Shown here: positions 1 through 64,000 of the stretch, piece by piece
Layout: the number at the start of each line of letters is the position of its first letter
Position numbering within the stretch: the stretch's first letter is position 1
NCBI GenBank assembly: GCA_046593035.1
Contig: JBKJSC010000265.1
Coordinates: forward strand, 2,816-66,815
Direction: 5' to 3'
DNA length: 64,000 bases
Source of the DNA: Limisphaerales bacterium
Lineage (GTDB): Bacteria; Verrucomicrobiota; Verrucomicrobiia; Limisphaerales; JAYTXL01
Notes under the pieces: generated by a model
Database searches by the model: none
Told to the model about the DNA's origin: nothing
Seen by the model: only the letters and a program-made list of their open reading frames with translations
Translations under genes and position numbers: made by a program

Positions 1-773
1 ACCAGCATGCGCCGCATGGTCTCCAGCAGCTTGGCCTGCTGATCCTTGCTCAGATCAGCGCAACTGAGTCCCGGCAGATCCGTCTTGCGCTTTTGGATCA
101 CCGACGCAGGTTCTTCGTCCCGCGGCTCGCGACCAACCAATATTTTCTCCTGCTGCTTGCCGTCCAATGCGCTGACAAACTCGTTGAAGATCAAACCCTG
201 GTACCAGAAGGGATTCCCCTCGTGATCCTTCGACTCCTTGAAAGCCTTCGCGAAATTCCCGTAGAAGATCGGCGCACCGCCAAAGCCCAGCCCCTTATCC
301 GTCTGCGCGTTGCAGCGTCGGGTCACGTGATGGCCTGTGTAGATGAACTCGAAATTCTTGTCCTGCGGCGTGCCGAAGAAGCCGACCGACGGCGTGTTCT
401 TGATGTCGCCCATCAGATCCTTCTGTACCTGCCAAGTCATCTTCTCGCGATGTTCTGGATGATGCAGCGACCCGAAGATCTGCCGCACGAGATCCTGCTG
501 CTCTTTGGTATAAAAAGTATGAAGACGCTCTTCCGGATGAATGTACCACCAGTTGCTGACGAACTGGCGCTTCGGGTGATTGATCGGCAGACAGATCTTG
601 CCGTGTTGCTCCTCGCTCAGGCTCTTGTAAAACTGCATCGGCAGCGAATCCTTCTCCGACTTTGCTGCGCGCAGCGAAGGCAGCACCGAAAGCAATGCGG
701 TCGCGCCGAGTGTACGGATGACATCGCGACGGGTGGTAAGTGAATTGAACCTGGGGAGGATGAGGGAGTTCAT
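1..773 (-). CDS. Exported (twin-arginine signal) hypothetical protein, N-terminus complete, runs off the left edge; family not confidently recognised (possibly DUF3500-like)
   Basis: I translated the minus strand by hand from the ATG at 773-771: MNSLILPRFNSLTTRRDVIRTLGATALLSVLPSLRAAK... The frame stays open to base 1 (...ADLSKDQQAKLLETMRRML). There is an RR motif plus a hydrophobic region. It is absent from the ORF track because there is no stop in the window. Confidence 0.6.
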   Translation of the reverse strand, partial: MNSLILPRFNSLTTRRDVIRTLGATALLSVLPSLRAAKSEKDSLPMQFYKSLSEEQHGKICLPINHPKRQFVSNWWYIHPEERLHTFYTKEQQDLVRQIFGSLHHPEHREKMTWQVQKDLMGDIKNTPSVGFFGTPQDKNFEFIYTGHHVTRRCNAQTDKGLGFGGAPIFYGNFAKAFKESKDHEGNPFWYQGLIFNEFVSALDGKQQEKILVGREPRDEEPASVIQKRKTDLPGLSCADLSKDQQAKLLETMRRML

Positions 774-888
774 GCCCCGGATTGTCGGGCATCGGCCATA
801 AAATTACCAGCCTGATGATACAATGTCGCAACCAGTTTGGCTGCGCACGTCGTTTTCTCCGTCCCCAAACGGCTTCTCGACGTGAGCG

Positions 889-3438
889 TTACTGGCGAAA
901 CGCCGAATAATCGGTCTTCCCACCGCTTTCCAGAAACGCCAGCAAATCGAGCAGTTCCTCCGCCGAAAGAATATTCACCAGGCCTTCCGGCATCGGCGAA
1001 ATGGCGGAGACACGCCGCGCTTTGAGGTCCGTTTTGAAAATCTCCGTTCGCTCTGCCGTCAAGGGATTCGTGGCCACGACCAGCTTCCGCGCGTCTTCCG
1101 ACACGATGCGGCCCGCGATGGCAACGCCGTCTTTGGTGATGATATCCGTGTTTTGAAACTGGTCGGGAATCACCTTCGACGGAAGGAGGATCGCTTCCAA
1201 CATATCGCGTCGGCTGAAACGGCTCGCGGCAGTGGTGAGGTCTGGACCGAGAGCGCCGCCTTCGTGGCCGAAGCAATGGCACAAAACACATTGCGCCGCC
1301 GCGAACGCTTCCTGACCTTTTCGGAATGAACGCCCCTTTGAAACCCGCCCCAGCAGCGGCGTCATTTCCTCCATCGTCCATTCCTTCACGAACGCGCGTT
1401 GCGGCGCGACCGGCGGCGGTTCGGCGATTGGCTTCGTCAACACGGGCGCGAGCACGGCGCGCTCGGCCTCCGTCAAAGTGCGGCTCGCGTCGTCACGGGT
1501 GTGGGCCAGGAAGTCGAGGAAGTAATGGCTGCCGCTGTAATTCTTCGCCGCTTCTGGGAACCAATTGAAATAAGCGGATCGCGATTCCGGAGTCCAGCCG
1601 TGCTTGACCAATCGCAACGCAAAGACGTACTGCATCTGCTCCTCCTGCGTGGGCGCGGCGGCAAGCAGCTTCATGGTTTTCTCCACCACGTCTGGCGCTT
1701 GGAGATACACCAGCAACTGGCACAGCTCGCGATTGAGGCGCGCGCTCGACGCCGGGAATTGGCGGCTCAATTTTTCGATTCCCATCGTGCGCAACTCGGC
1801 GCCGGGTTTTCCCTGACGAATGAAACTGAGACTGATGACGCGGAGCTTGTCCAACTTCTGTTCTTCGTTCAGCGGATCGAGCGGAAACTTCGCGAGTGCC
1901 CGGAGCAGATCCTCCTGGCATTCCGGCCCACCGCAACGCGTGAGGGCGAGCAGTGCGGTGATCCCGGCGTAGAAGTTGGTCTCCGCCAGGGCGCGGGCCT
2001 GCCATTGCGACACTGGTTGCGCTTCGAGCGCGATGCGCGCGGCGTAACGAATCCAGCGGTCATCGCTGTGGAGATGGGGCCAGACGAAATCCACGGCGGC
2101 GGGATCACTCTTTCCGTGGAATGACTCCAGTTTGTGGCGCAGCGCGCGGCTTTTTGCGCCGGTCAGTTCCGCCAGCCCGACGACCACCGGGTCACGCACC
2201 TTTGGTAGTTCGTAAGTCACGCGATACAATCCGGACTGCGTGCCGCGGCCGCCGGTGATGAAATACATCGCGCCATCCGCCCCGAATTCCAAGTCCGTCA
2301 CATTCAATGGCCGGCCGGTCACGAACGGTTCCGTAGTCACTTTGTACGTCGCGCCGTTCGGGATGAAATGCGCGGCGTAGATCGTGCCAAACGCCCAGTC
2401 GCACAGGAACAAAGCGCGCTGGTATTTCGACGGAAGCTGACTGCCACTGCCGAATTTCATGCCGGTCGGTGAACTGCGGCCCACGTCGAGATTGCCGCGC
2501 ACGCTGTCGGGATAATACTCCGGCCATTTGCCGGTGCCCTTGTGCCAGCCGTATTCGCCGCCGGACACGAGGTGGTTGATGCGCGTGGGCCGGTACCAAG
2601 GCGAGCCGTCGTCCCAATCCATGTCGCTGTCGAAAGTGAACATTTCACCGTCGCGATTAAAGGCGAGGTCGTAGGCGTTGCGCAAACCGCCGCAAATTAG
2701 TGTCCATTCCTTGCCGTCAGGATCAGTACGCAACACGCAACCGCCCGGCGGCGGGCCGTTGGCCCAAGTGAAATTTTCCGGCCAGAGCTGCGGCGGCAGC
2801 AGTTGGTCTTCCTGGTAATTCTTGTGCGGTGACTGAGCGGAAATGCCCGTCGGCAGTTTCGTCTCGTTGCCGTGAATGAGATAAAGCAGTTTGTCCGGGC
2901 CGAGCACAATCCCGTGCGGGCCGTGTTCACCCGTGGCCTCGGTTCGGAAAGCACCTTCAAACTTTTTAAGCAGCTTCACCTCATCGAATTCTCCACTCCC
3001 CGCGTTGTCACGCAGGCGATACAGGCCGGTGCCGTCCGGTCCCTGGCCGCTGACATACAGGCTGTCGAAGGCGTAGAGCAGCCCCATCGCCGCGCCGACG
3101 GGAGCCTGGATTTTTTCCAGCCGCTCCACCTGTCCAGCGGCGGAAAGTGTGACCCGCAACAAGCCGCCCCGGCTGGGTTTGCCGTCGGCGGTTTGCGTGG
3201 CGATTTTCTCTGGAGAAATGATGAGACGACCTTTGGGATCGACAGTGAGGCAAATCCACGAGCCTTCATCGGGTTGTGCCGAGCGGAGCAACTCAACTTT
3301 GAAGCCTGGTGGCACGCTCAACGCGCTGACGGGAGTGGCTAGGTTCGCGACGGCTTGCGCCCGCAACTGAACTGGCACGAGGGTCAGCAATAAAACAAGC
3401 CAGCCCACTCGCTGCCAGTCGTGGACACACCGCCTCAT
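889..3438 (-). CDS. PVC-type heme-binding dehydrogenase-like protein (beta-propeller N-domain, HEAT-like helical middle, C-terminal cytochrome c CxxCH)
   Basis: 911-aa ORF. The likely start is the internal ATG at 3438 (MRRCVHDWQRVGWLVLLLTLVPVQLRAQA looks like a signal peptide). The C-terminus has CVLCH followed by GPDL, a c-type heme motif. There is a long helical repeat region. Confidence 0.8.
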   Translation of the reverse strand: MRRCVHDWQRVGWLVLLLTLVPVQLRAQAVANLATPVSALSVPPGFKVELLRSAQPDEGSWICLTVDPKGRLIISPEKIATQTADGKPSRGGLLRVTLSAAGQVERLEKIQAPVGAAMGLLYAFDSLYVSGQGPDGTGLYRLRDNAGSGEFDEVKLLKKFEGAFRTEATGEHGPHGIVLGPDKLLYLIHGNETKLPTGISAQSPHKNYQEDQLLPPQLWPENFTWANGPPPGGCVLRTDPDGKEWTLICGGLRNAYDLAFNRDGEMFTFDSDMDWDDGSPWYRPTRINHLVSGGEYGWHKGTGKWPEYYPDSVRGNLDVGRSSPTGMKFGSGSQLPSKYQRALFLCDWAFGTIYAAHFIPNGATYKVTTEPFVTGRPLNVTDLEFGADGAMYFITGGRGTQSGLYRVTYELPKVRDPVVVGLAELTGAKSRALRHKLESFHGKSDPAAVDFVWPHLHSDDRWIRYAARIALEAQPVSQWQARALAETNFYAGITALLALTRCGGPECQEDLLRALAKFPLDPLNEEQKLDKLRVISLSFIRQGKPGAELRTMGIEKLSRQFPASSARLNRELCQLLVYLQAPDVVEKTMKLLAAAPTQEEQMQYVFALRLVKHGWTPESRSAYFNWFPEAAKNYSGSHYFLDFLAHTRDDASRTLTEAERAVLAPVLTKPIAEPPPVAPQRAFVKEWTMEEMTPLLGRVSKGRSFRKGQEAFAAAQCVLCHCFGHEGGALGPDLTTAASRFSRRDMLEAILLPSKVIPDQFQNTDIITKDGVAIAGRIVSEDARKLVVATNPLTAERTEIFKTDLKARRVSAISPMPEGLVNILSAEELLDLLAFLESGGKTDYSAFRQ

Positions 3439-3636
3439 GGCAGGCAGGGTAGGAACAAGTCGGGTCGTTTTCAAGAGTGCGACGTCAAGATAGGAAGCCT
3501 GGCGGGAGAACGGCAAGGTCAAAACAGACGCGCGTGATAAAAGATTACGCTCCACAGCTGTCTCCGCTGTGATCGGCGGAAACAACCCATGGAGCGCAAA
3601 CTCACGAGGGAATAAATCCCTCAAAAACCTGGCGGA

Positions 3637-3888
3637 TTACTCTTTCTTTTTGCGGGGAAACGCCTTGGCTTGCTTTTCCTTGTCCGCAGCGCTCATCTTT
3701 TCGCGCTCTTCCTTGTCGAGCTTGCCATCCTTGTTGGTGTCATACTTCTCCACCATTTCCTTGCGGATGGCCTTCTGCTCGTCCGTCAGTTCCACTTTCT
3801 TTTTGCCTTCTTTCTTCTCATCGGCGGCGCCGACGGTCAGCGCGGTCGCGCACAAAATGCCCAGGGCGATCTGTAACAGTTTTTTCAT
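3637..3888 (-). CDS. Small secreted EF-hand calcium-binding protein
   Basis: 83 aa. Signal peptide MKKLLQIALGILCATALTVGA. Canonical 12-residue EF-hand loop DTNKDGKLDKEE (D-x-N-x-D-G-x-L-x-x-x-E) in a Lys/Glu-rich helical context. Confidence 0.7.
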   Translation of the reverse strand: MKKLLQIALGILCATALTVGAADEKKEGKKKVELTDEQKAIRKEMVEKYDTNKDGKLDKEEREKMSAADKEKQAKAFPRKKKE

Positions 3889-4069
3889 AGTATCTACGTT
3901 TGTTGTTGTTTATGGTTTACTGACAAACCAACCAGACGCCACTTGCCCGGCGAAGGTTACAGGATTCTATCCACCTCACAACCAGCTCAGTCGAAGCCAG
4001 TTGTTTATGGATCAACTCCGGTTTTCGTTTTGATTCAGTTCCCGTTCCGCCACGAGATTACAGCGCAAC

Positions 4070-4957
4070 TTGCCGCCGGCCCGGTCTTCGGCTTATGCTT
4101 CCGGCGTGTCAAACGACTCCTTTGCCGACGCCGCCCTCGTCTTGGTGGGCCATGGTTCCACGGTGAATGCCGATTCCGCCGCGCCCACGTATCAGCACGC
4201 GGATGAATTGCGCCGTCGCGGCATCTTCGCGCAGGTGCTGGAGGCGTTTTGGAAGCAGGAACCGGCGATCTGCGCCGTGTCGCGCGGAGTGTTTGCGCCG
4301 CGCGTGTTCATCGTGCCGCTGTTCATCAGCGAAGGCTATTTCACCGAGGAAGTCATTCCGCGCGAGCTTGATTTCTGCGCCGTCGGCCAGAAGGATTTTG
4401 CCCGCGTCCAGCAACGTGGCGGCCAGACACTCCACTACTGTGGCCCTGTTGGCACGCACGAGAGCATGACCGCGGTCTTGCTCGCCCGCGCGCGTGAGGT
4501 GGTGGAGAAATTCCCCTTCCCGCGCGCGCCCAAGCCGGCGGACACCGCGCTCTTTATCGCCGGACACGGCACCGGTAACAATGAGAATTCGCGCAAAGCC
4601 ATCGAACGCCAGGTCGAGTTGATCCGCGCTCAAAACATCTACGCGGAAGTTCACGCGTCCTTCATGGAGGAGGAGCCGCGCATCGGCAACTGCTATGCCA
4701 TCGCTCAGGCCAAGAACATCGTCATGGTGCCGTTCTTCATCAGCGACGGCCTGCACACTTTCGAGGACATTCCCGTGATGCTCGGCGAACCAGCGCGCGT
4801 GGTGCAGGAGCGATTCAAAGCCGGCCAGCCCACCTGGCGCAATCCCACCGAAAAGCACGGCAAACACTTGTGGTATTCCGCCAGCATCGGCAGCGAACCG
4901 CTTTTGGTTGACGTCATTCTCGAACGCGTCCGGCAAGCGGCGGCACTCAAGCCTTGA
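4070..4957 (+). CDS. CbiX/SirB-type (sirohydrochlorin) chelatase, two-domain form
   Basis: Two repeats of the CbiX module: LVLVGHGSTVN...PLFISEGYF and LFIAGHGTGNN...PFFISDGLH. The start is uncertain (TTG 4070 or GTG 4106). Confidence 0.7.
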   Translation: MPPARSSAYASGVSNDSFADAALVLVGHGSTVNADSAAPTYQHADELRRRGIFAQVLEAFWKQEPAICAVSRGVFAPRVFIVPLFISEGYFTEEVIPRELDFCAVGQKDFARVQQRGGQTLHYCGPVGTHESMTAVLLARAREVVEKFPFPRAPKPADTALFIAGHGTGNNENSRKAIERQVELIRAQNIYAEVHASFMEEEPRIGNCYAIAQAKNIVMVPFFISDGLHTFEDIPVMLGEPARVVQERFKAGQPTWRNPTEKHGKHLWYSASIGSEPLLVDVILERVRQAAALKP

Positions 4958-4972
4958 GGGAGGCATTGTAGA

Positions 4973-5135
4973 TTAGCCACGGATGAAACATCGCTAAAAC
5001 ACTGACGGGAGCAGCAAGTTCGTTTGGCAGGCAGAGATCGAAGATCACACTCACCGAACGGCGAGTTCCACACGCATAAGTCTCGTGTCCGGAGGGTCGG
5101 TCATCCGTGTTTCCTCCGTGTTCCATCGGTGGCTC
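4973..5135. repeat. Inverted-repeat (MITE/REP-like) intergenic element, CCACGGATGAAACA family
   Basis: The left arm TTAGCCACGGATGAAACATCG (4973-4993) is the reverse complement of the right arm CATCCGTGTTTCCTCCGTGTTCCATCGGTGGCTC (5102-5135). A further partial copy lies at 5171-5194. Confidence 0.7.
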
Positions 5136-5220
5136 AACAGCATCGTTCCGGGTCAAATCGGCTCCGGATTCCATTTGTGTCCATCCGTGGTGTCTGGGTT
5201 CTGTTTTCGCCCTTCCGACA

Positions 5221-5255
5221 AACTTTGAACTTTGAACTTTCAACTCGGAACTTCA
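5221..5255. repeat. Tandem heptamer repeat (AACTTTG x about 5)
   Basis: AACTTTG AACTTTG AACTTTC AACTCGG AACTTCA, ending 10 nt upstream of the tyrA start. Confidence 0.8.
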
Positions 5256-5265
5256 TTATCCCGCC

Positions 5266-6156
5266 GTGCATTGGCAGAAAATCACGCTCGTCGGCGTCGG
5301 TTTGCTGGGCGGCTCGCTGGGGCTGGCCATCAAACAACGCCGCCTCGCCACCCAAGTGGTGGGTTTTGTCCGCCGCGCCGCGAGCGTGACAGAGTGCAAA
5401 AAGCTCGGCGTGGTCGATCTCGTCACGCGGGATTTACACCGCGCGGTGGACAACGCCGATCTCGTAATCCTCTGCACGCCCTTGGCGCAAATGCGCGAGC
5501 TGACAGAGCGGATGCTGCCTTCACTCAAACGTGGCGCGCTCGTCACCGACGTCGGCAGCGTGAAGGCCAGCGTGGTGAAGGAACTGGAACCACTCGTGGC
5601 GGGCGCGGGCGCGCATTTCGTCGGCAGTCACCCGATGGCTGGCGCGGAAAGGACGGGACCAAGCGCCGCGCGCGCGGACTTGTTTGAAAAGGCCGTCTGT
5701 GTGTTGACGCCAATGGCGCGAACTCCCACTAGGGCTTGGCGCCCAATTGGAGAATTTTGGCGAGCGGTGGGGGCGCAAACGTTGTTGCTGACGCCGGAGG
5801 ATCACGACGAACTAGTCAGCCGCAGCAGTCATTTGCCGCACCTTCTGGCCGCCGGACTGGCGAACTACGTCCTTGATCCGGCACATGCCAAAGCGCAGGC
5901 GCGGCTGTGCGCGACCGGCTTTCGCGACACCACGCGCATCGCCAGCGGTTCGCCGGAGATGTGGCGCGACATCGCGCTGGCCAACCGCCGGAATCTCTCT
6001 CTCGCTATCGGAGTGTTCATCGAGAACTTGCAAGAGTTTCAACGCGCGCTCGACGCTGGTGACGCACGAACCGTCGAGGGCCTGTTTGAAAAGGCAAAGC
6101 AACGACGCGATGCCTGGTGCGCCGGGCAGGCAACGTCGTCGCCTTCCTCGGAATAA
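5266..6156 (+). CDS. tyrA: Prephenate/arogenate dehydrogenase
   Basis: N-terminal Rossmann motif ITLVGVGLLGGSLGLA, the GSHPMAG motif, and position directly upstream of aroA. Confidence 0.85.
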   Translation: MHWQKITLVGVGLLGGSLGLAIKQRRLATQVVGFVRRAASVTECKKLGVVDLVTRDLHRAVDNADLVILCTPLAQMRELTERMLPSLKRGALVTDVGSVKASVVKELEPLVAGAGAHFVGSHPMAGAERTGPSAARADLFEKAVCVLTPMARTPTRAWRPIGEFWRAVGAQTLLLTPEDHDELVSRSSHLPHLLAAGLANYVLDPAHAKAQARLCATGFRDTTRIASGSPEMWRDIALANRRNLSLAIGVFIENLQEFQRALDAGDARTVEGLFEKAKQRRDAWCAGQATSSPSSE

Positions 6157-6159
6157 CTT

Positions 6160-6332
6160 TTAGCCACCGGTGAAACACGGATTGAACACGGACATGGAAA
6201 CTCATAAAGAATGCAGGCGGGCAGGAGTAAAACTGCGGCCACCGTGCTCCCCTCCCTCCTGCCTTCCTGCCCTCCTTATAAATTCTCTTTTTTTCCTATC
6301 CGTGTTTCGTCCGTGTTTCATCCGTGGCTAAA
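6160..6332. repeat. Inverted-repeat (MITE/REP-like) intergenic element, same family as 4973-5135
   Basis: The left arm TTAGCCACCGGTGAAACACGGATTGAACACGGAC (6160-6193) pairs with the right arm ATCCGTGTTTCGTCCGTGTTTCATCCGTGGCTAAA (6298-6332). The core holds a second imperfect palindrome (GCAGGCGGGCAGGAG / CTCCTGCCTTCCTGC). Confidence 0.75.
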
Positions 6333-6347
6333 TAGAATCTTCTTTCA

Positions 6348-7778
6348 ATGCCGCTGCCCGACCTCATCGAGATTGTCCCGCTCACCGTGCCGGTGCGCGC
6401 GGAGATCACCGTGCCCGGCTCCAAGAGCATCACCAATCGCGCGCTCGTCCTGGCTGCGCTGGCCGACGGCGAAGTGACGCTGCAAGGCGCTCTGTGGAGC
6501 GAGGACACGCAGGTGATGGTCGAGTGTTTGCAGGAACTCGGCTACATGGTGAACGTCGCACGCGATCCGGATGAGGCGTGCAATCGTACCATCACGGTTT
6601 ATGGCTTGGGCGGACGTGTGCCGCGCGGGGGGACGGCGGAGCAGCCGCTGGAACTTTTTGTTGGCAACGCGGGCACGGTGGCGCGTTTTCTGGCGGCGAT
6701 GGTGTGTCTCGGCGAGGGGGTTTACCGGCTACACGGTGTGCCAAGAATGCACGAGCGCCCACAGGCAGCGTTGTTCCAGGCGCTGCGCGAACTCGGCTAC
6801 CGGGTGGACGCGGCGAATGACAAATTGCCGGCGATCCTCCACGGCGGTAGGAGTCGAGGTGACGAGACTCTGACTGAAGAATCCAGAATTCAGAATCCAG
6901 AATCCGGAACCGATCAGAGACTCCTCACGTCGTCTCCTACCAGAAAATGTGAAGTGAGCATTGAGGAAAGCTCGCAGTTCGCCTCGGCGCTGTTGCTGGG
7001 TGCGACGGTGGGCGGGTGGGCAATAAAAATCGTGGGAGAGAATGCGGAGGAGTCTCCGTATGTGGCAATGACCGGCGAGATGGTGAAGGTGTTTCCACAT
7101 CGTGGTGGGAAATTTCAAATCGAGCCGGATGCGTCGAGTGGGAGTTATTTTTGGGCCGTGGAAATATGCCAGATGATTAATGGTTGGAAGCCGAGATTTC
7201 CGATTCGCGACAAAATACCGACAGAGGAAATCGTTGCCTTCATTAGAGATTTTGGTGCAAGACTAAAAATCACTGTATCCGGGTGGCCAAATTCAGGTTG
7301 GCAGAGTGACGCGGCATTTCCAGCTTGGTTTGGCAATACCGCTGTCTCGCGCACAGTGCATTTGGCGGACAGCATCATGACTGCAATTGTGATTGCTCCA
7401 TTGGGATCGTGCCCCACCAAATTCACCGACCTCGGCCGGCTCCGCGTGCAAGAGTGCGAGCGCGTCGTCGCCTTGCGCACCGAGTTGACCAAGTGCGGCG
7501 CGAAAGTTGTGGAGGAAGGCGACACGCTCACGGTGTACCCGTCGCAAATTCATGGTGCGGAGATCGAAACCTACAATGATCATCGCATGGCGATGTGTTT
7601 TGCGATTCTGGGATTGAAAGTGCCGGGCATCAAAATCAAGAATCCGGCGTGCGTGAAGAAAACATTTCCGAATTTTTTCCAGAAGCTGGCCGCGCCACCG
7701 CCCGGCGGACTCGGCGCGACGATTCTCGACGGCCACACGGGCCGCAAGCTCGGCCTGGAGGAGTTGTTTGCGGAGTGA
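6348..7778 (+). CDS. aroA: 3-phosphoshikimate 1-carboxyvinyltransferase (EPSP synthase), carrying an in-frame repeat-element insertion
   Basis: Motifs PGSKSITNRAL, VGNAGTVARFL, ESSQFASALLL, DASSGSYF and DHRMAMCFAI. At 476 aa it is about 30 aa longer than usual because of the insert at 6847-6940. Confidence 0.9.
   Translation: MPLPDLIEIVPLTVPVRAEITVPGSKSITNRALVLAALADGEVTLQGALWSEDTQVMVECLQELGYMVNVARDPDEACNRTITVYGLGGRVPRGGTAEQPLELFVGNAGTVARFLAAMVCLGEGVYRLHGVPRMHERPQAALFQALRELGYRVDAANDKLPAILHGGRSRGDETLTEESRIQNPESGTDQRLLTSSPTRKCEVSIEESSQFASALLLGATVGGWAIKIVGENAEESPYVAMTGEMVKVFPHRGGKFQIEPDASSGSYFWAVEICQMINGWKPRFPIRDKIPTEEIVAFIRDFGARLKITVSGWPNSGWQSDAAFPAWFGNTAVSRTVHLADSIMTAIVIAPLGSCPTKFTDLGRLRVQECERVVALRTELTKCGAKVVEEGDTLTVYPSQIHGAEIETYNDHRMAMCFAILGLKVPGIKIKNPACVKKTFPNFFQKLAAPPPGGLGATILDGHTGRKLGLEELFAE
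6847..6940. repeat. Palindromic element inserted in frame within aroA
   Basis: 27-nt arms: GTAGGAGTCGAGGTGACGAGACTCTGA (6847-6873) and TCAGAGACTCCTCACGTCGTCTCCTAC (6914-6940), with 23/27 positions complementary. They flank five heptamers GAATCCA GAATTCA GAATCCA GAATCCG GAAC (6879-6910). The element encodes about 31 extra residues after the conserved LHGG loop. Confidence 0.75.
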
Positions 7779-7781
7779 TTT

Positions 7782-7870
7782 ACCGCCGAGACGCAGAGAC
7801 GCGGAGTCTGAATTCATTTGCTGCCAAAGTTCTTGTGCGCTCATTCTCTGTGCCTCCGCGTCTCAGCGGT
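7782..7870. repeat. Palindromic intergenic element (GAGACGCGGAG family)
   Basis: ACCGCCGAGACGCAGAGACGCGGAG (7782-7806) pairs with CCTCCGCGTCTCAGCGGT (7853-7870), between the aroA stop and the cmk start. Confidence 0.7.
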
Positions 7871-7891
7871 CAGACAGAATTGGATATTGAA

Positions 7892-8560
7892 ATGGAAAAT
7901 GTGAAATCTTCGATTGTCATCGCCATTGACGGCACCAGCGCCAGCGGCAAGAGCACGAATGCCCGGCTGATTGCCCAGGCGCTCGGCTACGTCTATGTGG
8001 ACACCGGCGCGATGTATCGCACACTCGCGTGGCACTGCCTGCAAAAGAAGGTGGACATCCATGACGCCAAAATCGTCGCCTCACTCTGCCGCAAGTGGAA
8101 GACGGAGTTGCGCTGCGTGGAGGGCGACTTCCGCTCCGTGCGCCTGCTCGTGGACGGCTATTATCCCGACAAGGAAATCCGTTCCGCTGAAACGAGCGCC
8201 GCCGTGCCGCATGTGGCCGCAGTGCCGTACGCGCGCAATTGGATGAAGAAGAAACAACGCGAATGCGTGAAGTTCGGCTCGCTGGTGATGGAGGGCCGCG
8301 ACATCGGATCGAATGTTTTTCCGGAGACGGATTTCAAATTTTACATGGACGCCTCGCTCCTTGAGCGCACTCAGCGCCGCGCCGCCGACGGGCTGCACGA
8401 AAACCTCGCCGCACGCGACCACCGCGACAGCCAGCGCGCCGCCGCGCCGTTGATGATTCCGCTGGGCGCGACGATCATCAACAATTCCGGTGAAACGCCG
8501 ACGCAAACGAGCGGGCGGATGATCGCGGAAATCAAGCGGAAGCTTGCGGAACGGAAATGA
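7892..8560 (+). CDS. cmk: Cytidylate kinase
   Basis: P-loop IAIDGTSASGKST and VDTGAMYR. Start taken at ATG 7892, because the upstream part of ORF 7595.. overlaps a repeat element and the aroA 3' end. Confidence 0.9.
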   Translation: MENVKSSIVIAIDGTSASGKSTNARLIAQALGYVYVDTGAMYRTLAWHCLQKKVDIHDAKIVASLCRKWKTELRCVEGDFRSVRLLVDGYYPDKEIRSAETSAAVPHVAAVPYARNWMKKKQRECVKFGSLVMEGRDIGSNVFPETDFKFYMDASLLERTQRRAADGLHENLAARDHRDSQRAAAPLMIPLGATIINNSGETPTQTSGRMIAEIKRKLAERK

Positions 8561-9243
8561 ACAACGGCGGCACCGCAGGCAAGATGAACTTCGTCTATAC
8601 CGTCACCTGGTTGACGGGCCGGCTGCTTTACGCGACCTATTTTCGCTGGCGGGTGTTTCATCCGGAGCGCGTGCCGCTGACCGGGCCGGTGATTCTCGCG
8701 GCCAACCACGCCAGTTACATGGACCCGCCGCTCGTGGGCTGCGGCCTGCCACGCACGGTCAACTATCTCGCGCGCGAAAGCCTCTTCAAGAATCCCGTGT
8801 TTGGCTGGTTTCTACGCCAGCTCAGTTCGGTGCCCGTGGATCGCGATGGCGGCGGCGCGGCGGGCTTGCGCGCGATCATCAGCCGGCTCGAAGCAGGCGG
8901 GGTGATTCTGCTTTTCCCGGAAGGCACGCGCACGAGCGATGGAAAATTACAACCGGCGCGGTCGGGTATTGGACTGACGGTCATAAAATCCACCGCGCCC
9001 GTGGTGCCGGTGCGGGTGTTCGGGACTTACGACGCGTTTGGTCGGCACATGAAAATTCCCCGGCCCCGGCCCATCGCGGTGAAGTACGGAGAGCCGATGG
9101 TATTCGAAGCCTTGCGCGCGGAAGCCAAACGCTGCACCAAACCACGCTTGAAGGAAATTTACCAGCAGGTGGCCAACGAAATCATGGCGGCGATTGCGAA
9201 GCTGGAGGCGGCGAAGGACAAGGTGCCTGCAAACAACGCGTAG
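8557..9243 (+). CDS. plsC: 1-acyl-sn-glycerol-3-phosphate acyltransferase
   Basis: NHxxxxD motif (ANHASYMDPP) and FPEGTRT motif. ATGA start/stop overlap with cmk. Confidence 0.85.
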   Translation: MNNGGTAGKMNFVYTVTWLTGRLLYATYFRWRVFHPERVPLTGPVILAANHASYMDPPLVGCGLPRTVNYLARESLFKNPVFGWFLRQLSSVPVDRDGGGAAGLRAIISRLEAGGVILLFPEGTRTSDGKLQPARSGIGLTVIKSTAPVVPVRVFGTYDAFGRHMKIPRPRPIAVKYGEPMVFEALRAEAKRCTKPRLKEIYQQVANEIMAAIAKLEAAKDKVPANNA

Positions 9244-9261
9244 CCGCCGTGTCTCGCGGTG

Positions 9262-10428
9262 TTACTTGTGGTCAATGCCGACGGCTTGCCGCAACTCGGT
9301 CAGGCCGCGTTCGGCGAGCCGCATTCGCAGGCCTTCGACGATTTCCTTCACCACCGACGGGCCTTCATAAACCAGGCTGGTGTAAATCTGCACCAATGAC
9401 GCGCCGGCGGTGATTTTTTCCCACGCGTCGGCGGCGGTAAAAATCCCGCCGACTCCAATAATCGGCACCGTGCCATCCGTCTGGCGGTGGAGATGGCGGA
9501 TGACCTCCGTGCTGCGTGCGCGCAACGGCCGCCCGCTCAGGCCGCCGGTTTCCGAGTAGATGCGCTTGAGATCTTCATCGGTCGTCTCGGGCCGGGTGAT
9601 GGTTGTGTTTGTCGCCACGATCCCGGCGAGGCCGCGTGGCCCGGCGAGCGCGAGGATTTCATCCAGCGCCTCGAGCGCGAGGTCGGGGGCGACTTTCACG
9701 AGAATGGGTTTGGGCGAGTGCCGAATTTCATTTCCCCGGCCCTCGGCGCGCGCGATTCGACCATTGGCCGAATTGATTTCCTGCAACGCCGCCAGAATCT
9801 CATCCAGCGCCGCCTTGTCCTGAAGCTGGCGCAAGTTGGGCGTGTTGGGCGAGCTGACGTTGACGACGAAGAAATCGGCGAACGGCCAGAGCACGCGGAA
9901 TGAATTGGCATAGTCGCTGGCGGCCTGTTCCAGCGGGGTGGCTTTTGATTTGCCAAGGTTGATGCCGACCGGATGCGCGGGCCAGCGACCCAGTTGTTTC
10001 CACCTGGCGAGCTGCGCGGCCATGGCTTCGGCTCCGCCGTTGTTGAAGCCCATGCGGTTGATGAGTGCCTCGTCGTCCACCGCGCGGAACATGCGCGGCG
10101 CGGGATTGCCCGGCTGCGCCTGCCACGTAACGCCACCGAGTTCGCTGAAGCCGAAGCCGAGCGCGGGCCAGACGGGCACGGCGGCAGCGTGTTTGTCCAT
10201 GCCCGCCGCGAGGCCGACGGGATTGGGAAAGCGCAGGCCGAACAATTCGACCGCCAACTCCGGCGCGCTGAAAAATGCCGCCGTGGCATCACAAAGGATT
10301 TCGCGCCGGCTGGTCCAGCCGAGCGCCGCGAGCGTGCGGTTGTGGATCGCTTCCGACTCCTGAGAAAAGAGCACCGGGCGGATGAGATTGCGGTACAGCC
10401 AGCTCATGGCCCAAAAATATCTACTCAC
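9262..10428 (-). CDS. pyrD: Dihydroorotate dehydrogenase (quinone), class 2
   Basis: Motifs GFNNGG, NLGKSK, VNVSSPNTPNLRQLQ, VKVAPDL, ATNTT and GGLSG. The start may be the ATG at 10407 (MSWLYRNLIRPVLF). Confidence 0.9.
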   Translation of the reverse strand: MSRYFWAMSWLYRNLIRPVLFSQESEAIHNRTLAALGWTSRREILCDATAAFFSAPELAVELFGLRFPNPVGLAAGMDKHAAAVPVWPALGFGFSELGGVTWQAQPGNPAPRMFRAVDDEALINRMGFNNGGAEAMAAQLARWKQLGRWPAHPVGINLGKSKATPLEQAASDYANSFRVLWPFADFFVVNVSSPNTPNLRQLQDKAALDEILAALQEINSANGRIARAEGRGNEIRHSPKPILVKVAPDLALEALDEILALAGPRGLAGIVATNTTITRPETTDEDLKRIYSETGGLSGRPLRARSTEVIRHLHRQTDGTVPIIGVGGIFTAADAWEKITAGASLVQIYTSLVYEGPSVVKEIVEGLRMRLAERGLTELRQAVGIDHK

Positions 10429-10505
10429 CGGATTGAAGGCGAGGTTTGTATTCGCGCTGACGGTGGCGAATGAGTTTGAAATCGTTGCGCGACCCGGAGG
10501 AATAA

Positions 10506-10922
<417 letters not shown>

Positions 10923-10937
10923 TTTTGAATTTCCTTG

Positions 10938-10966
10938 TCCTCTGTTTTTGAGACAGGGGATTTTTG
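10938..10966 (+). terminator. Rho-independent terminator after glnB
   Basis: TCCTCTGT-TTTTGAG-ACAGGGGA is an 8-bp stem with one G-U pair, followed by TTTTTGT. Confidence 0.65.
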
Positions 10967-11013
10967 TCCGTGGCGATAATGAACACCAGGCCCGCAGCTA
11001 GAAACTACACACC

Positions 11014-12426
11014 ATGACCACCCCCAAGCAGGCAATAGAGACGGCGCGGAAAGCCGGGGCGAAAATGGTGGACGTGAAGTTCGTTGACACCTTTGGCACC
11101 TGGCAGCATTTCACGGTGCCTTTCAGCGAGCTGACTGAGGAGGTTTTCATCGACGGCTTCGGCTTTGACGGATCGAGCATCCGCGGCTGGAAGAGCATCG
11201 AGGCGTCGGACATGTTGGCGATACCTGATCCAAACACCGCATTCATCGATCCGTTCATGGCGGTGCCGACGCTGTCGTTGACGTGCATGATTGCCGAGAC
11301 GGGCACCAAGGAACCCTACAATCGCGACCCGCGCGGGATCGCCCAGCGCGGCGAGAAATATCTGGCTTCGACTGGGCTGGCCGACGCGGCAGTGTTTGGA
11401 CCGGAGGCGGAGTTCTTCATTTTTGACAACGTGCAGTTTGACTCGAAGAACAACGGGACGTTTTACTCGGTGGACAGCGAGGAAGCGGTGTGGAACACCG
11501 GCCGGGACGAAATGCCCAACCTCGGCAACAAGGTTCGGCACAAGGAAGGTTATTTCCCGGTGGGGCCGGTGGACACACAACAGGACATCCGCACGGAGAT
11601 GTGCCTGATCTTGGAGTCGTTAGGCATCAAAATTGAGCGGCAGCATCACGAAGTGGCGACGGCGGGGCAGGCGGAAATTGATTTTCGTTTCGACACGTTG
11701 GTCAAGACGGCCGACAACATGATGCTCTACAAGTACGTCATCAAGAACGTGGCCAAGCAGCATGGGAAAACGGCGACGTTCATGCCCAAGCCGCTGTATG
11801 GCGACAACGGATCGGGGATGCACACGCATCAATCCTTGTGGAAAAAGGGCAAGCCGCTGTTCGCGGGAAACGAATACGCGGGCTTGAGCCAGATGGCGCT
11901 TTATTACATTGGCGGCATTTTGAAACACGCGAGGGCGCTGTGCGGGCTGTGCAATCCGACCACCAACAGTTACAAGCGGCTGGTGCCAGGATACGAAGCG
12001 CCGGTGAACCTGGCCTACTCGGCCAGAAACCGTTCCGCCGCCATCCGCATTCCGACCTTCAGCGAAAACCCGAAGGCCAAACGCATCGAATATCGTCCGC
12101 CCGATCCGGCGGCCAATCCGTATCTCGCGTACACCGCGATGCTGATGGCGGGATTGGACGGTGTGCTCAACAAAATCGAACCGGGCGAGCCGTTGGACAA
12201 GAACCTTTACGAATTGCCGCCGGGCGAGTTGAAGAAAGTACCGCAAGTGCCGGGCAGTCTGGATGAGGCGCTCAATCACTTGGAGAAAGATCACGCGTTT
12301 CTGTTGAAGGGAGACGTGTTCACGGCAGACTTCCTGGAGATGTGGATCCATCACAAACGCAAAGAACACGACGCGATCCGGCTGCGCCCGCATCCGCACG
12401 AATTCTTCCTCTATTACGATGTCTAA
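11014..12426 (+). CDS. glnA: Glutamine synthetase type I
   Basis: 470 aa. Motifs [28 protein letters not shown] and the adenylylation-region NLYELP. Confidence 0.95.
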
Positions 12427-12857
12427 ATTATTTGGAAATTGCGAAATTGCCGCGTTCGTGGGGCATATTTTGCCCGCCGACAAATTCAAAAACACCCGAT
12501 TTTATTGGCCATTTGTGGCTGTTAATAACTTGCGAACAAGAGTTAATATGTTGTCCTCGTCACCATTCGCGACATTGTCTAAAAACTCCCCCGCATCCGG
12601 AGCGGTGAATGTTCGTGCCCTGTAGTGAACTGTGCAGCGGGAATTATTGCTTTTGAAATATTTGTAACATATTGAACATCAATTGTCTAAAACAATTCCA
12701 GGCGGCGCTAAAAACGCCCCAACCGCAGCCGAGGCTTGATTTTATTGTCGCGTGTGATTTGTCATCCTGTAAGCAACTGTAAAACGCAAAGTTACAAGCG
12801 GGTGTGGCGGTTAAGTGAATAAACTAGGATAATTTGCAAGTGGAAAAACGAAGTAAC
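12427..12857. other. Candidate oriC / dnaA control region
   Basis: About 430 bp non-coding spacer directly upstream of dnaA, visibly AT-richer than the window (for example 12640-12700). Exact direct repeats: ATTGTCTAAAA at 12574 and 12682, and GATTTTATTG at 12498 and 12738. Only imperfect DnaA-box-like sites are present (TGTGGCTGT at 12514, TGTGGCGGT at 12803). Confidence 0.4.
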
Positions 12858-14219
12858 ATGCAGGCATCTGTGGAAAAAATTTGGGCCACCGCGCGAGAAC
12901 AACTCCGCACGATGCTGAATGCCGACACCTACAACCTCTGGTTCGCACCGCTGCGCGCGACCGCGCTGGACACGAATTCCATCACCTTGGAGGTGGCGAA
13001 TGATTTTTGCGAAGTGTGGCTCAAGGACAATTATCTGGGGCTTTTGCAGGACGTTCTTTCTCGCGCCGCGAACAATCCTTTGCAGGTCAAATTCAAAGTG
13101 GCGGCGGGACACGAAGCGGCGTCACCGTCCGCCGTTGGGGTCGCAGCAAAAACTAAAGTGGCGGAGGAGCCGACGCCGCGTGGCGCTTCCAACGGTGAGC
13201 CGATTTTTAATCCCAAGAATACCTTCGACACGTTCGTGGTCGGCAACAACAACAACTTCGCCCACGCGGCCGCACTCGCCGTCGCGCAGGCACCCGGTAA
13301 ATCCTACAACCCGCTTTTTCTCTACGGTGGCGTGGGTTTGGGCAAAACCCATCTCCTCCATGCCATCGGCCAATACGTCGCCAGCCACAAGAAAGGTGCG
13401 CGCGTGGCCTATTTGTCGTCGGAAAAATTTACCAATGAATACATTGATGCGATTCAGAACAGCCAGCTCGTGCGCTTTAGGAAAAAATACCGGCAGACCG
13501 ATGTGCTGTTGATCGACGACATCCAGTTCCTCGCCGGCAAGGAGCGCATTCAGGAGGAATTTTTCCACACGTTCAACGCCCTGCATGAGGCGCACAAGCA
13601 GATCGTGCTCACCTGTGACCGGCCCGCCAGCGAGATCCAAAACCTGGAGCATCGCCTAGTGTCCCGCTTTGAATGGGGTTTGGTGACCGACCTTCAACTG
13701 CCCGATGTCGAAACCCGCCTCGCCATTCTGCACAAGAAGGCGAAATTGATGGGCGTGGAGTTGCCGCCCGAGATCCTGGATTTTCTGGCCAACCGGATTC
13801 GCACCAACATCCGCCGGCTGGAAGGTGCATTGACACGCGTGGCTTCCTACGCCTCGCTCACCGGAAAAATATTATCCCTCGAAGTGGTGGAGAGCCTGCT
13901 ACGCGAAGTGCTCCACGAAGAAGGGCGCTTTACGATCAACATCGATGTCATCCAGAAAAAGGTGGCCGAGCATTTTGATATCCGGCTCGCCGACATGACC
14001 AGCAAACGCCGGCCGGAGAACATCGCTTTTCCGCGGCAGATCGCCATGTTCCTCGCCCGGCAGATGACCGAAAGTTCGCTCAACACCATCGGCGAGGCCT
14101 TCGGCGGGCGCGACCACGGTACGGTTTTGCATGCCTGCCGACTGGTCAAAGGCCGCATGGAAGTCGATGCCAACGTGCGCCAGGTGGTCCACTATCTGGA
14201 AAAGCATTTGCAGCGTTGA
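12858..14219 (+). CDS. dnaA: Chromosomal replication initiator protein DnaA
   Basis: Walker A GGVGLGKTHLLHAIG, Walker B LLIDDIQF, sensor/box VII, and the C-terminal DNA-binding helix RQIAMFLAR. ATG 12858 is preferred over TTG 12834. Confidence 0.95.
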   Translation: MQASVEKIWATAREQLRTMLNADTYNLWFAPLRATALDTNSITLEVANDFCEVWLKDNYLGLLQDVLSRAANNPLQVKFKVAAGHEAASPSAVGVAAKTKVAEEPTPRGASNGEPIFNPKNTFDTFVVGNNNNFAHAAALAVAQAPGKSYNPLFLYGGVGLGKTHLLHAIGQYVASHKKGARVAYLSSEKFTNEYIDAIQNSQLVRFRKKYRQTDVLLIDDIQFLAGKERIQEEFFHTFNALHEAHKQIVLTCDRPASEIQNLEHRLVSRFEWGLVTDLQLPDVETRLAILHKKAKLMGVELPPEILDFLANRIRTNIRRLEGALTRVASYASLTGKILSLEVVESLLREVLHEEGRFTINIDVIQKKVAEHFDIRLADMTSKRRPENIAFPRQIAMFLARQMTESSLNTIGEAFGGRDHGTVLHACRLVKGRMEVDANVRQVVHYLEKHLQR

Positions 14220-14242
14220 GCCTGAGGGAAGCCCACTGAAAT

Positions 14243-15253
14243 TTGAAATCCAGTATTTCAAATGACCTTCGTCCCGTGCCCGTCATTCAAGTTCAAGGCC
14301 TGACCAAAGCCTACCGCACCTACAAGAAGCAGCCTGGTTTCAAGGGGGCCGTCCGGGGATTGTTTCACCGCGAATACGAGCAGACCCTCGCCGCCAAGGA
14401 AGTCACATTCGAGGTCGAGGAAGGCGAACTTGTCGGCTTTCTCGGCCCGAATGGCGCGGGCAAAACCACCACACTCAAGATGCTCGCTGGCCTGCTTTAT
14501 CCCACGAGTGGCACGGCGCGCGTGCTGGGTTACGTGCCGTGGGAACGCGACGACGGTTATCGTCGGCAATTTGCGCTTCTGCTTGGCCAGAAGAACCAGC
14601 TCTGGTGGGATTTGCCGGCGCGGGAATCGCTGGAACTCAACAGCAAGATCTACGGCATCGAAACCGCCGTCTTTGAGCGCACGGTCGCCGAGATGACCGA
14701 GCTGCTCCAGGTGCAGGACAAGCTCAATGTGATGGTGCGCGAGCTGTCGCTGGGCGAGCGGATGAAGATGGAGTTGATCGCGGCCCTGTTGCACCAGCCC
14801 AAGGTGCTGTTTCTCGACGAGCCGACCATCGGACTCGACGTCGTTTCGCAGAAAACCGTCCGCGAATTTTTGCGCCACCACAACGCCAAGCGCAAGACCA
14901 CCATCCTGCTGACGAGCCATTATATGGCCGACATCCAGGAACTCTGCCAGCGTGTGATCATCATCGACCACGGCACGATCTTCTTCGACGGCAAACTCAG
15001 CGAAATCATCGATCGCTTTGCGGATTTCAAGTTGATCACGATCCAGTGCGGCAACGCGGCCAGTTGCCCGGCTGAGAATCTGGCGAAGTACGGCGAAGTG
15101 ATGGAGCAAACTGCGGTGAGCATCAAACTCAAAGTCAAACGCGACCGCGTGATCCTCGTCTGCAAGGCGTTGCTCGATGAACTCCCCGTGACCGACATCG
15201 ACATTCAAGAAGTCCCCATCGAGGACATCATCCGCCAGATTTTTGCCCGGTGA
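14243..15253 (+). CDS. ABC transporter ATP-binding protein (ABC-2/COG4586-like), no adjacent permease
   Basis: Walker A GPNGAGKTTTLKML, signature LSLGERMKMEL, Walker B LFLDEPT, and a C-terminal extra domain. TTG start. Confidence 0.85.
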   Translation: MKSSISNDLRPVPVIQVQGLTKAYRTYKKQPGFKGAVRGLFHREYEQTLAAKEVTFEVEEGELVGFLGPNGAGKTTTLKMLAGLLYPTSGTARVLGYVPWERDDGYRRQFALLLGQKNQLWWDLPARESLELNSKIYGIETAVFERTVAEMTELLQVQDKLNVMVRELSLGERMKMELIAALLHQPKVLFLDEPTIGLDVVSQKTVREFLRHHNAKRKTTILLTSHYMADIQELCQRVIIIDHGTIFFDGKLSEIIDRFADFKLITIQCGNAASCPAENLAKYGEVMEQTAVSIKLKVKRDRVILVCKALLDELPVTDIDIQEVPIEDIIRQIFAR

Positions 15254-16435
15254 TTATTTTCCAACGCGGCTGACAAATCGCCCCATCCTTTCCGTCGCGA
15301 CTTGAAGCTGGTCCAACGCCGTGGCGAAGCAGCAGCGCAGATAACCCTCACCGCTCGGCCCGAACGCGCTGCCGGGGACGCACGCGACTTTTTCCTGTTC
15401 GAGCAATTTGAAGGCAAATTCTTTTGAACTCAGTCCCGTGGATTTGATGCAGGGAAAGGCATAGAACGAACCGCGCGGCAGGTGGCAAGTGAGGCCGAGG
15501 TCGTTGAACGCTTTCACAATGAAATTGCGGCGGGCGCGATACTGCTCGCGCATTTCGGCAGTGTCCGGTTCGCCGTGCAGAATCGCCTCGAGCGCCGCCT
15601 CCTGGCTGATAATACTCGCGCACAGCATCGAGTATTGATGAATCCGCATCATCGCCTCAATCAACTCCGCCGGGCCGCAGGCGTAGCCGATCCGGAAACC
15701 GGTCATCGCATACGCCTTGCTGAAGCCATGCAGGAAAATCGTCCGCTCCGCCATGCCGGGCAGCGACGCGATGCTCACGTGTCCGCCCTCGAAGGTCAGT
15801 TCGCTGTAAATCTCGTCAGTGATGACGAGCAGATTGTGTTTCCGCACGACGGCGGCGATTTTCAACAACTCCTCGCGCGTCATCGTGCCGCCAGTGGGGT
15901 TCGTCGGAAAATTCAGCAACAGTGCTTTGCTGCGAGGCGTGACAACCTTTTCAATCGCCTCGGCGGTGACGGCGAATCCGTTTTCGGCCGAGCACGACAC
16001 GGCCACGGGCACGCCGTGCGCCATGGATACGCTGGGCGAATAGCTCACGTAGCAGGGTTCGTGATAAATGATTTCATCGCCGGGATTGATGACCGCGCGC
16101 AACGCGAGATCCAGCGCCTCGCTCACGCCCACGGCGATGAGGATTTGTTTCTTGGGATCGTAACTGACCTGGAAATGTTTCTCCACGCTCGCGCTAATGG
16201 CCTCGCGCAGTTTGAGCAGACCGAGGTTCGAGGTATAGGTGGTTTTGCCGCGTTCGAGCGCGTAGATCGCCGCCTCGCGGATGTGCCATGGCGTGACGAA
16301 ATCCGGCTCGCCCACGCCCAGCGAGATCACATCCTTCTGGCTTTGGACGATGTCAAAAAACTCGCGGATGCCGGAGCGCGGAATCCCGGCCACATTCGCG
16401 GCGATGAATCTTTCAGGTTGAAACGGCGTTGTCAT
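15254..16435 (-). CDS. Class I/II pyridoxal-phosphate-dependent aminotransferase (aspartate/aromatic type)
   Basis: Motifs GVGEPDF, NPTG and FSKAYAMTGFRIGY (PLP lysine). Start taken at ATG 16435 (MTTPFQPERF). Confidence 0.85.
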   Translation of the reverse strand: MTTPFQPERFIAANVAGIPRSGIREFFDIVQSQKDVISLGVGEPDFVTPWHIREAAIYALERGKTTYTSNLGLLKLREAISASVEKHFQVSYDPKKQILIAVGVSEALDLALRAVINPGDEIIYHEPCYVSYSPSVSMAHGVPVAVSCSAENGFAVTAEAIEKVVTPRSKALLLNFPTNPTGGTMTREELLKIAAVVRKHNLLVITDEIYSELTFEGGHVSIASLPGMAERTIFLHGFSKAYAMTGFRIGYACGPAELIEAMMRIHQYSMLCASIISQEAALEAILHGEPDTAEMREQYRARRNFIVKAFNDLGLTCHLPRGSFYAFPCIKSTGLSSKEFAFKLLEQEKVACVPGSAFGPSGEGYLRCCFATALDQLQVATERMGRFVSRVGK

Positions 16436-16677
16436 TGAAACACAAGGCGCACAATCAACCGCAAATCCGCCCGCTTGAAAACAACTAATTCTCCTGGCCC
16501 GCCGAGACCGCGATAACTCATCCGTCAAATGTCGCGCGAAATGCTTGAAGCGAATCTTGCGCTGTGACAACAATCCCGCGTCCGCCAGAAATAGTACCGG
16601 CACCGGGTGACACAACGCGGGTGAACGGCGTCTCTGGCGGCAGGCAAAACAAAAATTCAGACAACCCTTTTCTTACC

Positions 16678-17418
16678 ATGCAACTCAAGAAAGCCCTCGC
16701 GCCGCTGTTCATCCTCGCCGCCGCCCTGTTGACCGTCCTCCCGGCCAGCGCCCAACCCAACCCCGCCGAAATCACGGCGGCCTTGACGCAATTGTTCGGC
16801 GGCCAGACCGGGTTCACGGCGCGCGCGGAACTCACGGTGGTCGAGGAAAACGCGAAGGAAGGCAGCATTCCTTTCACGCTGGCCTGGTCGGAAGGCAAGG
16901 CGCGGCTCGAAGTGGATTTGGGATTACTCAAGAGCGACCGCGTTCCGTCCGACATCCTCGGCGGCATCAAGAAAGCCGGGCTGGACAAGGTGACGGCCAT
17001 CTTGTTGCCGACGGGGCCGCTGGCCTATGTGATTTCCCCCGGCCTCAAGGCGTATGCCCAGCAGCCGTTGCCCACAGGCAATGCGTCGGCTCAAGGTGGC
17101 AAGATCAAGGTTGAAAAATCCGAAATCGGCAAGGAAACGATCGACGGTCATCCGTGTGTCAAATACAAGGTGGTCTTGAGCGGTGACGGCCAGACACAGG
17201 AAATCACTCTGTGGAGCGCCACGGATTTGAAGGATTTTCCCACGAAGATTTTCGCGGAAGTGGCGGGCAATAAAATCACACTGCGTTTGAAGGAGGTCAA
17301 ACTCGCCAAGCCCGACGCCAAACAATTCGAGGCTCCGGCTGATTATAACAAGCTCGACGGGATTCCGGCCTTGGTGGCTGCGGCCACCGCGAAGTTCAAC
17401 GCCGCGACGAACCAGTAG
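16678..17418 (+). CDS. Secreted hypothetical protein (LolA/DUF4412-like fold suspected)
   Basis: Signal peptide MQLKKALAPLFILAAALLTVLPASA. Beta-rich sequence with no catalytic motif. Start at ATG 16678. Confidence 0.6.
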   Translation: MQLKKALAPLFILAAALLTVLPASAQPNPAEITAALTQLFGGQTGFTARAELTVVEENAKEGSIPFTLAWSEGKARLEVDLGLLKSDRVPSDILGGIKKAGLDKVTAILLPTGPLAYVISPGLKAYAQQPLPTGNASAQGGKIKVEKSEIGKETIDGHPCVKYKVVLSGDGQTQEITLWSATDLKDFPTKIFAEVAGNKITLRLKEVKLAKPDAKQFEAPADYNKLDGIPALVAAATAKFNAATNQ

Positions 17419-17456
17419 GTTTCGAGTCCGCCAAACGGCACGCATTCATTGACGAC

Positions 17457-18872
17457 CTAGCCCCGCAGCCAGAGTCGCACCCAGGCGCGTTGCGGGGTTT
17501 CGATCAGGATGTCCCGCAACAGGTCTTCCATGCTGGCGGCTTCGGGTTCGTCCAATCGACGGCACAAGGTGAGCGCCACCAGAAACATCACCATCACCGC
17601 CGCGAAAAAAAGGCTGAACCGGTTCCACTCCACTCCGAGCCAGTGGAACTTCGTCCCTTGCAGCGCGTCGATTGTCAGCCCCCACAAAATCGGCGAGAGA
17701 CCGAGCGCCAAACTGCCCACGACCGAAAAGAGCGCGAAGAAATGGCTGCGGCCCATCGCCGGGATGATCGCCATGGCGAGCCGCACGTTGGCCATGTTCA
17801 CCAGCGCCGCCGCGAGTCCCATGAGAAATTGCAGGAGCAACAACAACGAATGTTCCGGGGCCAGCACGCCGCCCGCCAGCGCCAGCCAGACCGCGACAAT
17901 CACCAGCCACGTCAAAATCGAAAAGGTCAGCACGGGTTTGCTGCCAAGCCGGTCGAGGCGCGGGCCGAGAAACCACAGACTGCTCAAGCCGCCAATGAAC
18001 GCCGTCGAGGTCACGAGCAAGATCGATCCTTCCATCATCCCCGATTCGATTTTCAACCACGCCACGGTGAACGCACCCAATCCGCCGAAGGCCACCGACC
18101 AGGCGACATTCAGGCGCAGCAATTTGCGGAACGGCGCGTAACCCGCGATCTCCCGCCACGGCACGGGCGTGTTGGAGGCGTGAATTTCCTCCGGCGTCTG
18201 GCCTTCGGGAATGCGTTTCAAAAATATCAGGCTGGCTCCGCCCATTAACGCGCTGAACACGAACAGCCCGCTGAAACGCCACGCCGAAGGATTTTGGCCG
18301 AGACAAATCGCGGCGAGCAGGAACACAAGGAAGTTGCCGAGATTCACGCAAGCCGCATCCGTCGCAAGGTACCGGCCACGCATGGCCGACGGCACCAGCG
18401 ACGTGATCCACGGAAGCCAGGCGCAACTGGAGATACCGCGCGACAGGTTGAACGCGAACAGGAGCATCAACACGAGCGAGAGTTGCGTGGTCGGGTTTAA
18501 AAAATTTCCCGTCAACGGCACCAGCGCCAGGCCGAAGATGAACAGCACGCGCATCCCCCAGCCGGCATATACGAACCGCTTGTAACCGACGCGTGGAACG
18601 TGCTTGGCGGCGGGAATCTGGAAGATGACCAGCAGTGGCATCATGCCGACAATGATGCCCAGCACGGTGGCGCTCGCGCCGAGGGATTTGGCGTAAAGCA
18701 CCATCGGGCTGCTGACCACAAGCGGAAACGACAGCGCGTTGAACGTCGCGAACAGAAACGCGTTGTTCAGCCCGGGCGGAAATGAATCTGTTGCTGGAGT
18801 GTTCACGGGATCAACCACACCGCGAACATTTGAGGGCAGTTGACGCGGAGACACAAGATTGGTTTTCGACAT
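17457..18872 (-). CDS. MFS transporter
   Basis: 471 aa with about 12 hydrophobic segments and an MFS-like loop (PRVGYKRF). Clearly more protein-like than the antisense ORFs. Confidence 0.75.
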   Translation of the reverse strand: MSKTNLVSPRQLPSNVRGVVDPVNTPATDSFPPGLNNAFLFATFNALSFPLVVSSPMVLYAKSLGASATVLGIIVGMMPLLVIFQIPAAKHVPRVGYKRFVYAGWGMRVLFIFGLALVPLTGNFLNPTTQLSLVLMLLFAFNLSRGISSCAWLPWITSLVPSAMRGRYLATDAACVNLGNFLVFLLAAICLGQNPSAWRFSGLFVFSALMGGASLIFLKRIPEGQTPEEIHASNTPVPWREIAGYAPFRKLLRLNVAWSVAFGGLGAFTVAWLKIESGMMEGSILLVTSTAFIGGLSSLWFLGPRLDRLGSKPVLTFSILTWLVIVAVWLALAGGVLAPEHSLLLLLQFLMGLAAALVNMANVRLAMAIIPAMGRSHFFALFSVVGSLALGLSPILWGLTIDALQGTKFHWLGVEWNRFSLFFAAVMVMFLVALTLCRRLDEPEAASMEDLLRDILIETPQRAWVRLWLRG

Positions 18873-19047
18873 CTGGCCCCGCCGCGCCGATCCAGGTTGC
18901 CAAGGTTGCTAGAAATAATTGAAACAAAGCCCTGGGCTGCCGGGTAGTCACGTCAGCGAAAGCATGAACGAAACGCCGGTTCGATGAGCCGCGCCACCCA
19001 CGAGTTGGCTGAAACTTTTTTGCTTCCCGCCGGGTTCTTGGGCTAGG

Positions 19048-19620
19048 ATGCCAGCCGCCCGCCGGGGCAAATCCATGACCGAGGCGCACCATTTCGAGGC
19101 ATTTATGCGGAACTACCAAAACATGGTGTTTAGCACCGCGTTCCGGCTGGTCGGCAACCAGGCGGAGGCGGAGGACATCTCGCAGGAAGTTTTTTTGAAA
19201 GCCTACGAACGCTACGACCAGTTGCGCGACAGCCCCACCGTCGGTGGCTGGCTGAAAACCGTGGCGACCAACTTGAGCCTGAATCACCTCACCCGTTATC
19301 GCGCACGCTGGCGGTTCTTCTCGGAGATGCGCTCGCCGGACGACGACACCGACGCGACCTTGGAGATTCCCGCGCCGGAGACCTTGCACCAAGAGCTGGA
19401 CGCGGCCGACCAGCGGCGGTTGGTGGATGCCGCTTTGCAAAAACTTCCGGCGGCGCAACGTGTCCCGCTGGTGCTGTTTCATCTTGAAGGAAAAAGCTAC
19501 GAGGAGATTTCTGTCGCGTTGGGAATCTCGTTGAGCAAGGTGAAGATCGACATCTTTCGCGGACGCGAGGCGCTGCGCCGTAAATTGAAATGGAATCCCG
19601 CCGGGCCTGACCACAACTAG
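19048..19620 (+). CDS. ECF-type RNA polymerase sigma-70 factor
   Basis: Region 2 is AEDISQEVFLKAY. Region 4 HTH is SYEEISVALGISLSKVKIDIFRGREALRRKL. Alternative start at ATG 19075. Confidence 0.85.
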   Translation: MPAARRGKSMTEAHHFEAFMRNYQNMVFSTAFRLVGNQAEAEDISQEVFLKAYERYDQLRDSPTVGGWLKTVATNLSLNHLTRYRARWRFFSEMRSPDDDTDATLEIPAPETLHQELDAADQRRLVDAALQKLPAAQRVPLVLFHLEGKSYEEISVALGISLSKVKIDIFRGREALRRKLKWNPAGPDHN

Positions 19621-19622
19621 CA

Positions 19623-20069
19623 ATGGACATGAATCACGATTCAAAACTTGAAGAGCAGACGCAGCGCGTCTTGCAGGGACTGCCGGAGTTGTCCGCGCCA
19701 GACACGCTGGCACCCCGCGTCATGGCGGCGATCCGCGCTCAATCCGCGCGGCCGTGGTGGCAACAACCCTGGGCTGCCTGGCCGCGGCAAATTCAAACCG
19801 CTTCGCTTGCTTTGCTCGCCATCGTCGCCGTGGCGCTCAGTCTCGCGGGCGGTTGGATTTGGCAGGGCGCTTCCCTCCCGCACCTGACCGGCGGATGGCG
19901 CGAGGCGTTGCCGGCTTTGGGAGATACCCTGGTGAACACTTCGCTGCTTCTCTTCCGGCACGCCGGCACGACCTGGCTGCTGCTCGGCCTGGCCGCCGTG
20001 GCGCTGATGTATCTGACATGCGTTGGCATTGGCACGCTCTGCTTCCGTCTAGTTTTTTCAAAACGGTAA
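19623..20069 (+). CDS. Putative membrane anti-sigma factor / ECF-associated membrane protein
   Basis: Starts 2 nt after the sigma factor stop. Cytoplasmic N-terminus followed by transmembrane segments (LALLAIVAVALSLAGGWIW). No zf-HC2 motif, so the assignment rests on position only. Confidence 0.5.
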   Translation: MDMNHDSKLEEQTQRVLQGLPELSAPDTLAPRVMAAIRAQSARPWWQQPWAAWPRQIQTASLALLAIVAVALSLAGGWIWQGASLPHLTGGWREALPALGDTLVNTSLLLFRHAGTTWLLLGLAAVALMYLTCVGIGTLCFRLVFSKR

Positions 20070-20079
20070 CTCGCCCTTC

Positions 20080-21543
20080 ATGAAACACACTCCGCTGATT
20101 TTGAATTTCAACTGGCTGCGGCTGCTTTACGCGCTGGGGTTCGCCAGCCTCGCATCCGCGCAGGACGCGCCGGTGCCGAAAGACAATGTCGCGACCAACG
20201 CGCCGGCCGCAATTCACCAAGACGAAGTCAAACGTTCATCCAAGGAAATCTTCAAGATCGGCAAGCCGGGGACACTCAAAGCGGGCGAAACCGCGCGCGC
20301 CGTCGTGGTCATTCTCGGCAACGGCACCATCGACGGCATCGTGGAAGGCGACGCCGTGGTGGTCTCCGGCAACGCGACGGTCAATGGCACCGTTCAAGGA
20401 AATCTCTTGGTCGTGATGGGTTCGGCCAAGCTTGGCCCGAAAGCCCACGTCGAGCGCGATGCGGTGGTCGTCGGGGGAACCTTGACCGCCGATTCTGCGG
20501 CAAAAATTGATGGCCAGACCCGGAATGTGCCGTTGGGTGAAGATTTTCCTGACATGGCCTGGGTCAAAGATTGGCTGACAAAAGGGTTGTTGTTAGGCCG
20601 TCCGTTTCCGCCGCAAGTCGAATGGGCTTGGTGGATAGCCGCGTCTTTCTTTTTGATTTACCTCGTGTTGACGGTGCTTTTTCCCCGGCCCATTCAATCG
20701 TGCGTGTCGGCGATTGAAACCACGCCGGTGCGCTCCTTCTTCACCGGTATTCTCGTGCTTGTGCTCGCCGGGCCGCTGTTTTTTTTAATGATCGTGTCCG
20801 TGGTTGGGTTGCTCGTCGTGCCCATCCTGGCGGGCGTGCTGATCGCCTCGCTGTTCCTGGGCAAAGCGGCCGTGTGCCAGCACGCCGGACGACAACTGGG
20901 CCGGCAGTTGGGTTCGAGTGTCTTTCAAAAACCGCTGCCCGCCTTGCTCGTCGGGGCGTTCGGTTTCACGCTGCTTTACATGATTCCGCTGCTGGGCTTC
21001 CTGGTTTGGGGACTGGCCTGCGTGCTCTCGGTCGGCGTGGTCTTCGCCGCCACGTTCGGAAAATTCACGCGCGAAGGCAAACGGAGCGAACCCGCCGCCA
21101 CGGCTGTCGCTGTGACACCGTTGATCCCGAACGTGTCGATTGTTGTGCCGACGGTCACCGATCCATCCACGTTGCCGCGCGCGGGCTTTTGGCGGCGCGT
21201 CGGGGCGACGGTGCTCGATTTGATCATTGTCTTTGTCGTCTTGGTGGGCACACACACCGCAATCTTGTTTCTCCCGGTCTGGCTCGCCTACCATGTGGGG
21301 ATGTGGAACTGGAAAGGCACCACGATTGGTGGAATGGTGTTTGGCCTGAAAGTGGTTCGCTTGAGCGGCCAGCCGCTGAACTTCGTCGTCGCGCTCGTGC
21401 GCAGCCTGTTCAGTATTCTCTCGGCGCTGGTGATGGGCCTGGGGTTTTTCTGGGCCGGCTGGACCAAGGACAAACAATCCTGGCACGACCTGATTGCGGG
21501 TACCACGATTGTCAAAGTGCCGAAGAACGTCTCGCTGATTTGA
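20080..21543 (+). CDS. Membrane protein with an N-terminal bactofilin-like (polymer-forming) repeat region and a C-terminal RDD domain
   Basis: Signal peptide. Then GNGTIDGIVEGDAVVVSGNATVNGTVQGNLLVVMGSAKLG...DAVVVGGTL (bactofilin/DUF583-like beta-helix repeats). Multiple transmembrane segments. C-terminal RDD-type region FWRRVGATVLDLII...SWHDLIAGTTIV. Confidence 0.7.
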   Translation: MKHTPLILNFNWLRLLYALGFASLASAQDAPVPKDNVATNAPAAIHQDEVKRSSKEIFKIGKPGTLKAGETARAVVVILGNGTIDGIVEGDAVVVSGNATVNGTVQGNLLVVMGSAKLGPKAHVERDAVVVGGTLTADSAAKIDGQTRNVPLGEDFPDMAWVKDWLTKGLLLGRPFPPQVEWAWWIAASFFLIYLVLTVLFPRPIQSCVSAIETTPVRSFFTGILVLVLAGPLFFLMIVSVVGLLVVPILAGVLIASLFLGKAAVCQHAGRQLGRQLGSSVFQKPLPALLVGAFGFTLLYMIPLLGFLVWGLACVLSVGVVFAATFGKFTREGKRSEPAATAVAVTPLIPNVSIVVPTVTDPSTLPRAGFWRRVGATVLDLIIVFVVLVGTHTAILFLPVWLAYHVGMWNWKGTTIGGMVFGLKVVRLSGQPLNFVVALVRSLFSILSALVMGLGFFWAGWTKDKQSWHDLIAGTTIVKVPKNVSLI

Positions 21544-21545
21544 AG

Positions 21546-21635
21546 TGGCGGAAGGGGAGGGATTCGAACCCCCGGTGACGCAAGCGCCACGGCGGTTTAG
21601 TAAACCGCTGCTATAGACCACTCAGCCACCCTTCC
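21546..21635 (-). tRNA. Class II (long variable arm) Ser-type tRNA; anticodon reads ACU by eye (expected GCU)
   Basis: Hand-folded cloverleaf on the minus strand: GGAAGGG-TG-GCT-GAGTGGTCTAT-AGC-A-GCGGT-TTACTAA-ACCGC-CGTGGCGCTTGCGTCACC-GGGGG-TTCGAAT-CCCTC-CCCTTCC-G-CCA. It has a 7/5 acceptor/T geometry, an 18-nt variable arm, discriminator G73 and an encoded CCA. Confidence 0.85.
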
Positions 21636-21693
21636 CGCCAACCTGCTTAATAAAGAAGCGCGCGGCGCAAAGGGCAAGCCGAATTTGAAAAGC

Positions 21694-23133
<1,440 letters not shown>

Positions 23134-23186
23134 GGTCAGGCCCAGCTCGCGGCGAAAGTGATTTTCGAGATTCATAAAAAGCGTTG

Positions 23187-26100
23187 TCAGCCTTTGGTGA
23201 GAGTTTCATCCAGATTCAGCAGCATGTTGCCCACCGCCGTCCACGCCGCCATTTCGCTCGGATCCAACCCGGCGGGCACCGGCGATTCGCCGACTGTTAA
23301 CAACGCGGCGGCGGCGGTTTTGTCCTGCTGATAACGTTTCAATTCCTGCTGATACACTTTCGCCATGATTTCGAGTTCTTTCGGCTTGGGCGCGCGAGCG
23401 AGTGTCAGGCGAAAGGCGTACGTCAGCCGCTGGTTCAATTCAGTGCCGCCCTCCTTCAGCACCCGTTGCGCGAGACCGCGCGCGGCTTCCACATACGCGG
23501 GATCATTCAACGCCACGAGTGCCTGCAACGGAGTGCTCGTGCGTGGCCGCTCGGCGGTGCAAACTTCGCGGTTGGGAGCGTCGAAGGTGATCAGCGACGG
23601 ATACGGACGCGAGCGTTTCCAATACGTGTAAATCCCGCGCCGGTACAAGTCCGCGCCCTTGCTCGGCGTGTAACTTACTCCCGCCACTTCCTCCCACAAT
23701 CCAGGCGGCTGGTAAGGAAACACGCTCGGTCCGCCAATCTTGCGGTTAAGCAGGCCGCCAATGGCCAGCGCGTTGTCGCGGATCACCTCGGCGTCGAGCC
23801 GGAAACGCGGGCCGCGCGCATAAAGCCGGTTGTAGGGATCGCTCTCCAAAACTTTCCTGCTCACGACTGTGGATTGCCGGTAGGTCGCGGACATCGCCAT
23901 CATTTTGACCATCGCCTTCACGTCCCATTTGCGCGCCATGAACTCCGTGGCCAGCCAGTCGAGCAACTCCGGATGGCTCGGCCATTCGCCTTGCGATCCG
24001 AAATCGTTCGTGGTCTTTACAATGCCGGTGCCGAAGAACATCTGCCAGTAGCGGTTGAGGGTTACGCGGCTCGTGGTGGGATGTTCCGGGGACACCAGCC
24101 ATTTGGCCAGCGCTAGGCGGTTGGCCGGCTGGCCTTCCGGCAGCGGCGGCAGGCTCTTCGGGACGGCGGCGGTCACCACGTCGCCACGCGCGCGAAAATC
24201 ACCGCGCATCAGGATTTGCGTTTTGCGCGGCGACGGCAATTCTTCCATAACCATCGTCGAATCAATTCGCAAATTCAGCGCATCGCTTTCCGCGCGCAAA
24301 CGCGCCGGTTCCTTCTGGAGCGCGATCAGTTCCGCCGTGTAATTGTCGCGGTAGAATTGTTTCAATTCGTTTTTCTGTGCATCGCTGCGCTTGTCGGCGG
24401 GCGTGTTCAGAACCGTCAGCACGGGACCGCTGGCGATAAAATCAACTTCCAGTGGGTCGAGCACGCGGTTGTAAACCCGCAGGTCATCAATCACGCCGTT
24501 GAAACCCAGATCACTCCGCCGCTGGCCGATGTGGAGCGAAAGCGGCGTCCGGATCGTCGCCGAAAGCGCATCCTTCTCGACATCCACCGCGCGCAGTTTT
24601 GCGTTCACGTAAATTTTTAAACCCGCCGCCTTGCTCGAGCCGTCGTAGGTCACGAGCACATGCTGCCAGGTGTTCGTGGGGATGGTTTCCTTGGTGCTGA
24701 CCTTGAGCGCGTTCTCCGGCCATTTATTGATGAGGTGCACCGCAATCTTGCCATCGAAGGCGAGCAGGTCGAAACCGCGATAGGCATTGGTGGAACTGCC
24801 GTCCTCCATTTTGGAAATGACCGTGCCGCCCTTGTCCGCCACCTTGATCCAGGCGCTGATCGCAAACACATTGGTGCGCTCGAAATCTCCGACATTACCC
24901 AAATCCACGTGACCGCCTCTACCGTCGAGTTGCAATCCTTTGCCGGATTTGCCCTCCGCCCACACCGGAGCGGGCGCACCTTGAAAAGTTCCCGCGCCCA
25001 ATTTGCCCGCCGTGTCCGTCGTCGTGCCTTCAAACTCAAAGCGCGCCAACAGGCCTTCGCCCGCCGTGGATTGCGACACTTTGCTCAACGCGTCCACTTC
25101 CCATTTGGCCTGCGCGGCAGGCAACGCGGCTTCCAAATCCTTGATGCGCTTCTCGCTCTCCGGGATTTTCCGTGCATACTCGTCCTGCTTCGCCTTTTCT
25201 TCGGGCGTGGGAAATTTGATGTAGGGCACCGCATTGTCCGCGCGGCTGGGCATCCCGACTTCATTCACGTTGTTGAAGAAAGCGTAGAACTGGTAAAATT
25301 CCTTTTGCGTGAAGGGATCGTATTTGTGGTCGTGACATTCCGCGCAACCAAAGGTAGTGCCCAGCCAGACGGTGGCCGTGGTGGTGACGCGGTCGATGAT
25401 GTATTTCGTAAAATATTCGTCTGGATCGGCCCCACCCTCGTCAGTCACCATGTTGTTCCGGTTGAAACCGCTCGCAATTCTCTGGGCCAGTGTGGTGTTG
25501 GGCAGCAAATCACCAGCGAGCTGCTCGACCGTGAACTGGTCAAACGGCTTGTTGTCGTTGAACGCCTGGATGACCCATTCGCGCCAGCGCCACATGCTGC
25601 GATGCGTGTCGGCATGGTAACCGTGCGTGTCGGCATACCGCGCGAGGTCGAGCCATTGCTGCGCCATGCGCTCGCCGAATTGCGGCGCGGCCAGCAAACG
25701 ATCAACGAGCTTCTCATACGCGTTGCTGGAAGTGTCGGCCACGAACGCGTCCACCTCGGCGAGAGTGGGCGGCAGCCCCGTCAGGTCCAGCGTGAGCCGA
25801 CGAATCAGGGTGACCCGATCCGCTTCAGCGGAGGGCTTGAGACCGGCTTTTTCTAGGCGCGCCAAAATGAAGATGTCGATTTCATTGCGCGCCCATTTTT
25901 TGTCTTTGACGACAGGCACTGGCGGGCGTTCCGGTTTCACGTAGGCCCAGTGCCCCGACCACTTCGCGCCCTGGTCGATCCAGCGGCGCAGCAAATCAAT
26001 CTGCGCCTTGGAAAGATGCTTGCCCGTTTCGAGCGGCGGCATGATGTCGTCCGGGTTTTTGGTTGCAACCCGCTTGAAAACATCGCTCCTGGCCGCCTTG

Positions 26101-26378
26101 CCTGGCGCGATGGCGAAACCGCCACCGGCCAGCTTCTTGAGCGCCTCCTCCTTCACGTCCAGCCGCAGGCCAGCCTTGCGCTTGTTCTGGTCGGGGCCGT
26201 GGCAGGCGTAGCAATTCTCGGAAAAGATCGGCCGGATGTCGCGGTTGTAATCGATGGCCCCGGCAGGCACCGCACCGAGGACTTCGCAAACCAATGGAGC
26301 CAGCAACCAGCCGACCATCATCCACCACGCTGGCTGGATTCGCCAGCGACGAGACTTCGCATCAATATTCAACTTCAT
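23187..26378 (-). CDS. PSCyt1 (planctomycete cytochrome c) + DUF1549 + LamG-like + DUF1553 protein
   Basis: [33 protein letters not shown] (CxxCH). [20 protein letters not shown]...[15 protein letters not shown] (DUF1549). Central LamG-like block ending in [12 protein letters not shown]-terminal DUF1553-like region. Start taken at ATG 26378. Confidence 0.85.
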
Positions 26379-26496
26379 GGCAAGGGCGGAAAATAACGCC
26401 GGAGATTGCCGATGGCAATTCCCTAAAGCGTCCAAGCTGGACGAGTGGAGCGGGCCGAAAATTCAGCTTCGCCCAAAAAAACGGACACTCCCGATC

Positions 26497-27126
26497 TCAG
26501 CGCAGCAAGGCACGGCAGGGCGCGCCGTCGCAGCCGCGAATTTTGAGCGGCAGGCAGACGAGGTCGTATTTGCCCGGTTTCACCTTGGAAAGATTGAGGC
26601 CCTCGATGATCCAGACTTCCGCGCCGAGCAGGATTTGGTGCGTCTCGACGCCATCGCGCCGGAATCCGCCAACGGACAGATAATCCACGCCGACGGTTTG
26701 AATGCCGCAATCGACCAGGTGCTGCGCCGCCTCCTTCGAGATGAAAACAAAATCCTCGTCAAAGGCGTCGGTCTTCCACGAACGCGCCGAGTTGCGAGTC
26801 TTGAACAGGATGCGCTCGCCGCGCTTGATTTTGTGCGGGCGCAATTCCTTCGGTGTGATGCAAACTTTGTCTTTGATTTCAATCACGCGGGCGCGGCCGA
26901 TCACGGCGTCGAACGGCACTTCGTCCACGCCTTTGCCATCGCGGATGAAATGATTCTGGCCGTCCATGTGCGTGCCGGTATGCGCGCCCATCGCCATGAG
27001 CGAGACGTTGCAGACGGCGCCCTTGGCCATCTCCAGCATCTGCGTGATCGCGACGGGCGGGCTGTCGGGCCAGCGCGTCATTCCGCTGTAAATGGGAACG
27101 GAAATATCGATCCAGGGTTTGCTCAT
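26497..27126 (-). CDS. Cyclase-family protein / kynurenine formamidase-like hydrolase
   Basis: HTGTHMDGQNHF metal-binding motif (the HxGTHxDxPxH type). About 210 aa. Start at ATG 27126. Confidence 0.75.
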   Translation of the reverse strand: MSKPWIDISVPIYSGMTRWPDSPPVAITQMLEMAKGAVCNVSLMAMGAHTGTHMDGQNHFIRDGKGVDEVPFDAVIGRARVIEIKDKVCITPKELRPHKIKRGERILFKTRNSARSWKTDAFDEDFVFISKEAAQHLVDCGIQTVGVDYLSVGGFRRDGVETHQILLGAEVWIIEGLNLSKVKPGKYDLVCLPLKIRGCDGAPCRALLR

Positions 27127-27164
27127 AATGTTGTTTGGTTTGCGAAACTGTCGGGAAAGTGCGT

Positions 27165-28295
27165 TCAATCAAACGCGATGACATTTTTGATTCCGGTGTT
27201 TTTACCGAGCAGCAGTTCCGCAAAATCGTCCACGCGATGCCGGCTGGTAATCAGCGACGCAAGCGCTTGCGGCCAGCGTTTCTGGAACACGCCCAAGTCA
27301 CGGATTGCGCCCTCGAACGCCGCGCGGTCGGCGTTCACGGTGCCGACGATGGCCTGGTTTTTCAGCACCACGTTGCGCATAAACGTTCCGCCGTCGATGT
27401 CGATCGTCTGGTTCGGCGCAGGAATGCCGGTGAAGACATAAATGCCATTCGTGCCGAGCACATTCAGCACCTCGAACGCGATGCGCGGAATGCCCACGGC
27501 CTCATAAACAAGGTCGATGTTGCCGAGGCGTTCGGCCAGTTGCGTAGGCGTGACGGTTTCGGACGAAATGTATTCCACGCCGAAGGATTCGACCAATTCC
27601 GATTTGAAATTCGGCTTTTGAGAACGCGAATAGACAACGGTCTTGAAACCGTTAATCGCCAGCGTCATCGCGCCCAAGATTCCCACCGGCCCCGCGCCCA
27701 GCACCACGGCGGTGCGGCCTTTGCCGCGTTCCTGATCCAGCGCGGCGGGCGGCGCCCACGGCAACCGCTGTTGCACCTGCCAGACTTGCGCCAGCCCTTT
27801 TTCGGCGATGGTCAACGGCTCGACCAGCACGGCTACATCGCGCAATTGCGGCGGGACAAGATTGAGATACTGTTCCTCGTCCGCGTAGTATTCCGTCATG
27901 AAACCGTGCGTCAGCTTGATACCACGCTCGGTGAAATCGCCCGTGGAACAGAAGTCCTGCAAATCCGCACGGCACGGCGCGCAGTGATCGTGCGGACAGG
28001 GTCGCCGCACTGAGGGGACGACCAGATCGCCGAGCTTGAAGCGCGTGACCGCCGAACCAACCTCCACCACCACTCCCAACGATTCGTGGCCGAGCACCAG
28101 ATAGTCGAAACCGACTGGCGGCGCGCCATAGACGAAGGTGCAAATCTCCCGGTCGGTGCCGCAAATGCCCACTTCCAGCGTCCGGATTTTGACTTCATTC
28201 GCCGCCGAGATTTTCGGGGCCGCGTGTTCGAGCAGGCGGACTTCGCGTTTGCCCGGAATCACGCCGACGGCGCGCATCGTGGATGAGTTCATCAA
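27165..28295 (-). CDS. Zn-dependent medium-chain dehydrogenase/reductase (glucose/threonine dehydrogenase-like)
   Basis: GICGTDREI and LGHESLGVV zinc ligands, and GAGPVGILG Rossmann motif. Confidence 0.8.
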   Translation of the reverse strand: MMNSSTMRAVGVIPGKREVRLLEHAAPKISAANEVKIRTLEVGICGTDREICTFVYGAPPVGFDYLVLGHESLGVVVEVGSAVTRFKLGDLVVPSVRRPCPHDHCAPCRADLQDFCSTGDFTERGIKLTHGFMTEYYADEEQYLNLVPPQLRDVAVLVEPLTIAEKGLAQVWQVQQRLPWAPPAALDQERGKGRTAVVLGAGPVGILGAMTLAINGFKTVVYSRSQKPNFKSELVESFGVEYISSETVTPTQLAERLGNIDLVYEAVGIPRIAFEVLNVLGTNGIYVFTGIPAPNQTIDIDGGTFMRNVVLKNQAIVGTVNADRAAFEGAIRDLGVFQKRWPQALASLITSRHRVDDFAELLLGKNTGIKNVIAFD

Positions 28296-28448
28296 GTTTC
28301 GCTCGCGTGCGGCGCTGGCGTCATTGCCTTCAACCGCGCAAAGCGTGCGGCATCATATATCGCACGCGAGGAGTGGAAACAATAAAATGCGGGTGTTCGT
28401 GACCTTGGTGGAAAGGCTTTGAAGTTGACGTAGCACTCCGCTTGAATA

Positions 28449-29501
28449 ATGTTGCCCACCGTGACCCATGTCGAAAGTCAATGTTCAGCGCCACCAGGTC
28501 AGCAACGTCAGGCCGCGATTAGTTCGCTGTTAACGGGACCCGAGCTGATCCTGGCCACAAAACGATTTGCGAAAGATGATTCGCGTCGAAGCTGGTGGTG
28601 CATTCTCTCGACCTCGTTTCTGCTGCTGGCCGCGCTGGCAGGGACGCTCTGGAACTTCCATCTGGCCGCCCAACTCGCGTGCAGTCTCTTCGCCGGGTTG
28701 CTGATTCTGCGGCTCTTTGTGATCTATCACGATCAACAGCACCACGCGATCCTGCCCCGGTCACGGCTGGCGGAGGGCTTCATGCGGCTCGTTGGCATCC
28801 TAGCGCTCAGTCCCAGCAGCGTCTGGCGGAGTTCGCATAATCATCATCACAACCACAACTCCAAGCTCCGGGGATCGCACATCGGCTCGTTCCCCATCAT
28901 GACAAAAGAGAACTTCATGAAAACGTCGCCGGATAAACGCCGCCTCTACTTGTTCATGCGTCATCCGCTTACGATCCTGTTTGGCTACGTGTTCATGTTC
29001 CTTTACGCGATGTGCCTCAATCCATTTCGCAATCATCCACGGAAACACTTCGACTGCTTCATCGCGTTCGCCGTGCATTTCGCGATCAGCGCGGGGCTGC
29101 TTTACTCCGGCGGGTGGCCGACGTGGGTGTTGACGCAGGTCATCCCGCACTTCATCGCCTGCGCCATCGGGACGTATTTGTTCTACGCGCAGCATAATTT
29201 CCCCGGCGTGTCGTTCACGGACAACGACGGCTGGACCTACGAAAAGGCCGCGTTGGAATCCTCCAGCTTCATGCGTACGGGCCGGATCATGGGTTGGTTC
29301 ACCGCCAACATCGGCTATCACCACATCCACCATTTGAACTCCCACATTCCGTTCTACCGGCTGCCGGAGGTCATCCGCGAAATACCCGAGTTGCAATCGC
29401 CCAAGACCACGTCGCTGCATCCGGCGGAAATCCTCCGCTGCCTGCGGCTGAAAGTCTGGGATGTGGCCGCGCAGCGCATGGTCGGTGTCCGTGGCCTGTA
29501 A
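28449..29501 (+). CDS. Membrane fatty acid desaturase
   Basis: Three histidine boxes (HDQQHH, HNHHHNHN, HHIHHLN) separated by hydrophobic segments. Confidence 0.85.
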   Translation: MLPTVTHVESQCSAPPGQQRQAAISSLLTGPELILATKRFAKDDSRRSWWCILSTSFLLLAALAGTLWNFHLAAQLACSLFAGLLILRLFVIYHDQQHHAILPRSRLAEGFMRLVGILALSPSSVWRSSHNHHHNHNSKLRGSHIGSFPIMTKENFMKTSPDKRRLYLFMRHPLTILFGYVFMFLYAMCLNPFRNHPRKHFDCFIAFAVHFAISAGLLYSGGWPTWVLTQVIPHFIACAIGTYLFYAQHNFPGVSFTDNDGWTYEKAALESSSFMRTGRIMGWFTANIGYHHIHHLNSHIPFYRLPEVIREIPELQSPKTTSLHPAEILRCLRLKVWDVAAQRMVGVRGL

Positions 29502-29506
29502 ACAAT

Positions 29507-30439
29507 TTATTCGCCCGTTGCTTCCGGCCCGCCTCGTTCCGCTCCTGATTTTTCGGCGCGCCACTTCCCCGGCTTCCAGCGGTTGTGAACCCAGAACCAG
29601 TTCGCCGGATCGCGGCGGATGATGGCCTCAAACGCGCGGTTCACTTCGGCGGCAATTTCCTCCGTCGGCCGCGGCTGGCCATTCACGCGGGTGGGAATTT
29701 CATCGCCCAACTCAATCCGCCATCGACCCAGCCCGACGCGGAAACACGCGGCCGTGATAAGTGGACAATCGTAACGCAGCGCGAACACGCCCGGCGCGAG
29801 ACTTGTCGAACAGTCGCGGCCAAAGAACGGCAACCGCGTGCCCCGATCACCAGCATGCTGGTCAGCGTGCAGGCCGAGGAACATGCCGGGCTGGTGCATC
29901 GCGGCCTTGAGGGCGGCGGCGTCCGTGCGACGCTCGAAGTAGAGGCAGCCGGATTTCTCGCGCATCGACTGGAGCACCGTGGTCAGGCCGGGCTGGCGCA
30001 AGCCGCGAAACGTGGTGGCTATTTGATAACCGGGCAGGAACAATCCGGTGCGGGCGAGCATCTCGAAATTTCCAAAGTGGCCGACGGCGCCGACCATGCT
30101 GGGTGGTAATCCGCCGTCCGCTGCGCGCGGGAGTTTCTCCGCGCCGACCAACTCCAGCACCTCGCGCACGCCGGCGTTGTCCATGCCCGCCGTCTTGACG
30201 GCGCAGGCGAATCCTTCGCCGATGCGTCGGAAGTTCTCGCGGGCCAGTGCCGTAACTTCCGCAACCGGCTTTTCTGGAAAACACGCCGCAAGATTTCGCT
30301 TCGCCACCCGACGATGCCGGGCATCCACCCAGTAAGCCACAGCGCCCAGCACCCGCCCCAGCCGGGCAACCACGCCGAGCGGCAGTGCCTGGATCGCGCC
30401 GATCAGCGCGCGGGCGAGCAGGGAGAGGAGTGCGTCCAT
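29507..30439 (-). CDS. Lipid A biosynthesis (LpxL/HtrB-family) lysophospholipid acyltransferase-like protein
   Basis: N-terminal transmembrane segment followed by RRVAKRNLAACFPEKP...ENFRRIGEG, typical of the lauroyl/myristoyl acyltransferase family. Start at ATG 30439. Confidence 0.6.
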   Translation of the reverse strand: MDALLSLLARALIGAIQALPLGVVARLGRVLGAVAYWVDARHRRVAKRNLAACFPEKPVAEVTALARENFRRIGEGFACAVKTAGMDNAGVREVLELVGAEKLPRAADGGLPPSMVGAVGHFGNFEMLARTGLFLPGYQIATTFRGLRQPGLTTVLQSMREKSGCLYFERRTDAAALKAAMHQPGMFLGLHADQHAGDRGTRLPFFGRDCSTSLAPGVFALRYDCPLITAACFRVGLGRWRIELGDEIPTRVNGQPRPTEEIAAEVNRAFEAIIRRDPANWFWVHNRWKPGKWRAEKSGAERGGPEATGE

Positions 30440-30638
30440 TACTTGAGCTGTCCGGAGTTCGTTTTTGATGTTTCGTGAAAGGTGAAGGATTGCTTTTGCG
30501 GCGCATTCATCTTCCGCAAGTTTAGGTCGCCGTGGTCGGGAGGAAAGCACCTTTTACATTATGATCGAAAAGTTTCTTGAAGTGGTTCACTCAAAAACTG
30601 GATTGAACTTCCCGCCCGTCTCGCCCTAACATGCCGCC

Positions 30639-32165
30639 ATGTTAGCCAAGGTTTGTTCCGCCGCTGTCAATGGCATCGAGGCGTACCCCGTCGAAGTGGA
30701 AGTCAACGCCGGCTGGGGCGACACGTTCATCGTCATCGTCGGACTGCCCGACGCGGCGGTGAAGGAATCGCGCGACCGCGTGAGCACGGCGATCACGAAC
30801 TCCGGATTCAAGTTCCCGATGGGCCGCACCACGATCAACCTCGCGCCCGCCGACGTAAAGAAGGAGGGGCCGAGCTTTGACCTGCCCATTGCCGTGGGCA
30901 TGCTGGCGGCGAGCGAGCAATTTGTTTCGGATCAATTGGAAAATTTCGTGATGGTCGGCGAACTCGCGCTGACTGGCGGAGTGCGTCCGGTCAAGGGCGT
31001 TTTGCCCATCGCCCTGCGCGCGCGGGCGGAGGGCAAGGCCGGCCTGCTCGTGCCCAAGGACAACGCGCCGGAAGCCGCCGTGGTCACGGGCCTGCAAGTC
31101 ATCCCGATCCAGAACCTGCGCGAAGCCGTCGGTTTTTTGGAAGGCGAGGTGAAAATCGCGCCAACGAAAATCGACATCACGCGAATCTTCGAGCAGCCGT
31201 CCGAGGAGGAAGCGGATTTCGCCGAGGTGAAGGGCCAGGAGTCGGTGAAGCGCGCGTTGGAAATCGCCGCTGCGGGTGGTCACAACGTCCTGCTTATCGG
31301 CCCGCCCGGCACCGGCAAATCGATGCTCGCGAAACGCCTCGCCACCATCCTGCCGCCGCTCATGCTGGAAGAGGCGCTGGAGACGACGAAGATTCACAGC
31401 ATCGTCGGCCTGCTCGCGCCGGGACAGGCGCTGGTCACTCGCCGACCGTTCCGCGCGCCGCATCACACGGCGAGCGACGTCGGACTCCTGGGTGGGAGCA
31501 TCAATCCGACGCCCGGCGAAATCTCTCTCGCGCATCACGGCGTGCTTTTTCTGGACGAATTACCGGAATTCAAACGCAGCGCGCTCGAAACCATGCGCCA
31601 ACCGCTGGAGGACGGTTACGTCACGATTTCGCGCGCCGCCGGGACGATGACCTTTCCGTCGCAGTTCATGCTCGTGGCCGCGATGAACCCGACTCCAGAC
31701 GGAAAAATGCCCGGTGAATCCAAGAGTTCACCGCGCGAGATTCAGAATTATTTAGGCCGCATTTCCGGGCCGCTGCTCGACCGTATTGATCTGCACGTCG
31801 AAGTGCCGGCGGTGAAGTTTCGCGAAATGTCCGGCGACAAAACCGGCGAAACCTCGGCGCAAATTCGTGAACGCGTCATCGCGGCACGGCAACGTCAGCA
31901 AGCCCGTTTCCAAGACAAACCCAAAATCACTTGCAATGCGCGGATGGGCAGCCGGGAACTGAAGAGCTATTGCGAACTGGACGAGGCCACCAAGGATTTG
32001 CTGAAGTGCGCGATGACCGACTTGAATTTCAGCGCCCGCGCTTATGACCGGATTTTGAAAGTGGCGCGCACCATCGCCGATCTCGCCGGCGCGGACCACA
32101 TCGGCTCCGACCACATCTCCGAGGCGATTCAATACCGCTCGTTGGACCGGCAGATTTGGACATGA
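30639..32165 (+). CDS. YifB/ComM family Mg-chelatase-like AAA+ ATPase
   Basis: N-terminal Lon-like domain, Walker A GPPGTGKSMLA, GVLFLDELPEF, and C-terminal ARAYDRILKVARTIADL. Confidence 0.9.
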   Translation: MLAKVCSAAVNGIEAYPVEVEVNAGWGDTFIVIVGLPDAAVKESRDRVSTAITNSGFKFPMGRTTINLAPADVKKEGPSFDLPIAVGMLAASEQFVSDQLENFVMVGELALTGGVRPVKGVLPIALRARAEGKAGLLVPKDNAPEAAVVTGLQVIPIQNLREAVGFLEGEVKIAPTKIDITRIFEQPSEEEADFAEVKGQESVKRALEIAAAGGHNVLLIGPPGTGKSMLAKRLATILPPLMLEEALETTKIHSIVGLLAPGQALVTRRPFRAPHHTASDVGLLGGSINPTPGEISLAHHGVLFLDELPEFKRSALETMRQPLEDGYVTISRAAGTMTFPSQFMLVAAMNPTPDGKMPGESKSSPREIQNYLGRISGPLLDRIDLHVEVPAVKFREMSGDKTGETSAQIRERVIAARQRQQARFQDKPKITCNARMGSRELKSYCELDEATKDLLKCAMTDLNFSARAYDRILKVARTIADLAGADHIGSDHISEAIQYRSLDRQIWT

Positions 32166-32204
32166 AGCGCCGTAGTTCCTGACCGCTTGACTTGAGCGCA
32201 ACCC

Positions 32205-33056
32205 ATGGCCAATGCTCGCCGCATGAAATCCTTTCTCCCAGTTGCCCGCTCAGCGGCACAATGCCTCTGGTGGCGTTCGCTTGGCCTCGCTTTGATTTGC
32301 TTTCTGACGTTCAACGGTGTCGCCGCCGACAAACCTGCCGCGACCAAGTCCCCGCTCAAGGCGCTGTTTCTCACTGGCGGCGGCTATCACGATTATCAGA
32401 AGCTGGCCCCCCATTTGACCACCAACCTCAGCGCGCTGGCGAACGTCAGTTTTGATGTGAGGTTCGACATGGACGTGCTCAAGGAGGAACACTTCGCCGA
32501 CAAATATGACGTGCTCGTCTATGACCTGTGCTTCGACGAAGCCGACGGCGCGTTGCTCGATAACGCCGTCAAAGCCACCCGCGCCGGCAAACCGACCGTA
32601 ATGATCCATTGCGCGGTCCATGCCTTTCGCCGCACCGACCGCGTGAAGGAATGGGAGAACTGCTGCGGTATGAGATCCAAGGTGCATGACCCGTTCCAGC
32701 CGTTCGGGACGGAAAAGCTGGAGCCGGCCCATCCCGTGACGAAAGCCTGGCCTGCCGATTGGAAGACGCTGGGCGACGAGTTGTATCAAACCATCGAGTT
32801 TCTGCCTGGTTCGCAATCGTTGTTGAAAGTGAAAAGCCCCAAGGACGGGCGGGAGCACATTGTTTGCTGGACCAGCAACTACGGGAAGGGCCGTGTTTTC
32901 GCCACCACGCTCGGCCACGACATGACCACCGCCAAGGACGCCGATTACTTGCAGTTGCTGGCCAACGGACTCCTGTGGGCGTGCGACAAGCTGGATGCCA
33001 ACGGTAAACCCAAGCCCGGTTTCGCCGCCACGGGGTCCAAAACGCTCAAGCGATAG
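32205..33056 (+). CDS. ThuA-domain (trehalose utilisation-like) protein, secreted
   Basis: Signal peptide, KALFLTGGGYHDYQK, HCAVHAFR and ATTLGHD. Confidence 0.75.
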   Translation: MANARRMKSFLPVARSAAQCLWWRSLGLALICFLTFNGVAADKPAATKSPLKALFLTGGGYHDYQKLAPHLTTNLSALANVSFDVRFDMDVLKEEHFADKYDVLVYDLCFDEADGALLDNAVKATRAGKPTVMIHCAVHAFRRTDRVKEWENCCGMRSKVHDPFQPFGTEKLEPAHPVTKAWPADWKTLGDELYQTIEFLPGSQSLLKVKSPKDGREHIVCWTSNYGKGRVFATTLGHDMTTAKDADYLQLLANGLLWACDKLDANGKPKPGFAATGSKTLKR

Positions 33057-33177
33057 GGCCGCCCGGCCGGGCCGCCCCCGGCCTGTATGCGTGTTTGGCC
33101 CGAAAAATTCCCCTTGCAAACCAAAGCACCTGGGTTAGTTTTCGCCCGTTAGGAACAACACAAAACAAAAGGTAACT

Positions 33178-33549
33178 ATGCGCAGAATAATCAAATTATC
33201 ATTGGGATGCGTGGCCGCCATTGCGATGGTCGGCTATGTCTCCGCCGCCAAAGTTGAAGCGGCCAAGGACAGCACGTTCGAGAAAATCCAAACCACCACC
33301 GTCGCGGATCCGAAGATTTCCGAGGGAAATATTTCCCTGGATGTCTCCGGCATGGTCTGAGGTGTCAACTGTGTCAAAAAAGTGCAGTCTGCACTTCTCA
33401 AAGTCCCCGGAGTGATCAAAGCCGACGTCTCCATGCCCAACAAGGCGGAAGTCAAATACGACAAAGCCAAAGTGAAGCCGGAGCAATTGCTGGCGGCCGT
33501 CAAGGCGGCAGGTCCGTACAGCGCGAAAGTCGTGCCAGCCAAGAAATAG
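33178..33549 (+). CDS. Exported MerP/CopZ-like heavy-metal-associated (HMA) domain protein, predicted selenoprotein (TGA 33358-33360 read as Sec)
   Basis: The 60-aa ORF ends ...ISLDVSGMV-TGA. The same frame continues GVNCVKKVQSALLKVPGVIKADVSMPNKAEVKYDKAKVKPEQLLAAVKAAGPYSAKVVPAKK-TAG. Joined, this is a ferredoxin-fold HMA domain with the TGA at the first Cys of GMxCxxC. The total is 372 nt in frame. There is a signal peptide at the N-terminus, a hairpin 20 nt after the TGA, and a strong terminator after the TAG. Confidence 0.7.
33381..33395 (+). promoter_or_regulatory. Candidate bacterial SECIS hairpin for the HMA selenoprotein
   Basis: AGTGCAGTCTGCACT is a GUGCA/UGCAC stem with a small G-U-containing loop. 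It starts 20 nt downstream of the in-frame TGA. Confidence 0.5.
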
Positions 33550-33571
33550 TCTGCGCAGCCTGAAATGTGTT

Positions 33572-33608
33572 CAGCCGTTCGCCCTCGGGCGGACGGCTGT
33601 TTTCTTTT
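33572..33608. terminator. Rho-independent terminator (bidirectional position between the HMA gene and mdh)
   Basis: CAGCCGTTCGCC-CTCG-GGCGGACGGCTG is a 12-bp stem with one G-U pair, followed by TTTTCTTTT. Confidence 0.8.
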
Positions 33609-33685
33609 GCGCCAAGCCTGATTGAAGCGAAGGCGTTTTCCTGCGGGTGCAGATTGGCCAGTTCGTCGTCGGAAATATATCGGAG

Positions 33686-34678
33686 TTATGCCTTCGCCAG
33701 CAACTCGCCCACCATCGCCTTTTCTTCCTTCAATTCATTCACCGTCGCGTCGATCTTCGCGCGGCTGAATTCGTTGACCGGCACGCCCTGGACGATTTCC
33801 AATTTCTGGCCGTTGCTGCGGACGGGGAAGGAGCAGATCAATCCCTTCTCGATGCCATAGCTGCCGTCGGAGTTCACACACACGCTGTGCCAGTCGCCCG
33901 CTTTCGTGGAATTGCAGATGGACGCCACACTGTCCACCACGGCGCTGGCCGCGCTGGCGGCGCTGGATAATTTCCGCGCTTCCAAAATCGCCGCGCCGCG
34001 CTTTTGCACCGTGCTGATGAATTCGCCTTTCAACCACGCCTCGTCCTTCACGAGGTCCGTGACGGGCTGGCCGTTGATCTTGGCATTGTAAAAATCCGGA
34101 TACTGCGTCGCCGAATGATTTCCCCAGATGGCGACGTTGGTGATGGCGGTGATGTCCACTCCGGCTTTCCGCGCGAGTTGGAACTTAGCGCGGTTTTCAT
34201 CAAGGCGGGTCATGGCAAACCAGCGCTCTGCCGGGATGTCTTTCGCGTTGTTCATGGCGATGAGACAATTCGTATTGCATGGATTGCCGACGACGTGAAT
34301 GCGCACGTCACTGGCGGCATTGCGTTGGATCGCCTGTCCTTGGCCGACGAAAATCTTGCCGTTGATGCCGAGCAAATCCTTGCGTTCCATCCCCTGTTTG
34401 CGCGGTACGCTGCCGACGAGCAACGCCCAGTTCACATCGCGAAACCCTTCATCCAGGCTCGCCGTCGGCACGATGCCTTTGAGCAACGGGAAGGCGCAAT
34501 CGTCGAGTTCCATCACCACGCCGTTGAGCGCGGGAAGCGCCGGTTCGATTTCCAGCAGGTGCAGGATCACCGGCTGGTTCGGGCCGAACATCGCGCCGGA
34601 AGCGATGCGAAAGAGGAGAGAATAACCGATCTGACCGGCCGCGCCGGTGACCGCCACGCGAATAGGAGTGTTGCTCAT
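33686..34678 (-). CDS. mdh: Malate dehydrogenase (LDH-like type 2)
   Basis: [22 protein letters not shown] and IWGNHS. Start at ATG 34678 (MSNTPIRV). The long upstream extension of the ORF is rejected. Confidence 0.9.
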
Positions 34679-34940
34679 AAAATAAAAAGTTAAGGCGGGC
34701 GCAGTATAGGAGTCCCGTTTTGGCGGAAGCAAGCGGAAGGTTGCGCCCCGAATAAACCCGAACTCCGATGTCGGCAGATTACACACGCCCCGGAGCGGAA
34801 AACGGCAAGAGCGTCGGGCGCGCTCCCCCGCCACGAAAGAGTCCGGATAAAGGGTAATGAAAGCTCCGGTTTTTGGTGGACCAAAACCCCTTGCCACCAA
34901 ACCGCGAATACCGGCATCCTGTTTCGCACTTAACGAAAGA

Positions 34941-35717
34941 ATGCTTATGTCTTCACTCGCTGGAAAATTAGGGATCGTCTTCGGCGTCGCCAACAAACGC
35001 TCCATCGCCTGGGCCATCGCGCAGGCGTGGCACAAGGCCGGCGCGCGGCTCGCCTTCACTTACCAGGGCGAACGCCTCAAGGAAAATGTCGAGGAACTCG
35101 CCGGCACCTTCGGCCCGGACACGCTGATCCTGCCGTGCGACGTGACGAAGGACGAGGACATCGCCCGCGTGTTCAGCGAGGTCGGCGCGAAGTTCGGCAA
35201 GCTCCACCTCCTGCTCCACTCCGTCGCCTATGCGCCGAAGGACGCGCTGGAAGGCGAGTTTGTGAACACCAGTCGCGAGGCCTTTCGCGTGGCGCACGAC
35301 GTGAGCGCCTATTCACTCGTCGCGCTCGCGCGTGGGGCGGCCCCGCTCATGACCGAAAGCGGCAGCATCGTGGCGATGACGTATTACGGTTCCGAGAAAG
35401 TCGTGCCGCACTACAATGTCATGGGTGTGGCCAAGGCCGCGCTCGAAGCCAGCACGCGTTATCTCGCCTACGATCTCGGCCCGAAGAAGATTCGCGTGAA
35501 CTGCATCAGCGCCGGCCCGGTCAACACGCTCGCCGCCCGCGGCATCGCTGGCTTCACTGACATGCTCAAACACTACGAGGCCCATGCCCCGCTCAAGCGC
35601 AACATCCTCCCGGACGAACTCGGTGCCACCGGCACTTTCCTCGCCAGCGACGGTGCCGCCGCCATCACGGGACAAGTGCTCTACGTGGACTGCGGGTATC
35701 AGATCATGGGGATGTAA
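34941..35717 (+). CDS. fabI: Enoyl-[acyl-carrier-protein] reductase (NADH)
   Basis: [27 protein letters not shown], and Y...MGVAKAALE catalytic Tyr/Lys spacing. Start at ATG 34941 or 34947. Confidence 0.9.
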
Positions 35718-35779
35718 GGGCTGCACTTTTGGTGGGGTGATTTCCTAAGCCTGCGAATTTTAACTAGAATTGCCACTTC

Positions 35780-37021
35780 GTGACTCCGCGCAAACCCGCC
35801 CTTGGCTTCATTTTCGTCACGCTGTTCCTAGACATCCTCGGTATCGGGCTGATCATCCCGATTTTGCCGAAGCTCATCGAGGAACTCTCCGGCGGCAACG
35901 TCTCGGCGGCCTCAAGCACGTATGGCTGGCTGGCGGCGTTGTATGCGCTGATGCAATTTTTATGCGCGCCGGTGCTCGGCAGTTTGTCCGACCGTTTTGG
36001 GCGACGCCCGGTGATTCTCGGCTCACTGCTCGGTTCCGCGCTGGATTATCTGCTGCTCGCTTTCGCGCCCACGCTGCCGTGGTTTTTTCTGGGCCGCATC
36101 ATTGCCGGCATCACGGGCGCGAACATCACCGCCGCGAGCGCCTACATCGCGGACATCAGTCCACCGGAAAAACGCGCGGCGAACTTCGGCATCATCGGCG
36201 CGGCGTTCGGCCTCGGCTTCATCGCGGGGCCGGCGCTGGGCGGTTTACTCGGCAGTTACGGATTACGCGTCCCGTTCTTCGTCGCCGCCGGTTTGACGGC
36301 GGTGAACTGGTGTTATGGATTGTTTGTCCTGCCGGAATCGCTCGCACTGGAGCATCGTCGCGCGTTTAGTTGGGGCCGCGCGAATCCGGTCGGGTCGCTG
36401 CTGGCGCTGAAACGTTTTCCCGTCGTGCTCGGGTTGGTGGAAACTTTTTTCCTCACGAACCTCGCGCATCAAGTGCTGCCCAGCACCTGGGTGCTCTACA
36501 CCGGTTATCGCTATCATTGGACGCCCAAGGAAGTCGGCGCGTCCCTCGCGGTCGTCGGCATCATGGCAGCCATCGTGCAAGGCGGACTGGCGCGAAAAAT
36601 CATTCCCAAACTCGGCGAGCGCCGGTCGATCATCCTGGGGCTGATCAACGGCACCATTTTCATGACGGCCTACGGTCTGGCGACGCAGGGTTGGATGATC
36701 TATGCCCTGCTCGTCGTGGGGTCGTTTGGTTCCATCGCTGCGCCGGCGATCCAGGGATTGATCTCGCGCGGCGTGCCGCCGAACGAACAGGGCGCGGTGC
36801 AAGGCTCGCTGTCCAGCCTCGCGAGCGTCGCGGGATTCATCGGGCCGCTCGTGTTCACGGGGTTGTTCAGTTTCTTCATCAGCCCGCGCGCGCCGGTGCA
36901 GGTGCCGGGCATCGCATTCTTTTCCGGTGCTGCGCTGATCGTGCTGGCGTTGCTGCTCGCCCTGCGATCGTTCAAGAAGAACCACCAGCACTACGAAGCT
37001 GCCCCCGCGACGTCCGCTTGA
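35780..37021 (+). CDS. MFS transporter, TetA/TCR-like drug:H+ antiporter family
   Basis: GTG start. [16 protein letters not shown] and [14 protein letters not shown] (MFS motif A). 12 hydrophobic segments. Confidence 0.8.
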
Positions 37022-37111
37022 AAATGAACGAACTCATCCGTTGCCCCTGGCCGAAGACGGAAATCGACATTGAGTATCACGAGGCGAGTTGTTTTCGCCA
37101 CGGAGAATTGT

Positions 37112-37213
37112 TGTAGCCGCAACCTTCAGGTTGTGAACCGGGATTTATCGTAAACCGAGCCTTGAGGTTGCGATTTCACGTTGCGCTGGCGCAGACTGAA
37201 GCCTGCGGCTACA
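37112..37213. repeat. Palindromic intergenic element (TGTAGCCGCA..CTTCAG family)
   Basis: TGTAGCCGCAACCTTCAGGTTG (37112-37133) pairs with CAGACTGAAGCCTGCGGCTACA (37192-37213). There is an internal related copy, CCTTGAGGTTGCG. Confidence 0.7.
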
Positions 37214-37221
37214 GTACCGGG

Positions 37222-38103
37222 ATGGCCGAGCAAACCGTCCAGATCAAGAGCAGCCTCGCCGCCGTGCAAGATCACGCGCGGCAGTTCTCCGATTTTACCT
37301 TCGTCTATCCCGTCATCTCGCGGCGTTCGCGCGGGCTGTCCATCGGCATCAATCTGAATCCCGACAAAGTCTGCAACTTTGACTGCATCTATTGCGAGGT
37401 GGACCGAAAAATTCCCGGCAAAGTGTCGAAGGTGGACTTGAACCAGATGCGCGACGAGCTGGCGGCGATGATTCACTTTGCGCGCGACGGCGGACTGGCC
37501 AAGGAACCGAAGTTCAACGAACTGCCGCCGTTCCTCACGCGCACCATCAAGGACATTGCGTTCAGCGGTGACGGCGAGCCGACGATGATTGCCAATTTCA
37601 CCGAGTGTGTGCAGGCCGTAGCCGCCGTGAAGCGGGCCGAGGGTTTGGACAAGACGAAGATCGTCCTCATTACTGACGCTGCGGGGTTGGACAAGGCAGA
37701 CGTGAAGCGCGGCTTGGAAATCATGGACGCCAACAACGGCGAAGTCTGGGGCAAGCTCGACGCGGGTACGGAAGGATATTTTCATCTCGTCAACCGCACG
37801 ACGATTCGCTTCGACCGCATCTTGCACAATCTGCTGGCTACAGCGCGCACGCGGCCCATTGTGATTCAAAGTCTGTTCCTCAAAGTCCACGGTGAAGCGA
37901 TGCCGTCGGTGGAATTGAGCGCGTACTGCGATCGGCTCAATGAAATCGTCCACGGCGGCGGGAAGATCAAAGAGGTTCACGCCTACACCATCGCACGCCC
38001 GACCCCGGAAGTGTTTGCGATGAAATTGAGCGCGGAAGAATTGAACACCCTCGCCGAAACCGTGCGCCAAAAGACTGGATTGCCGGTGCTGACGTTTGAC
38101 TAA
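37222..38103 (+). CDS. Radical SAM domain protein
   Basis: CNFDCIYCEV (the CxxxCxxC cluster motif) early in the protein. Start at ATG 37222, because the upstream ORF extension lies in a palindromic repeat. Confidence 0.75.
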   Translation: MAEQTVQIKSSLAAVQDHARQFSDFTFVYPVISRRSRGLSIGINLNPDKVCNFDCIYCEVDRKIPGKVSKVDLNQMRDELAAMIHFARDGGLAKEPKFNELPPFLTRTIKDIAFSGDGEPTMIANFTECVQAVAAVKRAEGLDKTKIVLITDAAGLDKADVKRGLEIMDANNGEVWGKLDAGTEGYFHLVNRTTIRFDRILHNLLATARTRPIVIQSLFLKVHGEAMPSVELSAYCDRLNEIVHGGGKIKEVHAYTIARPTPEVFAMKLSAEELNTLAETVRQKTGLPVLTFD

Positions 38104-38109
38104 TTGACA

Positions 38110-38604
38110 ATGAAGCGAGCGCGTTACTTCGGGTTTTATGCTTTGATGTTTCTGCTTTGGCTCGCGTTGTCTGGCTGTGGTGGCGCCTACCAAGAACTTC
38201 AATTCACAAGCAAACAACCCAAGCTCGCCGACGTAGCGGGTGTGTATGTGCCCGACGCAAACACACTCAAATTCATGGCACGCGAGGGAGGATATTCGAT
38301 TTCCAAGCATGAAATCACCCTGCTAACGAACGGGATAATTTTATTATTTAACATGCCTGATTGGTGGACGAACGGATTCGGAGAATCGAACAAGAAGCTC
38401 GAATCCACCAATGGCACTTGGGCGTTGGAAAAATCCAGGAACAATTGGCAACCAGTTTTGAAATTTGGTGATGGTGTCAATATGGGCATCCATTTAGTCG
38501 GCCAAAGTCCACCCTACAAACTACACATGTATGTCGGGGATCCCGACAGTGGAGTGTACATGCTCTTTGAGCGTGTCCGTGACGTTTTGCCTGCGGGCAA
38601 ATGA
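38110..38604 (+). CDS. Hypothetical lipoprotein (lower-GC gene)
   Basis: MKRARYFGFYALMFLLWLALSGCGG has a lipobox LSGC. The body is visibly more AT-rich than the neighbours. Confidence 0.6.
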   Translation: MKRARYFGFYALMFLLWLALSGCGGAYQELQFTSKQPKLADVAGVYVPDANTLKFMAREGGYSISKHEITLLTNGIILLFNMPDWWTNGFGESNKKLESTNGTWALEKSRNNWQPVLKFGDGVNMGIHLVGQSPPYKLHMYVGDPDSGVYMLFERVRDVLPAGK

Positions 38605-38631
38605 ACTTCGTCACGCAATACGTCTGCTAAA

Positions 38632-38958
38632 TCACGGCCGGGCGGGCGGGACGTTGGTGGCCGGCTCTTGAAAGCGGATGACGGTTTCGCCGGGTTTGGC
38701 GTAGCCCAGTTTTTCCCGCGCCAATCGCTCGACAGTTTTCGGATCGTTCCGTAGCGCGTCGTTGGAGGTCTTCAATTGCCGCAACTTTTCCGCCTCTTGC
38801 TGGATGGCCTTCTGGATGCGCAGGTCTTCCTTTCGCATCCGCTCGTTTTGTTTGATGAGCGGCAGATACCAGACGGCCACACCGAGGATCACCGCCGCGA
38901 GCAGCAGAAAAATGATCGCCTTGGTAAGCTTGTCCCAGATGCCAAGGTCAACGTTCAT
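38632..38958 (-). CDS. ftsB: Septum formation initiator (FtsB/DivIC family)
   Basis: A single N-terminal transmembrane segment, then a coiled coil (RMRKEDLRIQKAIQQEAEKLRQLK) and LAREKLGYAKPGE. Confidence 0.75.
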   Translation of the reverse strand: MNVDLGIWDKLTKAIIFLLLAAVILGVAVWYLPLIKQNERMRKEDLRIQKAIQQEAEKLRQLKTSNDALRNDPKTVERLAREKLGYAKPGETVIRFQEPATNVPPARP

Positions 38959-39004
38959 GGCTGGCAATAAATCAGGCGGTGCCGGAAAACGAAAGCGTAA
39001 AAAC

Positions 39005-39364
39005 TCATTTCAACACCCGTTTCCACTCTTTCAATTTGCCCTCCTGGTCGAACGTCAGCCGCAGGAACATGTCGGGAGAGGGAGTTTCGCTGTAGCGCTG
39101 CATCAGAAAACCCGGGGAGCCTTGGATGTAGCCGTGGCTCTGACCGCGATACTGCAGCCATTCGTTCACCGTGGTGCCGTCCGTCAATGCGGCCGCTTTG
39201 TCCGGCGGGCCGAGTTCCGTCACCGCCTGGTCGAAGGTGAACGTGCCGACGCGCGCCGCCCAGTCCACCTTGGGAGTGGTCGCGCAGCCGGACACGAGAC
39301 AAGCCAGCAAGACCGGCGCGCTCAAGCGGCGCAACCAGCGGAAGAAAGATTCAGCGAGTTTCAT
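39005..39364 (-). CDS. Hypothetical lipoprotein
   Basis: MKLAESFFRWLRRLSAPVLLACLVSGCATT has a lipobox. 119 aa. Start at ATG 39364. Confidence 0.6.
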   Translation of the reverse strand: MKLAESFFRWLRRLSAPVLLACLVSGCATTPKVDWAARVGTFTFDQAVTELGPPDKAAALTDGTTVNEWLQYRGQSHGYIQGSPGFLMQRYSETPSPDMFLRLTFDQEGKLKEWKRVLK

Positions 39365-39369
39365 AAGGT

Positions 39370-40338
39370 TCAAGCTCGGGGATGCGCGGCATCGTAGGCG
39401 CGTTTCAAACGTTCCGTGGTGAGATGGGTATAAACTTGCGTCGTGACCAGATGCGCGTGGCCGAGCAACTCCTGCACGCTGCGCAAGTCCGCGCCGGCGT
39501 CGAGCAAATGCGTGGCGTAGCTGTGCCGCAGTTTGTGCGGTGTCAAATGCGGGTCGAGTCCGGCGAGGGCGAGGTAGGTTTTCAAACGGCGGGCCAGCAT
39601 GATGCTGCTCACAGGCGTCCGCTTTTTGGTGTGGGAAAGAAAGACCGGCGAATCCCCTTGCGGTGGCTGTGGCAGCGTGCGCCAATAGTTTTTAATCGCC
39701 TGCAACGCGGGTTCGCCGATGGGTGACAGCCGTTCCTTTTTGCCTTTGCCGCGCACGCAAAGCACCCGCTCCGCCCAATCAATGTCTGTGGTTCGCAGGC
39801 CACTCAATTCGCTCACGCGCAGGCCGCAGGAATAAATGGTTTCCAGTACCGCCAGGTCGCGGAAGCACAGACTGGCGGACAACGGACGGCCCGGCGCTTT
39901 CTTCTCCTTGAGCAATGCCAGCGGCTTCATCGGTGCGTTCAGCAAGTCCACCATTTGTTCGACGGTGAGAAACTTCGGCAGCCGTTTTTGCAGTTTCGGC
40001 AGCGCGAGATTTTTGATGGGGGAGGTTTGGAGTTCGCCACGACGGATGAGAAATTTGTAGAAGGATCGCAGCGCGCTGAAGCGCAGTTGAATCGATGCAC
40101 GACCGCACTCGTGCCGACCGAGGAAGCGCAGGTAAGCGCGGAAATCGTCGCGTTGCAACCTTGACCAGACTGGTGCTTGCTGGCGTTCCGTCTTGTGCCA
40201 GCGACAAAACTCCGTCAGCACCTGCCGGTAATTTCGCTGCGTATAAGGTGACGCGCCACGATCGATGGCCAGATGCTGCAGGAAACTTTCCACCGATGAA
40301 TCGGAGGGTGCGGTTTCAATTGTCAGCGGCTCGGCCAT
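39370..40338 (-). CDS. xerC: Tyrosine site-specific recombinase XerC/XerD
   Basis: N-terminal SAM-like domain (FLQHLAIDRGASPYTQRNYRQVL). Catalytic R...HKLRHSYATHLL...LGHAHLVTTQVYTH. Confidence 0.85.
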   Translation of the reverse strand: MAEPLTIETAPSDSSVESFLQHLAIDRGASPYTQRNYRQVLTEFCRWHKTERQQAPVWSRLQRDDFRAYLRFLGRHECGRASIQLRFSALRSFYKFLIRRGELQTSPIKNLALPKLQKRLPKFLTVEQMVDLLNAPMKPLALLKEKKAPGRPLSASLCFRDLAVLETIYSCGLRVSELSGLRTTDIDWAERVLCVRGKGKKERLSPIGEPALQAIKNYWRTLPQPPQGDSPVFLSHTKKRTPVSSIMLARRLKTYLALAGLDPHLTPHKLRHSYATHLLDAGADLRSVQELLGHAHLVTTQVYTHLTTERLKRAYDAAHPRA

Positions 40339-40407
40339 GCGGGCAGCTTACCGCGCAAATGGGAAAAGCCAAGCCGTGAACACGGCTGTCCGCTGTTCGC
40401 CACGCAG

Positions 40408-42741
40408 CTATTTGGCCGCAATCTTGTTGATCGTGTTAAAGACTGTTTGGTTGACCGGGCTGCCGTCGGCGGCCTGGAGATTGAAGCGGATCCGCATTTG
40501 CATCACCGGCTGCAACGCGGCGGTTTCGATGAACACCGTGCGTTTGTCCGGCGACACTTTGATTCCCTTGAGGGCGACGTCTTCGCCGCCGAACTTCTGC
40601 GTGGCGACCTTGTTCTCACCGATGACTTTGTCCGGCTCAGTCACGGAATACATCTTGGAACCGTAGTCCTGCTTCCACTTGTAATTCCATTGGTCGATGG
40701 CCCAGTTTTGATCGTCCGCCGCGGATTTGGAATCCAGCGCGCCGGTGAAGGTGATTTCAATGCCGTTGGATTTCACATGCATTTCCCGTGGCATCACGAC
40801 GGGCTTGCCGGTGTAGCGAACGCGCTGAAACGTGCCCGTGCGCGCGCCGTTCGATTGCCAGACGCGCAGGCCGGCGAGGTAAAGCTGGCCGTCGCGCGCG
40901 TTGAACCGTCCGCGCATGATGCCGGAGTCGAAGTTCAACGGGAACCGCACCGCGCCGCCCTGCACCTGGCCGCCCACGAACTCCATCATCACTTTGAACA
41001 ACGAGCAACTGCCGTACGACAAATGCAACAGGTCGCCTTGGAACGGCCCCCATTTATCGCTCGTCACCCAGACCTGGCCGCCGCTGGAGTTGTCCACTTG
41101 ATGCGGCAGCCAGAGGATCGGCTTGTCATAATCCGTCGGGGGCTGTGGCTGGTGCGCAGTAAAAACGTGGCCGTAAAAGCCGCCGGGCTTCATCAGATTC
41201 ACGCGCGAGCTGGGCACCCAATTGCCTTCGTTGTCCGAGGAGGTGATCTCGTCGTTCGGTCCGATGCCAAGGCCGTTCGGCGCGCGATAGCCGGTAGCGA
41301 CGACTTCCAGTTTGCCGCCGTCCTTCGAGACGCGCGCGAGCACGCCGTGATGCTGATGCTTGGCACCGCCGAGATTGCCGCCCTTGTTGAAATAGAAATT
41401 GCCCTTCGAGTCTGTTTCCAGGCCTAGGCAGAACTCGTGGTAATGCGACGAGATGGCCACGTCGTTGTTGAAGTTTTCGTAGAAGTCCGTCTCGCCGTCA
41501 CCGTTCAAGTCGTGCAGGCGTGTGATTTGATCGCGGCCCAGCACATAAACTTTTCCGTCCACAATCTTCAAGCCGAGCGGTTGAAAGAGTCCGGTGGCGA
41601 AACGTTTCCATTTCAAGTGTGCGAGCGTGTCGTCAATGCCGCTGACCAACCAGACATCCCCGCTGACCGAGCACAGCGCCGCCTTCGTGGCGTCCTTGAA
41701 AAAATCAAATCCGCTGGTGCGAATCCACGAGTTCCACGGATTGTCCTTGCCGTCAGGGATCGTGAGCGTGTCCACGACGTACGGGCCATCGCCCATGCCC
41801 AGTGCGCCTTTCGTCTCGATCACCGGATTCCAATTCGCCGCGCCACCTTTGATCAGCTTCTTCAAATCCGGCGGTTCCGCCGGCGGCTTCGGGCCTTGGT
41901 GATACGCTTCCAGTTCTGCCGCCGGCCCGCTCCAGACGCCCACGGTGAACGTCGCCGACTTGGCCAGCGGCGTGAGTTTCAACAGGCGACGGCCTTCGGC
42001 GGTCGTGATGTGTTCGCTTTTGACTTTGCGCGCGCCTGACTCGGAAAAACTCACGGCGATGGTGCGACCTTCTGGCTTCGCCGCGTCATCGCAAACCAGC
42101 AACGTCAACGGCGCGGTGAAATTATCAATTTGGAAAGTACGTGTGAACGTCTTGCTCGCCGCATGAAAGCCCGGCAACTCCAGCACGCTGGTGCCACCGA
42201 CGGTGTAGGAGAGGACGACTTGTTTGCCGTTCACATAAAGCCCGCGCCAGTGCGCCCAGGCCTTGGGCAGCGGGCCGAAGGAGACAAGTTCGCCGCCATC
42301 CTTCACGGGCGGTTTTGGCTCCACGAAGTTTCCGTCTTTGTCCGCCCAGCCCGGCAGTACGGCGGAAGAAAACGTGACGCTCGTGTCTGGCGCGGGTTGC
42401 GGCACGCCTTCCAAACCTTCGCGGCCCGTGGGCAATTTCAGGAAGCCGCCCGTCCAGCCGATCGCCATGCGGCAGCGTTCAGTGTCGAAACACATCGTCG
42501 CCTCCTGATTGGGGCCGACGCGGATGGAAACTCCCTTGAGCGCGGGGCGCGTGCGGTCGGCGGCCGCGCCGGGAACCTGGAGGCCACTGGAAAGGAACGC
42601 GCCTGGATCCATCAAATCCCATTGCGTACTGGTGGGCTTGGACGGTTTGGCCTCTTTCTTGACGGGTTGCTGGGCAGGAAGCGAGGAAGTCTGGACGAGC
42701 AAGCTGGCGCTCGCGGCCAAGGAGAGAAGAATGTGGCGCAT
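40408..42741 (-). CDS. Secreted beta-propeller protein related to PVC membrane-bound-dehydrogenase-domain family (no heme motif)
   Basis: Signal peptide MRHILLSLAASASLLVQTSSLPAQQ. The central region resembles the N-domain of the 889-3438 protein (DLNGDGETDFYENF, GNFYFNKGGN). There is no CxxCH. Confidence 0.65.
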   Translation of the reverse strand: MRHILLSLAASASLLVQTSSLPAQQPVKKEAKPSKPTSTQWDLMDPGAFLSSGLQVPGAAADRTRPALKGVSIRVGPNQEATMCFDTERCRMAIGWTGGFLKLPTGREGLEGVPQPAPDTSVTFSSAVLPGWADKDGNFVEPKPPVKDGGELVSFGPLPKAWAHWRGLYVNGKQVVLSYTVGGTSVLELPGFHAASKTFTRTFQIDNFTAPLTLLVCDDAAKPEGRTIAVSFSESGARKVKSEHITTAEGRRLLKLTPLAKSATFTVGVWSGPAAELEAYHQGPKPPAEPPDLKKLIKGGAANWNPVIETKGALGMGDGPYVVDTLTIPDGKDNPWNSWIRTSGFDFFKDATKAALCSVSGDVWLVSGIDDTLAHLKWKRFATGLFQPLGLKIVDGKVYVLGRDQITRLHDLNGDGETDFYENFNNDVAISSHYHEFCLGLETDSKGNFYFNKGGNLGGAKHQHHGVLARVSKDGGKLEVVATGYRAPNGLGIGPNDEITSSDNEGNWVPSSRVNLMKPGGFYGHVFTAHQPQPPTDYDKPILWLPHQVDNSSGGQVWVTSDKWGPFQGDLLHLSYGSCSLFKVMMEFVGGQVQGGAVRFPLNFDSGIMRGRFNARDGQLYLAGLRVWQSNGARTGTFQRVRYTGKPVVMPREMHVKSNGIEITFTGALDSKSAADDQNWAIDQWNYKWKQDYGSKMYSVTEPDKVIGENKVATQKFGGEDVALKGIKVSPDKRTVFIETAALQPVMQMRIRFNLQAADGSPVNQTVFNTINKIAAK

Positions 42742-42861
42742 GGGAATCAGAATATCCGGCAATAATTTTTGCCCGGACTTCATGGCGGTTTTGAAAGCCG
42801 AACGCAATGAGAAATTCAATCGCAAGGGAGCGATCTTCAAACCGGGGCGCGAAAAAATCAC

Positions 42862-44616
42862 TCACTTCAGCCGCAGCACTTCCACGAATTTCACCGGCAT
42901 CATTTTGCCGTTTTGATCCACCCCGGCCGTCAAGCGGCCTGGCCCGGTTTTCAGTGAGACGGAATCAAACTCGCATTCCATCGCGCCCGTTCCTAGTTCT
43001 TTGCCTAGTTTCACGCCGTTCAATTCAAAGCCCGCCGTGCTGCCGGCTGGTGTGGCCGCGAAAGTCAGTTTGATGCGGTAGGCGGCGGATTGGGTGATCT
43101 GCACTTCCCAAAATCCTTGCGAGTTGGGTGCCCAGCCAGCCTGCGGCCCGCGCCAGTCCTGACGCGTGAGCACGGTGGGATTCTCCTGCGGTGCGCCCAA
43201 GTGAATGCGCGATGGCGTTGTGTAATCGCGCGCTCCTGTCACGTCCGTGAACCACGCGTCGTAATCGTGTTTCATTTTCTCAACGATGTCTGGATGTTCG
43301 CCCGCCACGTCTTTCATTTCGAGCGGATCGTGCTTCAGGTCGAACAGTTCAAACTTCGGCGGCACAGTCCAGTTTCCTTCCGGCACACCAGCGGGCTGCG
43401 CCAGTTTCCAATCCGCCGAGCGCGCGGCGAAGGCACGATACCGCTGCGGCACATCGCCACGATGCCATTGAAAATAAAGCGTGCGCTCAGGCCACTCCAC
43501 TTTGTCGCCGCGCAGCAACGCCGCGAGGCTCAAGCCGTCGAACTTCACGTTCGCGGGCTTCGGCACGTGGCAGAGTTCGAGCAACGTCGGCGTAAGATCA
43601 ATGTGCGCCGCCGGCACACGTTCCACGATGCGTCCACCCTTGAGCACCGCCGGCCAGCGGACAAAGAGCGGCACGTGAATACCGCCTTCATACACGCTGC
43701 CTTTCAGGTTGCGAAACCCGGCGTTGTAACGCGGCTGCTGCGGGCCGTTGTCGGTGAAGAAGATTACGACCGTATCGCGCGTCAGCTTGAGCTCCTCAAG
43801 CCTGGCGAGGAGACGCCCTACGTTGTCGTCGATGTTCTCCTCCATCGCGTAAATTTTCGCGGTCACGTCGGGGTCGAACGCCTTTGGAATCGGATGGCCC
43901 GTGGCCGGAAAGTCCGACGCCTTCAAGTTCATCGCCCGATATTTTTCGTACAGCTTCGGTGGTGCTTCCAGCGGCCCGTGCGGCGCATTGAACGGCAGAT
44001 AGACGAAGAAGTTTTTGGCGCGGTTGTCGCCAATGAATTTCAACGCCGCGTCGGTGATGACGTCGCTCACGTAGCCCCGCGTCTTCACCGGCTGGCCGTT
44101 GTGCTGGAGAATCGGATCGAAGTAACTCTCGCCGCCGGGCGGGTCGCTCGGCTGGCCGATGCCGCCGCCCTTGAGCACAAGCGATTCGTGGAAACCGCGA
44201 TCCTGCGGGCGCATCGGGAAATTGTCGCCGAGATGCCACTTGCCGAAGATGCCGGTGCGATAGCCCGCGCCCGCGAGTATTTGCGCCAGCGTGGTTTCGT
44301 CCGGATGCATCAGCGAGCGGCCGATGAAGGTGTCCACCACGCCGGTGCGGTAATTGTAGCGGCCCGTCATCAGGCACGCACGCGTGGGCGAGCAGACCGG
44401 CATCACGTAAAAGTTTCGCCATTGCACGCCTTCGCGCGCGAGACGGTCAAGGTTCGGCGTGGAAATCTTCGGGTTGCCGTGGATACCGAGATCGCCATAG
44501 CCCTGGTCGTCGGTGAGAATGATGACGACGTTCGGACGTTTGGCGGGCGGAGAAGCAGCAACGGCCATCGAAACGCAACCCAGCAAAGCGAGGCACCAAA
44601 CTATTCGGCGAGTCAT
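42862..44616 (-). CDS. Arylsulfatase (formylglycine-dependent sulfatase family)
   Basis: Signal peptide, ILTDDQGYGDLG, CSPTRACLMTGR (C-x-P-x-R FGly motif), GKWHLG, and a C-terminal beta domain. Confidence 0.9.
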   Translation of the reverse strand: MTRRIVWCLALLGCVSMAVAASPPAKRPNVVIILTDDQGYGDLGIHGNPKISTPNLDRLAREGVQWRNFYVMPVCSPTRACLMTGRYNYRTGVVDTFIGRSLMHPDETTLAQILAGAGYRTGIFGKWHLGDNFPMRPQDRGFHESLVLKGGGIGQPSDPPGGESYFDPILQHNGQPVKTRGYVSDVITDAALKFIGDNRAKNFFVYLPFNAPHGPLEAPPKLYEKYRAMNLKASDFPATGHPIPKAFDPDVTAKIYAMEENIDDNVGRLLARLEELKLTRDTVVIFFTDNGPQQPRYNAGFRNLKGSVYEGGIHVPLFVRWPAVLKGGRIVERVPAAHIDLTPTLLELCHVPKPANVKFDGLSLAALLRGDKVEWPERTLYFQWHRGDVPQRYRAFAARSADWKLAQPAGVPEGNWTVPPKFELFDLKHDPLEMKDVAGEHPDIVEKMKHDYDAWFTDVTGARDYTTPSRIHLGAPQENPTVLTRQDWRGPQAGWAPNSQGFWEVQITQSAAYRIKLTFAATPAGSTAGFELNGVKLGKELGTGAMECEFDSVSLKTGPGRLTAGVDQNGKMMPVKFVEVLRLK

Positions 44617-44667
44617 GCCGAAAGACTGCCCGATTTCATCGCTCCGTCAAGCGGCCCGGAGCATTTT

Positions 44668-45888
44668 TCAAAAATGCCGCGCGAGTTTTTCGGCGACCAT
44701 CTGGCCGATGCTCAATGATGCCGTCGCGGCGGGCGAAGGGGCGTTGATGACGTTGATGACGCGCGGGCGTTCGTCGATGGCGAAGTCGTCCACCATCGCA
44801 CCGTCGGGCGACACGGCCTGCGCGCGCACGCCCGCCGGGGCGGGGGTCAAATGCTCGCCGCGAATCTCCGGCACGAGCCGTTGCAGCGCGCGGACAAACG
44901 CCGCCTTGCTGCACGAGCGCCACATTTCGGCCAGACCCATGCGCCAATGTTTGAACGCAAGTTTGTGGAAGCCCGCGTAGCCAAGGGTCTCGCCGAGGTC
45001 GCGCAGATTGAGGTCGGTTTTGCGGTAGCCTTCGCGGGCGAAGGCGAGGACGGCATTCGGCCCACACTCAACGCCGCCCAGGGCCATGCGGGTGAAATGC
45101 ACGCCGAGAAAAGGAAACTGCGGATCGGGCACTGGATAAATCAAATTGCGGCACAAAGATTCCGCCTCCGGTTTCAGCTCAAAGTATTCGCCGCGGAAGG
45201 GAAGGATTTTCACCGATGGCTTCACGCCGCCCAACGCGGTCACGCGGTCGGAATGCAGCCCGGCGCAATTCACCATAAACCGCGCGCGAAAATCCCCGGC
45301 ACTGGTTTGCACGATCACTTCGTCGCCGGCTTCGCGCAAGCCGGTTACGCGCGCATTGGTGACGATGCGGTTGCCGCGCTCGGTTACTCGCGCAGCCAGG
45401 CGCTCGCAGACCTGCCGGTAATTCACGATGCCCGCTTCGGGGACATGCAGGGCGCGAATGCCCGCGCAGTGTGGCTCCAGTTCCCGCAGCCGGGCGGGGT
45501 CGATGACTTCGCACTGCACCCCATTGGCAAGGCCGCGTTCGTGCAATGCCTGCAAGCGGCCCAGTTCGTCTTCTGCCGTGGCCACGATCACCTTGCCGCA
45601 AATCTCAAAGGCAATGCCTTCGCGGGCGCAAAATTCCTGCATCGCTTTTTTACCGGCGCGGCAGTTGAGCGCCTTGAGCGAGCCGGGCTTGTAATAAATT
45701 CCGGAATGCAGCACGCCTGAATTGTGACCGGTCTGATGTTGGGCGATGGCGGCCTCCTTTTCCAGAATGAGGATCGTGCGGCCAGGATGTTTTTGCGTCA
45801 GGTGAAACGCGGTAGCCAGGCCGACGATGCCGCCGCCAATGATCATGATGTCGCTGCTGTTGGTTAATTCACTCATGGTCTTGTTCAC
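44668..45888 (-). CDS. lhgO: L-2-hydroxyglutarate oxidase/dehydrogenase (FAD)
   Basis: [15 protein letters not shown] motif and [19 protein letters not shown]. About 400 aa. Confidence 0.8.
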
Positions 45889-47201
45889 CGTAGCAAAACC
45901 ACCACCAGCGCGGCCAGCGCGCCGATGAGCAACGGCGGGCCGGTGCGCCGGACGATTTGCAGCGGGGTCACATTGACGAGCGTGGCGGTGAAGATCACGA
46001 CGGCGGCGACGGGTGACATGGTGCGGCCGAAGCTCGCGCCAATCGCGCCCAGCACGCCGAGGTTCACCGCGCCCGGCAAATCCGTCGCGCTGATGGCGGG
46101 CAGCACCGCCTTGGAAAACGCCACGCTCGGTCCCATGCCCGAACCGGAGAGAACGCCGAGCATTCCGGGAAACAGTTCGCTCGCGAGTTTGCCGAAGAAG
46201 CCGCTGCTCGAAACCAGGCCCACCAGTTTTTGCGTGAGACCTACTTCAGTCATGCCCGCGATGAAACAGGTGGCGGTGATGATGAGCGAGATCACATGGA
46301 TGTAGCCGTAGCCCATGCCTTCGAAAAATGTCCGCGTCTGCGCGGAGATTTCCTGACGGCAGATCAGCAGCACGATTGCGGTGCAGGCCACCATCGCGTG
46401 CGGCACCGGCAGGCCAGGGCCGTACAGGTTCAGCGAGGGGAACGGCGAGAAACCGGGTTGCATCAGAAAAACCAGCGCGACCGGCAGCGGTGGCAACAGC
46501 GCCTTGATCCACTGGATCGGTTTGGTTTCGTCAAGTTCAGCAAAGGGATTCGTCTGAACCGCGTCCTTTGGCGCGCGTTTTGAAAACAGCATGAACGCCA
46601 CCACGGCAACGACGAAACCCGCCAGGAGCGGCAGCAGCATCGCGTCCAGCACCCGGCCCATCGGTGCGTTTGTGGCGGTCTGGAGGGCGACGAGGTCGGC
46701 GTCGCCGGGGTTGTAAAGATTTCCACCGGCGGAACAGCCGAGGACGAGCGTGGCCGCCGCGATGATCGGGTGAAAACCCGCCGCGAGCAGGAGTGGCACG
46801 AGCACCGGCCCCACAGCCGCCGCTGCCGCCGTCTGGCTGGTGATGGCGATGTTGGTCACGAAACCGACCGCGCAGCCGCCAGGGATGAGCAGCCATTTGA
46901 CGCGACGCAGTGGCGCGATGAGCAGACGCACCATTTCGCGATCGCAGCCGGTGGCGCGGAGCACGAACGCATATCCCATCGCCGAGCAGATCGGGCCGAT
47001 GGTGTTCAAGTTGCCCATCTCCGCCCGGAACACGTCGAAGACAATCCACGGCTTAAGGGTGAGCGAACACAACGCCAGCCCGGCGGTGAACAGCACGAGC
47101 CGCACGTCCACGCCTTTGACCATGAAATACACGGCGGCAACGATGACCGGAAGCGCGAGGATGGTTTCCATGCTGGGTTTCAACTGCGCGCCGCGCGTCA
47201 C
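45885..47201 (-). CDS. C4-dicarboxylate (DcuC-type) anaerobic carrier family transporter
   Basis: Polytopic membrane protein whose N-terminus resembles DcuC-family carriers. 4-nt overlap with lhgO. Alternative start at ATG 47171. Confidence 0.65.
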
Positions 47202-48325
47202 CGCTCAATCTTCAAAATCCGATGGTTGTAGCTGTCGGTGATGTAGAGTGTCCCATCGCGGTGGATCGTGACGCCGTGCGGCTGGTTGAGTTCGACCTGT
47301 TCTGGTGGCCCGCCAATTCCTCCCTCACCTTTTTTCCCCGTGCCGGCCACGAGCACGATCTTTCCTTCGTGCGGAAGAAACTTGCGGATCACATGGTTGT
47401 CAGTGTCGGCAATGATGACGTTGCCTTCCCGATCAATGCAGAGATGTTTGGGGCCGCTCAACGTGGCTTGCCGCGCGTCGCCACCGTCGCCAGTCGCGCC
47501 CTTTTTTTCGCTGACGTTCACGACGGTGCGAATTTTGCCGCCGACATCCACCACCCGGAGCGCATGGCCGCCGCGTTCGAGGATATAGACATTTCCCTGC
47601 GTATCCGCAGCCACGGCGCGCGGATCCACGAGCGGTGCTTCAAAAGCCACCGCGCCATCGGGCGGCACGCCTTTCTGTCCATTGCCGGCCACGGTAGACA
47701 CGAGGCCCGTCTTCAAATCCACCGCACGGATGCGGCGATTGTCGAGATCGGCGAGAAACAATTGGGTTCCTTGGGGATTCAAGGACGCGCAGTAGATGTT
47801 GCCGAACTGCGCGTGCGCGGCCGCGCCACCATCACCACTGAAACCTTTTTGTCCCGTTCCCACGACCGTTGAAATCAGTCCTGTCTTGGTGTCGATTTTG
47901 CGGACGCGACTGTTCCAGGTATCGGCCAAATAAACATCACCGTTCGGCGCGATGGCGAGATTGTGCATGCCGTTGAACTGGGCTTGGAGCGCGGGGCCAC
48001 CATCGCCGGAGAAACCTTTTTCACCCGTGCCGGCGAGCACGGTGAGCAAGCCACTCGAATCTACTTTCAAGACGCGTTCGCCGCCGACCATTTCCACGAT
48101 GAACAAGTTGCCCGCCCGATCAAAGTCCACGCCGAACGGAGTGTTGAGTTTGCACGCGGTGGCCGGTTGACCACTGACGGCGGTGCCGCCGCCCGCCACG
48201 AGAACGACCTTTTCCGTGCGGACGGTTTGAGGCTGTCCCATGGCCGTTAAAACACACAAAGCAACAGCGAATTTGTGTACCAGCAATTTCAAATATTCCA
48301 CGAATCCGCTAGATTTGGTCTTCAT
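47198..48325 (-). CDS. NHL-repeat beta-propeller protein, secreted
   Basis: Repeated GxGxxGFSGDGGPAxxAQFxxxxxxAxxxxGxxYxADxxNxRIRKxD units, about six copies. Confidence 0.8.
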   Translation of the reverse strand: MKTKSSGFVEYLKLLVHKFAVALCVLTAMGQPQTVRTEKVVLVAGGGTAVSGQPATACKLNTPFGVDFDRAGNLFIVEMVGGERVLKVDSSGLLTVLAGTGEKGFSGDGGPALQAQFNGMHNLAIAPNGDVYLADTWNSRVRKIDTKTGLISTVVGTGQKGFSGDGGAAAHAQFGNIYCASLNPQGTQLFLADLDNRRIRAVDLKTGLVSTVAGNGQKGVPPDGAVAFEAPLVDPRAVAADTQGNVYILERGGHALRVVDVGGKIRTVVNVSEKKGATGDGGDARQATLSGPKHLCIDREGNVIIADTDNHVIRKFLPHEGKIVLVAGTGKKGEGGIGGPPEQVELNQPHGVTIHRDGTLYITDSYNHRILKIER

Positions 48326-49004
48326 CAATGATGGTGATTTTTTGCCAGATTTTCCGCGAGAGACTGGTGGTGAGGTCCTCAATTTGATCCACCGCGCTTA
48401 ACACCACCGGATCATCGAACCCTTGCACATAGAGCGCGGCGATCTTGCCAGTCAACGAAAGCATCTCGCTGCAATAATCCAGATAGCGCGTGAGTTCAAA
48501 GTCGGTCATCACCCGCTTGGGCGAAGACTTGGTGGAGGGGCCGGTGTTACGGACGCGCTCTGGATCCTTGGTGAGCTGGTGCATGTCGATGATGTGTGCC
48601 AGCGCGCGCAACTCGTGGAGCGCCTTGAGTGCACGGTGCCGTTTGATGCGGGACTCAATGGTGAAGAGGAAGAAAATCGCCGCGCCAATCAGCACGATGG
48701 CATTGATCCCCGACTCAAAGCCCTGGATAAATTCCACCCAGCTTTGCAGCTTCGCCGAAAGGTGGAGCGGCACAACAGCCGACGCGAGAATGATCAGGAG
48801 GAGCGCGACCAACACGACGATGCCGACACGCAGCGCCCACTGCGGCTGGCCAATCCAAGCCGCGCGTCCGACGGCTTGATTGCCGATGAGTTGCAGTTCC
48901 GCCGCGACTTTGCTCAATCCGGAACCGGGGAAACGCTCCTCCACGCGGGCGCGCAACTGGTCGATAGTTTCGACGATGGCAACGGGGTTGAGGCTCCGGT
49001 ACAT
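48309..49004 (-). CDS. Hypothetical membrane protein (two transmembrane segments, no recognised family)
   Basis: 231 aa. Protein-like composition, with TM segments VGIVVLVALLLIILASAVV and AIVLIGAAIFFLFTI. Confidence 0.55.
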   Translation of the reverse strand: MYRSLNPVAIVETIDQLRARVEERFPGSGLSKVAAELQLIGNQAVGRAAWIGQPQWALRVGIVVLVALLLIILASAVVPLHLSAKLQSWVEFIQGFESGINAIVLIGAAIFFLFTIESRIKRHRALKALHELRALAHIIDMHQLTKDPERVRNTGPSTKSSPKRVMTDFELTRYLDYCSEMLSLTGKIAALYVQGFDDPVVLSAVDQIEDLTTSLSRKIWQKITIIDEDQI

Positions 49005-49010
49005 GCCGAT

Positions 49011-49802
49011 TCAATGCCGTGATTCAGCCGCACCCGCAGTTTGCGCCGCCGACAGATCGCCTTCGCCCAGCTTGCGTTTGAACAATTCCAGCGCGAGCCC
49101 GTAGGATTTCAGCGCGAGTTCAGGATCGTAGCGATGGCCCTCGTCGCGCAGAAACGCGTGCTGGCCATTGAACTCGTGCCAGGTGAAATGGCGGTTCGTG
49201 TCGGCGAGGGCGTTGTAAATCTTGGCGCGCCCTTCGCGCGGCACATGCGGATCCTGCCGACCCCAGATCATCAGCAGTTCGCCCTGGATTTCATTCACGC
49301 GATCCAGCGAATCGTCGTTCGCACCCTTGCCCAGGCCGCGCTTGTGAATGTCCGTCGCGTAAAAACAAACGACCGCGAACACGCCGGGATTCATCGCGGC
49401 GCGAAAGGACAAATGTCCGCCGATGCAAATGCCCAGCACGCCCAACTTGCCGGTGCAGTGCGGATGCGTTTTCAAAAATTCCAGGACCGCGCGCGCGTCG
49501 GTGTCGTAGCTGGACAGTTCCTTGGTGGTTTTAAGCGCGTTGCCGCGATCCGCGCCCGCCTGGTCGTAGGCGAGCACCGTGCCCGCCGGCTCGAACTCGT
49601 GGTAAATCTCCGGCACCGCCACGACGAAACCATGCCCGGCCAGCAACGCGGCGGTGCGGCAGATCGGCCCGGTGACTTGAAAAATCTCCGAGAACATCAA
49701 GATGCCCGGATACCGTCCCTCGGCCGCCGGACGGAAGAGATAGGTTCGCATCGGCCCCGTCGGCGTGGCGAGGTCCACAGACTCGTTGTCTTTGATGGTC
49801 AT
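49011..49802 (-). CDS. Dienelactone hydrolase family protein (carboxymethylenebutenolidase-like)
   Basis: GVLGICIGGH nucleophile-Cys motif, with alpha/beta hydrolase length. Start at ATG 49802. Confidence 0.8.
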   Translation of the reverse strand: MTIKDNESVDLATPTGPMRTYLFRPAAEGRYPGILMFSEIFQVTGPICRTAALLAGHGFVVAVPEIYHEFEPAGTVLAYDQAGADRGNALKTTKELSSYDTDARAVLEFLKTHPHCTGKLGVLGICIGGHLSFRAAMNPGVFAVVCFYATDIHKRGLGKGANDDSLDRVNEIQGELLMIWGRQDPHVPREGRAKIYNALADTNRHFTWHEFNGQHAFLRDEGHRYDPELALKSYGLALELFKRKLGEGDLSAAQTAGAAESRH

Positions 49803-49990
49803 AAAAAGAATGGGTCTGGCCGAGAACGCGGTTTCGTTCTTAGTCCAGCGCCGGGAGATTATCCAGCTTAAAGCGGTTTGCCACGCGGGTGAATTCTCTT
49901 GAAACCCACCGCGCCGCCCGACAGATTGTTCCGCCAACAGCGCCCCGCATTTTTTTGCGGGCGTGAAATATCCGAAACGAAACACGACTT

Positions 49991-50974
49991 ATGAACATCA
50001 AACACTCGATCTGGTTGTCCCTGCTGCTGGCCGGTGCCGCAGTGGAAATGAAAGCGGAAGACACGTTCCTCGACGAGAAGAGCGCCGGGCCGGACTTCGA
50101 GGTGCAGGGCGAATACGTCGGCACCATCACCTCGCCCGACGGCGAGAAAAACAAGCTCGCCGCGCAAGTGATCGCGCTGGGTGACGGTAAATTCCGCACC
50201 GTGTTTCATGGCGGCGGCCTGCCGGGCGACGGCTGGGATCGCGAAAACAAAATCGAGGCCAACGGCGAAACCGTGGACGGCAAGACCACCTTCACCGGCG
50301 AAGACAAAGCCGCCGGCAGCGCGGAAATCTCCGGCGGGCTGTTCACTGGCAAATCCGAGAAATACGGCGTCCTCAAGTTGGAGAAGATCGCGCGCAAAAG
50401 TCCGACCGAAGGATTGAAGCCGCCGTCCGGCGCGCTCGTGTTGTTCGACGGCAAGAACGCGGACGCTTGGGAAAACGGCCACATGGATGACCGCAATTTT
50501 CTGGCGTCGGGATCCAAGACCAAGCAGAGCTTCCAGAATTACACGCTGCACGCGGAGTTCCTCCTGCCGTTCAAGCCGACGGGCCGAGGCCAGGGCCGGG
50601 CCAACAGCGGCGTTTACATGCAGGATCGCTACGAGGTGCAGGTGCTCGATTCCTTTGGTTTGAAAGGGTTGAACAATGAATGCGGCGGCATCTACAGCCA
50701 GGTTGCGCCGTCGGTCAACATGTGCTTCCCGCCGTTGCAATGGCAGACGTACGACATCGACTTCCAGGCCGCGCGCTACGATGGCGACGGCAAAAAAACC
50801 AAGAATGCCGTCATCACCGTCAAGCACAACGGCGTGCTCATCCACGAGAATCAGGAAATCTCCGGCCCGACCGGCGGCGGCAAAAAGGAAGACCCCACCG
50901 GCGGCGCGATCCAACTGCAAGGCCACGGCAACCCGGTGTTCTACCGCAACGTCTGGATTGTGGAGAAGAAGTAA
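49991..50974 (+). CDS. DUF1080 (3-keto-disaccharide hydrolase-like, LamG fold) protein, secreted
   Basis: Signal peptide. C-terminal ANSGVYMQDRYEVQVLDS...ECGGIY...IQLQGHGNPVFYRNVWI, characteristic of DUF1080. Confidence 0.75.
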   Translation: MNIKHSIWLSLLLAGAAVEMKAEDTFLDEKSAGPDFEVQGEYVGTITSPDGEKNKLAAQVIALGDGKFRTVFHGGGLPGDGWDRENKIEANGETVDGKTTFTGEDKAAGSAEISGGLFTGKSEKYGVLKLEKIARKSPTEGLKPPSGALVLFDGKNADAWENGHMDDRNFLASGSKTKQSFQNYTLHAEFLLPFKPTGRGQGRANSGVYMQDRYEVQVLDSFGLKGLNNECGGIYSQVAPSVNMCFPPLQWQTYDIDFQAARYDGDGKKTKNAVITVKHNGVLIHENQEISGPTGGGKKEDPTGGAIQLQGHGNPVFYRNVWIVEKK

Positions 50975-51006
50975 GGGCGGTCTTTTCCAAACAGGGGACG
51001 GGTTTT

Positions 51007-51068
51007 ACCACCAAGGCACAAAGACACGAAGCGGGAAGGGTTTCTTTGTGTCTTCGTGTCTTGGTGGT
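51007..51068. repeat. Palindromic intergenic element / hairpin (ACCACCAAGACACGAAG family)
   Basis: ACCACCAAGGCACAAAGACACGAAG (51007-51031) pairs with CTTTGTGTCTTCGTGTCTTGGTGGT (51044-51068), between the convergent DUF1080 and LarA-like genes. It may double as a terminator. Confidence 0.7.
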
Positions 51069-51069
51069 T

Positions 51070-52392
51070 TCAATTCCCACCCGCCCACTTCGGCGGGTTC
51101 TTGAGTTGGAAGAGCATCTCGCCGGCTTTTCGCACCAGCAGCACGCCTTCGTCCTCGCGATTCGCGTAGTCTTCGATGCGAATGCTTTTGGGATCACGGT
51201 AGCCGAGGTTGATTTTTCGACAGGTTTCCGGCGAGATGCCGGTGGCGAGGATCACCCGGGCGCGCGGCGTTTCGACGCCGTTCTCATAGGTGCCTAGGCC
51301 GTGGACGTGCGCGGAATGGGCGAGCACGCCCCAGGGATAATCTTTGAACTTGTCCCATTGCTTGAGAAAATAATCACGGCAATGGTAGCCGATTTCGTGC
51401 AGCGTTTTGCCGTGCGCAACGCAGACCTCGGTGATGTGCGGCGCGTAGATGATGAGTTCGCCGCCATCGGCCAGCACGGGTTCCAATTTGTACATGGCCT
51501 TGCCGCCCGTCCACAGCTCGTCATACATCGGCGGACAGCAGGAGAGGATGGTGTGAAACGGTTTCTCTTTGTAAGTGATGTGAACCTGCTTGGACAATTC
51601 GCTCGCCGCGTCCCAGGCCGTTTCCGGTGTACCGATGAACAAGCCAGCCAGCGTCTTGTCCGGGCGCACCACCATGCTAAAACAACGCTTGTTCACCTTC
51701 ACCATCCCCCCGGCGTGATCCACCACCTGGCGGACGGCCGTCCATTTGTTGCCGATGATCATCGGATTGGTGACCACCGCGCCGAGCCAGTGGAAGAAAT
51801 TCAAAATGTCCGGCCCGCTCACTCCCGGGAAAAGGTATTTGTTGCCGCCGGAGAACCCGACGACCTCATGCGGGAACACCGGGCCAATGATGATGACCTC
51901 GTCGTAATTAAACACCATTTTATTGATGTCCACCGGCACGTCCATCGCGAACAAACCACCGGACAGATCGCTGATCTCGTGGGCGGGAATCACGCCGATG
52001 CGTTGCAGGGCCGCCGGATTGTCCCAAGCGTGGTTGAAGAATCGCACGCGGCGGTAGGTCGTCACCCGCTCGGCCCCGGAAATCTCCAGGCGTTGGCAGA
52101 TCGCCGCGTCATTCATCGGCTGGTGCGTGCCGAGCGCGATCAGGACGTCCAGGGATTGGGTGCCGGCGGCGATTCGTTGGTGCAACGTCCGAAACACCAA
52201 CCCCACCGGTGCGGTCCGGGTGGCGTCGGGCACGATCAGCAGGATCTTTTTGCCCCGGTAACTCTCGACCGGAAAGGCCTGCGCAACCAGCGCCTCCACT
52301 TCTGGCAGCGAAATCGTCTGTGCAGCCGGCGACGTCTGCGAAACCAAATCCATGGAATCACTTTGATGCATTGACCGGAAGCATGGTCGCAA
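51070..52392 (-). CDS. LarA-like (lactate racemase N-terminal domain, DUF2088) protein
   Basis: KILLIVPDATRTAP and LIALGTHQPM resemble LarA-family motifs. About 430 aa. The start among M1/M8/M14 is uncertain. Confidence 0.6.
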   Translation of the reverse strand: MRPCFRSMHQSDSMDLVSQTSPAAQTISLPEVEALVAQAFPVESYRGKKILLIVPDATRTAPVGLVFRTLHQRIAAGTQSLDVLIALGTHQPMNDAAICQRLEISGAERVTTYRRVRFFNHAWDNPAALQRIGVIPAHEISDLSGGLFAMDVPVDINKMVFNYDEVIIIGPVFPHEVVGFSGGNKYLFPGVSGPDILNFFHWLGAVVTNPMIIGNKWTAVRQVVDHAGGMVKVNKRCFSMVVRPDKTLAGLFIGTPETAWDAASELSKQVHITYKEKPFHTILSCCPPMYDELWTGGKAMYKLEPVLADGGELIIYAPHITEVCVAHGKTLHEIGYHCRDYFLKQWDKFKDYPWGVLAHSAHVHGLGTYENGVETPRARVILATGISPETCRKINLGYRDPKSIRIEDYANREDEGVLLVRKAGEMLFQLKNPPKWAGGN

Positions 52393-52503
52393 ACCGGGAA
52401 AAACTCAAGGGACTCTCCGAAGCGGGATGCGTTTGACTGAACTGCCGGTGAATGCGCTGAAGTCGAATCGGAAAACGAGAAACCAAGGACCCTTTCGCCG
52501 CCG

Positions 52504-53637
52504 TCACTTTTTCGCGGAACCGGCGGACTCCATTTCCTTGAGCAAGGCCGCCACGGCTTCATGCACGTCCGCGCCGGGAACGCCCTTGAAGCGGATCACA
52601 CCTTTGGCGTCGAGAACGTGAAAGGTGGGCCAGGCAAGATTGTTCCATTGCGTTGCGATGGGGCCGGAGGTGTTGCCGCCGTCCCACCAATTGCGCCAGG
52701 TCATCTGTTCGCGCTTCATCGCTGAACGGGCGCGTTCCTTGGGATCGGTGTTCACGCCAACGAGCGCGAACGGTTTGCCTTCAAATTGTCTCACGAGCGA
52801 CCGCTCGTGGGGGTAATTAGCCCGGCACGGTCCTCACCAATCGCCCCAGAAGACGATCGCGGTGACTTTGCCGCGATAGTCGCTCAACTTGAGCTTCTGT
52901 CCCTCCACATCCTCACCCTCCGTCTCCGGCGCGACTTTGCCGACACTCAGGTAACGCAGGTCATACAATTCCCGCTTCGCCATCTCCACCGGGCTGCGGC
53001 GACCGCTTTTGCCGCTGGCGGCCGCGGCGATGAATTTGTCGTAAAACATTTCCGCCTCGGCGCTCATTTTTTCCGGGGCAGTGCTCTTGATTTTCGCAAT
53101 CAACTCCTTGCCGTTGATTAATTCCAAGGCTTCCCGGTCCACGGCTTCCTTGCTCTGCTGCCATTTGACCCAGAGTTGAAACTGCTGGTTGAGCGTGTGG
53201 GCCAGGTGATAAGTCGCTTCGGTTTGCAGTCCGGCGTCGGGATTCTTTTCCGTGATGGCGCGGAGCAATTTTTCCACCGCGACTGTGGGCGGCAAATCCG
53301 CCAACGGGCGAAAGATCACCCCAAGCTTCGGACTCTGGGCGTGATCGCGTTGCAACAAGTTCAAAGCTTGTTCCACCAGATCGGAGCCGTCGGAATCATT
53401 CGTCACGACCCAGAGCAATGCGTCCGCGCCAGCGGGGTCTTTGGGGTGGCTGCGCGCCATTTCCAGAATACGCCCGGCGTGGGCCTCGAACTTCGCTGAA
53501 TTCGGCGCGGCCTGTATTTCCTGGAGCAAGGCTTGCAAATTCGCCGCCGACTCCGCCGCACGCGGCGAGGGCGCGAAGGCCAGCAGCGTCAGGAGGAGCA
53601 AGAGAGCTAAAGGTTGGTTTGAAAAACGGTGCGGCAT
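52504..53637 (-). CDS. TlpA/ResA-like exported thiol:disulfide oxidoreductase, predicted selenoprotein (paralogue A; TGA 52834-52836 read as Sec in W-U-G-P-C)
   Basis: ORF 52834..53637 ends ...KVTAIVFWGDW-TGA. The same frame continues GPCRANYPHERSLVRQFEGKPFALVGVNTD... to the stop at 52504. The total of 1134 nt is a multiple of 3. Signal peptide MPHRFSNQPLALLLLLTLLAFAPSPRA, then a helical N-domain and a thioredoxin-fold C-domain. Confidence 0.75.
52792..52809 (-). promoter_or_regulatory. Candidate SECIS hairpin, paralogue A
   Basis: The mRNA sequence CACGAGC-GGUC-GCUCGUG is a 7-bp perfect stem with a tetraloop. It starts 24 nt after the UGA and is identical in all three paralogues. Confidence 0.6.
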
Positions 53638-53677
53638 AGCGATGCGTAATTACTGGCGGTTCATTCCAACAAAGCAA

Positions 53678-54766
53678 TCATTTCTTCTCAGCCCCTGCTT
53701 TCTCCATTTCCTTTAGCAGCGCGTCCACCGCACGATCCATTTCCTCGCCGCGAACGTTCTTGTAGCGGATCACGCCTTTGGCATCGAGGACGTAGATCGT
53801 CGGCCAGCCGTGGACATCATACTTGGTCGCGATGGGACCGCCGGTGGTTCCGCCGTCCCAGAAGGAGCGCCAGGTGATGTTCTCACGTTTCAAAGCGGCC
53901 TCGACTTTGTCCTTGGGATCGCTGTTGACGCCGAGGAGCGCGAAGGGTTTGTTTTCGAGCCGTTTCACGAGCGACCGCTCGTGAGGGTACATGGCCCGGC
54001 ACGGGGGTCACCAGTCGCCCCAGAAATCAATCGCCACCACCTTGCCGCGATAATCACTCAACTTGAAAGCCTTTCCCTGGATGTCCACGCCCGCAATGTC
54101 CGGTGCCACCTTGCCGATGCCAAAAACGCGGTCTTGCTCCAGTTCCTTTTTGGCGAATTCGCCCATCGTGCCCCGGGAGTATTTGAGGTCGCCGAATTTT
54201 TCGATGAGGAGGTTGAGATATTTTTCAGCTTCCACCGGCGCGCTGCTCTTGAGCAATTGCGCCAGGCTCAGGCAGGCCTGGCCCTGCATCTCGCGCTGCG
54301 GATTCTTTTCCAAAACTGCCTTGAGCAATCGCTCCGCCGCCGGACCGCGCGAGTAGCCTGCGCGCTGGCAAACGCCCGCCAGTTTGTCGCTGTTGGCATG
54401 ATCTTTCGCGAGCGTGTCCAGCGCCTTGGCGGCTTCGGGCGATTGATAGCCAAAGGTGGCCACCCAGATGAGCGCGTCCAGCGCCGCCGGGTCTTTGGGG
54501 GTTTTCCCGGCGAGTTCCATGAAGCGCCCGGCCAATTTCTCCGGTCGCGGTCGCTGCTCGTCCGTCACCTTTTTTTTCTCCTCGGTCGTCTTGGCTTCGC
54601 GCAAGGCTTTGGAATATTCCTGCGACGCGGTGGTGTACTCTTTCACCAGTGCGCGGTATTGATCTGCTGGCGACAGATCGTCCGCTGCCCGAAGCGAAGT
54701 GCTCGCGCAGAGCAGGAGCAGCGGCAACGTTCGCGCCGCGAGCCGAAGTGAGGGAAGTGTTTTCAT
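53678..54766 (-). CDS. TlpA/ResA-like exported thiol:disulfide oxidoreductase, predicted selenoprotein (paralogue B; TGA 54008-54010 read as Sec in W-U-P-P-C)
   Basis: ORF 54008..54766 ends ...KVVAIDFWGDW-TGA. The frame continues PPCRAMYPHERSLVKRLENKPFALLGVNSD.... The total is 1089 nt in frame. Signal peptide MKTLPSLRLAARTLPLLLLCASTSLRA. Confidence 0.75.
53966..53983 (-). promoter_or_regulatory. Candidate SECIS hairpin, paralogue B
   Basis: The same CACGAGCGGUCGCUCGUG hairpin, 24 nt after the UGA. Confidence 0.6.
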
Positions 54767-54799
54767 AGTGTTGTAAGTCTGGCGAGGTTTGGCGCAAAT

Positions 54800-55924
54800 C
54801 TATTTCTTGGCCGTGCTGCCTGCTTCCGCTTCCTTGAGCAGCGCGTCCACGGAATGATCCATCGTGTCATCGCCGGGCGAACCGACCCATTTGTGGCGGA
54901 TCACTCCTTTGTGGTCGATCACATAGAGCGTCGGCCACCCACGGGTGTTCCACTTGCTGGCAATCGGTCCGCTGGTGTTGCCGCCGTCCCACCAGGAACG
55001 CCAGGTCATGTTTTCCTTTTTTAGAACTTCCTTCAGCTTCTCCTTGGGGTCGCTGTTGACGCCGAGGATCACAAAGGGTTTGCCCGCCAGCCGTTTCACG
55101 AGCGACCGCTCGTGGGGATACATCGCCTTGCACGGCCCTCACCAATCGCCCCAGAAGTCGATCAACACCACCTTGCCACGATACTCGCTCAACTTGAACG
55201 CCTTTCCCTCCACGTCCTGCCCTTCAATCTCCGGTGCCGGCTTGCCGACACCGAGGGTGCGAATCTCGAACAATGCCGCCTTGGCCTGGTTCACCAACGG
55301 ACTGGGATTCCCTTGAACGCGGCCAAACTTGTTGATGACTTGCTCGAAATACTCCTCCGCTTGCTTGTCCTTGCCGGGCTGGCCTTGGAGAATTTTCGCC
55401 AGGCTGAACGTGGCCTGGCCCTGCACATCCTGATGCGGGTTCTGGGCGATGATGTCTCGCAACTGTTTCTCGGTCTGCGGCGATGGCGAGTAAGCTAGGC
55501 TCTGGCAAAGCAGACCCAACTTCTCGCTCTGGAGGTGGTCTTTCATCAGAATGCCCATCGCCTTCTCGACTTCTTCTCCGAGCCGGACGCTGGTAACCAA
55601 CCAGATGAGGGCGTCGACCGCGGCGGGGTCTTGGGGATTCTTTTGCGCCAGTTCCAGGAAACGTCCGGCGTATTTCTGCGGCTGCGGGTACGTCGCCGCG
55701 ATTTTTCTGCGCTCCTCATCCGTCTTGACCGTTTGGTACGCTTTGAAAAAATCCTCCTGCGCTTTTTGAAATTCCTGCGTCAACTCCTGATACTGCGCCG
55801 ACGGCGACAGTGCGGCGACCGGTTTCTCCACTGCGCTGGCAGCGGAGGGGAACGCAAGGACGAGCGAGAGTGAAAGCAGCGCCAGCACGGTGCCGGTGAG
55901 GCGCGGGGAAATGGGAGTTCTCAT
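54800..55924 (-). CDS. TlpA/ResA-like exported thiol:disulfide oxidoreductase, predicted selenoprotein (paralogue C; TGA 55139-55141 read as Sec in W-U-G-P-C)
   Basis: ORF 55139..56125 ends ...KVVLIDFWGDW-TGA. The frame continues GPCKAMYPHERSLVKRLAGKPFVILGVNSD.... Start taken at ATG 55924 (MRTPISPRLTGTVLALLSLSLVLAFPSAASA). The total is 1125 nt in frame. Confidence 0.75.
55097..55114 (-). promoter_or_regulatory. Candidate SECIS hairpin, paralogue C
   Basis: The same CACGAGCGGUCGCUCGUG hairpin, 24 nt after the UGA. Confidence 0.6.
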
Positions 55925-56003
55925 GGGATTTGCCTGCACTGATAGAGCAGCTTTGTTCCAATTGCAAGGAGTGAATTCGCCGTGGCCATCGCTACTTTTA
56001 CCA

Positions 56004-57392
56004 TTACGGCACGCTTCCAACCGAAGCCGGTTCGGAGGCGCGCGAGTCCGTTGGCCGGGTTCGCCGCAGGCACGCCACGTAAGCGCCATCGACGCCTTCA
56101 ACGAAGGGGAGCAGCTCGCGTTCATTCTCCAATTGGAAGTCGGCGTGGGCGGCGAGAAATTGTTTCACGGCTTCTCCATTCTCCTCCGGCTCCAGGCTGC
56201 AAGTGCTGTAAACGAGCGTGCCACCGGGTTTCAATCGGGGCGCGGCGTGGCGGAGAATTTCCAACTGTTCGGCGCGGAGGCGTTCGATCTCCTCGGGCTG
56301 GATGCGCCAGCGCAAATCAATACGGCGACGGATGACGCCCGAGTTGGAGCAGGGCGCGTCCACCAGGATGCGGTCAAAGCGTTTGGCGGGACTCGCGATG
56401 AAGGCGTTGGGCGCGACGGAAATTTCCACGCAGGTAACGCCGAGGCGCGCGCAATTTTCATGAATCAAAGCGAGCCGTTCTGGCTGGTTGTCCTGGGCGA
56501 ATATTTTGCCGCGATTTTGCATCCGCTGCGCGATGAAGGTGGTCTTGCCGCCGGGCGCAGCGCAGAGGTCGAGCACGCTTTCGCCGGGCTGCGGGTTGAG
56601 TTCGTGGACGGCGAGCAACGTGCTGGGGTCTTGGATGTAAAACCAACCCGACTTAAAACTCCGCAGACCGGCCAAAGGCGGGTGCGATTCGAGTTGAAAC
56701 ACCAGCCCGTCGCCGGTCCAATCCCAACTGCGCGCGGCGAATTTGACGCCTTCCTTCTGCCATTGCGCGGCGAGCGCGGCGGCATCGGTCTTCAAGGTGT
56801 TGAGCCGAGCGAAGGTCGTGGACGGCGTGTTGTTCGCCCCGAGCAACTGCGCGGTTTTCTCCGCGCCCCAGCGGCTGGTCCAGCGCTGGCAAAGCCATTC
56901 TGGATGCGAGTAACCGAGGTGCGGCTGCGCAATTTTCAATTGCTGCAAGAGTTCCTCCGTGGGCACGCGTTCGCGGGTGTAACCGCGCAGCACGGCGTTG
57001 ACGAAGCCGGCCTGCGGGCCGAAGCCGAGCGTTTTGGCCAGCTCGACCGTTTCGTGAACGGCGGCGTGGTTGGGCACGCGGTCGAGCCAGAACATCTGGT
57101 ACAGGCCGAGCCGCAGCAAAATCTGGAGCGCCGGTTTCTGTTCGCGGCCCTCGGTCTTGCGTGCGATGAGCCAGTCGAGCGTGGTTTGCCAGCGGACGAT
57201 GCCATAGACCAGTTCCTGGCAAAGCCCGCGATCCACGGGCGAGAGCGGCGTTTGCGCCAGCTCGTTTTCGAGCAGAGTTTCTGTGTAATCCGCGCCCGTC
57301 TCGCGTTGCCGCAGGACATTGACCGCAATTTCTCTTGGTTTTTGCTGATGCACTGAGTAATAATGCCCGACGCTCAAGTTTAATCGAGTCAT
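56004..57392 (-). CDS. rsmB: 16S rRNA (cytosine967-C5)-methyltransferase
   Basis: NusB-like N-domain, SAM motif VLDLCAAPGGKT, catalytic DAPCSNSG and STCS. Confidence 0.85.
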   Translation of the reverse strand: MTRLNLSVGHYYSVHQQKPREIAVNVLRQRETGADYTETLLENELAQTPLSPVDRGLCQELVYGIVRWQTTLDWLIARKTEGREQKPALQILLRLGLYQMFWLDRVPNHAAVHETVELAKTLGFGPQAGFVNAVLRGYTRERVPTEELLQQLKIAQPHLGYSHPEWLCQRWTSRWGAEKTAQLLGANNTPSTTFARLNTLKTDAAALAAQWQKEGVKFAARSWDWTGDGLVFQLESHPPLAGLRSFKSGWFYIQDPSTLLAVHELNPQPGESVLDLCAAPGGKTTFIAQRMQNRGKIFAQDNQPERLALIHENCARLGVTCVEISVAPNAFIASPAKRFDRILVDAPCSNSGVIRRRIDLRWRIQPEEIERLRAEQLEILRHAAPRLKPGGTLVYSTCSLEPEENGEAVKQFLAAHADFQLENERELLPFVEGVDGAYVACLRRTRPTDSRASEPASVGSVP

Positions 57393-57403
57393 TTAGAGAA
57401 TCT

Positions 57404-59233
57404 ATGAAAGAAGAGTTCGAGAAGATGGTCGTCGCCGGCAAGATCAACCGCCAGCATGTGGAACCGCTGGTATTGCTCGCCAAGGGCGGGTATTGCACGC
57501 ACCGTAGCTGGGGCTTTGGAAAGATCACCACGGTGGACACGGTATTTGGCCGGTTCACCATTGATTTCCCCGGCAAAGCAGGCCACTCGATGGATCTAGC
57601 CTTCGCGGCGGAATCGCTCAAGCCGATTCCCAGCGACCACGTCCTCGCCCGGAAGTCATCGGACTTGGCCTCGCTCCGGCAAATGGCGGCATTGCACCAT
57701 CTGGACTTGATCAAGCTCGTTCTGCAAAGTTACGGCGGCCGCGCCACCCCGGATCAAATCCAGCAGACGCTAGTGCCGGATGTGATTGCGGACGATTGGA
57801 AGAAATGGTGGGAAGTGGCCAAGCGGGAGTTGAAGAAGGACGGCCATTTCCAGGTGTCGCTCAAGAAAACCGACCCGATCATTTATCAAACGCTGGAAAT
57901 CTCGTTGCAAGAGCGGTTGCTCGGCGAATTCCGCGCGGCCAAAGGACTGAAGGCGCGGCTCACTGTCGCCAATGAAATTCTCAAGAACATTGCCGACCTG
58001 AGCGACAAGCAGGCCGCCGCCACCGAGGCGGTCGCGGCGTTGAACGTGGAAATCGCCACACATCAGCGCACGCAACCGGCGCTGGCGCTGGAGGCGATCT
58101 TTGTCCGCAATGACATCCAGGAGGCCGCCGGAATGGCTACGGCGGAGGGCGACATCGCCGCCAGCTCCATCTGGTTGCAAAACCTGAAGCTCGGCCAGTT
58201 GGTGGAGCAAATGCCCGCCGCCAAGCACAAGCGCGCCTTGCAATCCTTTCAAGAGGCGAACCCGACGCTGTGGTATGAGGCGTTGCTTACGATTTTGAAC
58301 ACCGTGCCCGCCAAGTTGTGCGGCGAATGCGCCCACTTGCTTATCCATAACGGCAAGCTCACCCAACTCAAGGAAACACTGGCGCGGCTCATCAGCCAGC
58401 ACCAGGCCAGCAGCGAACTCCTGCTCTGGCTGGCCAAGGAACGCTCCGATTCCTTCGCCGACATCCTCGGGCCGGAAGTGTTCCGCGCCATGCTGACGGC
58501 GATGGAACGCGACCAGTTTAACGAGAAGAAATCCAACCGTCTGCGGGATTTGATTCTCGACGACCAAAGCCTGCTGCTCGAATTAATCGGTTCCGCCGAC
58601 ATCGAAGTGATCAAGGATTTGACGCGCGCGCTGCAATTGTCGCCGAGCTTCGACGACATGGACAAGCGTTCGCTGCTGGCACGCATCGTAAAAAGTTTTC
58701 CGCTCGTCCAATCGCTCATCACCGGCGAGCAGACCAAACAGGAGGCAATGCTCATCGTTTCCTGGGAAAGCCTGGAACGGCGCAAAAACGAATACGCCGA
58801 ACTGGTGCAGAAGAAAATTCCGGCCAACTCCAAGGAGATTGCCATCGCCCGCAGCTACGGCGACTTGCGCGAAAACCACGAATACAAGGCCGCCAAGGAA
58901 ATGCAGAAACTGCTCATGCGCCAGAAGGCGGAACTGGAAACCCAGTTGGGCCGCGCGCGCGGCACTGATTTTGCCAACATCAAAACCGACCTCGTCAGCG
59001 TCGGCACCAAAGTTAAAGTCACCGACTTGAACAGTCAGCAGGCCGAAACGTTTGCGGTGCTCGGTGCGTGGGATTCCAATCCCGAATCGGGGATCATCAG
59101 CTACCTCAGCCCCGTCGCGCAATCGCTGCTCAACCGCAAGGTCGGCGAGGAAGTGGATTTCGAGCTCGACGCGGTCAAGAAGCGTTACCGCATCGACTCG
59201 ATTGAGGCCACCAAACCGGGGCAAGGCCAGTGA
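57404..59233 (+). CDS. Large GreA/GreB-C-terminal-domain protein with an N-terminal CarD/TRCF-RID-like segment
   Basis: The C-terminus has GDLRENHEYKAAKEMQ...VSVGTKVKVTDL...ISYLSPVAQSLLNRKVGEEV (the GreA C-terminal FKBP-like domain). The N-terminus has GYCTHRSWGFGKITTVD...FTIDF, reminiscent of the CarD-like RNAP-interacting domain. There is a helical linker of about 400 aa. Confidence 0.7.
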   Translation: MKEEFEKMVVAGKINRQHVEPLVLLAKGGYCTHRSWGFGKITTVDTVFGRFTIDFPGKAGHSMDLAFAAESLKPIPSDHVLARKSSDLASLRQMAALHHLDLIKLVLQSYGGRATPDQIQQTLVPDVIADDWKKWWEVAKRELKKDGHFQVSLKKTDPIIYQTLEISLQERLLGEFRAAKGLKARLTVANEILKNIADLSDKQAAATEAVAALNVEIATHQRTQPALALEAIFVRNDIQEAAGMATAEGDIAASSIWLQNLKLGQLVEQMPAAKHKRALQSFQEANPTLWYEALLTILNTVPAKLCGECAHLLIHNGKLTQLKETLARLISQHQASSELLLWLAKERSDSFADILGPEVFRAMLTAMERDQFNEKKSNRLRDLILDDQSLLLELIGSADIEVIKDLTRALQLSPSFDDMDKRSLLARIVKSFPLVQSLITGEQTKQEAMLIVSWESLERRKNEYAELVQKKIPANSKEIAIARSYGDLRENHEYKAAKEMQKLLMRQKAELETQLGRARGTDFANIKTDLVSVGTKVKVTDLNSQQAETFAVLGAWDSNPESGIISYLSPVAQSLLNRKVGEEVDFELDAVKKRYRIDSIEATKPGQGQ

Positions 59234-59592
59234 ACAATTCCAACACACATAATCAGCGTATCGCAAAAATGACTTTTGCTTCGGTCTATCCCATGTATCT
59301 CGCGAAAGTTGAGAAGAAGGGTAGAACAAAAGTAGAGTTACATCAGGTCATAGAGTGGTTAACTGGCTTCGGTAACAAGAAACTGCAGGAATTAATAAAA
59401 GAAAAAGTAACTTTTGAAACATTCTTCAAACATGCGTCGCTCAACCCTAATGCACACCTCATCACAGGCATAATCTGCGGTTACCGAATAGAAGAAATTG
59501 AAAACCCATTGACGAAACAAGTGCGGTATCTAGATAAGTTGGTTGATGAATTGGCAAGAGGAAAAGCAATGGAAAAGATTTTAAGGGAGTAA
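59230..59592 (+). CDS. DUF2200 domain protein (AT-rich gene)
   Basis: 120 aa: RIAKMTFASVYPMYLAKVEKKGRTK.ELHQVIEWLTG...GIICGYRIEEIE. ATGA overlap with the upstream gene. GC is clearly lower than the surroundings. Confidence 0.7.
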   Translation: MNNSNTHNQRIAKMTFASVYPMYLAKVEKKGRTKVELHQVIEWLTGFGNKKLQELIKEKVTFETFFKHASLNPNAHLITGIICGYRIEEIENPLTKQVRYLDKLVDELARGKAMEKILRE

Positions 59593-59617
59593 GGAATCGT
59601 ACACGCCGCCGGAAGCC

Positions 59618-60556
59618 TCATTTGGCCGTCGCGGCCTTGACCATCTCGGCCACGAAATCGTTCACCTTCCATTCGTTACCGACGAAGACCTGCTGCACCC
59701 GGCCCTGCGCATCCACCACGACGGTGCGGAGCTTGTGGTTGAAATTAAACGACGAGCCGGCTTCGCGGAAAAATTCCAGACCGAATTGCTCGGTGATCGC
59801 GTCGATCTCAATGAGCGCACCCGTGACGAAATTCCATTTCTCCGGGTCGTATTGATAGCGCCGCGCGTATGCCTTCAACGTCGCGGGTGTGTCATATTCC
59901 GGATCAAAGGAGATGGAAAGCAGCCGCCAGTTTTTCGGTCCGTCAGGCCGGGCGCTCAATTGTTTGTAGGCCGCCGCAAAGTTTTCCGTCATGCGCGGAC
60001 AGAAAGTCGGAAACGGACAGCGCGTAAAAATAAAAGTGAAACCCACCGCCTGACCCTTGAACTCCTGCAGGCTGACGGCCTGCCCCAGTTCGTTGGTGAA
60101 CGGGTAATTCGGCATCAGGTCGCCCACTTTCAATGGCTCCACTTCGCGGACACGGCGGAAAGTGGTCTGCGGTTTCGCGGCAGCGGGGGCGGCCTTGCCA
60201 ACCTTGGTCACGCGGTCGATCCAGGCATCGTCTTTCGTCACCAACATGCGGAAAAATATAGAATCGCCCGGTTGCAAGCCCGCCAATTCCTTCGGTTCCT
60301 TGACCTCCAGAGGCATGGTCATCGCCTCCATGTAATTTGGAATGGCCTCGTGCTTGACCACCGCCGTCCTGCCATCCGGTAACAATTCTTCCACCACGCC
60401 GCGGACGAAGAATGTCTGCAAATTTGTTGCTACTTGGTTCGTGGCGATGGCCGGCACGCGCACGGGCGCGGTCGTCTGCGAATTCTCGCGACAGGAAATA
60501 GCCGCACCGGCCAGCAGCAGCGCGGCCACCCAGGGAAATAGTTTTGCACGCAACAT
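59618..60556 (-). CDS. SCO1/SenC-family copper chaperone fused to an N-terminal CusF-like Met-rich copper-binding domain
   Basis: Signal/lipoprotein-like N-terminus (LLAGAAISC). The CusF-like segment is VVKHEAIPNYMEAMTMPLEV. The SCO thioredoxin fold is FIFTRCPFPTFCPRM...LLSISFDPEYDTP. Start at ATG 60556. Confidence 0.75.
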   Translation of the reverse strand: MLRAKLFPWVAALLLAGAAISCRENSQTTAPVRVPAIATNQVATNLQTFFVRGVVEELLPDGRTAVVKHEAIPNYMEAMTMPLEVKEPKELAGLQPGDSIFFRMLVTKDDAWIDRVTKVGKAAPAAAKPQTTFRRVREVEPLKVGDLMPNYPFTNELGQAVSLQEFKGQAVGFTFIFTRCPFPTFCPRMTENFAAAYKQLSARPDGPKNWRLLSISFDPEYDTPATLKAYARRYQYDPEKWNFVTGALIEIDAITEQFGLEFFREAGSSFNFNHKLRTVVVDAQGRVQQVFVGNEWKVNDFVAEMVKAATAK

Positions 60557-60665
60557 AAGAACCGATGCAGTTTCACTGTTTGGACTACGCTTTGGCAAGA
60601 CTGCACAAACACAAACCGGGACGGCAATTCTTTGACAGCCTGCGGCCAAACCGTATCCTTGCGCC

Positions 60666-61796
60666 ATGCGCGTTGTGAAAGTCCCCCTGGGCGGGCGGAG
60701 CTATCGTATCCTCATCGGCGGCGGCTTACTGGCGTGTCTCGGCACCGAGTGCGCGCGGCTGAAACTGGGCTGGCGTTGCGCTGTGATTTCCGACCGCCAC
60801 GTCGCGCCCCGCTATGGCAAGTCGGTGATGCAATCGCTCCGGGCCGCCGGCTTCGAACCGGTGGCGATCACCGTGCCCGCCGGTGAAACAGCCAAGAGTC
60901 TGGCGACGGTTGCGGCGTGCTACGATCAATTGGCCGCGCACCATATGGAACGCCAGTCGTTCATCATCGCGCTGGGCGGCGGCGTGGTGGGCGATCTCGC
61001 GGGGTTCGTCGCCGCGACTTATCTGCGCGGCATCCCGTTCGTGCAAGTGCCCACGACCTTGCTGGCTCAGGTGGACAGCTCGGTCGGCGGCAAAGTCGGC
61101 GTCAATTTGCGGGCCGGCAAAAACCTCGTCGGCGCATTTTACCAACCACGGCTCGTGCTCTGCGATCTCGACACCTTGGGCACTCTGCCGGTGCGGGAAC
61201 TGCGCGCCGGACTGGCCGAGGTTATCAAATACGGCATCATTTACGACGTGAAACTTTTTGCGCGTCTCGAACGCGATCTCCCCCGGTTGCTCGCCCGCGA
61301 GCCGAAGACCCTCGCCGCCGTCATCGCCCGCTGCTGCGAAATCAAAGCCGAGGTGGTGGGCCAGGACGAAACCGAGGGCGGCCTGCGCGCGATTTTGAAT
61401 TTCGGCCACACCATCGGCCACGCGATCGAGAATATTTCCGGCTATGGAAAATATCTGCACGGCGAGGCCATTTCCATTGGTCAGGTCGCGGCGGCAAAAC
61501 TTTCCACGGAGTTGCTGGGCCTGCACGGCGCGGAACTGGAGCGCATCACGAACTTGTTCGCGCAAGCAGGATTGCCCACGCAAATCAAACTCTCCGCCGC
61601 GCAACGCAGACGAATTCTCGCCGCGATGAAGCTCGACAAAAAAGTCAGCCACGGCGAAGTCAAATTCGTCCTCGCCGAAAAGATCGGAAAAGTCCGTTGG
61701 GGCCAAAGCGTGCCGCCGGCACTCATCGCCCAGGCTCTCCACGCCGAACTTTCGCCTGCAACCAACTGCTCCACGCCAAGGGCATCGATGCCGTGA
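60666..61796 (+). CDS. aroB: 3-dehydroquinate synthase
   Basis: GGGVVGDLAGFVAATYLRGIPFVQVPTTLLAQVDSSVGGKVGVN, NFGHTIGHAIE and HGEAISIG. Confidence 0.9.
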   Translation: MRVVKVPLGGRSYRILIGGGLLACLGTECARLKLGWRCAVISDRHVAPRYGKSVMQSLRAAGFEPVAITVPAGETAKSLATVAACYDQLAAHHMERQSFIIALGGGVVGDLAGFVAATYLRGIPFVQVPTTLLAQVDSSVGGKVGVNLRAGKNLVGAFYQPRLVLCDLDTLGTLPVRELRAGLAEVIKYGIIYDVKLFARLERDLPRLLAREPKTLAAVIARCCEIKAEVVGQDETEGGLRAILNFGHTIGHAIENISGYGKYLHGEAISIGQVAAAKLSTELLGLHGAELERITNLFAQAGLPTQIKLSAAQRRRILAAMKLDKKVSHGEVKFVLAEKIGKVRWGQSVPPALIAQALHAELSPATNCSTPRASMP

Positions 61797-62064
61797 TTTC
61801 CTTCCGCACGATACTGGCCGACCTGATCGGGCAGATCGAGGTGAACCGAAATTACCAGAAGTCCGACCTGCTCCAGACCATCCGCATCCTGAAAAATTAC
61901 GAGTTCCTTCGCGAGCCGCAGTTGGAGTTGTTCAAACCCAAGCGCAGCCGGAAGAAATCAAACTAGGAAACCGAGAACACAGGAAAAGATTCGGCGAGCA
62001 GTGTTGAATATCCATCTCTGATTTCCTGACTTCCAATTTCAAAAGGCTGCGGTAGCTTCCGCGC

Positions 62065-62631
62065 ATGGTTCTGGTCATCGACAATTACGATTCGTTCACC
62101 TACAACCTCGTCCAGTATCTGGGCGAGCTGGGAGTGGACTTGCAGGTTCACCGCAACGACCAGATATCGCTCGACCAGATTCGCGCCTTGCAGCCCGAAC
62201 GCATTCTCGTTTCGCCCGGCCCGTGTTCCCCGCGCGAATCGGGCCTTTCCAACGACATCATCCGCGAGTTCGGCAAAACGATTCCACTGTTTGGCGTGTG
62301 CCTGGGGCATCAGTGCATCGGGCACACGTTCGGCGCGAAGGTGGTGGTGAACTACCGCATGATGCACGGCAAAACGTCGTTGATTAAGCACAATGGCAAA
62401 GACTTGTTCGCTGAAATGCCCAATCCTTTTGCCGCGACGCGCTATCACTCGCTCGTGATCCAGCGCGACACGCTTCCGGACTTCCTCGAAGTCACCGCCG
62501 AAACTGACGAGGGCGAAATCATGGGCATCCGGCACAAGGAATATCCGATCCACGGCGTGCAGTTTCATCCGGAAAGCATCCTGACGGAGAGCGGTCGGAC
62601 GATCATGAAGAATTTTTTGACGCTCAAGTGA
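62065..62631 (+). CDS. trpG: Anthranilate/aminodeoxychorismate synthase component II (glutamine amidotransferase)
   Basis: [23 protein letters not shown] (catalytic Cys) and GVQFHPES. Confidence 0.9.
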
Positions 62632-62756
62632 GCGACGTTCACGCTTGCGGCCACTTTAGTTTGGTGGACGAGTGGCGGTGGAATTAACCGGGCGGATTTG
62701 TAATTGGCTTCCCGCCGCCGACCGGATACAAAAGGGCGAACTTAACTGCCACCTTT

Positions 62757-63740
62757 ATGAGCACACTACTCGGATGCATCCTCGGTTTCATCGCCTGGTT
62801 TCTGTTGCGCTACCTTGTCGCCGGACTTTACACGGTGGATCAAAATGAGCGTGCGGTGAAAACCAGTTTCGGCCGCGCCGACCGCATTGAAGCCAAAACC
62901 ACGCTGGACGATCCCATCGCCGAGCACCTCGAGGGGGAAGAAAGGGATCGGTACGTTTATCCGCAAGTCCGCGTCATTCCGCCGGGCGGGCCGTATTTCA
63001 AATGGCCGTGGGAAAAAGTGCACAAGGTTTCCATCGCCACGCAGACGGTCAACATGGCCTTCGATCCGGAGAATCCGAATGTGAACAACAGCGGGACGCT
63101 GCTGGAGGCGGTGACGAAGGATCAGTTGAACACCGGTTTGACGGGCCAAATCCGCTACCGGGTTTCCGAGCGCAACCTGTACGCCTACCTGTTCGGCGTC
63201 AAACGCCCCATCGTGCATGTCATGGGTTACTTTGTTTCGGTGCTGCGCGAACGCATCGCCAACTTCGAGGCCCCCGCGCCGCGCGGTGCGGCCAATGCCT
63301 CCGACATCAACGCCGTCTCCGGCATTTCGATCAACGACCTGCGGAAAAACTTGCGTGACCTCAATGAGCACATGGATGTCGAGTGCCTTTCCTCCGCCGC
63401 GCGCTACGGCATGGTGCTCGATGCCTCGCTCATCACCGGCATTGATCCGCCGGCGGAAGTCGAATCCGCGCTGGCAGCCATCAACACCGCGCACAATCAA
63501 GTCTCCTCCGACATCAGCCTGGCGCAGGCGGGCGCGGATCAGAAGATCGTCCAATCCAAACGCGCCGTCGAAATTGAAACGCTCAAGGCCCACGCGGAAG
63601 TCGAGCCGCTCAACTCGCTGGCCGAGCAACTCACGGCGTTGAAAAAAAGTGGGCCGGAAGCATTGCCCGCCTACTTGCGCAACGTGCGCCTGTCGCTTTA
63701 CGGCAGCGCCCAACAAATCATTGTGGAGGCAAAATCATGA
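62757..63740 (+). CDS. SPFH/band-7 domain membrane protein
   Basis: N-terminal transmembrane segment, YTVDQNERAVKTSFG (typical SPFH entry), and a C-terminal coiled-coil region. Confidence 0.65.
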   Translation: MSTLLGCILGFIAWFLLRYLVAGLYTVDQNERAVKTSFGRADRIEAKTTLDDPIAEHLEGEERDRYVYPQVRVIPPGGPYFKWPWEKVHKVSIATQTVNMAFDPENPNVNNSGTLLEAVTKDQLNTGLTGQIRYRVSERNLYAYLFGVKRPIVHVMGYFVSVLRERIANFEAPAPRGAANASDINAVSGISINDLRKNLRDLNEHMDVECLSSAARYGMVLDASLITGIDPPAEVESALAAINTAHNQVSSDISLAQAGADQKIVQSKRAVEIETLKAHAEVEPLNSLAEQLTALKKSGPEALPAYLRNVRLSLYGSAQQIIVEAKS

Positions 63741-64000
63741 ACTTTTTTATCGCTGCCATCGTCACCTTTTTCGCCTGTCTCATTGGCATGCCGATCCTGC
63801 TCGGTTTCGCCCGCGCGTTCGGCGTCTATGCCATCGTCAAGGAACGTCAATGCCGCGTGTATGTCCTGTTCGGCAAGGTGCTCGCCATTCTCGAGGAGCC
63901 GGGAATTTATTTCCTCTGGCTCAAGCTCGGCTGGCGCGCGCCGTTTGTGAACTGGATCGGCCAGTGCCACATCCTCGACATGCGGCTTGACCAGGAATAT
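63737..64000 (+). CDS. SPFH/band-7 domain membrane protein (partial, runs off the right edge)
   Basis: My own translation from ATG 63737: MNFFIAAIVTFFACLIGMPILLGFARAFGVYAIVKERQCRVYVLFGKV.... ATGA overlap with the preceding SPFH gene. Confidence 0.6.
   Translation, partial: MNFFIAAIVTFFACLIGMPILLGFARAFGVYAIVKERQCRVYVLFGKVLAILEEPGIYFLWLKLGWRAPFVNWIGQCHILDMRLDQEY

Follow-up and report, generated by a model that had tools for sequence, protein, structure and literature searches.

How does the gene of an essential enzyme come to carry a palindromic repeat within its reading frame, and what becomes of the enzyme? The question is raised by aroA (6348–7778, plus strand) in a 64,000-nt stretch of the genome of a Limisphaerales bacterium (the window), a free-living soil-type verrucomicrobium. 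The gene is present in single copy (one match in a search of the genome) and its 476-residue ORF, insert included, encodes a class I EPSP synthase. A PDB search with the product returned solved EPSP synthases at E values of 1e-52 to 1e-47, and the AlphaFold (AF2) model (mean pLDDT 85.9, pTM 0.86) retrieved EPSPS structures in Foldseek at probability 1.0, the fold outside the insert being confident. Residues K26, S27, N107, G109, R137, S208–Q210, D341, E369, R372, H412, R413 and K438 are conserved. In Escherichia coli EPSPS the residues known for binding S3P or PEP or for catalysis are K22, S23, N94, G96, R124, S169–Q171, D313, E341, R344, H385, R386 and K411, and every one of them is found in the window AroA. 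The extra sequence falls between LPAILHG and KCEVSIEESSQFAS. It encodes G167–T198, from codon positions 2–3 of G167 to positions 1–2 of T198; this stretch is absent from E. coli AroA and from canonical relatives, as an earlier note on this DNA had stated for some 31 residues.

The same note had placed a palindromic element, in frame, at 6847–6940, and these limits are exact: the element (plus strand) runs for 94 nt from GTAG to CTAC and is a dimer of two GTAG-headed REP units, inverted with their heads outward. The left unit, GTAGGAGTCGAGGTGACGAGACTC (6847–6870, plus strand), has a GTAG tag, an 8-pair stem with tandem G·A pairs and a GTGA loop. The right unit (6917–6940) reads GTAGGAGACGACGTGAGGAGTCTC on the minus strand and, in a census of units across the genome, is identical to the commonest one (8 copies). 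Between them lies a spacer (6871–6916, plus strand) with a heptamer array at 6878–6909 (plus strand), in which Tandem Repeats Finder counts 4.6 AGAATCC copies (88% matches) and which is translated as EESRIQNPES. The inverted arms extend over 6846–6873 and 6914–6941, 40 nt apart. Arms and heptamer core are thus as had been noticed, the arms being 28 nt long with 24/28 positions complementary (86%) rather than 27 nt with 23/27, and the core, noted as five GAATCCA-like heptamers, holding 4.6 AGAATCC copies. The RNA fold of the element has an energy of −44.4 kcal/mol (z = −4.3), and no match to the arm is expected in shuffled sequence.

The genome (4.5 Mb, 292 contigs, 93% complete) is a fragmented MAG with 3.6% contamination, which might lead one to suspect an assembly artefact or a dead aroA gene. 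We regard either as highly improbable. Analogous in-frame inserts occupy this position in more than 100 AroA genes that were assembled independently from many samples, the arms (24–28 nt) are shorter than the k-mers customary in assembly and the element has aroA sequence on either side; moreover, the ORF is intact and all catalytic residues are present. An intein or intron was rejected, since the 31 disordered residues contain no domain, Rfam gave no match within 6000–8000 and the frame is kept in all relatives. A MITE was also rejected: inverted ends are present, but there is no target-site duplication, and no parent IS is known. Neither a direct duplication (3-nt flanks) nor a conserved target motif was seen beside the 23 genomic copies of the dimer or at the aroA junctions of relatives.

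When the complete assembly was searched with 96 nt covering the element, 68 partial matches came up, which resolve into two independent repeat families. One is the arm family, here called class A (GTAGSAGNCGA...), a 24-nt unit with consensus GTAGGAGACGACGTGAGGAGTCTC that occurs as 54 units on many contigs; a reversed-pattern control for the arm motif gave 0–1 occurrences per genome. The unit consists of GTAG followed by an 8-pair stem with two tandem G·A pairs and a 4-nt GTGA or GTAA loop (GNRA). The tag is intact in 48 of the 54 units and the stem covaries at pair 8/21 (C-G 17, A-T 25, T-A 2) and at pair 12/17 (C-G 33, G-C 15). Most units form inverted pairs with the GTAG ends outward (n = 23), mostly 69–94 nt long with two longer, and the spacers of the other copies (15–45 nt) are unrelated in sequence. 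The earlier view of a non-autonomous palindromic element rather than ordinary coding sequence is therefore borne out by 54 units and 23 dimers against a control of 0–1. A likeness to other palindromes of the window had also been proposed; it is confined to architecture, and no other copy of the family lies within the window. The class-A unit is present in 27 of 41 related genomes of the order, with up to 280 units per genome (in G026), against the control of 0–1. The family must therefore be old, and it is widely distributed in Pedosphaera-like Verrucomicrobia, a group for which we use the taxon names given as source labels of the homologues.

Class-A dimers occupy intergenic DNA as well as nine unrelated, Pfam-verified genes. 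Ten of the 23 (about 43%) are genic, all in frame, and their hosts are uvrA (two dimers), argJ, hemL, nuoL, valS, aroA, two large DUF7133 proteins and a Type ISP restriction-modification enzyme. A mainly extragenic location, a classical criterion for REPs, does not describe this family. The genic copies use only two left-arm frames, VGDDVRRL... and RSRGDET..., those that avoid the TAG within GTAG. In entering real genes in frame the family behaves as the Rickettsia palindromic elements (RPEs) are reported to do (Ogata et al., 2000, as cited in PMC3733652), a parallel that the earlier note had drawn.

The second family is the heptamer itself. Runs of (AGAATCC)3–5 occur at 23 loci in the genome and only that of aroA sits between REP arms; the aroA element is therefore a composite, a REP dimer with a dispersed heptamer array in its spacer. 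The arrays are mostly inside genes: long ORFs contain 16 of the 23, all but one of which (15) are read in the hydrophilic sense (ESRIQNP). Ten host ORFs were checked in Pfam, of which nine matched a family (zinc alcohol dehydrogenase, SMC hinge, IspG, a HAD-NUDIX protein, LarC, lactate permease, UvrC, TrpE and PriA) and one had no match. Period-7 arrays of at least 3 copies number 155 genome-wide and belong to several unit families. In related AroAs the spacer holds heptamer runs of other units (e.g. EIRNPKSE, KPETRNPKPE), and in P0071, P0080 and G014 heptamers alone occupy the loop site, which suggests that such arrays may arise in REP spacers and then outlast the arms.

Together, these data support the identification of the insert as a copy of a dispersed palindromic repeat, more precisely a GTAG-tagged REP dimer whose spacer carries a separate heptamer array. 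We put at roughly 85% the probability of the full reading, in which this REPIN/BIME-like, non-autonomous element is a passenger tolerated in the hairpin-tip loop of a functional AroA. The structural model is consistent with it. Residues 169–197 have pLDDT < 50 and are predicted to make up a hairpin tip flanked by strands 162–166 and 200–204, at the turn G155–G160 of the E. coli numbering; the surface loop proposed in the earlier note thus reappears in the model as a disordered β-hairpin tip. The insert is presumably translated and not removed, because a six-frame search of 40 relatives turned up 11 aroA genes with an insert, all of them with an open frame and no stops, which would be needless in an untranslated segment. 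We propose that a REP dimer landed in the DNA that encodes this tip and persisted as it is read in one of its stop-free frames, the reading frame was kept and nothing but a disordered, hydrophilic loop of ∼31 residues was added. The loop would lie far along a hairpin whose base bears the S3P-binding SSQ motif, so that the enzyme would stay functional. The insert would then be a tolerated, disordered surface loop, probably neutral for AroA function, and the element a passenger rather than a part of the enzyme, its spacer adding a run of the dispersed AGAATCC repeat.

How the unit moves can be addressed by analogy with REPs elsewhere. On this basis the class-A unit would be mobilized in trans by a RAYT-type Y1 transposase that acts on hairpins in single-stranded DNA. 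The genome has four Y1_Tnp genes, each with palindromes of its own on its flanks and none with a class-A REP. No class-A unit lay within 1.5 kb of a Y1_Tnp gene at any of 30 loci, taken from the ∼95 hits in ten REP-rich relatives with incomplete assemblies. One RAYT-like gene, in G013, lies between CCGGAGCGCGGAGC-type REPs; these are similar to the class-D insert described below and do not account for class A.

The insert frequency at the AroA loop was estimated from 40 related genomes, one per genus, a sample unbiased in this respect. A short canonical or near-canonical turn (HG-GGPRPG-KCRVSI) is present in 28 of the 40 and a clear insert lies exactly at the loop in 11, with G025 marginally longer; in AroAs of greater distance the turn is short and canonical (GxGPxxG). 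Judged by their DNA, the inserts that fill the loop are of at least six unrelated types: class-A REP dimers (own genome, G006, G013, G031 and G039), a class-B dimer GTAGGGACGCGTTCCACCGCGTCCC (G007), a GTAGGGCGGG dimer (G004), class-D dimers of the CGGAGCGCGGG type (G001 and G002, both congeneric with the window), CCCTC...GAGGG hairpins (P0010) and a bare GAAAGCG heptamer run (G014). The same classes recur among the 120 best database homologues. These were chosen by likeness to an insert-bearing query and are biased towards inserts, so that the overall figure of 114 inserts in 148 AroAs is inflated. The relatives that have the loop thus carry a palindromic signature in it, and the genome contains the element many times over, with about 23 dimers and 54 units and 10 dimers in genes. 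Both observations dispose of the alternatives against which the earlier note had weighed its reading, namely a sequence unique in the genome and a loop common to close and distant homologues with no palindromic signature in the DNA.

The filling of the loop turns over between near-identical alleles. On a loop-masked tree the insert class changes many times, the 45 inferred changes being an upper-end figure because the alleles are mosaic and the FastTree backbone is weakly supported. Different classes are found in proteins only 0.02–0.06 substitutions per site apart (P0018/P0064, P0004/P0010 and P0073/P0105). Two such pairs were viewed as DNA, and in both the divergence rises right next to the insert; some of the apparent turnover is therefore probably due to alleles imported by recombination. 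Junctions vary with lineage, the insert following HG, HGG, an intact GGGPTLTG or I, with G, T or A preceding GTAG. Several separate insertion events therefore took place. Some of the spread, however, is descent, since all class-A inserts in aroA share one frame combination (SRGDE... and ...LLTSSPT) and an aroA-specific arm variant, GTGAGTCGGCTC, is common to G006 and G031, which belong to different families. The filled/empty pair P0023/P0050 was rejected as a marker of the insertion point, its DNA being only ∼78% identical.

Such recurrence raises the possibility, to us tentative and the less probable account, that the AroA hairpin tip, together with its equivalent in HemL, is a mechanistically preferred landing pad that is reused in Pedosphaera-like Verrucomicrobia through a DNA-level mechanism, with hairpins and heptamer arrays targeted to it or replacing one another. 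Candidate routes would be insertion by a Y1 transposase at transient hairpins in single-stranded DNA, or an exchange between elements at their GTAG/CTAC borders. On this account, too, heptamer arrays might originate within REP spacers and outlive the arms. The concentration of at least six unrelated insert types in one loop speaks for this account, as does their confinement to it. All 174 REP-type peptide signatures found in 149 AroAs lie in the loop and none elsewhere, and in 35 aroA genes the 14 palindromes that are true insertions are all in it as well (a further 13 candidate inverted repeats, located elsewhere in the gene, were rejected as chance complementarity in conserved coding sequence). 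Two other segments of AroA, after residues 280 and 328, also vary in length, from 3 to 75 and from 8 to 59 residues, and receive no such inserts; however, they are partly helical in the model and so may tolerate floppy inserts less. GTAG-type inserts of different families share a codon phase (xGT AGx), and the class-A insert of the window and the class-B insert of G007 have both flanks in common, but the left junctions lie as much as six codons apart and vary in the base that precedes the tag (G, T or A), and there is no common target motif. The empty site folds somewhat better than average gene positions, with a median rank of 0.14 against a matched control, although this hairpin potential is modest and weak and the tested sequences are not independent; a stronger signal (median rank 0.03) was rejected as biased by taking the best of overlapping windows. 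Whole-allele import, with which the divergence beside the insert fits, would furthermore lower the count of independent events.

Reuse of the same kind is seen in hemL, where the site of the insert in our genome is filled in 14 of 29 relatives' genes by class-A dimers, other palindromes or bare heptamers. It can be cited for a landing pad, but it also means that the recurrence belongs to the lineage, and to permissive loops generally, and not to aroA alone.

Selection for the insert itself is a further explanation: the hairpin might have been domesticated in the tyrA–aroA–cmk mRNA or DNA, acting on stability, pausing or supercoiling, or the peptide loop might be under selection. In its favour, both arms have stayed whole in many orthologues and still match each other, lineages differing by compensatory changes, and the arm variant that G006 and G031 have in common is specific to aroA. 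We nevertheless consider domestication unlikely. In close relatives the site holds unrelated sequences, half-elements, bare heptamers or nothing, the majority of genus representatives manage with the short turn, the insert peptide is predicted to be disordered and the class-A family also sits in other, unrelated genes and between genes.

GTAG-tagged REPs inside genes are not without precedent. REP dimers of this kind are most numerous in Opitutus terrae, where uvrA is hit twice, and the published GTAG/CGTC superfamily of REPs accepts intragenic members (Di Nocera, De Gregorio and Rocco, 2013, BMC Genomics 14:522, PMC3733652). The suggestion that an in-frame palindrome in a PVC genome deserves attention therefore stands as to the element, which is a real in-frame REP, but not as to its novelty in the phylum. 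Like the published REPs, the units described here combine a GTAG tag with a short stem-loop and form inverted dimers (spacers of 20–100 nt in the published set) that add 20–30 in-frame residues to known proteins, with two dimers in uvrA in the same phylum. Unlike them, the class-A unit is another family, with none of its peptide signatures in the O. terrae list, aroA is not among the published hosts, the genic share of the dimers is 43% here, and the published account does not describe a single loop filled again and again by several families. Thus, the kind, an intragenic GTAG REP dimer in Verrucomicrobia, is already known, whereas the REP family and the host gene aroA are new. Taken singly the case is ordinary, adding one gene and one family to the REP-decorated genes published for this phylum. 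Its value is comparative: within one order, a 6-residue turn of a well-known essential enzyme is filled by at least six unrelated repeat types, and the filling turns over between near-identical alleles. This offers a natural system in which to ask whether the spread of REPs is targeted or merely filtered by selection, and it marks a position in EPSP synthase that tolerates 20–35 extra residues.

RPEs of Rickettsia are reportedly found in frame in essential genes, where they are said to be tolerated as extra surface segments, and RPE-1 is longer than the aroA element. The two systems share a palindromic repeat read in frame in genes for functional proteins; Rickettsia is obligately intracellular, unlike the free-living host described here. 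RPE-4/6 belong to the CGTC-tagged superfamily (PMC3733652), from which the GTAG-tagged aroA element is set apart by its tag, and we do not class it as an RPE. The family resembles REPINs and BIMEs in its two inverted REP units, which form a long hairpin, and in its conservation and vertical persistence across the order. REPINs and BIMEs are reportedly associated with RAYT transposases; in contrast, no RAYT flanked by class-A REPs (a REPtron) was found among the loci examined. Classical REPINs are reportedly almost entirely extragenic, which sets them apart from class-A dimers with their large genic share.

The heptamer arrays recall the STRR heptanucleotide repeats reported from cyanobacteria in that short runs (3–5) of a 7-nt unit are found at many genomic places alongside other unit families. 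The likeness is one of architecture; unlike STRR, the arrays described here lie mostly inside genes, where 15 of the 16 in long ORFs are read in the hydrophilic sense.

The AGAATCC heptamers that lie in the spacer of the aroA element form a dispersed repeat in their own right. Arrays of the type (AGAATCC)3-5 were found at 23 loci of the source genome, on contigs that include C3, C56, C70, C126, C172, C192, C198, C204, C267 and C285; the sole array of the window lies at 6878-6909. Long ORFs host 16 of the 23 arrays, and in 15 of these 16 the repeat is read as an ESRIQNP-type peptide. A Pfam family match was obtained for 9 of 10 tested host ORFs (ADH, SMC hinge, IspG, HAD-NUDIX, LarC, lactate permease, UvrC, TrpE and PriA). 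Period-7 arrays with at least three copies number 155 in this genome and fall into several unit families, among them AATCAGT (17), AATCCAG (15) and AAAGTTC (14).

A dimer of class A, the REP family of the window's own aroA dimer, is also carried by hemL (C206:10836-12194 of the source genome). The equivalent hemL site is filled in 14 of 29 relatives (loci L113-L142), by class-A dimers (one with a heptamer-bearing spacer), other palindromes or bare heptamers; the remaining relatives have a short EEL-xx-xAY turn.

Two pairs of near-identical metagenome aroA alleles with differing inserts (L065/L066 and L067/L068) were compared. DNA identity is 0.63-0.83 within the 90 nt adjoining the insert and climbs to 0.97-1.0 farther away. 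Such a dip has the appearance of recombination over short tracts with the insert at their centre. G002 (L037) and G001 (L039), both assigned to the window's own genus, carry in the aroA loop a dimer of a different REP type, class D, and their AroA proteins stand apart from that of the window on the AroA tree; this placement hints at exchange of aroA alleles.

In this clade AroA contains two further hypervariable segments, one at window ∼ 7185-7330 (residues 280-328) and one after residue 328, with lengths of 3-75 and 8-59 aa across relatives. No REP signature was found in either segment of the clade AroAs. An AT-richer stretch of DNA coincides with the first.

Additional palindromes occupy both spacers flanking aroA. 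In the tyrA-aroA spacer (6171-6326) the arms are tandem 11-mers (GAAACACGGAT/GAACACGGAC versus ATCCGTGTTTC x 2.6) that enclose a CCCTCCTG run (x 2.9). The palindrome of the aroA-cmk spacer (7786-7866; GAGACGCAGAGACGCGGAG ... CTCCGCGTCTC) belongs to yet another family and starts 8 nt past the aroA stop.

The source genome has four Y1_Tnp genes, IS200-like or RAYT-like (C187:16140-16484, C95:10700-11041, C265:1379-1711 and C30:799-1026). The palindromes beside them belong to a different family for every gene, and those of one gene are of a GTAGCCACGGGTGA type. In the relative G013, a RAYT-like gene encoding 241 aa (L099:1622-2531, contig C27) has perfect 31-nt inverted CCGGAGCGCGGAGCATTGCTCCGCG repeats on both sides, and the ORF itself contains a pair of CCGGAGCGCGGAGCATTGCTCCGCG repeats.

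Follow-up and report, generated by a model that had tools for sequence, protein, structure and literature searches.

Three tandem genes (g1, g2 and g3) on the minus strand of a 64-kb stretch of DNA (the window, i.e., the whole stretch that was analyzed) each contain one in-frame TGA in the context ...FWGDW-TGA-(G/P)PC..., and we consider it very probable (about 0.85) that they encode exported, TlpA/ResA-like selenoproteins with a UxPC active site whose UGA is decoded through a downstream hairpin. Decoding of the UGA in g1-g3 as selenocysteine (Sec) at the nucleophilic Cys of a CxxC motif is strongly supported. The initial annotation had proposed this, and the proposal is now backed by an alignment of Cys and Sec forms, a hairpin conforming to the SECIS model, invariance at synonymous sites, purifying selection and a sel island adjacent to an orthologue.

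Gene anatomy and predicted proteins

The coordinates of the three genes and their features are given in Table 1. Three TlpA-like paralogues with a single in-frame TGA had been described before this analysis, and every feature was recovered where it had been placed; translation bore out both the joined lengths and the identity of the stop, which is always TGA. Each gene has one internal stop and a normal stop at its end. The genes are co-oriented, with intergenic gaps of 33 and 41 nt. When all six frames of the window were scanned for pairs of coding-like ORFs with a single stop between them, the TGAs of g1-g3 were the sole internal ones, and the remaining matches were ordinary gene boundaries. 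The start of g3 given by the gene caller agrees with P0001.

Table 1. Positions of g1-g3 and their predicted features within the window.
Feature	Position	Strand	Description
g1	52504-53637	-	1134 nt; 377 aa, U = residue 268; active site W-U-G-P-C; from translation
g1 predicted Sec codon (UGA)	52834-52836	-	reads ...AIVFWGDW*GPCRANYPHERSLV
g1 SECIS hairpin	52792-52809	-	18 nt identical to the g2 and g3 hairpins
g1 putative signal peptide	~53557-53637	-	analogous to that of g3
g2	53678-54766	-	1089 nt; 362 aa, U = residue 253; active site W-U-P-P-C; from translation
g2 predicted Sec codon (UGA)	54008-54010	-	reads ...AIDFWGDW*PPCRAMYPHERSLV
g2 SECIS hairpin	53966-53983	-	18 nt identical to the g1 and g3 hairpins
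g2 putative signal peptide	~54686-54766	-	analogous to that of g3
g3	54800-55924	-	1125 nt; 374 aa, U = residue 262; active site W-U-G-P-C; from translation
g3 predicted Sec codon (UGA)	55139-55141	-	reads ...LIDFWGDW*GPCKAMYPHERSLV
g3 SECIS hairpin CACGAGC-GGUC-GCUCGUG	55097-55114	-	encodes H-E-R-S-L-V; begins 24 nt past UGA
g3 putative signal peptide	55832-55924	-	residues 1-31, ...PSAASA|VEK; read directly from sequence

After a putative signal peptide, each pre-protein has an all-alpha TPR-like domain (about 190 residues) and then a TlpA/ResA-like thioredoxin fold. The N-termini, which were judged by eye and by a simple count of charges and hydrophobic runs, have one to three basic residues and a hydrophobic run of 13-24 residues followed by xRA|A or ASA|V, and thus look like Sec-type signal peptides. 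Membership in the TlpA/ResA-like thioredoxin fold (cd02966) was indicated by Pfam scores above the cut-offs (Redoxin, AhpC-TSA or Thioredoxin_8). The matches covered residues 226-362 of g3 (AhpC-TSA, 3.3e-21; Redoxin, 3.4e-17), 217-335 of g2 (AhpC-TSA, 1.6e-21) and 232-350 of g1 (AhpC-TSA, 3.4e-18). AF2 modeled the N-terminal part of g3 with a pLDDT of 89 and P0015, a close Cys homologue, with a pLDDT of 94.4; the C-terminal domain of P0015 matched ResA/TlpA-like structures with target-normalized TM values of 0.85-0.89. The cis-Pro loop G-W-P-T was conserved in the alignment of full-length homologues (P331). Although AhpC/TSA was the best Pfam name, g1-g3 are not peroxiredoxins. The peroxidatic Cys or Sec of peroxiredoxin selenoproteins sits in a PxxxTxxC/U motif (PMC13188914), and the active site of g1-g3, FWGDW-U-xPC, is of the CxxC type without PxxxTxxU, so the "peroxiredoxin family" names on the public fragments are misleading.

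The genes g1, g2 and g3 are old paralogues; their N-terminal parts share 44% identity and their C-terminal parts 62-65%. Synonymous sites among them are saturated (dS of about 0.9-1.8). The parts past the TGA, with dN/dS of 0.23-0.30, are under purifying selection; upstream of the TGA, dN/dS was 0.33-0.42.

The UGA codon and the downstream hairpin

The UGA of g1-g3 stands where homologues have their catalytic Cys. In phmmer searches against PDB, W-[U]-GPC aligned to WCVPC of Bradyrhizobium TlpA (1jfu, E 1.5e-14) and to WCPPC of 3kcm (E 8.6e-18), with ResA also among the matches, and in an alignment of 71 full-length homologue sequences (alignment A2) the UGA column was a nearly invariant Cys (C262). 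The proposal that the TGA column is the active-site Cys held when Cys homologues were aligned: TlpA and some 70 full-length homologues have the first Cys of WCxPC there. Among the top 120 database homologues, 18 had a sequence that stops exactly at ...DFWG(D/H)W; the others mostly had C-x-x-C at the UGA site, most commonly CGPC.

A hairpin follows each TGA at a distance of 24 nt, with 31 nt between the UGA and the apical loop. It has a 7-bp stem, a GGUC loop and an MFE of -10.5 kcal/mol when the 18 nt are folded alone. The bSECIS model calls for a loop of 3-9 nt with G in its first two positions, an upper stem of 4-16 bp, a UGA-to-loop distance of 16-37 nt and an MFE of -7.5 kcal/mol or lower (PMC13188914), and the hairpins of g1-g3 agree with the model in every one of these respects. 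The initial annotation had pointed to positions 52780-52840, 53955-54015 and 55085-55145 as places to look for SECIS elements, and a model-fitting hairpin lay within all three. The 12-nt hairpin core, GAGCGGTCGCTC, had exactly three copies in the window, one past each TGA; when one mismatch was allowed there were four matches compared to 0.72 expected, and four or more were seen in 0 of 100 shuffles. The whole 70-nt regions folded no better than shuffled sequences (z of -0.85, -1.5, and +0.4), and Rfam SECIS families gave no match at gathering thresholds in the window and none at E <= 10 in 52504-55924.

Species-representative genomes were scanned for FWG[DH]W-TGA-xPC, a pattern that holds none of the hairpin bases and for which a uniform-composition estimate gives about one chance match. 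At least 119 genomic stretches matched, and in nearly all of them the ORF runs on for about 100-115 codons past the TGA. In 125 distinct TGA-bearing instances, mostly from Planctomycetota and Verrucomicrobiota, the codons for H-E-R-S-L were CAC GAG CGG TCG CTC in 98-100% (entropy of 0-0.17 bit), compared to 1.3-2.1 bit for Leu, Ser, and Gly codons of equal conservation at other places in these genes. When the TGA was replaced by a Cys codon (TGY) as a control, 103 distinct metagenome instances included one exact hairpin and one decayed copy. It is specifically in the UGA forms that the hairpin is constrained at the nucleotide level. The conservation is also partly at the protein level since the peptide PHER-x-LV is common among Cys homologues too. 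The helix was almost invariant apart from a single compensatory pair, present in 2 of the 125 sequences, and five wobble changes, and shuffle controls were mostly not exceeded. Because the hairpin is essentially without covariation, the structural support comes from its invariance and its fit to the model.

The genes for Sec insertion, selA, selB, selC and selD, were not found within the 64-kb window. In a Verrucomicrobia MAG (GCA_016200005.1, locus L002), an orthologue lies directly after a sel island that comprises a SelW-like CxxU gene, tRNA-Sec, selD (itself with Sec), selA and selB; the SelW-like gene bears the hairpin CCGUC-GGUCU-GACGG. This adjacency was seen in one organism only, as loci L003 and L004 are duplicates on short contigs with the same selB. 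At one further locus (L082), tRNA-Sec is near the orthologue. The nearest orthologue of g2 lies at locus L008 of a Verrucomicrobia MAG; the two share UPPC and 59% identity.

Known systems and alternative explanations

The kind of selenoprotein is already known, since descriptions of TlpA-like UxxC proteins go back to 2005 and a 2016 study listed split planctomycete candidates. The Sargasso Sea metagenome gave the first prediction of the TlpA-like ("thiol-disulfide isomerase-like," cd02966) UxxC family (PMC1088965), which Table 1 of a 2026 review lists as "predicted with high confidence" (PMC13188914). Members of this family share with g1-g3 the TlpA-like thioredoxin fold and Sec in place of the first Cys of CxxC, have widespread Cys homologues and were likewise predicted from Cys/Sec pairing and SECIS elements. 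Compared by description, g1-g3 differ in their TPR-like N-terminal domain (about 190 residues), their fixed motif, FWG(D/H)W-U-(G/P)PC-RAMYPHERSLV, with a nearly invariant hairpin, and the concentration of their relatives in Planctomycetota and Verrucomicrobiota. The literature lists UxxC selenoproteins of the TlpA-like, DsbA-like and DsbG-like kinds, each homologous to exported proteins (PMC1088965; PMC1794560; PMC13188914), and at least five further genomes have tandem pairs of the family studied here, so the view that three adjacent exported Sec paralogues are unusual was overstated.

Selenoprotein candidates of planctomycete P1, named "thiol-disulfide isomerase-like thioredoxin," "peroxiredoxin" and "AhpC/TSA," are also split (Kim et al., 2016, Table S9; PMC4807772). 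By description, they resemble g1-g3 in being neighboring fragments linked by an in-frame UGA, and P1 belongs to the phylum of most g1-g3 relatives. Their closest Cys homologues are from Singulisphaera, and a Singulisphaera TlpA-family protein (P0118) is also among the homologues of g1-g3. For two of the P1 candidates bSECISearch gave "SECIS: no" (PMC4807772), whereas the hairpin of g1-g3 is explicit.

Bradyrhizobium TlpA (1jfu, 4txo) and Bacillus ResA (1st9), which are extracytoplasmic thiol:disulfide reductases, have the same fold, W-C-x-P-C active-site geometry and G-W-P-T loop as g1-g3, but they have Cys where g1-g3 have Sec and a simple membrane anchor instead of the TPR-like N-terminal domain. 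The three proteins are not TlpA or ResA orthologues because they scored 49-52 bits against the TlpA model (NF047696; cut-off of 230) and 53-67 bits against the ResA model (NF002854; cut-off of 170). The selenoproteins of NF041054 (ResA-like WAxxUGC) and NF053656 (TUGYCR) are also ResA- or redoxin-like with a thioredoxin fold, but the motif of g1-g3 is WUxPC and the scores were 26-37 bits (cut-off of 300) and 19.9 bits (cut-off of 100), respectively. Membership in NF045694 (TsoB) was rejected as well (16-20 bits compared to a cut-off of 805; the motif differs). Against NCBIfam and Rfam, g1-g3 stayed below the cut-off of every model.

GGUC is the apical-loop sequence of the Escherichia coli fdhF SECIS too. 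The fdhF element has a bulged U and a longer hairpin, while that of g1-g3 is much shorter (6-7-bp stem) and lacks the bulged U. The hairpin of g1-g3 shares with the bSECIS consensus its position within the coding sequence just past the UGA, an apical loop that starts with G-G/U and a spacing of 16-37 nt (PMC13188914, Fig. 2); it differs from this model and from fdhF in a sequence that is essentially fixed across two phyla and that matches no Rfam model.

Separate fragments are what gene callers and public annotation give for these genes: as had been foreseen, the public calls consist of "peroxiredoxin family" or "redoxin domain" fragments of 261-278 aa and separate C-terminal pieces. The genes could on that basis be pseudogenes inactivated by a nonsense codon, or split genes in which the C-terminal half is made separately from the ATG of ...AMYPHER, five codons past the TGA and in frame in g2 and g3. 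However, g1 has Asn for that Met, and a lone C-terminal half would have neither a signal peptide nor the first active-site residue. The downstream parts are under purifying selection, and the same TGA at the same codon persists in g1-g3 despite saturated synonymous sites and recurs in the 119 or more genomic stretches of other species, all of which makes inactivation or splitting extremely improbable. Insertion of Trp or Cys by a near-cognate tRNA, or reassignment of the codon, with the hairpin as a generic stimulator of read-through, is also very improbable. UGA is the leakiest stop codon, and the window is without sel genes; but TGA terminates about half of the coding-like ORFs in the window and so is not reassigned, and Trp at the position of the catalytic Cys would abolish function. 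Moreover, the apical loop carries the G-G/U signature of SelB-binding SECIS elements, and a complete sel island adjoins the orthologue in a relative.

Sec insertion in bacteria competes with release factor 2, and inefficient or conditional decoding of the UGA might yield two products, a truncated exported TPR-like protein, possibly with a role of its own, and the full-length selenoprotein, in a ratio set by selenium supply. The N-terminal domain was modeled as an independent, confident helical module and is under its own purifying selection (dN/dS as given above). Such an output is rather unlikely, as the UGA falls inside the thioredoxin fold, past its first strands, where a break makes a functional truncated product an improbable design; it would in any case refine Sec decoding rather than replace it.

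Proposed function and significance

If the UGA is decoded as Sec, a complex of SelB, GTP and Sec-tRNA(Sec) would bind the mRNA hairpin (C)ACGAGC-GGUC-GCUCGU(G) during translation and supply Sec at the UGA, so that the ribosome would go on for 109-112 further codons. The full-length protein would be exported, and its U-x-P-C selenolate/thiol pair would reduce or exchange disulfides of extracytoplasmic clients. The protein may then be recycled by a CcdA/DsbD-type membrane electron donor, and the TPR-like domain probably chooses partners. We infer Sec insertion in this organism and the electron donor, and take export, the reductase direction and clients from knowledge of the family only.

Some Cys forms (L241, L242 and L235) retain an intact hairpin and others (L243, L244 and L218) have decaying copies, which suggests that Sec and Cys toggle or that the Sec allele spreads horizontally. 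The preferred codons of H-E-R-x-L-V, CAC GAG ... CTC GTG, are mutually reverse-complementary, so the family may be pre-adapted to Cys/Sec switching. We tentatively suggest that one nearly fixed SECIS cassette of 16-18 nt is common to over 120 species from the Planctomycetota and Verrucomicrobiota and that a single TGC<->TGA change could switch Cys and Sec, with toggling that is perhaps frequent and possibly reversible, or with horizontal spread. If this is true, the family would be a natural system for studying gain and loss of selenoproteins.

The known mechanism of Sec insertion is unchanged by g1-g3. They are an unusually clean case, in which the SECIS constraint is legible at synonymous sites and Cys-form relatives retain or lose the hairpin. 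One organism gains three predicted exported, selenol-based disulfide reductases. In current annotation, g1-g3 and at least 100 similar genes of Planctomycetota and Verrucomicrobiota appear as truncated "peroxiredoxin" or "redoxin" fragments, and a family model built from FWG(D/H)W-U-xPC and the hairpin would mend many of these annotations and raise selenoprotein counts in both phyla.

Three TlpA-like genes interrupted at the active site

The initial annotation had described three tandem TlpA-like reading frames (g1, g2 and g3), each broken by one in-frame TGA, and translation confirmed the frames, their coordinates and their TGA contexts, the TGA being the sole interruption in each gene. When all six frames of the window were scanned for pairs of coding-like ORFs with just one stop between them, these three were the only internal TGAs recovered, and the remaining matches were ordinary gene boundaries. 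Across the window, TGA ends about half of all coding-like ORFs and is thus a normal stop here. The genes are spaced by 33 and 41 nt and share their strand with the flanking rsmB and larA-like genes; a promoter and terminator scan of the coding strand found none. None of the loci retrieved from relatives shared the flanking rsmB or larA-like genes.

Coordinates of the three genes, of other features in the window and of features in related loci
Feature	Location	Strand	Length	TGA position	Context or content
g1	52504-53637	-	1134 nt	52834-52836	...AIVFWGDW-TGA-GPCRANYPHERSLV
g2	53678-54766	-	1089 nt	54008-54010	...AIDFWGDW-TGA-PPCRAMYPHERSLV
g3	54800-55924	-	1125 nt	55139-55141	...LIDFWGDW-TGA-GPCKAMYPHERSLV
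dnaA	12834-14219	+
tRNA-Ser-type gene	21546-21635	-	90 nt		7-nt anticodon loop UUACUAA, anticodon ACU (A34)
PSCyt1/PSCyt2/PSD1 and DUF1501 gene pair	23187-26435, 21694-23175	-
ORF with GreA/GreB match	57335-59233	+	632 aa
CusF-Sco1/SenC fusion	59618-60667	-
L002 sel island	JACQFP010000064.1, 4877-11149				SelW-like, tRNA-Sec, selD, selA, selB, then TlpA-like Sec gene
L002 SelW/Rdx-like gene				4913	C-S-V-U
L002 tRNA-Sec	5272-5368
L002 selD				5542	SSCAG-U-ASK
L052 match (Planctomycetota MAG)	5057				FWGDW-TGA-GPC
L241, L242 Cys homologues	3771, 3768				exact hairpin
L243, L244 Cys homologues	3807, 4467				altered hairpin

The Pfam families AhpC-TSA, Redoxin and Thioredoxin_8 cover a C-terminal stretch of 120-135 residues in each of the three proteins (E 1e-18 to 1e-21), and NCBIfam matches to ResA, TlpA, DsbE and three thioredoxin-fold selenoprotein models were all sub-threshold. 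In a PDB sequence search, W-[U]-GPC lined up with WCVPC in Bradyrhizobium TlpA (1jfu) and with WCPPC in 3kcm; when 70 full-length homologues were aligned, the UGA column was C262, a nearly invariant Cys. The proposed placement of the TGA at the active-site Cys was therefore borne out. Peroxiredoxin identity was rejected because the active site has a CxxC-type motif rather than the PxxxTxxC of that family, and public fragments labelled 'peroxiredoxin' are thus misleadingly named.

The fold was assessed on models of a close Cys homologue (P0015) and of the N-terminal part of g3, not of the joined window protein. The AlphaFold model of P0015 (pLDDT 94.4) begins with an N-terminal domain of 12 helices, and the thioredoxin fold after it matches ResA/TlpA-like structures with target-normalised TM scores of 0.85-0.89. 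The g3 N-terminal part (pLDDT 89) weakly resembles TPR proteins (best match YbgF TPR, E 0.024; KLC2 TPR, TM 0.41), and a fold search with this domain gave no match at E <= 0.001; the role of the domain is thus putative. By eye, the N-termini of g1-g3 look like Sec-type signal peptides, and export and a reductase role are proposed with less confidence than selenocysteine (Sec) decoding.

A conserved hairpin behind the TGA

An identical 18-nt sequence, CACGAGCGGTCGCTCGTG, lies 24 nt after the TGA in g1, g2 and g3 and folds into a 7-bp stem with a GGUC loop (MFE of -10.5 kcal/mol alone). The three predicted folds share only this short hairpin, and its 12-nt core is absent elsewhere in the window. 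In the bacterial SECIS model (PMC13188914), the stem spans 4-16 bp, the loop has 3-9 nt with G in its first two positions and lies 16-37 nt from the UGA, and the MFE is <= -7.5; the hairpin, with a UGA-loop spacing of 31 nt, agrees with it in every respect. The initial annotation had named a stretch behind each TGA for SECIS prediction, and a model-fitting hairpin was found in all three. No Rfam SECIS family matched at gathering thresholds in the whole window or at E <= 10 in the locus; the sole match was a spurious lncRNA fragment. The 70-nt regions after the TGA were no more stable than shuffles.

A homologue search with g3, in which U was written as C, gave 1985 matches. Among the best 120 of these, 18 terminate exactly at ...DFWG(D/H)W and most of the rest have C-x-x-C at that site, CGPC being the commonest form. 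The nearest orthologues were from Verrucomicrobia and Limisphaerales MAGs (57-61% identity). Species-representative genomes were scanned with a DNA pattern for FWG[DH]W-TGA-xPC that contains no hairpin bases, and at least 119 stretches matched, with roughly one expected by chance from a uniform-composition estimate. Eighty titled records among the matches listed comprised about 61 Planctomycetota, 9 Verrucomicrobiota and 10 other or unclassified bins. In nearly all matches listed, the frame stays open for about 100-115 codons past the TGA and the same hairpin occurs at the same distance.

The H-E-R-S-L residues were encoded by CAC GAG CGG TCG CTC in 98-100% of 125 distinct instances (0-0.17 bit), and Leu, Ser and Gly sites of equal conservation elsewhere used synonymous codons freely (1.3-2.1 bit). 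Codon bias does not explain the fixed hairpin codons since CGG, TCG and CTC are minority or co-dominant codons at other sites of these genes. The Val codon varies freely at its third base, which delimits the constrained core to ACGAGC-GGUC-GCUCGU. Rare variants mostly keep the pairing (C-G to U-A in loci L112 and L092, G-U wobbles in five others); a covariation test of the helix was not significant and is uninformative because the helix hardly varies. Among the g1-g3 paralogue pairs (dS 0.9-1.8, synonymous sites saturated), dN/dS was 0.23-0.30 downstream of the TGA vs. 0.33-0.42 upstream, which argues that the part after the TGA evolves as translated protein. A 368-aa protein from a JGI metagenome contig (P0011) starts MYPHERSLV..., the post-UGA half of one paralogue, runs stop-free into the N-terminal half of the next and ends ...DFWGHW, which suggests either that a tandem pair has fused into a single frame containing two Sec codons or that a stop has been lost.

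Cysteine relatives and the selenocysteine machinery

No Cys-type paralogue in the retrieved genome loci fit the strict motif, and the Cys control consisted of a metagenome scan with TGY in the same pattern and of four individual homologues. The 103 distinct TGY instances had very diverse downstream sequences, with the exact hairpin in only one (L235) and a decayed copy in one (L218). The PHER-x-LV motif (x = S, E, A or D) is also common in Cys homologues, indicating that the hairpin is built on a family-conserved helix in which the codons for His-Glu and Leu-Val are naturally reverse-complementary. The exact hairpin persists behind TGC in two close Cys homologues (L241 and L242), and two others (L243 and L244) carry it with one or two changes. 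Recent Sec-to-Cys conversion with a fossil SECIS fits these Cys-form hairpins, as does pre-adapted sequence; all six (L241, L242, L235, L243, L244 and L218) may be SECIS fossils left by Sec-to-Cys conversion.

ARAGORN and Pfam scans of about 45 ORFs detected no sel genes or tRNA-Sec in the 64-kb window; ARAGORN reported tRNA-Ser only, and the ORFs encode housekeeping functions and proteins typical of the Planctomycetota-Verrucomicrobiota group. In a Verrucomicrobia MAG (L002, GCA_016200005.1), an orthologue 61% identical to g3 directly follows a complete sel island. The SelW-like gene of that island has the hairpin CCGUC-GGUCU-GACGG, so GGUC loops recur in this lineage. Adjacency to sel genes was confined, among the retrieved loci, to this MAG and its short duplicate contigs (L003 and L004); in L082, a tRNA-Sec was seen near the Sec gene. 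Together, the Cys alignment, SECIS fit, synonymous constraint, Cys control, dN/dS and L002 sel island support the selenoprotein reading of the initial annotation, and from this sequence evidence we place the probability that UGA in g1-g3 is decoded as Sec at about 0.85-0.9.

Several other features of the window were recorded. Bacterial AGY-serine tRNAs normally carry GCU, so A at position 34 of the window's tRNA-Ser is unusual. About 3.7 kb from the cluster lies a gene in which a CusF-like copper-binding domain is joined to a Sco1/SenC domain. In Bradyrhizobium, ScoI is reduced by TlpA, and by analogy the fusion is conceivably a client of g1-g3; its nearness may be coincidental. In the 632-aa ORF, the match to GreA/GreB (N- and C-terminal domains) is limited to the last ~160 residues, and a 470-residue N-terminal extension had no match in Pfam. 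The start of this ORF overlaps the start region of rsmB on the opposite strand, so the true start may be further downstream. The presence of dnaA indicates that the chromosomal origin may be near, and the PSCyt1/PSCyt2/PSD1 and DUF1501 pair is typical of the Planctomycetota-Verrucomicrobiota group; taken with the nearest orthologues, these genes suggest a Verrucomicrobiota host.

Relation to known selenoprotein families

Predictions of such thioredoxin-fold UxxC selenoproteins date from 2005-2006 onwards, under names that include 'thiol-disulfide isomerase-like protein', 'Prx-like thiol:disulfide oxidoreductase' and 'thiol:disulfide interchange protein' (PMC1088965, PMC1794560), and a 2026 review of more than 110 families includes a cd02966 (TlpA-like) UxxC family and a UGC-containing TlpA family (PMC13188914). 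Split 'thiol-disulfide isomerase-like thioredoxin' and 'AhpC/TSA' candidates with Cys homologues in Singulisphaera were reported from a planctomycete, bSECISearch giving no SECIS for two (Kim et al., 2016; PMC4807772, Table S9). A literature search on the motif strings WUGPC and UPPC returned nothing relevant, and no NCBIfam or Rfam model reached its cut-off on g1-g3; within these databases the subfamily has no model of its own. The L052 match has a different downstream sequence and the hairpin GCGGCA-GUC-UGCCGC, and probably represents a further subfamily of thioredoxin-fold selenoproteins that has a SECIS of its own.

In public records the fragments have separate annotations, even beside a Sec-annotated selD, as in L002, where selD is annotated with Sec yet the TlpA-like gene appears as two calls. 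Since UxxC thioredoxin-fold families are already described, the novelty is limited: g1-g3 would add to a known kind of selenoprotein, at most as a poorly catalogued subfamily. More tentatively, and with the odds somewhat against it, the family may be a natural Cys/Sec toggle on one fixed SECIS cassette.

Follow-up and report, generated by a model that had tools for sequence, protein, structure and literature searches.

[quoted passage not shown]

Three tandem TlpA-like genes with in-frame UGA codons

Three paralogous genes, designated A, B, and C, are arranged in tandem in the window, the 64-kb stretch of DNA that was analysed as a whole (Table 1). Each gene encodes a putative signal peptide, a helical N-terminal domain, and a C-terminal TlpA/ResA-like thioredoxin domain that contains the motif FWGDW-U-xPC, in which U is the position of an in-frame UGA codon. 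The active-site motif of the three proteins is W-U-x-P-C, with UxxC in the place of CxxC, and the UGA is located at the position of the first cysteine of the W-C-x-x-C motif in 98 Cys-containing homologues. Downstream of the UGA, the protein sequence is conserved while the synonymous sites vary, both in the codon alignment of genes A, B, and C and in 90 selenocysteine-type (Sec) forms of the family, which shows that the frame after the UGA is translated. The reassignment of UGA to a sense codon is ruled out, because genes A and B themselves terminate at TGA. The paralogues are 70–75% identical in nucleotide sequence and 54–61% identical at third codon positions, including those directly beside the hairpin block described below.

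Table 1. Positions of the genes, in-frame TGA codons, and hairpins in the window
Feature	Positions	Strand	Description	Basis
Gene A	52504..53637	-	377 codons; predicted exported TlpA-like selenoprotein; FWGDW-U-GPC	Translation with a single internal TGA
Gene B	53678..54766	-	362-codon paralogue; FWGDW-U-PPC	Translation
Gene C	54800..55924	-	374-codon paralogue; FWGDW-U-GPC	Translation from the ATG at 55924
In-frame TGA of gene A (putative Sec codon)	52834..52836	-	Aligns with the first Cys of the CxxC of homologues	Translation, paralogue alignment
In-frame TGA of gene B (putative Sec codon)	54008..54010	-		Translation, paralogue and homologue alignment
In-frame TGA of gene C (putative Sec codon)	55139..55141	-		Translation, paralogue and homologue alignment
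Candidate SECIS hairpin of gene A	52792..52809	-	CACGAGC-GGUC-GCUCGUG	Exact copy, folding, conservation
Candidate SECIS hairpin of gene B	53966..53983	-		Exact copy, folding, conservation
Candidate SECIS hairpin of gene C	55097..55114	-		Exact copy, folding, conservation

Residues 217–342 of the gene B protein match the Pfam families AhpC-TSA (77 bits), Redoxin (64.6 bits), and Thioredoxin_8. The AhpC-TSA and Redoxin scores exceed the family cut-offs and place the domain in the TlpA/ResA-like thioredoxin-fold family cd02966. Furthermore, residues 215–356 match PDB chains of ResA, TlpA, and DsbE with E-values from 1e-16 to 1e-12. In a search against NCBIfam profiles, no equivalog attained its own cut-off. 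The N-termini of all three proteins are hydrophobic and signal-like, as judged by eye.

The structure of the N-terminal fragment of gene B (P0001) was predicted with a pLDDT of 89.8. A Foldseek comparison of the N-domain model to the PDB returned nothing significant, the best match having an E-value of 0.05 and TM-scores reaching at most 0.39, and the approximately 200-residue domain has no significant sequence or fold match in Pfam, the PDB, or Foldseek. The predicted domain can be assigned only as a helical repeat, TPR-like, and nothing narrower. The thioredoxin fold, the UxxC motif, and the existence of many Cys-containing homologues are common to the proteins A, B, and C and to published UxxC TlpA/ResA-like proteins, whereas the additional N-terminal helical-repeat domain of about 200 residues distinguishes the proteins from the window from the published ones, as the latter are described.

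The hairpin block and its conservation in Sec forms

The 19-nt block CACGAGCGGTCGCTCGTGA is present in three exact copies (0 mismatches) on the minus strand of the window, at positions 52791–52809, 53965–53983, and 55096–55114; 0.04 matches are expected under dinucleotide shuffles. In each of the three paralogues, the block begins 24 nt past the in-frame TGA. It forms a 7-bp stem capped by a GGUC loop, the loop beginning 31 nt past the UGA. This hairpin is predicted for each of the three 71-nt contexts, by the minimum free energy (MFE) fold as well as by the centroid fold. A search of Rfam at both gathering and permissive thresholds found no match to a SECIS family. The first-pass annotation, which had proposed the block as a candidate SECIS, was right about its identity after all three TGAs, quoted the three 24-nt segments between TGA and block exactly, and described real synonymous differences beside the block (CCC/CCT, TAC/TAT, and GCT/GCC/GCG). 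Its boundary has to be adjusted: position 52792 holds the final base of the hairpin proper, which has 18 nt, and the 19-nt block reaches 52791, which is a trailing A. The thermodynamic preference for the hairpin in its context, on which that annotation depended, is borne out by the folds of the three loci and by RNAalifold analysis of the homologues.

Outside the block, the three copies agree with one another at 42% of the conserved degenerate codons. The identity of six out of six block codons has a probability of ~0.006, calculated for a fixed site and for the three paralogues only, and a longest-run permutation test on the same three paralogues gave P = 0.12. Taken by themselves, the three paralogous sequences provide modest evidence for selection on the block.

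The conservation of the block was analysed in 90 distinct TGA-containing homologues from the genomes of Verrucomicrobiota and Planctomycetota. The codons of the hairpin are nearly invariant in these Sec forms (CAC 89 and CAT 1, GAG 90, CGG 90, TCG 90, CTC 89 and CTT 1), and the exact combination CAC GAG CGG TCG CTC is present in 88 of the 90. The only two substitutions, CAT and CTT, are synonymous and retain the pairing as G-U. The codon entropy of the five hairpin codons is 0–0.09 bits, in comparison with 1–2.4 bits for flanking four- and six-fold degenerate codons. Elsewhere in the family, GAG, CGG, TCG, and CTC account for 41%, 23%, 17%, and 40% of the usage of their respective amino acids, from which the five-codon combination is expected at ~0.5%; arginine, leucine, and serine are encoded by five or six synonyms elsewhere in the same domains. 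The peptide HERSL is present in all Sec forms and in 26 of the 98 Cys proteins.

The block that is constrained family-wide has 17 nt (CACGAGCGGTCGCTCGT) and not 19. The third base of the valine codon is free in the Sec forms (GTG 52, GTT 14, GTA 13, GTC 9), as is the next base, and therefore the conserved stem comprises 6 bp, or 5 bp in two of the sequences, and not 7. The stem of 7 bp, the GGUC loop, and the distance of 24 nt from the UGA given by the first-pass annotation thus hold for the window, but the stem is one pair shorter in the family as a whole. The calculated energy of the hairpin is -10.5 kcal/mol with a stem of 7 bp and -7.9 kcal/mol when the stem has 6 bp. The 24-nt spacing, the 31-nt distance from UGA to loop, and the GGUC loop are invariant in all Sec forms.

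According to RNAalifold, the hairpin is the only well-conserved structure in the alignment; apart from a marginal helix of 2 bp, neither a lower stem nor any other conserved structure was found in the interval from the UGA to the hairpin. The MFE folds of single sequences are without the hairpin in 22–28 of the 90 homologues. As the stem is invariant, the 90 Sec forms show no compensatory covariation in it, and the support for the structure is therefore provided by the invariance of the synonymous sites together with the two wobble changes. As judged from the aligned codons, the stem and loop are demonstrably under purifying selection at the nucleotide level, and this selection is specific to the TGA forms. 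The earlier suggestion that selection acts on the RNA, and not on the protein alone, agrees with the near-invariance of the five hairpin codons between scrambled flanks and with the decay of the hairpin in Cys forms.

Loss and retention of the hairpin in Cys homologues

The DNA sequences of Cys forms were obtained from two loci identified in a metagenome pattern scan and, for the rest, from 12 single-protein look-ups, one of which was without DNA. The hairpin has been lost through synonymous changes in seven of 13 Cys forms with an identical HERSLV peptide, compared with none of the 90 Sec forms (Fisher P ~9e-8). Among the disruptive changes in stem or loop are CGG to CGC, CGT, or CGA, which replace the loop G, and CTC to CTG, TTG, or CTA. 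All sequenced Cys forms located outside the Sec clade are without the hairpin.

The exact hairpin is kept in six of the 13 Cys forms, and a neighbour-joining tree places all six of these inside the Sec clade. Four of the six belong to one young clade, the fifth member of which has already lost two positions of the hairpin. The Cys forms L082 and L087, with an intact hairpin, are without a close Sec relative in the sample; their synonymous codon identity to the nearest Sec form is 0.58–0.64, which is near saturation. The tree was calculated with no bootstrap, has very short internal branches, and is weakly resolved, and the polarity of the Sec/Cys changes is suggestive only. It appears that the six hairpin-keeping Cys forms reverted recently from Sec to Cys and that their hairpin is a remnant SECIS. 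Sense-codon recoding to Sec by a variant tRNA-Sec is a known phenomenon, and the Cys codons of L082 and L087 might be partly decoded as Sec in this manner, or the hairpin might have a second, Sec-independent role in them; we regard this reading, with its two variants, as very unlikely.

The reading of the six forms as revertants is in line with the remnant SECIS-like structures that have been documented downstream of Cys codons where these have replaced Sec (Zhang et al. 2006, PMC1794560, Fig. 4): the Cys homologues within the Sec clade likewise have an intact or partly decayed hairpin. Sec-to-Cys conversions are described as rare and as affecting mainly FdhA and SelD (review PMC13188914), whereas the weakly resolved tree suggests that several of them occurred here in a family of thiol oxidoreductases. 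The first-pass annotation had proposed the loss of the hairpin from Cys orthologues as a test, and such a loss is seen in the seven forms with a broken stem or loop and not in the six that retain the exact block. It had also treated an unchanged block in Cys orthologues as a refutation of selection on the RNA. Such blocks do exist in these six forms, and we consider that test too strict, because remnant SECIS elements are documented.

Comparison with known SECIS elements and interpretation

The hairpin was compared with the bSECISearch model of bacterial SECIS elements (Zhang and Gladyshev 2005) in the form in which it is quoted in PMC13188914. As quoted, the model has a loop of 3–9 nt on an upper stem of 4–16 bp, a G at the first or second position of the loop with G/U after it, a distance from UGA to loop of 16–37 nt, and an MFE of -7.5 kcal/mol or lower. 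The hairpin of the TlpA-like genes is positioned within the coding sequence just downstream of a Cys-aligned in-frame UGA. Its loop of 4 nt and its stem, which has 6 bp family-wide and 7 bp in genes A, B, and C, are both within the quoted limits, as are the distance of 31 nt from the UGA to the loop and the energy of -7.9 to -10.5 kcal/mol. The loop contains the G followed by G/U, the sequence being GGUC in 90 of 90 Sec forms. The hairpin differs from the model in that it has no conserved lower stem. The core of the TlpA-like hairpin is essentially invariant across two phyla, whereas low sequence conservation is the usual description of bacterial SECIS elements.

The sequence of the E. coli fdhF SECIS was confirmed in 5,419 genomes of this species. 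Its fold has GGUC as the apical loop, as the first-pass annotation had correctly stated, and the tetraloop of the TlpA-like hairpin is identical. G23 and U24 of the fdhF apical loop form the contact with SelB (PMC8659212). The fdhF loop is located 18 nt and the minihelix 11 nt from the UGA, in comparison with 31 nt for the loop and 24–25 nt for the stem of the TlpA-like hairpin, which is thus positioned 13 nt further from the UGA. In addition, the 5' arm of the upper stem of fdhF contains a bulged U, whereas the TlpA-like stem is perfect and without a bulge. The distances suggest that SelB of these Verrucomicrobiota works with a loop ~31–32 nt from the UGA, as opposed to 18 nt in E. coli.

Searches of the 40 longest open reading frames of the 64-kb window against NCBIfam and of 10 of them against Pfam, together with a tRNA scan, revealed no selA, selB, selC, or selD, and we therefore infer the Sec competence of this genome from its relatives. 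A tRNA-Sec(UCA) adjoins a homologous TlpA-like gene in L019, L026, and L058, which are loci from related Verrucomicrobiota metagenome-assembled genomes, and selD was confirmed beside the tRNA-Sec and the TlpA-like gene in L019. Each of the three loci also contains a gene with the SelD active-site motif that bears its own in-frame UGA. The hairpin of this SelD-motif gene has a 24-nt spacer and a stem of 8–9 bp, and its loop, which contains GU, lies 32 nt past the UGA. The loop sequence is GGUCU, or AGUCU or AGUUU read as GUC or GUU, and its G-U is located ~33–35 nt past the UGA. The geometry is common to the putative SECIS of the SelD-motif gene and the TlpA-like hairpin; the stem of the former, however, has a different sequence with pair-preserving substitutions between genomes, whereas the TlpA-like stem is frozen. 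Planctomycetes with full sets of Sec genes have been published (PMC4807772). In L042, a second in-frame UGA is present in a fused thioredoxin domain, for which no copy of the hairpin was found and no convincing SECIS could be assigned.

Genes A, B, and C very probably encode exported TlpA/ResA-like thiol:disulfide oxidoreductases in which the first active-site cysteine is replaced by Sec encoded by UGA, with the block serving as a bacterial SECIS. This interpretation, put forward in the first-pass annotation, is supported at the level of sequence comparison by the TGA-linked conservation, the decay in Cys forms, the fit to the SECIS model, and the tRNA-Sec beside homologues. The mRNA codons for His-Glu-Arg-Ser-Leu(-Val) would fold as a hairpin of 6–7 bp, (C)ACGAGC/GCUCGU(G), with a GGUC cap. 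When the ribosome reaches the UGA, SelB with GTP and Sec-tRNA(Sec) would bind the G-U dinucleotide of the loop and the upper stem, and would compete with RF2 for the A site in delivering the Sec-tRNA(Sec). After the insertion of Sec, translation would proceed through the rest of the thioredoxin fold. We infer both the binding of SelB and the actual insertion of Sec from the sequences.

A Sec-independent RNA element, such as a translational pause or mRNA-stability hairpin that is active in both Sec and Cys forms and is close to the UGA by accident, would account for the exact block in six Cys homologues, including L082 and L087, which keep it although their synonymous sites have diverged almost to saturation from all Sec forms in the sample. 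We consider such an element very unlikely in view of the loss of the hairpin from seven of the 13 Cys forms that share the peptide as opposed to none of 90 Sec forms, its absence from every sequenced Cys form that is placed outside the Sec clade, and the agreement of loop and spacing with the SECIS model, as quoted, and with the SelD-motif gene of the same lineage. It is highly improbable that the block is a near-palindromic site in the DNA, to which a dimeric protein might bind as to an operator or a recombination site, and not an RNA structure. CACGAGCGGTCGCTCGTG is indeed an imperfect inverted repeat, with plus-strand matches at 2–3 mismatches; however, it is always part of a coding sequence, with an unchanging interval to the UGA, and its loss accompanies the change of the UGA to a Cys codon. 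Moreover, the asymmetric GGTC loop is conserved as strongly as the arms, and the two C to T changes tolerated on the sense strand would disrupt a palindrome in DNA, whereas in the RNA the pairing survives as G-U.

That the three tandem paralogues came to share the block through recent duplication or gene conversion, with no selection on the RNA, is barely conceivable. Tandem paralogues are common among the TlpA-like family members, and the statistics of the three copies alone are modest, as given above for the fixed site and the longest run. However, the divergence of the paralogues extends up to the edge of the block, and the same 17 nt are present in 90 distinct sequences of Verrucomicrobiota and Planctomycetota. 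Conversion within the window cannot explain a block that is conserved across two phyla, and its spread by recent transfers is excluded by the variation of synonymous sites among the 90 Sec forms. We likewise see next to no probability that the need for the HERSLV peptide together with a G+C-rich codon bias generated the block without any RNA function. HERSLV is also present in 25 of the 98 Cys homologues, and the distant Cys form L090 uses CAC GAG CGG TCG, which are four of the five codons and bring it near to the hairpin; against this, the expectation of ~0.5% for the codon combination compares with 88 exact occurrences in 90, and the Cys forms drift at precisely the hairpin positions.

The hairpin, as seen in these alignments, is almost certainly an ordinary bacterial SECIS, and its presence does not overturn the current understanding of such elements. 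Since the SECIS is positioned inside the coding sequence, both the codons and the HERSL peptide are fixed in every Sec form, which makes the family a clean case of an RNA signal that freezes codons and a five-residue peptide within an enzyme. The family would also exhibit the decay of a SECIS following Sec-to-Cys reversion in a thiol oxidoreductase, the polarity of the reversion being suggestive. For two selenoprotein candidates that resemble thiol-disulfide isomerases, one published planctomycete analysis gives the entry 'SECIS: no'. Gene callers split or truncate A, B, C, and hundreds of homologues from the PVC group at the UGA, and the protein database contains stubs of 243–273 residues that end in FWGDW. 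The annotation of these genes could be rescued with the use of the invariant motif UGA-N24-CACGAGCGGUCGCUCGU.

Three tandem TlpA-like genes with in-frame TGA codons

The paralogous TlpA-like genes A, B and C are separated by gaps of 33–40 nt, and the array has rsmB on its upstream side and a LarA-like gene on its downstream side. Each gene contains one in-frame TGA, beyond which the frame remains open for 110–113 more codons. The proteins can be divided into a hydrophobic, signal-like N-terminus, an all-helical domain of ~200 residues (predicted structure pLDDT ~97), and a C-terminal thioredoxin-like domain. The helical domain has no significant match in Pfam, PDB sequences or Foldseek, and the C-terminal domain has Pfam matches to AhpC-TSA and Redoxin and PDB matches to the structures of ResA, TlpA and DsbE. 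The TGA occupies the position at which 98 homologues have the leading Cys of a W-C-x-x-C active site. Reassignment of UGA in the source organism was rejected because genes A and B are themselves terminated by ordinary TGA stop codons. The full-length homologues P0012, P0013, P0016 and P0118 lack any CxxC motif (e.g. FWNDLYVHGSAKY) and are presumably redox-inactive relatives.

Coordinates of features in the window and at homologous loci (L numbers) of other genomes
Feature	Coordinates	Strand	Remarks
Gene A	52504-53637	minus	TGA 52834-52836; in tandem with B, C
Gene B	53678-54766	minus	TGA 54008-54010; in tandem with A, C
Gene C	54800-55924	minus	TGA 55139-55141; in tandem with A, B
Gene B N-terminal domain	about 54120-54680	minus	residues 30-215; confident prediction, all-alpha helical repeat
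Arg codon +4 after TGA	52822-52824, 53996-53998		genes A, B
Base directly 3' of TGA	52833, 54007, 55138		genes A, B, C
tRNA gene	21546-21635	minus	only one in the window; class II
SCO1/SenC-CusF-like gene	59618-60667	minus	domains fused in one gene
dnaA	12834-14219	plus
PVC-type heme-binding CxxCH protein	889-3624	minus
tRNA-Sec/selD neighbourhood	L019 224-1498, L026 1594-1690, L058 1429-1525		adjoins TlpA-like Sec gene
Two-domain family gene	L042, 2627 and 3026		Pirellulaceae MAG

The hairpin downstream of the TGA codons

The first-pass annotation proposed that a 19-nt block starting 24 nt after each TGA, which encodes HERSLV and folds into the hairpin CACGAGC-GGUC-GCUCGUG, is a SECIS element. 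This interpretation is borne out by the relatives, the Cys-codon homologues, the fit to the SECIS model and the gene neighbourhood. Judged from sequence, the block is an ordinary bacterial SECIS that belongs to a TlpA-like UxxC selenoprotein, and we infer SelB binding and Sec insertion at the UGA; selenoproteins of this class have been recognized since 2005 (PMC1088965). The element stands out chiefly because it is invariant across two phyla, constrains the peptide, and can be seen decaying in apparent Cys revertants.

The block occurs in three exact copies in the window, against 0.04 matches expected by chance, and the 24-nt spacers carry the synonymous differences originally quoted. In each of the three contexts, both the minimum-free-energy fold and the centroid fold contain the 7-bp stem and GGUC loop. 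The paralogues share 70–75% nucleotide identity. Since 42% of the conserved degenerate codons outside the block are already identical in all three, the identity of six out of six block codons has a probability of about 0.006 at a pre-specified site, and the longest-run statistic gives P = 0.12. The case for RNA selection from the window copies alone is modest, and it is the relatives that decide it.

Relatives were sought in one genome per species with degenerate peptide patterns, a scan blind to codon choice, which identified at least 584. TGA is at the matching position in all 80 best loci, which belong to Verrucomicrobiota and Planctomycetota MAGs; together with the window, they provide 90 distinct Sec forms. 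Codons 9–13 after the TGA are nearly invariant: His CAC (89; CAT 1), Glu GAG (90), Arg CGG (90), Ser TCG (90) and Leu CTC (89; CTT 1). Val codon 14 varies (GTG 52, GTT 14, GTA 13, GTC 9), codon entropy at the adjacent Pro, Ala, Arg, Leu and Gly positions is 1.5–2.4 bits, and Arg codon 16 uses six different codons. Codon usage elsewhere in the same domains predicts the five-codon combination in about 0.5% of sequences. The suggested selection at the RNA level is thus upheld.

The codon pattern is explained by the mapping of third codon positions onto the pairs and loop of the hairpin. C3 and C15 are paired with G, and their only substitutions are C to U, which give G-U wobbles. G6 and G12, paired with C, and G9, the second base of the loop, are unchanged in all Sec forms, whereas G18 closes the dispensable seventh pair and is free to vary. 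RNAalifold recovered a single well-conserved structure, the 6-bp stem with its loop. The Sec-form alignment contains no compensatory covariation in the stem because its second codon positions are fixed by the peptide; HERSL is encoded by all Sec forms but only 26 of 98 Cys homologues.

Two further positions near the TGA are biased. At Arg codon +4, 72 of 89 Sec forms use CGG, compared with a 23% share of CGG at Arg in the rest of these domains; no conserved partner for pairing with it emerged from the Sec-form alignment, and gene C has AAG (Lys) there. The base directly 3' of the TGA is G or C throughout the family, as the first base of a Gly GGN or Pro CCN codon. In E. coli, RF2 terminates weakly at UGA followed by C or G, and such a context would favour Sec insertion.

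The element agrees with every quoted constraint of the bacterial SECIS model (PMC13188914): a loop of 4 nt (model 3–9), a stem of 6–7 bp (4–16), a loop sequence GGUC with G in the first positions followed by G/U, a UGA-to-loop distance of 31 nt (16–37), and an energy of -7.9 to -10.5 kcal/mol (-7.5 or lower). Folding of the E. coli fdhF segment, found under that annotation in 5,419 E. coli genomes, confirmed the first-pass statement that its apical loop is also GGUC. However, the fdhF loop lies 18 nt after the UGA, and its stem has a bulged U, unlike that of the window element. In a planctomycete genome analysis, bSECISearch detected no SECIS in two selenoprotein candidates listed as split 'thiol-disulfide isomerase-like thioredoxin' genes (PMC4807772, Table S9); they may belong to the same TlpA-like family.

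Cys-codon homologues

The expectation that the hairpin is lost where Cys replaces Sec holds in part. Among 13 distinct Cys-codon homologues with sequenced DNA, all encoding HERSLV, seven carry a stem or loop disrupted by synonymous changes: L081 (TTG), L085 (CGC, CTA), L086 (GAA, CGT), L089 (TCT, CTG), L090/L091 (CTG), L092 (CGA, CTG) and L093 (CGT, TCC, CTG). The block is intact in the other six (L082, L083, L084, L087, L088 and L094). No Sec form has a broken hairpin (7/13 versus 0/90; Fisher P about 9e-8). A single young clade, with a synonymous codon identity of 0.77–0.90, unites L083, L084, L085, L088 and L094; within it, L085 has already changed at two block positions, as neutral drift would predict.

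A neighbour-joining tree of the domain places the Sec forms in one clade nested within the Cys radiation. That clade also takes in every Cys form with an intact hairpin and three with a decayed one, and the other four sequenced Cys forms, all without the hairpin, fall outside. The internal branches are short and unsupported, so the polarity is only suggestive. The pattern would fit a single change from Cys to Sec and several later returns to Cys in which SECIS remnants persisted; such remnants have been described after Sec-to-Cys conversion (PMC1794560). Distant Cys forms such as L090 (CAC GAG CGG TCG CTG) are one synonymous step from the hairpin, and therefore the SECIS could have arisen easily. 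L082 and L087 retain a perfect hairpin although the sample includes no Sec form close to them; the probable reason is that their Sec relatives are missing from the sample, and continued selection is a lesser possibility.

Sec machinery and gene surroundings

In the Verrucomicrobiota MAGs L019, L026 and L058, tRNA-Sec(UCA) is located 0.5–1.6 kb from the homologous TlpA-like gene. The next gene in L019 is selD (344.8 bits; cut-off 125), and each locus has a SelD-motif gene with its own in-frame UGA (KLTSLSSCAG-U-ASKL). This UGA is followed by a 24-nt spacer and an 8–9 bp stem, which differs among the loci in pair-preserving ways. In L019 the loop is GGUCU; L026 and L058 have AGUCU or AGUUU, and there the fold adds one more closing A-U pair, leaving GUC or GUU. 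The stem differs from that of the TlpA-like SECIS, but the geometry is alike, with the loop about 32 nt after the UGA. Its occurrence in an accepted kind of selenoprotein gene of the same lineage argues that 31-nt spacing would be normal for SelB in these bacteria.

Screening of the 40 longest ORFs against NCBIfam, 10 of them also against Pfam, and a tRNA scan found no sel genes within the 64-kb window. Its tRNA has the anticodon loop TTACTAA and thus a Ser anticodon, ACU, for AGU codons; a bacterial tRNA-Ser does not usually have A at position 34. In L042, the family gene extends without a frame change into another thioredoxin domain, which has an in-frame TGA of its own (FYADW-U-DPCK), and the gene product is a candidate fusion protein with two selenocysteines; downstream of this additional UGA, no convincing SECIS could be identified.

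The SCO1/SenC-CusF-like gene, which includes a copper-binding domain, lies 4 kb from the TlpA-like genes. TlpA reduces Sco proteins in Bradyrhizobium, and a functional link is therefore possible. The presence of dnaA indicates that the region may be near the chromosomal origin. Support for an origin of the window in the PVC superphylum comes from the 'PVC-type heme-binding CxxCH protein', and the best homologue locus of the TlpA-like genes is in a Verrucomicrobiota MAG.
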